Part shown: positions 1 to 11,523 of the stretch, one piece after another
Layout: the number at the start of each line of letters is the position of its first letter
Numbering within the stretch: the first letter of the stretch is position 1
Source of the DNA: an uncultured archaeon
GTDB lineage: Archaea > Aenigmatarchaeota > Aenigmatarchaeia > GW2011-AR5
Length of the DNA stretch: 11,523 bases
Direction: 5' to 3'
NCBI GenBank assembly: GCA_964373695.1
Contig: CAYJVT010000025.1
Coordinates: 1-11,523, forward strand
The notes under the pieces: model-generated
The model's input: only the letters and a program-made list of their open reading frames with translations
The model's database searches: none
Told to the model about the DNA's origin: nothing
Program-made: the position numbers and the translations under genes

Positions 1-36
1 TGGGCCCGACGGGATTCGAACCCGCGACTCCCTGCT

Positions 37-78
37 TTCTCCCCTTTGCTGGCGCAAAGTCGAGGCCATTTTACGGGG
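37..78 (-). other. canonical 37/38 tRNA intron (42 nt) in tRNA-Lys
   Basis: BHB with central helix CTCT/GGAG (one G-U), bulges TA|C and AA|A, outer helices from the anticodon stem and CC/GG. Internal hairpin CTTTGC-GCCA-GCAAAG. Confidence 0.93.
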
Positions 79-95
79 TAAGAGGCAGGTGCTCT

Positions 96-140
96 CTCCT
101 GAGCCTTTCCGCAAGCGCTTTTGTATGAGCAAAAGGGCTT
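96..140 (-). other. non-canonical D-loop (20/21) tRNA intron (45 nt) in tRNA-Lys
   Basis: BHB with central helix CCTG/CAGG, bulges GT|A and AG|A, inner helix AGCC/GGCT, outer helix D-stem GCTC/GAGC. Excision restores the standard D-loop AGCCTGGTA. Confidence 0.92.
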
Positions 141-169
141 ACCAGGCTGAGCTACAGGCCCATGACGAA

Positions 170-190
170 AGGAGAAACTATGTTTCTCCT
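170..190. repeat. perfect 9-bp inverted repeat just upstream of tRNA-Lys
   Basis: AGGAGAAAC (170-178) TAT GTTTCTCCT (182-190). Confidence 0.7.
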
Positions 191-290
191 CTGCGTATAC
201 TCCTCTTCTATCAGCGCGCTAAAGCGCTTTTATTATTTACAAAACTTACACCCTTCAAATAAGCGCCTCGGCCGGGATTCGAACCCGGGT

Positions 291-321
291 TTGCCAATCG
301 CCATCCAACCATATGGCAATT
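291..321 (-). other. non-canonical variable-region (45/46) tRNA intron (31 nt) in tRNA-Asp
   Basis: BHB with central helix GCCA/TGGC, bulges TG|A and AA|A, inner helix ATTGCCA/TGGCGAT. Excision restores the short variable region TGAC. Confidence 0.9.
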
Positions 322-362
322 CATGGCCGTGACAGGGCCATATGCTAGGCCACTACACTACC

Positions 363-381
363 TTTGCCGCCATTTCTGGCT
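363..381 (-). other. acceptor-stem (5/6) tRNA intron (19 nt) in tRNA-Asp
   Basis: AC-TGCC-TC|A-GCCA-GAAA-TGGC-GGCA-AA|G-GT. Central helix TGCC/GGCA, two 3-nt bulges, inner helix GCCA/TGGC capped by a GAAA tetraloop, outer helix AC/GT. Excision joins GCCTC+GG, the exact complement of the 3' strand CCGAGGC. Confidence 0.88.
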
Positions 382-424
382 GAGGCAGTTTCACCACAAG
401 GCAATTGAGTCATTGATTTATTCG

Positions 425-433
425 TATTTAAAA
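425..433 (-). promoter_or_regulatory. probable TATA box for tRNA-Asp (or the Asp-Lys pair)
   Basis: TTTTAAATA on the minus strand about 40 nt upstream of tRNA G1. This predicts a start near 402 and a leader of about 16 nt. Confidence 0.5.
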
Positions 434-749
434 TTTGTTTTCTTTGCGAAATAGTAGTTCTAGGCATGCAATATCCCCATTTTAGCCATACCGCTATTTT
501 TATCAGATGTTTTTCATTTCTGAATCCAATAGAATCCATCCATTTGAATAAATTTTCCTTCCCATATATGTGGATACCGTATTGGACAGTTTTTTTGCCA
601 TATATTAGTCTTTCTCTTGAAAAGACATTGGATTTAATATCAAATTTTATTAACAGTCTTTTTATATCATTTACAAGAAGCCTTTCAGATATCGCTGTGC
701 ATAAAATCAAGTTTTTTGTTTTGTTGTTGCATGTTTGACGCCTCTATTG

Positions 750-1007
750 TTATATTTTAAAAAACTTCTTGTCAAATTGGGGACTAAATTCCGCCTTATC
801 TTTTTTAGCCCAATTTTTGACCATTTCTATTGAAATTTTCAGTATTTCATTTTTGTCATTTGGATGTTTGCTACTTTTTCCCATGCTGTGCATCCGCATA
901 TCGAAATAAACCTGCCTTAACATATTTTGGTATAAATCCCCTTTCTCTATGTGTTCCAATTCTTCTTTTGCCTGCCTTCTCATTTCAATTAACTTTATGC
1001 TTATCAT
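750..1007 (-). CDS. hypothetical protein (85 aa), probably leaderless
   Basis: ATG-initiated, charged, helical-looking ORF (GDLYQNMLRQVY...FSPQFDKKFF). TATA-like TTTAAATA at 1037-1030 is correctly spaced for a leaderless start at 1007. No family recognised. Confidence 0.7.
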   Translation of the reverse strand: MISIKLIEMRRQAKEELEHIEKGDLYQNMLRQVYFDMRMHSMGKSSKHPNDKNEILKISIEMVKNWAKKDKAEFSPQFDKKFFKI

Positions 1008-1029
1008 ACTATCTATGTATCTGTGTATC

Positions 1030-1037
1030 TATTTAAA
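1030..1037 (-). promoter_or_regulatory. TATA box for the 85-aa hypothetical gene
   Basis: TTTAAATA ending 23 nt before the ATG at 1007. Confidence 0.5.
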
Positions 1038-1130
1038 GTTACGTGATTTTCAGACGCCGAACCGCAAGAACCCATGCGTGAACAGCCTCCACAAAGAAAA
1101 TTGTGGGATTTTTTTAGAATGTTTCTTAAA

Positions 1131-1592
1131 TCATATAAATGCGACGATTTTTTCTGCCAGATAAAACACGACCAGCCCCGAAGCAATGCCCGCGACGACA
1201 TCGGACCAGAAATGCTTCTTCAGCCACACGCGCGAAACCATGATGAGCGCGGCGAGCAGGACGACGAACGCCTTCAGCGGGAGCGCTGCAGAAGTCGTCC
1301 AAAAAACCAGAGCAAGGAATACGGCCCTTGCAGAATGGACGCTGGGGAAAGACGACGCCTCGAACTTCTCCCACAAAGCCTTGTATCCCATTTTGTTGGG
1401 CCTGTCCTTGTAGAAAACTAGCTTTAGAGGGACGTTGATGATGTACATCAGGAAGAGACCGGCGGCGAGCATCCAGAAAACCGGCATGCTCATGAACAAG
1501 GAAAACACCAGGAGGACGGCGTAGAACGTCACGCCTCCAAGGGCCGTCACGTCTTTCATGACGGAATTGAGGTAATACGAGAAGGCCTTCAT
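1131..1592 (-). CDS. PAP2-superfamily membrane phosphatase (153 aa)
   Basis: All three PAP2 motifs are present: KxxxxxxRP (KLVFYKDRP), PSxH (FPSVH) and SRxxxxxHxxxD (SRVWLKKHFWSD). Several hydrophobic segments. Confidence 0.92.
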   Translation of the reverse strand: MKAFSYYLNSVMKDVTALGGVTFYAVLLVFSLFMSMPVFWMLAAGLFLMYIINVPLKLVFYKDRPNKMGYKALWEKFEASSFPSVHSARAVFLALVFWTTSAALPLKAFVVLLAALIMVSRVWLKKHFWSDVVAGIASGLVVFYLAEKIVAFI

Positions 1593-1616
1593 AGGATTAT
1601 TAGCGGAAACAAAGGC

Positions 1617-1625
1617 TTTTAAATA
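1617..1625. promoter_or_regulatory. single TATA element plausibly serving the divergent PAP2 and rpoH genes
   Basis: TTTTAAATA is the only TATA-like run in the 60-bp spacer. It lies about 25 nt from the PAP2 ATG (1592) and about 28 nt from the rpoH ATG (1653). Confidence 0.55.
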
Positions 1626-1652
1626 TCAGAATTCCAACATATCTAGGTAATC

Positions 1653-1916
1653 ATGGCAGCCAAGACAAAGGAGAAGGAAGAGAAGAAGCACATAAACATC
1701 TTCGAAAGCAGCCTTGTGCCGAAGCATGTCGCGCTCTCGGCCGACGAAAAAGCGGAACTGATGAAAAGGCTGAACATAACGCCGAAGCAGCTCCCGAGGA
1801 TAAAGGAAGACGACCCGGCTGTGGAAGCCATAGGCGCGAAGAAGGGCGACATCCTGAAGATAATCAGGAATTCAATGGTTGCCGGCGAATACGTCTACTA
1901 TAGGGTCGTCGTTTGA
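1653..1916 (+). CDS. rpoH: DNA-directed RNA polymerase subunit H (Rpo5)
   Basis: LVPKH...QLPRIKEDDP...GDILKIIRNS..AG..VYYRVV signature; first gene of the archaeal rpo cluster. Confidence 0.97.
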   Translation: MAAKTKEKEEKKHINIFESSLVPKHVALSADEKAELMKRLNITPKQLPRIKEDDPAVEAIGAKKGDILKIIRNSMVAGEYVYYRVVV

Positions 1917-1929
1917 GCCGGATTTTCCC

Positions 1930-2004
1930 ACTTGCAAGTCTTTTAATCATAAAAACCTCTGGTTTTTGTGATGCAAATGCACTTCAACTGAAAGAAGTGC
2001 ATTT
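1930..2004. repeat. three tandem inverted repeats in the rpoH-rpoB spacer
   Basis: ACTTGCAAGT palindrome (1930-1939); CATAAAAACC-TCT-GGTTTTTGTG (1948-1970); AAATGCACTTC-8 nt-GAAGTGCATTT (1975-2004) followed by T runs. Confidence 0.75.
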
Positions 2005-2045
2005 TTAAGCTTTTCCTCCATTAGATTAAAGATTGTCGCGCCCAC

Positions 2046-2093
2046 TTTTTAAAATTATAAGTGCTACATAAAGGTCTGTCCGTCGGCTGGTGA
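2046..2093 (+). promoter_or_regulatory. probable rpoB promoter (TATA) and Shine-Dalgarno
   Basis: TTTTTAAAATTATAA at 2046-2060; GGTGA at 2089-2093, 4 nt before the ATG at 2098. Confidence 0.6.
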
Positions 2094-2097
2094 AGAA

Positions 2098-5000
2098 ATG
2101 GAGGAGTACAAAACTTTACTAAAGTCTTTCAAGGATTCTGTAGGATTCATAGACCACCAGATAAAGTCGTTCAACGAATTCGTTGATTTCCGCGTCCAGA
2201 AGATAATAAACGAGATAGGCGAGATACAGCTCGAGACGCCTGAGCTTGCCGAGTTCAAGATACAGCTCGGAAAGGTCAGGATACCGCAACCGTGCGTAAA
2301 GGAGGCCGACGGCGCCACGAGGACGATAACACCTTTCGAGGCGAGGATACGCGACCTGACTTATTCTTCCCCCATATATGTCGAGATGATACCCATCATA
2401 AACGGCGTGAAGCAGGAGCCGCAGGAAGTCAAATTAGGGGATTTGCCGATAATGCTAAAGTCGAAGATGTGCACGCTGAACGGGATGAGCGAAGAGGAGC
2501 TTGTGGATAGCGGAGAGGATGCAAGGGACCCGGGAGGCTATTTCATAATCAACGGCACCGAGAGGGTCATAGTCATGGTAGAAGAGGTCCTCTCGAACAG
2601 GCCCATAACAGAGGTGAAGAAGGACGGTGAAAGCGCCAGGATAAACTCCGAGGCGTCCGGCTTCGTGCAGAGACACCTGATAGAGAGGAAGAGCGGCATA
2701 ATAACCATATCGTTCGCCAACGTGAAGAAGCTGCCCGTCATCGTCCTGATGAGGGCGCTCGGGATGGAGACCGACAAGGAGATAATAGAGGCCATAACCA
2801 GCGAAAGGGACGAGATGCAGGAGATATACTTCAACATCTACGAATCCGATGTGAAGACGGTCGACGAGGGCAAGGACTTCATCAGCAAGAAGATGAAGAT
2901 AACCCAGAAGGAATACAGCGACAAGCGTGTCAACGACATACTGGACAAGTACCTGCTGCCGCACCTGGGGCAGGAGAAGAAGGCGAGGATGGACAAGGCC
3001 ATCTACCTGTCGAAGATAGTGAAGAAAATACTGAAGGTTGGCATGAAGAAGGCCGCCGAGCAGGACATAGACCACTACTCCAACAAGAGGCTCAGGATGG
3101 TCGGCGACTTCATGGAAATACTCTTCAGGTCGGTCCTGCTTGGAAAATACGGCCTCGTTTCGAGGATAGTATACTCATACCAGAAGCTCGTCAAGAGGGG
3201 CAAGATGCCATCGATAAAGTCCATAGTGGAGAGCGACTACCTGACGAAGAGGATAGTCTCGCACATGGCGACAGGGCAGTGGATAGGCGGCAGGACAGGC
3301 GTCTGCCAGCGCCTCGAAAGGACCAACTTCATAAGGACGGTGGCTCACCTCAGGAACGTCATCTCGCCCCTTTCGTCTTCGCAGGAGCATTTCGAGGCCA
3401 GGGCCCTGCACGGGACACACTGGGGAAGGCTGTGCGCGGAGGAGACACCCGAAGGGGTGAACATAGGGCTGAGGAAATACCTCGCGATAATGGCCATGAT
3501 TTCTGACACCTCGACAGAGAAGGAAAAAGAGCCGATACTGGACATGGCAAAGAAGGAGATGCCAATAGACACCAAGGGCATCACCGAAGGCAGGCATGTG
3601 GTGCTTCTCGATGGAAAGATACTGTGCACGACGGACCAGCCGGAAAAATTCGTGCAGAAGCTCCGCGACAAGAGAAGGTCCGGCGCCCTGGATTCGGGAA
3701 TAAACGTTTCGTTCGTGCCCGAGTTCGAGGAAGTCCACATAAACACGGACTCCGGAAGGCTGCAGAGGCCTCTTATAATAGTGGAGAACGGGAAGCCCAG
3801 GCTCACCGAAGAGCATGTGGAGAAGCTGAAGAAAGGTGAAATATCATGGAATGAGCTGATAAAGAACGGCGTTATCGAATACCTCGACGCGGAGGAGGAG
3901 AACAACGCCTACGTGGCCCTGAACAGGAACTACATAAACAATGACAGGAGCCATATGGAAATAAATGACGGGATATTACTGGGGCTCTCGGCGTCCTTGG
4001 TGCCGTTCCCGACGCACGACAGGGGGGACAGGGTGAATTTCGGCGCCAAGATGTTCGGCCAGGCCCTCGGCATATTTGCCACGAACTACCTCATGAGGAC
4101 CGACACGAAATCCGACATACTCGCGTATTCGCAGATACCGCTGGTCACGACGGCGGTGACGGACCAGGTCAACCTCGACGAGCATCCGCAGGGGCAGAAC
4201 ATAATCATAGCGATGATGAGCTACAAGGGCTACAACATGGAGGACGGCATAGTCTTCAACAAGGCCTCCATAGAGAGGGGATTCGGAAGGTCTTATTTCT
4301 TCAGGAGCTACGTCACCGAAGAGAAAAAATACTGGGGAATAGAGAAGGACGAGATAAAGATACCCGACAAGAGCGTCAACGGATACAAGACCGAGGAATC
4401 ATACGCCAACCTGGACCAGGACGGCGTGATAAACAGGGAGATAGAGGTCGCGGCGGGCGACGTCATAGTGGGCAAGGTCTCGCCGCTCCGCTTTTTTGGC
4501 CCGGTCGAAAGCTTCATGTCGGAGACCGAGAACAGGAGGGAGACCTCGGAAATCATAAGGTACGGCGAGGAAGGGATAGTGGACAACGTCATCGTTAGCG
4601 AGACTATAAACGGCAACAAGCTCGTCAAGATAAATGTCAGGACCGAGAGGATACCGGAGCTCGGGGACAAGTTCACCAGCAGGCACGGCCAGAAGGGCGT
4701 CATATCGCTTATAGTCCCGGAGGAGGACATGCCTTTCACCGAGAACGGCGTGATACCGGACATCATAGTAAATCCGCACGCAATACCGTCCAGGATGACC
4801 ATAGGGCAGCTCCTGGAGATCGTAGCCGCCAAGGTGTCGGCGTTAACAGGAACGAGGGTGGACGCGTCCGCGTTCAACAACGACGAGGCCGTGAGCGAGG
4901 AGTCGCTCAGGAAGGCGCTCACCCACATGGGATTCAGGGACGACGCCAAGGAGCCTATGTACCACGGCGTGAGCGGAAAGAAGCTCGAGGGGCGCATACT

Positions 5001-5394
5001 CGTCGGGCCGTGCTACTACCAGAAGCTGCACCACATGGTCGCGAACAAGCTCCAGGCAAGGGCCAGGGGTCCTGTAACCCTGCTGACGAAGCAACCCACG
5101 GCCGGAAGGGCAAAGCAGGGCGGGCTGAGGCTGGGAGAAATGGAAAAGGACTGCTTAATAGCGCACGGAGCGGCGCTCCTCCTGAAGGAGAGGTTCAGTT
5201 CCGACAGGTACACGATACCGATATGCAAGCAGTGCGGGCTTGTGGCGGTGGAAGACCACATCAAGGGAAAGAAATACTGCGCAGTATGCAAGAAGAGCAA
5301 GATAACCGACGTCGAGATGTCTTACGCATTCAAGCTCATGCTCGACGAGCTCAAGTGCCTGGGCATATATCCCAGGGTCATTGCAGACGAGTGA
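2098..5394 (+). CDS. rpoB: DNA-directed RNA polymerase subunit B (Rpo2), unsplit, 1098 aa
   Basis: GGYFIINGTERV, ETPEG, YNMED, GDKFTSRHGQKG, PSRMT, YYQKLHHMV, GGLRLGEME and a C-terminal CxxC...CxxC zinc site. No B'/B'' split and no intein. Confidence 0.98.
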   Translation: MEEYKTLLKSFKDSVGFIDHQIKSFNEFVDFRVQKIINEIGEIQLETPELAEFKIQLGKVRIPQPCVKEADGATRTITPFEARIRDLTYSSPIYVEMIPIINGVKQEPQEVKLGDLPIMLKSKMCTLNGMSEEELVDSGEDARDPGGYFIINGTERVIVMVEEVLSNRPITEVKKDGESARINSEASGFVQRHLIERKSGIITISFANVKKLPVIVLMRALGMETDKEIIEAITSERDEMQEIYFNIYESDVKTVDEGKDFISKKMKITQKEYSDKRVNDILDKYLLPHLGQEKKARMDKAIYLSKIVKKILKVGMKKAAEQDIDHYSNKRLRMVGDFMEILFRSVLLGKYGLVSRIVYSYQKLVKRGKMPSIKSIVESDYLTKRIVSHMATGQWIGGRTGVCQRLERTNFIRTVAHLRNVISPLSSSQEHFEARALHGTHWGRLCAEETPEGVNIGLRKYLAIMAMISDTSTEKEKEPILDMAKKEMPIDTKGITEGRHVVLLDGKILCTTDQPEKFVQKLRDKRRSGALDSGINVSFVPEFEEVHINTDSGRLQRPLIIVENGKPRLTEEHVEKLKKGEISWNELIKNGVIEYLDAEEENNAYVALNRNYINNDRSHMEINDGILLGLSASLVPFPTHDRGDRVNFGAKMFGQALGIFATNYLMRTDTKSDILAYSQIPLVTTAVTDQVNLDEHPQGQNIIIAMMSYKGYNMEDGIVFNKASIERGFGRSYFFRSYVTEEKKYWGIEKDEIKIPDKSVNGYKTEESYANLDQDGVINREIEVAAGDVIVGKVSPLRFFGPVESFMSETENRRETSEIIRYGEEGIVDNVIVSETINGNKLVKINVRTERIPELGDKFTSRHGQKGVISLIVPEEDMPFTENGVIPDIIVNPHAIPSRMTIGQLLEIVAAKVSALTGTRVDASAFNNDEAVSEESLRKALTHMGFRDDAKEPMYHGVSGKKLEGRILVGPCYYQKLHHMVANKLQARARGPVTLLTKQPTAGRAKQGGLRLGEMEKDCLIAHGAALLLKERFSSDRYTIPICKQCGLVAVEDHIKGKKYCAVCKKSKITDVEMSYAFKLMLDELKCLGIYPRVIADE

Positions 5395-5399
5395 TAATC

Positions 5400-7871
5400 A
5401 TGACAAACATAAAATCGATAGGCTTCGGGTTCCTGTCGCCCAAGGTAATAAAGGAGATGTCCATGGTGAAGATAGAGCACGCGGAGCTCTACGACCCCGA
5501 CGGCTATCCGATAGACAACGGGCTGGCGGACCTCCACCTGGGCGTGGTGGACCCGGGGCTGAGATGCAGGACATGCGGCGGCACCATCGGCCAGTGCCTT
5601 GGCCATTTCGGGTACCTGGAGCTCGTGAAGCCGGTCGCCCACCCGCTGTACGGGAAGAAAATCTATCTTATACTCATGTCGACATGCAGGGAGTGCTCGA
5701 GACCCCTCGTGAACGAGGAAGAGCTGAAGAAGATGAGCAACCCACTGGCCATGATATACAAGAAAAGGAAGATGACATGCCCCCACTGCAAGGCCAAGCA
5801 GAAGGAGATGGAGTACCAGAAGCCCACGTCCTTCAGGGAGGGCAAGAACGAGCTTACGAGCGAGGAAGTCAGGCAGCGCCTAGAGAAGATAAGCGACGAT
5901 GACGTGAAGCTCATGAAGATAAAGGGCGGCAGGCCGGAATGGTTCGTGCTGACAATACTCCCGATACCGCCGGTGACAGTAAGGCCGTCAATAACGCTTG
6001 AGACCGGGGAGCGCAGCGAGGACGACCTCACGCACAAGCTCGTGGACATAGTCAGGATAAACGAGAGGCTGAGGAAGAACCTTGAGATAGGGGCTCCTGA
6101 TTTCATAATAGCGGACATATGGGAACTCCTCCAGTACCACGTGTCAACGCTCATGAGCAACGAGATATCGACTTTGCCGCCGGCAAGGCACAGGTCCGGC
6201 CGCGCACTAAAGACGCTCATGCAGAGGCTGAGCAAGAAGGAAGGCAGGTTCCGGGGCAACCTCTCGGGCAAGAGGGTGAACTTCGCGGCGCGTACCGTCA
6301 TAACGCCGGACTCTCAGATATCAATCAACGAGATAGGGGTTCCGCTCGAAATCGCGAAGGAGCTCACCATACTCGAAAAGGTGAACAAGAGCAACATTGA
6401 GCTCATGAAAACGCTCATACTGAACGGAAGCGCCGCATATCCCGGCGCGAACTACATCGTCAGGATGGACAATGTCAGGAAGAAGATAACCGACGAGAAC
6501 AAGAAGGAAGTATCCAACGAGATAGACGTCGGGTACATGGTCGAGAGGCATCTCAAGGACGGCGACATAGTCGTGATGAACAGGCAGCCTTCCCTGCACA
6601 GGATGAGCATGATGGCCCACCGCGTCAGGGTCATGCCGTTCAGGACGCTCCGCCTCAACCTGACGGTGACGATACCATACAATGCCGACTTCGACGGGGA
6701 CGAGATGAACATACACGTCCCGCAGACAGTGGAAGCCCAGACCGAGGCGAGGATGCTCATGAGCGTCGAGAAGCATATAAGGTCGCCGAGATACGGCCTC
6801 CCTGTCATAGCCGGAAAGCACGACCACATAACCGGCGCCTACCTCCTCACGAAGGACGACGCCAAGTTCACGAAGCAGGAAGCCGCGGACCTCCTGTTCT
6901 CGATAGGCATGGAGGACTTCGAGGCGAAGGAGGAGTACACAGGCAAGGAGATATTTAGCATGATACTCCCGAAGGAGCTCAGCGTGGAATACAAGTCGGC
7001 GTCAGGCGAGGAAGTCATAATAAAGAACGGCGTCCTGAAGAAGGGCGTCATAGACGACAGGTCTCTAGGCGAGAAGAAAGGGAAGCTCATAGACGTCATA
7101 GAGAGGAAATACGATCACGAGACCACGAGGAAGTTCATCGACAACGTATCGAGGCTGGCGCTGGAAGTGATAACGCGCAAGGGATTCAGCATATCCATCA
7201 GCGACGTGGACATAAGCCATAAGGCGTCCAAGAGGATAGAGAAGATACTCGAGGAATATGAGGAGACGGTGAACAAGCTCATAAAGGACTACAACGCGGG
7301 GCGAACGGAGAAGGTGCCGGGCATGACGCCCGAGATGGTCCTTGAGAACAGGATACTCCAGATGGGCGGAGGAGCCTCCAACCAAGCGAACGAGATAATA
7401 AAAGGCGACCTGCCGTGGAACTCTGCCGTCATCATGGCCAGGACGGGAGCGAGAGGAAGCTTCGTCAACCTGACGCAGATGTGCGGATTCGTCGGCCAGG
7501 AAACGCTGGGTGGAGAGAGGATAAACAGGGGATACGTGAACAGGACTCTTTCGTCGTTCAGGCCCGGGGAGATGAGCCTCAAGGCGAAGGGCTTCGTCGG
7601 CCGCGGATACAAAGTCGGCCTCGACCCTTTCGAGTTCTTCTTTGACGCCATGAACTCCAGGGAGAACCTCATGGACAAGTCGCTGCACACGAGGCACTCC
7701 GGATACATGGAGAGGCGCCTCGTCTCCGCACTGCAGGACCTCAGGGTGGAATACGACGGCACGGTGCGCGACAGCAAGAACCACATAATCCAGTTCGTTG
7801 CAGGGGAAGACGGTGTGGACCCGGCCAAGAGCGACGGCGGAAAGATCAACATGGAGAGGGTTCTGGGATGA
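5400..7871 (+). CDS. rpoA1: DNA-directed RNA polymerase subunit A' (Rpo1N), 823 aa; start moved from the ORF-track 5010 to ATG 5400
   Basis: CRTC...CLGHFG zinc site, GNLSGKRVNF, NRQPSLH and catalytic YNADFDGDEMN. MTNIKSIGFGFLSP follows the rpoB stop, with GAGTGA as SD. Confidence 0.97.
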   Translation: MTNIKSIGFGFLSPKVIKEMSMVKIEHAELYDPDGYPIDNGLADLHLGVVDPGLRCRTCGGTIGQCLGHFGYLELVKPVAHPLYGKKIYLILMSTCRECSRPLVNEEELKKMSNPLAMIYKKRKMTCPHCKAKQKEMEYQKPTSFREGKNELTSEEVRQRLEKISDDDVKLMKIKGGRPEWFVLTILPIPPVTVRPSITLETGERSEDDLTHKLVDIVRINERLRKNLEIGAPDFIIADIWELLQYHVSTLMSNEISTLPPARHRSGRALKTLMQRLSKKEGRFRGNLSGKRVNFAARTVITPDSQISINEIGVPLEIAKELTILEKVNKSNIELMKTLILNGSAAYPGANYIVRMDNVRKKITDENKKEVSNEIDVGYMVERHLKDGDIVVMNRQPSLHRMSMMAHRVRVMPFRTLRLNLTVTIPYNADFDGDEMNIHVPQTVEAQTEARMLMSVEKHIRSPRYGLPVIAGKHDHITGAYLLTKDDAKFTKQEAADLLFSIGMEDFEAKEEYTGKEIFSMILPKELSVEYKSASGEEVIIKNGVLKKGVIDDRSLGEKKGKLIDVIERKYDHETTRKFIDNVSRLALEVITRKGFSISISDVDISHKASKRIEKILEEYEETVNKLIKDYNAGRTEKVPGMTPEMVLENRILQMGGGASNQANEIIKGDLPWNSAVIMARTGARGSFVNLTQMCGFVGQETLGGERINRGYVNRTLSSFRPGEMSLKAKGFVGRGYKVGLDPFEFFFDAMNSRENLMDKSLHTRHSGYMERRLVSALQDLRVEYDGTVRDSKNHIIQFVAGEDGVDPAKSDGGKINMERVLG

Positions 7872-9550
7872 TGCTTTCAAAGAAAACCATGGACGATTTC
7901 GAGAAATACTGCAAGGAGAACAAGCTCAGCGACAAGCAGAAGGAGGAGAAACTGGCGCTCCTGCAGAAGCTCGTGATAAAATACATGTACGAGCCCGGCG
8001 AGGCCATCGGCATAATAGCCGCGCAGAGCATCTCAGAACCAGCGACCCAGATGTGCGCCGACTATAATGAAAAAATAATTGTAAAATTCAAAGAAAAAGT
8101 TTATAGTATAACAATAGGAGAGCTTGTAGACAGCGCTATGGATAAAAGTTGCGAAAAATTTAACGGCTATGAAATAAGAAATCTGCCGGGAGGAATTGAG
8201 ATTTTGGTTCCGAGTCTTGATGCTAATGAAAAAATAAGATGGAAAAAAATCACAGCCCTCTGCAGGCATGAAAGCCCCGAATTCCTGCTGGAAGTAAAAA
8301 CAAAATCGGGACGCTGCGTAAGAGCAACAGAATATCATTCATTTGTGACCAAAGTAAACGGTAAAATAATCCCTATTGCAGGCAAAGACCTGAAAATAGG
8401 CGACATGATACCGGCAATAAAAAATATTTCCAAATTATTCATAACAAATACCTTTGCAACCCAAAGTGGTATGCTCTTGTCAAGAAATACATCCGGTTCT
8501 GTTATTATGTGGGATGAAATAACAGAAATAAGGAAAATAAAACCCTCAGCGCCTTATGTTTACGACGTCACAGTGGATGAGAATCATACCTTTACAACTT
8601 CAGAAGGCCTGATTATTCACAACACCATGCGTTCGTACACGATGGCGTCGCAGAGCGACAGGCTGAGCAAGGTCACCCACGGGCTGCCACGGCTGATAGA
8701 GATATTCGACACCAGGAAGAGCTTCGAGAAGAACATGATGATATACCTGAAGCCCGAATGCAACACGAAGGAGAAGGCGAGGGACATAGCGAACATGATA
8801 AAGGAAAGCAGGATTGCCGACATAATAATTTCCGATTCCATAGACCTGGCGGAGAACTCGATAGAGATAGAGCTCGACAACGAGTCCGACAGGGACATCA
8901 CCAAGTCGGTCATAGAAAAGTACATCAAGGAAGCAGAAATAAGCTCCAGAGGCAGGAAGATAATAATAAAGCCCAAGAAGGAGAACATAAAGAACCTCAG
9001 GAAACTCAAGACGAAGGCGATGAGGCTCCACATAAGGGGCATCCAGAGCATAGACAACGTCGTCGTCATAAAGGACAATGAGGACTGGATAATACAGACC
9101 ACCGGGAGCAACCTCAAGAAAGTGTTCCAGATAGACGGGGTCGACATACACAGAACCACGACAAACGACATCTACCAGGTGCTCGAGGTGCTAGGCATAG
9201 AGGCCGCGAGGAACATGATACTCCGCGAGACGCTGAACACGCTGAGCGAGCAGGGGCTGGACGTGGACATCAGGCACATCCTGCTGCTTGCCGACATGAT
9301 GAGCTTCGACGGCACCGTGAAGGACATAGGACGCTACGGCGTTTCCGGCAAGAAGTCGTCAGTCCTGGCGAGGGCCAACTTCGAGGAGACGAAGAAGCAC
9401 CTGATAAACGCTTCGTTCTCCGGCGAGACGGACAAGCTCGACGGCATAATAGAGAACATAATAGTGGGCCAGATAGCACCTGTCGGCACCGGGATGGTCA
9501 AGCTCGGCATAGACATGGAAAAGATGAGGCAGATGGCCAGGAAAAAATAA
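7868..9550 (+). CDS. rpoA2: DNA-directed RNA polymerase subunit A'' (Rpo1C) precursor with intein; about 370 aa after splicing
   Basis: EPGEAIGIIAAQSISEPATQM, GLPRLIEIFD, LGIEAARN, DIRHILLLADMM, SVLARANFE, ENIIVGQIAPVGTG. ATGA overlap with the rpoA1 stop. Confidence 0.97.
   Translation: MMLSKKTMDDFEKYCKENKLSDKQKEEKLALLQKLVIKYMYEPGEAIGIIAAQSISEPATQMCADYNEKIIVKFKEKVYSITIGELVDSAMDKSCEKFNGYEIRNLPGGIEILVPSLDANEKIRWKKITALCRHESPEFLLEVKTKSGRCVRATEYHSFVTKVNGKIIPIAGKDLKIGDMIPAIKNISKLFITNTFATQSGMLLSRNTSGSVIMWDEITEIRKIKPSAPYVYDVTVDENHTFTTSEGLIIHNTMRSYTMASQSDRLSKVTHGLPRLIEIFDTRKSFEKNMMIYLKPECNTKEKARDIANMIKESRIADIIISDSIDLAENSIEIELDNESDRDITKSVIEKYIKEAEISSRGRKIIIKPKKENIKNLRKLKTKAMRLHIRGIQSIDNVVVIKDNEDWIIQTTGSNLKKVFQIDGVDIHRTTTNDIYQVLEVLGIEAARNMILRETLNTLSEQGLDVDIRHILLLADMMSFDGTVKDIGRYGVSGKKSSVLARANFEETKKHLINASFSGETDKLDGIIENIIVGQIAPVGTGMVKLGIDMEKMRQMARKK
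8054..8623 (+). mobile_element. mini-intein (190 aa, no endonuclease domain) in RpoA''
   Basis: Starts with Cys after TQM and ends with IIHN followed by Thr(+1). Block B TKSGRCVRATEYHSF and block F YVYDVTVDENHTF are present. Removal restores TQM-TMR. Hand-counted 60-nt samples: about 33% GC inside versus about 53% in the flanking extein. Confidence 0.96.
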
Positions 9551-9551
9551 G

Positions 9552-9559
9552 TTTTATAA
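9552..9559 (+). promoter_or_regulatory. internal TATA box upstream of rpl30e
   Basis: TTTTATAA immediately after the rpoA2 stop, preceded by an A-rich BRE-like run. Confidence 0.55.
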
Positions 9560-9676
9560 GATATGAAATACTGATATGAAAGGCGGGGATTGTGAAAAAT
9601 AAAATGGGATACTCATCGGAGATGAGGGGTACTAAATGAATATATGGCGATACGATCTGCCGGAGGCGAAGGGTAT

Positions 9677-9931
9677 ATGGAAACGATAGAAAAGCTACCG
9701 GACGGGAGCCCCGTCATAGGAACAAGGGAAGTAGTGAAGGCCATAAACGGCGGGAAAGTCAGGAAGGTAGTCCTGTCCTCCAACTGCCCGGATTTCCTTC
9801 TGAAGAGGATAAAGGACGCCACGAAATTCAACGAGAGCAGCGTCGAAATAGTCGGATTCACCGGCGACCAGGCCGACCTCGGAACGAAGATAGGGAAGCC
9901 CTTCCCGGTCGCACTAGCCGGCTACCAATAG
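9677..9931 (+). CDS. rpl30e: 50S ribosomal protein L30e (start 9677 preferred; 9644 possible)
   Basis: VIGTREVVKAI...VVLSSNCP...LGTKIGKPFPV pattern and conserved position between rpoA2 and nusA. GGAGG at 9662-9666 precedes ATG 9677. Confidence 0.9.
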   Translation: METIEKLPDGSPVIGTREVVKAINGGKVRKVVLSSNCPDFLLKRIKDATKFNESSVEIVGFTGDQADLGTKIGKPFPVALAGYQ

Positions 9932-9943
9932 CGCAGTGATAAA

Positions 9944-10345
9944 ATGAAAGTGACCCTGGACTCCAATCAGATACAGTCAATAAGCATGTTCCAGAACCTT
10001 ACAAATTCTTCCGTAATGGACTTCGCCGAGGACAACGGCGACATATACTTCGTGGTCGGCGAGGGACAGTACGGCCTCGCGGTTGGCAGGGGCGGCGCGA
10101 AGATAAAGAACGCCGAGCGCGTGTTCAAGAAGAGGATACGGGTGATAGAGTACTCGCCGGACATCGAGCAGTTCATAAGGAACGTGTTCCAGGACGTGCA
10201 GCAGATACGGAGAGACGGCGACACGGTTCAGGTGAGGATAAAGCCAGCCAGCAGGTCGAGAGCAATAGGAAAGAACGGCAGCTACATAAGGATAATCAAC
10301 CATTTCCTGAAGCGTCTGTTCGGCGCCGAAGCCAAGGTCAAGTGA
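9944..10345 (+). CDS. nusA: archaeal NusA-like transcription factor (two KH domains)
   Basis: GLAVGRGG and AIGKNG KH GxxG loops, RVIEYS; conserved synteny. Confidence 0.93.
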   Translation: MKVTLDSNQIQSISMFQNLTNSSVMDFAEDNGDIYFVVGEGQYGLAVGRGGAKIKNAERVFKKRIRVIEYSPDIEQFIRNVFQDVQQIRRDGDTVQVRIKPASRSRAIGKNGSYIRIINHFLKRLFGAEAKVK

Positions 10346-10360
10346 AATTCCCGAAAACAC

Positions 10361-10368
10361 TTTTTATA
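10361..10368 (+). promoter_or_regulatory. TATA box upstream of rps12
   Basis: CCGAAAACAC-TTTTTATA (BRE-like plus TATA); GAGG at 10398-10401 before ATG 10409. Confidence 0.55.
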
Positions 10369-10408
10369 CTTTGTCTTTCATCTTATAGAGAGCAAAAGAG
10401 GCGTAACA

Positions 10409-10834
10409 ATGACAGGAGAATTCGGTGCTAGAAAGCTGAAAAAAGACAGGAAAAGGTTCAGGTGGAAGAAGACCAAGTACAGGACACGTGTCTTGCAACT
10501 GAAGAAGAAGAAGGACCCGATGGAGAACGCCCCCCAGGCCCGCGGAATAGTCCTTGAAAAGAGAATGATAGAGCAGAAACAGCCCCACTCCGGGCTCATA
10601 AAGTGCGTCAGGGTCAGGCTTGTCAAGAACGGCAAGCAGGTGACGGCCTTCGTGCCGAAGACCGGGGCGATAAATCACATTTCTGAGCACGACCAGGTTA
10701 TCGTCGAGGGCATGGGAGGCTCGCAGGGCGGCTCGGTCGGCTCCATGTCCGGATTGAAGTTCAAGGTCTTCAAGGTGAACGACCTCTCCCTTGAAATGGT
10801 GCGGACGGGAAGGAAGCAGAAATCCACAAAGTGA
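10409..10834 (+). CDS. rps12: 30S ribosomal protein S12 (uS12)
   Basis: [34 protein letters not shown]; synteny. Confidence 0.97.
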
Positions 10835-10838
10835 TGCC

Positions 10839-11504
10839 ATGATGAAGGAAAAAAGTCCCGCGAAGAGAACGACAAAGAAGCAGAGCATTCAGAAAAGGGA
10901 AAAGACGAAGTTCACCAACATCAAGATTTTCGGCAGATGGGATTCCAATTTTGAAGTCCTGGACACCGGCATGAAAAACTACATAAACATAGAGCCGCGC
11001 ATGCTGCCGCGCTCCGCAGGCACCCACAGGAACAGGTTTCACAAGTCCAAGATGCACATCGTTGAAAGGCTGGCGCTCCACCTGCTCGTTTCGGGCCACA
11101 TGGGGAAGAAGCACAAGCTGACGTCCGGAAAATTCGGCGGGAGCTTCTCCAATGCGCTTGAGACGGTGGAGAAGGCGCTGGACATACTCGAGAAGAAGGA
11201 AAAGAAGAACCCGGTCGAGATACTCGTCAGGGCCATAGAGAACTCCGCGCTAAGGGAGGAGATAATGACCTACCAGCTCGGCAGCATAGTCGCCAGGGAG
11301 GCCGTCGTCACGGCGCCACAGAGAAGGGTCGACAAGACCCTGAGGTTCTTCGCTCAGGCCGCTTACAGGAGCTCGTTCAACAAGAAGAAGCGCACCCATG
11401 AGGCGCTCGCGGACGAGATATACGCCGCGTACAAGGGCTCTACAGACTCATACGCAGTCAAGGAAAAAGACCGCGTGGAAAGGGAAGCCGGCGGAGCCAG
11501 GTAA
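10839..11504 (+). CDS. rps7: 30S ribosomal protein S7 (uS7); start moved from 10791 to ATG 10839 (10842 possible)
   Basis: KIFGRWD, IVERL, NPVEILVRAIENS..REE, APQRRVD, LADEI, EREA; AGTGA SD overlapping the rps12 stop. Confidence 0.95.
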   Translation: MMKEKSPAKRTTKKQSIQKREKTKFTNIKIFGRWDSNFEVLDTGMKNYINIEPRMLPRSAGTHRNRFHKSKMHIVERLALHLLVSGHMGKKHKLTSGKFGGSFSNALETVEKALDILEKKEKKNPVEILVRAIENSALREEIMTYQLGSIVAREAVVTAPQRRVDKTLRFFAQAAYRSSFNKKKRTHEALADEIYAAYKGSTDSYAVKEKDRVEREAGGAR

Positions 11505-11523
11505 ATGTCAATGACCACCGTCT

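Follow-up and report, generated by a model that had tools for sequence, protein, structure and literature searches.

The stretch of DNA analysed here (11,523 nucleotides; the ‘window’) comes from the genome of an archaeon of the Aenigmatarchaeota, within DPANN (G000: 1.02 Mb in 60 contigs, 91% complete, 48.6% G+C). From 386 down to 264, on the reverse strand, it carries what we hold with good confidence to be a working, and apparently the only, tRNA-Asp(GUC) gene of that genome, with two protein-spliced bulge-helix-bulge (BHB) introns at positions 5/6 and 45/46 (Table 1). The exons are all contiguous and in normal order within 123 nt, and the gene is thus neither split nor permuted. Its identity as tRNA-Asp is given by the anticodon arm (a 5-bp stem, UGGCC/GGCCA, with the 7-nt loop CUGUCAC), the T arm (CCGGG-UUCGAAU-CCCGG) and G73; from 362 onward exon 2 reads GGUAGUGUAG... 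and then enters the D arm. When spliced in silico, the product is identical at 67 of 73 positions to the intronless tRNA-Asp of a relative (G012), and at 61-67 of 73 to four intronless tRNA-Asp genes of the order.

Around 100 nt downstream, a tRNA-Lys(UUU) gene with at least two inserts (window 1-161, reverse strand) reaches the edge of the window; this Asp-Lys pair is syntenic over much of the order, and the two genes often abut directly.

Table 1. Features of the tRNA-Asp locus, in window coordinates
Feature	Position	Strand	Remarks
tRNA-Asp(GUC) gene	264..386	(-)	123 nt, two introns; mature tRNA 73 nt, CCA not encoded
Exon 1, GCCUC (tRNA positions 1-5)	382..386	(-)	pairs with GAGGC at the 3' end
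Intron 1, 19 nt, AGCCAGAAAUGGCGGCAAA, position 5/6 of the acceptor stem	363..381	(-)	strict 3-4-3 BHB; contains the hairpin GCCA-GAAA-UGGC, and GGCA as one strand of the central helix of the BHB
Exon 2 (positions 6-45): remaining acceptor strand, D arm, anticodon arm	322..362	(-)	anticodon GUC at 333-331
Intron 2, 31 nt, position 45/46 of the variable loop	291..321	(-)	BHB, 8-bp h' helix
Exon 3 (positions 46-73): T arm, 3' acceptor strand CCGAGGC, discriminator G	264..290	(-)
Leader bases -3 to -1 (ACU)	387..389	(-)	complete the BHB: U-1 for its central helix, A-3 and C-2 for its outer helix
Spare copy of the 5' acceptor strand in the leader, GCCUUGUGG	394..402	(-)	7 bp with CCGAGGC, one bulged U
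TATA-like box TTTAAATA, likely promoter of the tRNA-Asp transcript	425..432	(-)	46 nt before position 1

Four carriers of the 5/6 insert enter into the comparisons that follow: G000 itself; G001 (JACPAH01) and G023 (JACQNX01), both Candidatus Aenigmatarchaeota archaeon from Northern California groundwater; and L114, a 1-kb contig from Hainich groundwater in Germany.

Predicted excision of the acceptor-stem insert and its splice motif

Removal of exactly the bases 381-363 brings GCCUCGG opposite CCGAGGC in a 7-bp acceptor stem made of Watson-Crick pairs throughout, with G73 following the 3' strand; alternative excisions cannot restore this stem, because the junction bases permit no sliding. A sequence-only reading of the window had proposed a 19-nt insert at this place, splitting GCCTCGG at 5/6, with a GAAA tetraloop and a perfect 7-bp stem upon exact excision, and each of these points is confirmed. 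The site of insertion is 5/6 and not 3/4, which sets it apart from the 3/4 introns of Thermoproteales.

The target of EndA comprises two 3-nt bulges with a 4-bp helix between them, and is cut after the second base of each bulge (PMC4090602, PMC3239211). In an exhaustive scan of the precursor for BHB geometry, the central helix (H) is formed by U(-1)G1C2C3 with GGCA (intron bases 14-17), giving four Watson-Crick pairs, flanked by the bulges U4 C5|A and A A|G6; the inner helix (h') is the 4-bp GCCA/UGGC, closed by the GAAA tetraloop, and the outer helix (h) consists of two pairs, C-2:G7 and A-3:U8. The cuts predicted from this geometry, C5|A and A|G6, fall at exactly the boundaries that restore the stem, such that two independent criteria (the predicted cleavage sites and stem restoration) are in agreement. 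Shuffling the insert 300,000 times retained the 4-bp helix in register in 5,876 cases (2%), of which 24 also had an inner helix of at least 3 bp; none reached the 4 bp or more that is observed.

The same reading had called this a ‘textbook’ BHB, and the description stands for the 3-4-3 core, but not for the surroundings: the outer helix of three carriers (all but L114) has just two pairs, and leader bases -3 to -1 are required to build the motif. It is of the strict hBHBh' form, with the short outer helix placing those three carriers near the relaxed HBh' form. As the BHB uses bases -3 to -1, it cannot form on an end-matured tRNA, and splicing would therefore have to precede maturation of the 5' end. 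Within these three bases, A-3 and U-1 are invariant in all four carriers, and position -2 is either C or a U that still pairs with G7.

A competing, slipped helix of 7 bp (ACUGCCU with AGGURGU) counts against the motif: in unconstrained local folding it reaches -14.6 kcal/mol vs -9.0 kcal/mol for the local BHB (5.6 better), and it dominates the predicted ensembles of G000 and G023, so that either folding of the D arm or the enzyme itself would have to outcompete it. A self-splicing group I or group II intron was also considered and rejected, the insert being 19 nt long vs the hundreds of nucleotides of a catalytic core; an Rfam scan of the window returned tRNA only.

The second intron (321-291) has the motif GCCA UG|A ... 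UGGC AA|A with an 8-bp inner helix, and sits at 45/46, which is among the usual sites of non-canonical introns (PMC4090602). G001, of the same genus, lacks exactly these 31 nt and has UGAC as its variable loop, whilst in G023 the central helix of intron 2 covaries with the anticodon stem (GCUA with UAGC).

Gene detection, apparent uniqueness and processing enzymes

The earlier expectation that tRNA finders would mishandle such a gene is borne out for ARAGORN and the Rfam tRNA model, which either miss or mis-start it. With default settings ARAGORN reports no tRNA in the window, and with introns allowed it returns a nonsensical tRNA-Asn(AUU) with a 2,381-nt intron; the Rfam model gives a match at 367-264 scoring 39.3 bits, with the wrong 5' strand (GCAAAGG). 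tRNAscan-SE 2.0 extends its candidates by 60 nt in search of introns near the ends (PMC8450103).

It could be argued from this low score of the unspliced gene, and from the 91% completeness of G000, that we are looking at a decaying pseudogene, or at an insert that is never removed, with the functional tRNA-Asp residing in the unassembled 9% of the genome. We consider this hardly credible. Three independent assemblies (G000, G001 and G023; 91, 81 and 77% complete) contain the same split gene, and a search of each with an intronless tRNA-Asp as query found no second one; nor does G000 hold another GUC anticodon arm in a tRNA context, such that this is the only tRNA-Asp found in G000, and likewise in the other two. 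In addition, exons, splice motif and promoter are intact and conserved, the 5' strand chosen by the model for the unspliced gene makes three mispairs, and interrupted genes are usual in this organism: 21 of the 23 tRNA-model matches in G000 span more than 80 nt, making intron-interrupted tRNA genes the norm there. A split 5' strand is found in one of its 42 T-arm candidates, that of tRNA-Asp; in the other G000 tRNA genes with an identified 5' strand, the strand continues straight into the D arm. On these sequence comparisons, the 5/6 insert is a real and conserved intron that belongs to a known class, occupies a rare position and is very probably functional.

Splicing endonuclease and ligase are both encoded in G000. 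A single gene for EndA (C2:46161-46745, equivalent to L141:1222-1806; 194 aa) matches both Pfam domains, with 96.5 and 62.5 bits, and is nearest to the alpha4 enzyme of M. jannaschii. As the alpha4 type is classically thought to require strict motifs (PMC5829648), this affiliation counts against the splicing proposed here. Immediately before the catalytic histidine there is a lysine-rich insertion of six residues (LKKGPK...), at a site that is occupied in other lineages by the specificity loops L1 and L2 (PMC5829648). Kaneta et al. have described loop-bearing alpha4 enzymes of DPANN archaea as accompanying heavily disrupted tRNA genes (PMC5829648), and G000, with most of its tRNA-model matches spanning more than 80 nt, fits that pattern. 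The ligase RtcB is present with 485 bits; it is encoded in one 989-aa open frame (C31:6291-9113) that matches profile positions 1-51 and 48-426 with ~480 residues in between, an interruption which is probably an intein. A candidate RNase P RNA (C27:9696-10038) covers the whole archaeal model (1-288) with 71.5 bits, below the gathering score of 84.

The EndA gene lies within 1 kb of a tRNA-Asn(GUU) gene (C2:45652-45809) that has a long D-loop insert. This tRNA-Asn has an intact GCCUCGG/CCGAGGC and G73, i.e. an acceptor stem and discriminator identical to those of tRNA-Asp, and the identity of the two stems would suit a route to Asn-tRNA via a non-discriminating AspRS.

Carriers and relatives

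In G001 the 5/6 intron is identical over all 19 nt. G023, from another genus, has an intron of 20 nt with a different loop and a 3-bp inner helix, in the same register; that of L114 is 18 nt long, with a 3-bp h', a 6-bp outer helix and AU|G as its second bulge. The first pair of the inner helix is A:U in L114 vs G:C elsewhere, amounting to one compensatory double change. Central helix and bulge core are retained in all four carriers, across which 97% of the BHB pair cells are paired, covariation among four related sequences not being significant alone; the carriers are kin, and their number overstates their independence. An extra 17-nt insert, absent from the other carriers, is found in L114 within the 3' portion of the D arm (L114:49-113, reverse strand; after ...CUAGCA).

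The 70 genomes of the order yielded another 41 tRNA-Asp genes, every one with an uninterrupted 5' strand; such introns as these genes contain occupy the D-loop, the T-loop, 37/38 or 45/46. Many of the genes directly precede tRNA-Lys(UUU), at the same Asp-Lys locus as in the window; orthology of this locus, combined with the intact strands, indicates that the 5/6 insert is a true and lineage-restricted insertion.

Searching one genome per prokaryote species for the pattern TGCCTC..GGCANNGGTRGTGTAG gave 57 matches, of which 55 are chance occurrences in bacteria (approximately the number expected) and the remaining two are G001 and G023; no other case of the 5/6 motif was found in that set. A scan of metagenomes added L114 as a real carrier; its other match, the GC-rich L115, is due to chance. 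Across 371 genomes of the phylum a looser pattern yielded no further case; it proved too permissive, with forward counts about equal to those of the reversed control, and the eight candidates inspected from it were coding sequence and not tRNAs.

The spare acceptor strand in the leader

The leader of all four carriers contains, at -15 to -17, a spare copy of the 5' acceptor strand, reading GCCUUGG in G001 and G023, GUCUCGG in L114, and as listed in Table 1 in G000. In three of the four this copy is complementary to CCGAGGC at seven out of seven positions, and in G000 it forms seven pairs with one bulged U. Among the non-carrier tRNA-Asp genes, a seven-out-of-seven complement within 40 nt upstream occurs in none (0/41), and a six-out-of-seven complement in six.

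Folding energies were calculated for the precursors of G000, G001 and G023; L114 was omitted, as its 3' acceptor strand lies past the end of the contig. When the leader is part of the molecule, each of the three full precursors has a minimum-energy fold in which spare strand and 3' strand are paired; the G001 fold further shows three elements of the BHB, namely central helix, bulge 1 and inner helix. If the cloverleaf arms are fixed, a BHB combined with spare-strand pairing is more stable than the closed acceptor stem by 4.6, 7.0 and 8.4 kcal/mol in the three precursors, whereas the BHB without that pairing is less stable than the closed stem by 4.5, 5.8 and 3.5 kcal/mol. In the predicted ensembles, the central helix has a probability of 0.23, 0.95 and 0.12 when the leader is present; cutting the leader to -6 lowers this to 0.03 or less, and the true acceptor stem then has a probability of 0.89-0.98.

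A perfect TATA box, located (as were the others) by consensus score, starts 30 nt before the spare strand in G000, the distances in G001 and G023 being 30 and 34 nt. Other G000 tRNA genes with a clear TATA box have it 32-36 nt before position 1. The distance from TATA box to spare strand is thus the usual distance from TATA box to tRNA 5' end, which very probably puts the spare strand at the start of the transcript.

From these findings we tentatively propose, at just short of an even chance, that the spare strand is a dedicated ‘placeholder’, which holds the 3' end of the tRNA, lets the real 5' strand build the splice motif and then yields. The alternative that we weigh most seriously, and regard as plausible though somewhat short of probable, is that the spare strand has no role in splicing and is an original 5' end left stranded after an insertion or duplication, with the intron spliced unaided; its origin is perhaps tied to a decayed homing-endonuclease gene just upstream. 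The spacing of the TATA box fits this equally well, since the box is as far from the spare strand as it would normally be from the start of a tRNA. Directly next to the promoter there is a LAGLIDADG-like remnant, a paralogue of which lies inside a tRNA-Leu intron of G000. Over their whole length the leaders of G000, G001 and G023 resemble one another, and this agreement may reflect kinship; the spare strand may, in other words, have been inherited and not selected.

Against a mere relic stand three observations. The leader of L114 is otherwise unrelated, yet ACU at -3 to -1 and the full complement of the spare strand are kept, with the wobble positions differing (GUCUCGG vs GCCUUGG); on comparison of the leaders, this is the best single argument for selection on the spare strand. 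All changes within the spare strands are from C to U, with pairing to G preserved. Finally, the calculations above give the spare strand a large effect on formation of the motif. Being a relic and being a helper are, in any case, compatible with one another.

As for the mobile-element remnant, the match to LAGLIDADG_3 is weak (window ~480-690, reverse strand; E = 0.004, 17.8 bits, below the Pfam cut-off) and falls in a frame just upstream of the tRNA-Asp promoter; the paralogue (G000, C12:12560-12826) shares 36% identity over 89 aa, and is next to or inside its tRNA gene. Compared with G001, G000 has ~660 bp extra between conserved blocks at window 1400-1186 and 525-341, upstream of tRNA-Asp, a difference that hints at mobile-element traffic at the locus, without explaining the intron. 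A search of the 3 kb upstream of the gene for a stranded old 5' end with D arm found chance 7-mers only.

Two non-carriers, G060 and G036, also retain extra copies of the strand, which speaks for the stranded-end explanation; such copies thus occur outside the carriers too, and the arrangement is perhaps an old one. In G060 (L123, G060:C13), a tandem partial copy, GCCTCG-T-GCCTCGG, directly precedes tRNA-Asp, a gene that has a long T-loop intron. In G036 (L040, G036:C110, reverse strand), GCCTCG-T-GCCTC-A-GC...GGCAAAAAGGTA is found ~70 nt before an intronless tRNA-Asp, followed after 12 nt by the intact 5' end. The part of it after GCCTCG, TGCCTCAGC...GGCAAAAAGGTA, is a decayed look-alike of exon 1, the 5/6 intron and the start of exon 2, with GCCTCG itself resembling the spare strand. 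In its present state the look-alike forms a perfect hairpin of 7 bp (UGCCUCA/UGAGGCA), and it may be a trace of the loss of a 5/6 intron in another family of the order.

A comparable arrangement is seen at tRNA-Tyr of G000 (C36), where a near-copy of the acceptor strand (TCTCCGA vs CCTCCGA) occurs 63 nt upstream, with a TATA-like box ~30 nt before the copy and not before the gene; the copy could be a further example of a spare strand, or else an old 5' end that was left stranded.

We also asked whether the spare strand might itself serve as an alternative 5' exon, with GCCUU (GUCUC in L114) joined to G6 upon removal of a 34-35-nt intron, at the cost of one G-U pair in the acceptor stem. A U precedes the copy in G000, G023 and L114 and allows a 4-bp helix to GGCA (UGCC, or UGUC with one G-U in L114), and the BHB scan of L114 does list this alternative, with h = 2 and h' = 2. 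In G000, G001 and G023, however, there is no h' helix and the scan does not list it; the base before the copy in G001 is a C, which mispairs with A; the copy in G000 has an extra U; and with the proximal exon both motif and stem are perfect in every one of the four carriers. We therefore think such use of the copy very unlikely.

Discussion

We outline here the probable sequence of events by which the tRNA-Asp precursor would be matured. Bases -1 to 3 (UGCC) would pair with the GGCA close to where the intron ends and thereby present the two 3-nt bulges, EndA would cut each bulge behind its second base (C5|A and A|G6), and RtcB would ligate C5 to G6. The perfect 7-bp acceptor stem could close only after ligation, whereupon RNase P would remove the leader. 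We suggest, on about an even chance, that in the precursor the spare copy at -16 to -8 holds the 3' acceptor strand. Such pairing would free the real 5' strand for the motif and, once splicing is complete, the real strand, with its fully Watson-Crick pairing, would displace the spare copy. In this scheme the excision, the succession of processing steps and the transcript start are all inferred from the DNA sequence.

Introns of the acceptor stem have precedents. The 3/4 introns of Thermoproteales tRNA genes, which the sequence-only reading had named correctly, are presented as an extreme case in a review (PMC4090602, citing Sugahara et al. 2008); a 2025 paper includes the acceptor stem among intron sites (PMC12397907), and a small number of acceptor-stem sequences are noted briefly in a 2026 preprint that deals with Asgard tRNA genes. 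In the literature that we searched, to which the primary intron catalogues did not belong, we found no published intron at 5/6 of tRNA-Asp, nor, in that literature, a description of a placeholder in a tRNA leader.

The Thermoproteales introns share with the present case a protein-spliced BHB intron within the 5' acceptor strand, and a geometry that makes the central helix borrow bases from the leader, such that splicing comes before 5' trimming; they differ in that they are found at 3/4, in a crenarchaeon with an (alpha-beta)2 enzyme, whereas here the intron is at 5/6, in a DPANN archaeon with a single alpha4-like EndA. The tRNA genes of ARMAN-2 and other DPANN archaea (Fujishima et al. 2011, PMC3239211; Kaneta et al. 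2018, PMC5829648) are closer in setting, being those of ultrasmall archaea in which most genes are interrupted, with several introns per gene, non-canonical sites and one versatile EndA. The introns described for ARMAN-2 lie in the T-loop (53/54, 59/60) and at 37/38, however, with none reported in the acceptor stem (PMC3239211), and its EndA is of the three-unit epsilon2 type. The split and permuted tRNAs of Nanoarchaeum equitans, Caldivirga and Thermofilum (PMC3218864, PMC4033280) likewise draw on sequence beyond the mature tRNA to build the BHB, but in our case the exons share one transcript in normal order, and the flank contributes three bases of the motif and possibly the placeholder.

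An intron at 5/6 interrupts the very helix that is read by RNase P, by the CCA-adding enzyme and by the aminoacyl-tRNA synthetase, and does so in an essential single-copy gene. The dependence of its motif on the leader predicts that splicing takes place before 5' maturation, an order that is not obligatory for ordinary archaeal introns. From such genomes tRNA-Asp may be reported as missing, with distorted inferences about completeness and translation capacity in DPANN archaea as the result.

Should the spare strand indeed be a placeholder, it would explain how a small, alpha4-like endonuclease copes with introns that destroy the acceptor helix of the tRNA. It would then amount to a built-in RNA ‘chaperone’ switch, one that enables introns in the acceptor stem and fixes splicing before the trimming of the ends.

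What the first reader, a model, noticed from the sequence alone, without database searches (positions are those of the whole stretch)
7494..7740. Bridge helix and F-loop of RpoA' are heavily diverged despite intact NADFDGD
The sequence reads EFFFDAMNSRENLMDKSLHTRHSGYMERRL versus the conserved EFFFHAMGGREGL(I/V)DTAV(K/R)T..(S/T)GY.QRRL. By yeast Rpb1 numbering: H816D, G819N, G820S, G823N, T827K, A828S, K830H and Q838E, so the N-terminal hinge glycines are lost. The F-loop has GQE for GQQ and RTLSSF for RTLPHF. These elements contact the folded trigger loop, which suggests co-evolution with its changes. Speculatively, the new bridge-helix His or Lys could supply the positive group lost from the trigger loop.
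Basis: partly seen in the sequence, partly recalled or inferred. Interest (0 to 1): 0.75.

Follow-up and report, generated by a model that had tools for sequence, protein, structure and literature searches.

The report
Remodelled bridge helix in archaeal RNA polymerase
The only RNA polymerase of this tiny Aenigmatarchaeota archaeon has an unusual but strictly conserved "bridge helix" lacking glycines thought near-invariant; it was built up in steps over the phylum's history, next to a trigger loop that has lost its "universal" histidine.

Summary
Window 7632-7721 encodes the bridge helix exactly as quoted, and all eight listed substitutions stand.

It is not decay. rpoA' is single-copy and sits in a normal rpoH-B-A'-A'' operon. 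The 28-residue core is almost invariant across the order, while its synonymous sites are scrambled.

The changes arose in layers:
- **Phylum-wide:** H816D, G819N, T827K, A828S and Q838E occur across Aenigmatarchaeota, mostly beside a normal trigger-loop His.
- **Before the His loss:** K830 had already become Gln in the sister lineage, which keeps the His. It became His only later, inside the order.
- **Same branch as the trigger-loop change:** only G820S and G823N arose on the same stem as H1085T, G1088S and a 2-residue tip insert.

Published structures place G819 beside G1088 and K830 beside V1094 in the closed trigger loop, so structural co-adaptation is plausible. It rests on one evolutionary event. 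Bacterial lineages that lost the His keep the bridge-helix Lys/Arg.

The idea that bridge-helix Lys or His replaces the lost positive group is not supported.

G820 and a basic residue at 830 are otherwise almost universal, so this is a rare natural variant. I found no description of it. The scan had already noted trigger-loop His losses on other DNA.

The parts
5400..7871 (+). rpoA' (Rpo1N), 823 aa, the only copy in the genome
   Evidence: Pfam Rpb1 domains 1-5; single match in G000; start and motifs verified
6681..6701 (+). NADFDGD metal-A motif, intact
7494..7559 (+). F-loop segment (GQE ... RTLSSF)
   Evidence: column profiles; GQE is phylum-wide; the His-to-Ser change in RTLSSF is private to this genome and its genus
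7632..7721 (+). bridge helix, 30 residues (A' 745-774 = yeast Rpb1 812-841)
7650..7670 (+). N-terminal hinge heptad MNSRENL (canonical MGGREGL): G819N, G820S, G823N
   Evidence: hinge definition from PMC2988716
7686..7688 (+). His codon at the yeast K830 position (A' residue 763)
   Evidence: order H16/Q7 versus rest of phylum R18/K9/Q1; history on the tree
7868..9550 (+). rpoA'' (Rpo1C), 560 aa including an intein
   Evidence: Pfam Rpb1 domain 5 plus Intein_splicing
8033..8053 (+). trigger loop, N-extein part (SEPATQM)
8054..8623 (+). 190-aa mini-intein (Cys1 ... His-Asn, Thr+1) inserted inside the trigger loop
8624..8695 (+). trigger loop, C-extein part: H1085T, G1088S, 2-residue longer tip; the Arg at the yeast N1082 position is kept
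2098..5394 (+). rpoB; has order-specific fixed changes, including residue 436 (acidic to Ala) next to fork loop 2 and S403C

Best explanation
This is the working bridge helix of the cell's only RNA polymerase. It is a lineage-fixed alternative sequence held by strong purifying selection, and it was assembled in layers. (1) Before the phylum diversified: H816D/N, loss of G819, T827K, A828S, V829L and Q838E. (2) On the stem shared with the sister lineage f12: K/R830 to Gln. (3) On the stem of this order: G820S and G823N, together with trigger-loop H1085T, G1088S and a 2-residue tip insert. (4) Inside the order: Q830 to His. Inferred mechanism: the helix still spans the cleft and contacts template and RNA (T831, G835, Y836 and R839/R840 are unchanged). 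Its N-terminal hinge now relies on Asn/Ser rather than Gly. Its two packing sites for the closed trigger loop (819/820 against 1087/1088, and 826/830 against 1094) have been re-fitted to the altered loop. The bridge helix does not chemically replace the lost His. Phosphate contact is most likely left to the retained trigger-loop Arg and the unchanged RpoB/RpoA' basic residues, with residue 1085 acting only by position. The older T827K change matches a superactivating mutation in M. jannaschii and may have been permissive for the later loss-of-function-type changes.
For: Shown: the gene is single-copy in a standard operon. The 28-residue core is identical in 99 of 120 closest homologues. In 23 order genomes, pairwise codon differences in the core are 3750 synonymous versus 317 nonsynonymous, and Ser820 is encoded by both TCN and AGY codons. 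Column profiles compare 23 order genomes with 28 genomes from the rest of the phylum. Across 122 distinct genomes, G819 is absent in all 122, and K827 is present in 104, of which 72 keep the trigger-loop His. On the tree of concatenated RpoB+A'+A'', order plus f12 has support 1.0. f12 has Q830 with a His trigger loop. Basal families f2, f7 and f8 have Q830, and the crown clade has H830 (support 0.94). Among 132 bridge helices from the 150 nearest 50%-identity clusters of all RNAPs, 820 is Gly in 128. Residue 830 is Lys/Arg except in this order and one other cluster. From the literature: G809/G810 of M. jannaschii (yeast 819/820) are called essentially invariant, any substitution severely lowers activity, G813 is less sensitive, and Q817K (yeast 827) is superactive (PMC2988716). 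Side chains at 816, 817 and 819 point away from the catalytic centre (PMC2776397). [quoted passage not shown] The G819-G1088 distance was tracked as a bridge helix-trigger loop pair (PMC10069792). Gain-of-function bridge-helix alleles suppress strong trigger-loop loss-of-function alleles, including H1085Y (PMC5127505). H1085L is tolerated, which supports a positional role (PMC12391331).
Against: The co-adaptation claim rests on one stem branch, so it cannot be tested statistically. The node separating the order from f12 has low local support (0.47), and f12 is a single MAG with no close relatives in 5.8 billion proteins. [quoted passage not shown] Gly-to-Ser/Asn on both sides of a pocket described as tight is not simple size compensation. 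No structure, model coordinates or enzyme data were available. The permissive role of K827 is inference from another species' enzyme.
Confidence: 0.7

Rival explanations
1. Chemical compensation: the new bridge-helix Lys (827) or His (830) reaches the NTP triphosphate and supplies the positive group lost with the trigger-loop His.
For: Both residues can carry positive charge and lie on the central bridge helix. H830 is fixed in the crown clade of the order after the His loss.
Against: K827 is present in 72 genomes that keep the trigger-loop His. Its M. jannaschii equivalent points away from the catalytic centre (PMC2776397). Position 830 was Lys/Arg before, so the change removes charge. It is Gln in families f2, f7 and f8, which also lack the His, and in f12, which keeps it. 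In Pol II, K830 is neutralised by D826 and packs on V1094 (PMC5127505). Bacterial lineages with trigger-loop His replaced by N/K/S/R/Y/W keep the bridge-helix Lys/Arg unchanged.
Confidence: 0.04
2. [quoted passage not shown] They were fixed by drift in small DPANN populations and then frozen, and they merely share a branch.
For: G820S and G823N/S occur without trigger-loop His loss in 21 and 24 genomes. K830Q occurs with a His trigger loop in f12. A His-to-Gln loss in family f11 has no matching 820/830 change. There is no clear enrichment of order-specific changes in these elements. Other, probably DPANN, lineages also have odd bridge helices.
Against: The changed residues are reported as direct contact partners in the closed trigger loop (PMC10069792, PMC5127505). 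In M. jannaschii and yeast each change alone is strongly deleterious or lethal: G809/G810 substitutions (PMC2988716), all G1088 substitutions, and H1085 to A/N/D/F (PMC5127505). Fixation without compensation is therefore hard to picture. After fixation the residues are under very strong constraint.
Confidence: 0.2
3. Degenerating gene, extra paralogue or assembly artefact.
For: The genome is small, reduced and fragmented (60 contigs, 91% complete).
Against: There is a single match in the genome and the frame is open with all Pfam domains. The same sequence occurs in over 100 independent assemblies, with saturated synonymous change.
Confidence: 0.01

Closest known systems
Canonical archaeal Rpo1N/RpoA' bridge helix (Thermococcus 4QIW/6KF3, Sulfolobus 2WAQ/2PMZ, Methanocaldococcus)
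   Same: Same gene, domain order and operon. The NADFDGD motif is the same, as are the template- and RNA-contacting residues T831, G835, Y836 and R839/R840, and the length.
   Different: 13 of 30 residues differ from Thermococcus. There is no Gly at 819, 820 or 823, no basic residue at 830, Asp for His at 816, Lys for Thr/Gln at 827, and Glu for Gln at 838.
Engineered M. jannaschii bridge-helix mutants (Tan 2008, PMC2776397; Weinzierl 2010, PMC2988716)
   Same: The same positions were mutated there: G809, G810, G813, Q817, R820 and Q828. Q817K is the residue seen here at position 827.
   Different: Those were single substitutions in a canonical background. G809 and G810 changes crippled the enzyme, whereas here the combination is the wild type of a whole order.
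Yeast Pol II bridge helix-trigger loop epistasis (Qiu 2016, PMC5127505; Duan 2025, PMC12391331)
   Same: The same interface is involved (K830-V1094, and the A1087/G1088 pocket). There is precedent for bridge-helix alleles suppressing trigger-loop His mutants, and for trigger loops being incompatible outside their own enzyme.
   Different: Those are laboratory alleles. H1085T plus G1088S plus a 2-residue insert, with a Gly-less hinge, is a natural fixed haplotype that those papers do not mention as far as I read them.
Natural RNAPs lacking the trigger-loop His in bacteria (gut Bacilli MAGs with Asn; some Mycolicibacterium/Actinomycetospora with Lys; Clostridia with Ser; Patescibacteria with Tyr/Trp/Asn)
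   Same: A histidine described as universal has been lost in a conserved, evidently functional polymerase (earlier scan note e1-5222394).
   Different: Their bridge helices keep Gly at the 819 and 823 positions and Lys/Arg at 830. The archaeal order changes all of these.

Membership tests
Archaeal RNA polymerase subunit A' (Rpo1N) | Rpb1 domains 1-5 in order, ending shortly after the bridge helix | tested here: met
   Pfam PF04997, PF00623, PF04983, PF05000 and PF04998, all far above cut-off
Archaeal RNA polymerase subunit A' (Rpo1N) | Catalytic NADFDGD motif | tested here: met
   window 6681-6701
Archaeal RNA polymerase subunit A' (Rpo1N) | rpoH-rpoB-rpoA'-rpoA''-L30e-nusA-S12-S7 gene order, and a single copy | tested here: met
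Archaeal RNA polymerase subunit A' (Rpo1N) | Catalytic activity of the assembled enzyme | not testable with these tools
   Inferred from its being the only copy and from purifying selection
Glycine-based N-terminal bridge-helix hinge (BH-HN, Weinzierl 2010) | Gly-Gly directly after the conserved Met (M. jannaschii G809/G810 = yeast G819/G820) | tested here: not met
   Asn-Ser here. Residue 819 is non-Gly in 122/122 genomes of the phylum, and 820 is Ser in all of the order
Glycine-based N-terminal bridge-helix hinge (BH-HN, Weinzierl 2010) | Flanking Met, Arg and Glu that stabilise the kink (M808, R811, E812) | tested here: met
   M751, R754 and E755 are conserved in the order and the phylum
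Glycine-based C-terminal hinge (BH-HC) | Ser/Thr-Gly-Tyr (M. jannaschii S824-G825-Y826) | tested here: met
   S767-G768-Y769 are invariant in all 51 aligned genomes
Canonical bridge helix-trigger loop packing (Pol II closed state) | Basic residue at 830 salt-bridged to D826 and packing on V1094 | tested here: not met
   His here and Gln in the basal families; D826 and the Val at 1094 are retained
Canonical trigger loop | His at 1085 and Ala-Gly at 1087-1088 | tested here: not met
   Thr (Ile in two genera) and Ala-Ser, plus a 2-residue longer tip

The most novel reading that the evidence does not exclude
A whole order of archaea runs its nucleotide-addition cycle with none of the three N-terminal bridge-helix glycines, no basic residue at 830 and no trigger-loop His. 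That would mean the glycine hinge and the His are dispensable in a suitably pre-adapted background (for example the superactivating Lys at 827). The path is still readable in living lineages, from the phylum-wide state through f12 and the Q830 families to the H830 crown, so the epistatic route could be rebuilt at the bench.
Probability: 0.45. Interest if true: 0.7.

Novelty: new variant of a known kind. Interest (0 to 1): 0.55.

Why it matters
[quoted passage not shown] Models of translocation and catalysis lean on the hinge glycines and the trigger-loop His, which are treated as invariant. This is a natural, strongly conserved enzyme that lacks them, and its relatives preserve intermediate states. 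It offers a ready-made set of haplotypes for three tests: the hinge model, the positional-catalyst model, and how epistasis lets ultra-conserved active-site residues change. It also warns that "class-wide" signatures must be separated from changes that truly share a branch before co-evolution is inferred.

Tried and rejected
- **Search for independent archaeal His losses:** It cannot see Gln, Leu, Pro or Arg codons, so it is not exhaustive. All its archaeal hits were from this order.
- **F-loop covariation:** the F-loop Leu-to-Glu change (A' 704) was checked against the new Arg in the trigger-loop tip. The pattern is inconsistent across families, so I dropped it.
- **Mutant activities:** the supplement of PMC2776397 holds only figure legends, so no quantitative activities were available.
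- **More members of sister lineage f12:** none were found in the genome set or in 5.8 billion proteins.
- **Loss of the cleavage factor TFS as a correlate:** TFS-type zinc ribbons are present across the phylum.
- **Structure prediction:** not run, because the tool returns no coordinates, so the distances that matter could not be measured.

Full report
**What is there.** The window is a whole 11.5-kb contig of a 1.02-Mb genome that is 91% complete. It carries the standard archaeal operon rpoH, rpoB (2098-5394), rpoA' (5400-7871), rpoA'' (7868-9550), L30e, nusA, S12 and S7. Close homologues are named Candidatus Aenigmarchaeota/Aenigmatarchaeota by their depositors. The bridge helix is at 7632-7721, the F-loop segment at 7494-7559, and NADFDGD at 6681-6701. 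Against solved archaeal polymerases, the 30-residue helix differs from Thermococcus at 13 positions, whereas Thermococcus and Sulfolobus differ at 3. It agrees with the Rpb1 match range and with residue numbers in PMC5127505 and PMC2988716. M. jannaschii numbers are yeast numbers minus 10.

**It is a working gene under constraint.**
- rpoA' is the only copy in the genome, and each relative also has one.
- In 30 relatives of the same family and order the helix is nearly invariant.
- 99 of the 120 closest database proteins share the identical 28-residue core, although they are only 67-95% identical over the surrounding 164 residues.
- At the DNA level, 23 order genomes show 3750 synonymous against 317 nonsynonymous pairwise codon differences in the core. 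The nonsynonymous differences fall at only five of the 28 codons, mainly residues 818 and 830. Ser820 is written with both TCN and AGY codons.
- This is purifying selection on the variant sequence, not decay.

**The partner element.** RpoA'' carries a 190-residue mini-intein (8054-8623) inside the trigger loop. The spliced trigger loop has Thr for the His at yeast 1085, Ser for G1088, Ser-Tyr for Thr-Phe at 1083-1084, and a tip that is two residues longer. The Arg at the yeast N1082 position is retained. These features are shared by every family of the order. Two genera have Ile instead of Thr at 1085.

**Layering of the bridge-helix changes.** I aligned RpoB, RpoA' and RpoA'' from 23 genomes of the order and 28 genomes from 22 other families. 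[quoted passage not shown] The phylum has a single class.
- **Phylum-wide changes.** Residue 816 is Asp/Asn. Residue 819 is non-Gly in 122/122 genomes. K827 is present in 104/122, of which 72 keep the trigger-loop His. S828, L829 and E838 are also phylum-wide. The F-loop GQE is common across the phylum too.
- **Order-linked changes.** Residue 820 is Ser in all of the order, and G22/S5/Q1 outside it. Residue 823 is Asn in all of the order, and G18/S7/N2/A1 outside it. Residue 830 is H16/Q7 in the order, and R18/K9/Q1 outside it.
- **RTLSSF.** This form is private to this genome; the usual form is RTLSHF.

**Order of events.** A maximum-likelihood tree of the three subunits groups the order with family f12 (support 1.0). 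f12 has Gln at 830 but a canonical His/Ala-Gly trigger loop and Gly at 820 and 823. Within the order, the basal families f2, f7 and f8 have Gln at 830, and the crown (f1, f3-f6; support 0.94) has His. So K/R830 became Gln before the His was lost, and Gln became His afterwards. Only G820S and G823N share the stem branch with the trigger-loop change.

Two caveats apply. The node separating the order from f12 has support of only 0.47. And f12 is a single MAG with no close relatives in the protein database.

**Test of co-occurrence.** Raw counts look strong: 29 of 30 genomes without a basic 830 lack the trigger-loop His. But they reflect essentially one event. There are several exceptions.
- G820S and G823N/S occur in 21 and 24 genomes that keep the His.
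- A genus of family f11 has His-to-Gln with unchanged 820 and 830.
- A scan of 185,579 species genomes found many bacterial lineages with the His replaced by Asn, Lys, Ser, Arg, Tyr or Trp. All of them keep the bridge-helix Lys/Arg, Gly at the 819 position and Gly at the 823 position.
- Across the three subunits, order-specific fixed columns are not clearly concentrated in these two elements. They do include the two most conserved trigger-loop residues, and a residue next to RpoB fork loop 2.

**How rare the state is.** I examined 132 bridge helices from the 150 nearest 50%-identity clusters of a 1.8-billion-protein library, which span archaeal and eukaryotic polymerases.
- Residue 820 is Gly in 128 of them; three of the four exceptions belong to this phylum.
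- Residue 830 is Lys/Arg everywhere except in this order and one other cluster.
- Residues 816 and 819 vary more widely.

**What the literature says about these positions.**
- Weinzierl (PMC2988716) calls M. jannaschii G809/G810 (yeast 819/820) essentially invariant and the basis of the N-terminal hinge.
- In that study any substitution severely lowers activity. G813 (yeast 823) is less sensitive, and Q817K (yeast 827) is superactive.
- Tan et al. (PMC2776397) place the side chains of 816, 817 and 819 facing away from the catalytic centre.
- Qiu et al. (PMC5127505) describe K830, neutralised by D826, packing on trigger-loop V1094 in the closed state.
- They report H1085 A/N/D/F as lethal, Q as mild and L as healthy, and they find that gain-of-function bridge-helix alleles suppress H1085Y.
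- PMC10069792 tracks the G819-G1088 distance as a bridge helix-trigger loop pair.
- Duan et al. (PMC12391331) show that trigger loops from other lineages are mostly incompatible with yeast Pol II.
- I found no paper describing the Aenigmatarchaeota state.

**Interpretation.**
- *Shown:* a conserved, stepwise-assembled variant bridge helix in a functional single-copy polymerase.
- *Inferred:* the last layer (G820S, G823N, and later Q830H) re-fits the two surfaces that hold the closed trigger loop, which itself changed at the matching residues.
- *Inferred:* the older Lys at 827 may have been permissive.
- *Inferred:* the hinge now depends on Asn and Ser, which have low helix propensity (my own knowledge of helix-propensity scales, not tested).
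- *Not supported:* the suggestion that bridge-helix Lys or His takes over the chemistry of the lost His. The timing, the direction of the charge change, the Gln-bearing families and the published geometry all argue against it.
- The retained trigger-loop Arg is the obvious remaining phosphate contact. This rests on established knowledge of bacterial and archaeal RNAP structures and was not tested here.

**Limits.** There are no coordinates and no enzyme data. The co-adaptation reading rests on one evolutionary event. The genome scan was truncated and blind to some codons.

Noticed in passing
window 8054-8623 (+): A 190-aa mini-intein (Cys1, His-Asn end, Thr+1) splits the trigger loop between the Met and Thr of TQM|TMR. 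About a third of relatives carry an intein at the same site, most starting with Ser, and the others have none.
   Followed up: partly
G000 contig C20:425-544 and 7425-7544 (outside the window): There are two TFS-type zinc-ribbon genes in this genome and in most genomes of its family, against one in most other families of the phylum. This may be a cleavage-factor paralogue in the lineage that lacks the trigger-loop His.
   Followed up: no
P0127 and the approx. 1427-1443-aa frames in families f16, f17, f23, f26 and f28: rpoB appears split, and its C-terminal half (Rpb2 domains 4-7) is fused in frame to RpoA' as one protein of about 1430 aa.
   Followed up: partly
P0126 (1178 aa): A natural single-chain RpoA'+RpoA'' fusion from an f7-like member of this order. 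It carries both the variant bridge helix (Gln at 830) and the His-less trigger loop, so it is handy for modelling or expression.
   Followed up: partly
L072-L191: Many bacterial lineages have the trigger-loop His replaced: gut Bacilli/Tenericutes MAGs (Asn), several Mycolicibacterium/Mycobacterium and Actinomycetospora genomes (Lys), Clostridia (Ser), Oscillospiraceae (Arg) and Patescibacteria (Tyr, Trp, Asn). The gut Bacilli also have Ala-Val for Leu-Ala at bridge-helix 824-825. I did not check whether the actinobacterial copies are second rpoC genes.
   Followed up: partly
L215/L037 (G064, family f11): An independent trigger-loop His-to-Gln change within the same phylum. Its sister genus keeps the His, and both have G823N.
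   Followed up: partly
L022 and L028 (G018, G020; family f1): Ile instead of Thr at trigger-loop position 1085 in two genera of the order, which fits a steric rather than chemical role for this residue.
   Followed up: no
window 3403-3405 and 3304-3306 (rpoB residues 436 and 403): Order-specific fixed changes in RpoB: the acidic residue after the conserved Arg next to fork loop 2 is Ala, and the Ser of the GVSQ motif is Cys. Others lie at residues 322, 338, 351, 385 and 748-749.
   Followed up: partly
window 1-1650: A low-GC (0.40) left end with a PAP2 phosphatase gene (1131-1592, minus strand) and a weak LAGLIDADG-like match (345-710, minus strand, E = 0.004, below cut-off).
   Followed up: no
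P0129-P0171 set: Another, unnamed group of archaeal RpoA' has its own variant bridge helix: Thr at 819, Ser/Ala at 823, Pro-Lys at 832-833, Tyr at 838, and residue 816 variable.
   Followed up: no

Follow-up and report, generated by a model that had tools for sequence, protein, structure and literature searches.

The RNA polymerase encoded in the analysed window, by which we mean the whole stretch of 11,523 nucleotides of DNA studied here from an uncultured archaeon of the Aenigmatarchaeota (DPANN), has a trigger loop without the histidine that corresponds to yeast Rpb1 H1085 and E. coli beta' H936, and a threonine occupies its place. The variant is fixed across the order to which the window belongs and is under purifying selection there. 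As judged from sequence comparison, it probably represents a working, single-copy catalytic subunit in which His was exchanged for Thr or Ile at the base of the order, with the new side chain filling the space sterically and with further changes nearby. That the variant is real, functional and selectively maintained appears very likely indeed.

The gene concerned, rpoA'', is part of an archaeal transcription/translation operon with the order rpoH-rpoB-rpoA'-rpoA''-L30e-NusA-S12-S7. Its polymerase genes are located in the window as follows:
1653-1916: rpoH
2098-5394, plus strand: rpoB, unsplit, with few clade-specific changes (Cys403, Pro971)
5400-7871, plus strand: rpoA' (Rpo1N), 823 amino acids, ATG start at 5400
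7868-9550, plus strand: rpoA'' (Rpo1C), 560 codons including an intein, the sole copy in the genome

A longer, GTG-started frame from 5010 overlaps rpoB; it is an artefact of the listing of open reading frames and not the start of rpoA'. The length of RpoA'', 560 codons, is due to a 190-residue intein inside it, and the product accordingly matches both the Pfam domain RNA_pol_Rpb1_5 (PF04998, E 1e-36) and Intein_splicing. A preliminary description of this DNA had regarded the frame as intact, the operon as native and the protein as apparently the cell's working enzyme, and had asked for a check that no second rpoA2 exists. The frame is open at 7868-9550 and the gene order agrees with this view, as does the presence of a single rpoA'' in the source genome (1.02 Mb in 60 contigs, 91% complete). 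A canonical paralogue was looked for in this genome and none is present: the other 12 matches to the 560-residue query covered the intein part only. The relatives also have one A'' per genome, and the homologues in the database carry the label Candidatus Aenigmarchaeota or Aenigmatarchaeota.

In fold and sequence the protein belongs to Rpb1 domain 5, and solved archaeal Rpo1C chains match its C-extein at E 1e-61 to 1e-70, in local alignments that begin only past the variant part of the loop. The canonical pairs of Rpo1C/A'' and Rpo1N/A' from P. furiosus (8cro), T. kodakarensis (4qiw) and Saccharolobus/Sulfolobus (2waq, 2pmz) represent the same subunit with the same domains and operon position, and they share the NADFDGD loop, the GLPR hinge and the Met and Arg substrate contacts. 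Operon position and single copy, the Gln, Met and Arg contacts and the GLPR hinge are all those of an Rpo1C, whereas the trigger-loop His contacting the NTP beta-phosphate is replaced by Thr258 in the window and by Thr or Ile order-wide. The gene thus clearly belongs to the A''/Rpo1C family and is no specialised paralogue of the Pol IV kind, although it lacks one trait that is commonly taken to define the family. The canonical references differ from it in having the loop His, a Gly three residues later and a tip shorter by two residues; their entry-site loop has Ile/Ala-Gln, and their bridge helix reads DTAV(R/K)T.

The trigger loop is interrupted by the intein and comprises the following elements:
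8027-8053, plus strand: SISEPATQM (Ser54-Met62), which forms the N-terminal arm of the trigger loop and the end of the N-extein
8054-8623, plus strand: 190-amino-acid mini-intein, Cys63 to Asn252, between Met62 and Thr253, with Cys1, a His-Asn end and Thr at +1
8624-8695, plus strand: C-terminal part of the trigger loop, Thr253-Leu276, with the NTP-contacting Met254 and Arg255 kept
8639-8641, plus strand: Thr258 (ACG), the site corresponding to yeast Rpb1 H1085 and E. coli beta' H936
8648-8650, plus strand: Ser261, which replaces a Gly invariant in 14 relatives of other families
8651-8671, plus strand: lengthened tip, Gln262-Lys268, exceeding that of His-bearing relatives by two residues, with Lys268 fixed throughout the His-less clade

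With Cys63 at position 1, the terminal His251-Asn252 and Thr253 as +1 nucleophile, the insertion has the features of a class 1 intein, and it matches PF14890 (Intein_splicing) at E 3e-16. Because these motifs are intact and the host gene is essential, RpoA'' presumably undergoes protein splicing. Trigger-loop inteins also occur in other families of the phylum, and the A'' of Methanocaldococcus jannaschii has one as well. The window's copy resembles archaeal rpoA'' trigger-loop inteins in its site (QM/TMR, between Met and Thr), Cys1, His-Asn end and Thr+1. However, the inteins of the relatives are about 450-500 amino acids long and contain a LAGLIDADG domain, whereas a domain search detected no endonuclease domain in the 190 residues of the window's mini-intein, and its GC content is much below that of the host gene (37-39% versus 50-59% in the flanking exteins).

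For comparison, RpoB, RpoA' and RpoA'' were aligned from the corresponding region of 12 genomes belonging to the window's order and of 14 that represent other families of the phylum. No gaps occur near the site, where an invariant Thr-Met-Arg anchors the alignment. Thr258 stands opposite His in 13 of the 14 outgroup sequences and Ser261 opposite Gly in all 14, and the tip of the clade is two residues longer than in the outgroup. The spliced loop reads ...EPATQM/TMRSYTMAS...KVTHGLPRL, and the translation of 7868-9550 bears out the sequence as it had been written in the preliminary description. The codon and the ungapped alignment likewise agree with the placement of Thr at the H1085/H936 position, and the change of the following Gly to Ser and the longer tip, both pointed out at the same time, are seen in the alignment. 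The observation of a His-less trigger loop is therefore confirmed. Met, Arg, the GLPR hinge and NADFDGD are all intact, and Gln61, Met64 and Arg65 (P0003 numbering; P0003 heads alignment A1) do not vary among 44 clade members. In an AlphaFold2 model of the isolated subunit (intein-free P0003, 95% identical, from a 44-sequence alignment) the loop has a pLDDT of 30-47 and is unreliable.

The distribution of the variant was determined at the level of both protein and DNA. Among the best 120 homologues in a collection of 5.8 billion proteins, about 110 are readable across the loop and have Tyr followed by Thr, Ile or, once, Arg, but never His; the rest are truncated. A degenerate DNA pattern for the variant loop, in which the longer tip was fixed, was scanned over about 185,000 species genomes and matched 58, all labelled Aenigmatarchaeota, archaeon or uncultured archaeon except for one 1.9-kb contig binned as Methanosarcinales. 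The variant loop occurs in all eight families (f1-f8) of the order, so that the clade of the motif, whose mapping the preliminary description had recommended, is order-wide, and the relatives do not show the TFH that would have pointed to an assembly error. As related genomes are not independent samples, these counts describe a distribution and are not statistics. At the loci counted, the site was encoded by ACG (16), ACC (10), ACT (7) and ACA (5), all four Thr codons thus being in use, and by ATA for Ile (2). Averaged over 44 clade members without an intein, identity is 92% in the 33-residue loop and 63% in the rest of A''. The variety of codons, the conservation of the loop and its distribution together form the signature of long-term purifying selection on the new state.

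Outside the order, the loop has a different form. In about 40 genomes of 26 other families of the phylum it reads Thr/Ser-Tyr-His-x-Ala-Gly at normal length, with one exception: genome G250 (family f24) has Ser (TCT), whereas its congener G095 has His. A maximum-likelihood tree was calculated from 1899 columns of RpoB and RpoA'; A'' was omitted, and the loop therefore cannot influence the topology. In this midpoint-rooted tree, a topology without support values, the His-less genomes form one clade, and the sister genome G195 (family f34) keeps His. The tree indicates a single loss of His, which would have occurred at the base of the order.

Several features of the loop and its surroundings are not linked to this loss since they also occur in His-bearing families. 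The preliminary description had listed Phe to Tyr and SIG to SIS among the changes; both residues are present, but they do not belong to the loss of His and are found phylum-wide. A coupling of the altered loop to the diverged bridge helix, at which the preliminary description had hinted, was also considered:
7635-7742, plus strand: bridge helix, strongly diverged, DKSLHT versus DTAVRT in reference archaea

This coupling did not hold up, as the His-bearing families of the phylum have almost the same helix and share its divergence except for Gly to Asn756. By their distribution in the alignment, Phe to Tyr, SIG to SIS and most of the bridge-helix divergence are older than the loss of His.

Out of some 2,300 aligned positions in A', A'' and B, the clade has very few fixed differences, which cluster in the trigger loop, in the funnel helix and in the entry-site loop. 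Changes were assigned to the branch of the His loss when they were absent from the sister and the other aligned outgroups. In A'' they are His258 to Thr, Gly261 to Ser/Thr, the insertion of two residues in the tip, the fixed Lys268 and, just past the loop, Pro to Phe286 with a deletion of one residue; the Asp-Arg pair in the tip is not conserved in families f2, f7 and f8. In B they are Ser to Cys403 and Pro971, and in A' they are Pro to Leu45, Ile425, Gly to Ala/Ser471 and Lys473 (the last not exclusive), along with two conserved residues lost from the funnel helix, a Ser (647) and a Leu (656). The segments of A' concerned are:
6672-6701, plus strand: clade-specific Ile425, followed by the intact catalytic NADFDGD loop (428-434)
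6816-6821, plus strand: Lys473-His474 of the NTP entry-site loop, which corresponds to E. coli beta' Ser503-Gln504
7338-7367, plus strand: funnel-helix segment Val647-Gly656, in which a Ser and a Leu conserved in His-bearing relatives are lost

Ile425 sits two residues ahead of the catalytic YNADFDGD. Position 647 of A' we take to be equivalent to yeast Ser713, from our own alignment, which the archaeal references support, and substitution of yeast Ser713 is known to affect the trigger loop. The funnel helices are described as tuning the trigger loop (PMC5127505, PMC10002619). The equivalence of the Lys473-His474 loop to E. coli beta' Ser503-Gln504 was counted from the NADFDGD motif, and the Ile/Ala-Gln of the P. 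furiosus, T. kodakarensis and Saccharolobus enzymes aligns with the same two residues. In E. coli, beta' Gln504 is part of the NTP entry (E) site, and Q504R alters the behaviour of the active site (PMC6237748). All 48 distinct His-less sequences have Lys473, which is followed by His in 41 of them, by Gln in six and by Asp in one. As a strict correlate of the His loss, however, the pair holds only in part: His474 is already present in the His-bearing sister lineage, and Lys473 also occurs in two of 18 His-bearing sequences, from two genomes of family f13, and is therefore only a candidate for a permissive or compensating change.

We propose that at the base of the order the His contacting the beta-phosphate was replaced by Thr, and by Ile in a few lineages, and that the same branch acquired Ser/Thr in place of the Gly three residues on, a longer tip with a fixed Lys, and changes at the sites of tip docking and NTP entry, whose proximity is argued from sequence equivalence to residues described in the literature. 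The loop would still fold onto the NTP through the kept Gln, Met and Arg contacts; as the contacts to base and ribose, the hinge, the Asp triad and the framework of the bridge helix are intact, it is expected to close as usual. The beta-branched Thr or Ile would sterically fill the position of His, which would fit the view of this residue as a positional catalyst. The lost phosphate contact may be partly offset by new basic residues, namely Lys268 and Lys473-His474 of A'. The enzyme would probably be somewhat slower, and proofreading would then fall to TFS, which is encoded by two intact copies in the genome, both with the acidic Asp-Glu hairpin. What we say here about kinetics and compensation is inferred, and the specific compensation scheme, with its new Lys residues, is put forward tentatively and may well prove wrong. 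The preliminary description had inferred a variant catalytic mechanism or an altered speed/fidelity trade-off; its interpretation is supported in part, as regards the cell's only A'' gene, the native operon and the inheritance of the variant under selection.

The role of the trigger-loop His, as general acid or as positional catalyst, is a long-running question in transcription enzymology. The residue contacts the NTP beta-phosphate and was first proposed to act as a general acid, and the positional-catalyst model of the Landick laboratory is now favoured (as cited in PMC10002619, PMC11343019). Engineered substitutions of yeast H1085 and E. coli H936 show that His is replaceable and support a positional rather than an acid-base role (PMC5127505, PMC10002619; Mishanina 2017 and Palo 2021, as cited in PMC11343019), into which a natural Thr or Ile would fit; they are, however, single laboratory mutations in a background adapted to His, whereas here a natural state is fixed in an order together with co-changes. 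Yeast with H1085L is healthy and with H1085Q shows only a mild defect, but A, N, D or F at this position is lethal (PMC5127505); Thr and Ile are not among these substitutions. Tolerance of Thr would therefore depend on context.

A bolder version of the proposal would move the phosphate contact off the mobile loop altogether, with Lys268 on the longer tip and Lys473-His474 on the static NTP-entry loop of A' positioning the triphosphate and Thr or Ile being only space-filling. On the sequences at hand we regard it as doubtful. If true, it would amount to a rewired active centre in a cellular RNA polymerase and would show by a natural example that the 'universal' His acts as an exchangeable positional element rather than in chemical catalysis.

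Quite the opposite outcome, a degenerate enzyme, could result from relaxed selection for speed in reduced, probably slow-growing symbionts, in which the contact was lost as in plant Pol IV and the polymerase became slow, error-prone and uncompensated. The genome is of the DPANN type with about 1 Mb, and the lone His-to-Ser change in G250 suggests that the position can drift. Pol IV itself (NRPD1, with Ser898 at the position of His; PMC11343019) is likewise a case of natural His loss with a small hydroxyl residue instead, and there the loop does not touch the NTP and both substrate affinity and the efficiency of incorporation are 6-7-fold lower (PMC11343019). However, Pol IV works as a specialised additional polymerase next to Pol II, and the other substrate-contacting residues of its loop are gone as well, whereas the archaeal enzyme is the cell's only polymerase, with one A'' in the source genome, and the other NTP contacts (Gln, Met, Arg) and the hinge are invariant in the 44 clade members. 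In addition, no part of A'' is better conserved in the clade than the variant loop (92% versus 63% identity), its Thr is encoded by all four codons, and His is retained in sister lineages whose genomes are just as small. Such extreme conservation, of the loop as well as of the other contacts, weakens the idea of a degenerate enzyme, the main alternative but one that we consider unlikely. Even less can be said for a function in trans, in which a factor in the secondary channel, e.g., the second TFS paralogue, supplies a residue that stands in for the missing His; we hold this to be very improbable. The genome has two TFS-like genes, and at least two Zn-ribbon hits were obtained in 27 of 41 genomes of the order compared to 24 of 210 elsewhere in the phylum, although these genomes are related and hit counts need not equal copy numbers. 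Both paralogues resemble ordinary cleavage factors with the Asp-Glu hairpin, and since the early-branching families f2 and f8 lack His yet have a single TFS hit, the duplication, though more frequent in the order, is not linked to the loss of His and was rejected as a strict correlate. An error of sequencing or assembly, a misalignment or a decaying gene copy would be conceivable in a metagenome-assembled genome, the more so as a genome of the same genus (G001) has a local duplication and frameshifts in rpoA''. Here, however, the frame is intact, the alignment at the site is ungapped with invariant residues on either side, the change from His (CAY) to Thr (ACN) needs two base changes, and the same residues recur in dozens of independent assemblies from many studies. 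The chance of such an artefact is negligible: the same loop in every readable genome of the order excludes chance or error.

The reading of a working catalytic subunit that lost its His once departs from the published picture. Papers as late as 2024-2025 describe the His as universally conserved among multisubunit polymerases, with plant Pol IV/V as the exceptions (PMC11343019, PMC12391331/PMC10002619). Whether the variant had already been characterised, a point raised in the preliminary description, was addressed by a full-text literature search, which, as far as its coverage goes, found no description of an archaeal His-less variant. Despite the 'universal' His, a whole archaeal order runs its sole polymerase on Thr or Ile. 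Annotation by profiles and alignments that assume the His will misalign the variant loop.

The loss represents a natural test of what the trigger-loop His does. As the His-bearing sister differs at only a handful of positions in the active centre, a small and defined set of substitutions is available, and reconstituted archaeal RNA polymerase is an established system in Pyrococcus and Methanocaldococcus. Such a set could show how catalysis, fidelity and cleavage depend on the His, and in what way the enzyme comes to tolerate its loss through co-evolution of funnel helix and entry site.

The rpoA'' gene of the window is interrupted by a small intein, in which no endonuclease domain was detected:

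8054-8623, + strand: mini-intein of 190 aa within rpoA''

The intein has a GC content of 37-39%, compared with 50-59% for its host gene. The inteins of relatives at the same rpoA'' site measure about 450-500 aa and bear LAGLIDADG domains, and in the window's own genome at least six further large genes gave intein-like matches (contigs C1, C2, C3, C8, C9, and C17).

Several genomes of the phylum that retain the trigger-loop His displayed one in-frame stop codon inside the conserved rpoA'' match, with TGA predominating:

in-frame TGA in rpoA'': G235, G200, G126, G112, G079, G158, G165
in-frame TAG in rpoA'': G055, G112
in-frame TAA in rpoA'': G151

These stops, which cluster in families f18, f21, and f31, could represent recoding, sequencing errors or short introns. 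In a genome of the window's genus (G001:C7, locus L010), a local duplication of about 50 nt around the rpoA'' loop occurs together with a frameshift in the N-extein, and the annotated rpoA'' protein therefore begins within the loop; this arrangement looks like an assembly artefact.

The organization of the polymerase genes varied across the phylum. In all sampled members of the window's order (families f1-f8, in which the trigger-loop His is replaced by Thr or Ile), rpoB is unsplit and forms one gene; in many other families, including the sister genome G195, it is divided into two genes. Loci L097, L099, L101-L103, L106, and L108 were among those compared. In some outgroups (L101, L103, L104) one open frame joins rpoA' with the second half of rpoB or with the entire rpoB. 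One f7 genome (G173:C2, L090) possesses a single open frame of 1190 aa that holds both rpoA' and rpoA'', an apparent A'-A'' fusion resembling eukaryotic Rpb1.

Of the 41 genomes of the His-less order, 27 gave at least two matches to the transcript-cleavage factor TFS; among the 210 other genomes of the phylum, 24 did. On contig C20 of the window's genome (G000), two TFIIS-type Zn-ribbon paralogues lie 7 kb apart, each with the catalytic Asp-Glu hairpin:

L111, 1489-1803, - strand: TFS paralogue, 104 aa
L112, 413-754, - strand: TFS paralogue, 113 aa

Outside this order, the trigger-loop His is replaced by Ser (TCT) in a single f24 genome (G250:C15, L049/L109), whose rpoA'' also has an intein in the trigger loop. 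The His is kept in its congener G095 and in other f24 genomes, and the replacement is independent of that in the His-less order. In family f13 (G045, G055; L063, L068) the His is followed by Ala-Ser instead of Ala-Gly, and the A' entry-site loop reads Lys-Gln or Lys-His. This family thus has part of the order's changes with the His still there.

The bridge helix of A' is divergent:

7635-7742, + strand: A' bridge helix, Lys-Ser-Leu versus the highly conserved Thr-Ala-Val of reference archaea, plus several more changes

This divergence was common to the sampled phylum. Since the His-bearing families have it too, it represents a peculiarity of the Aenigmatarchaeota RNA polymerase that is separate from, and older than, the loss of the His.
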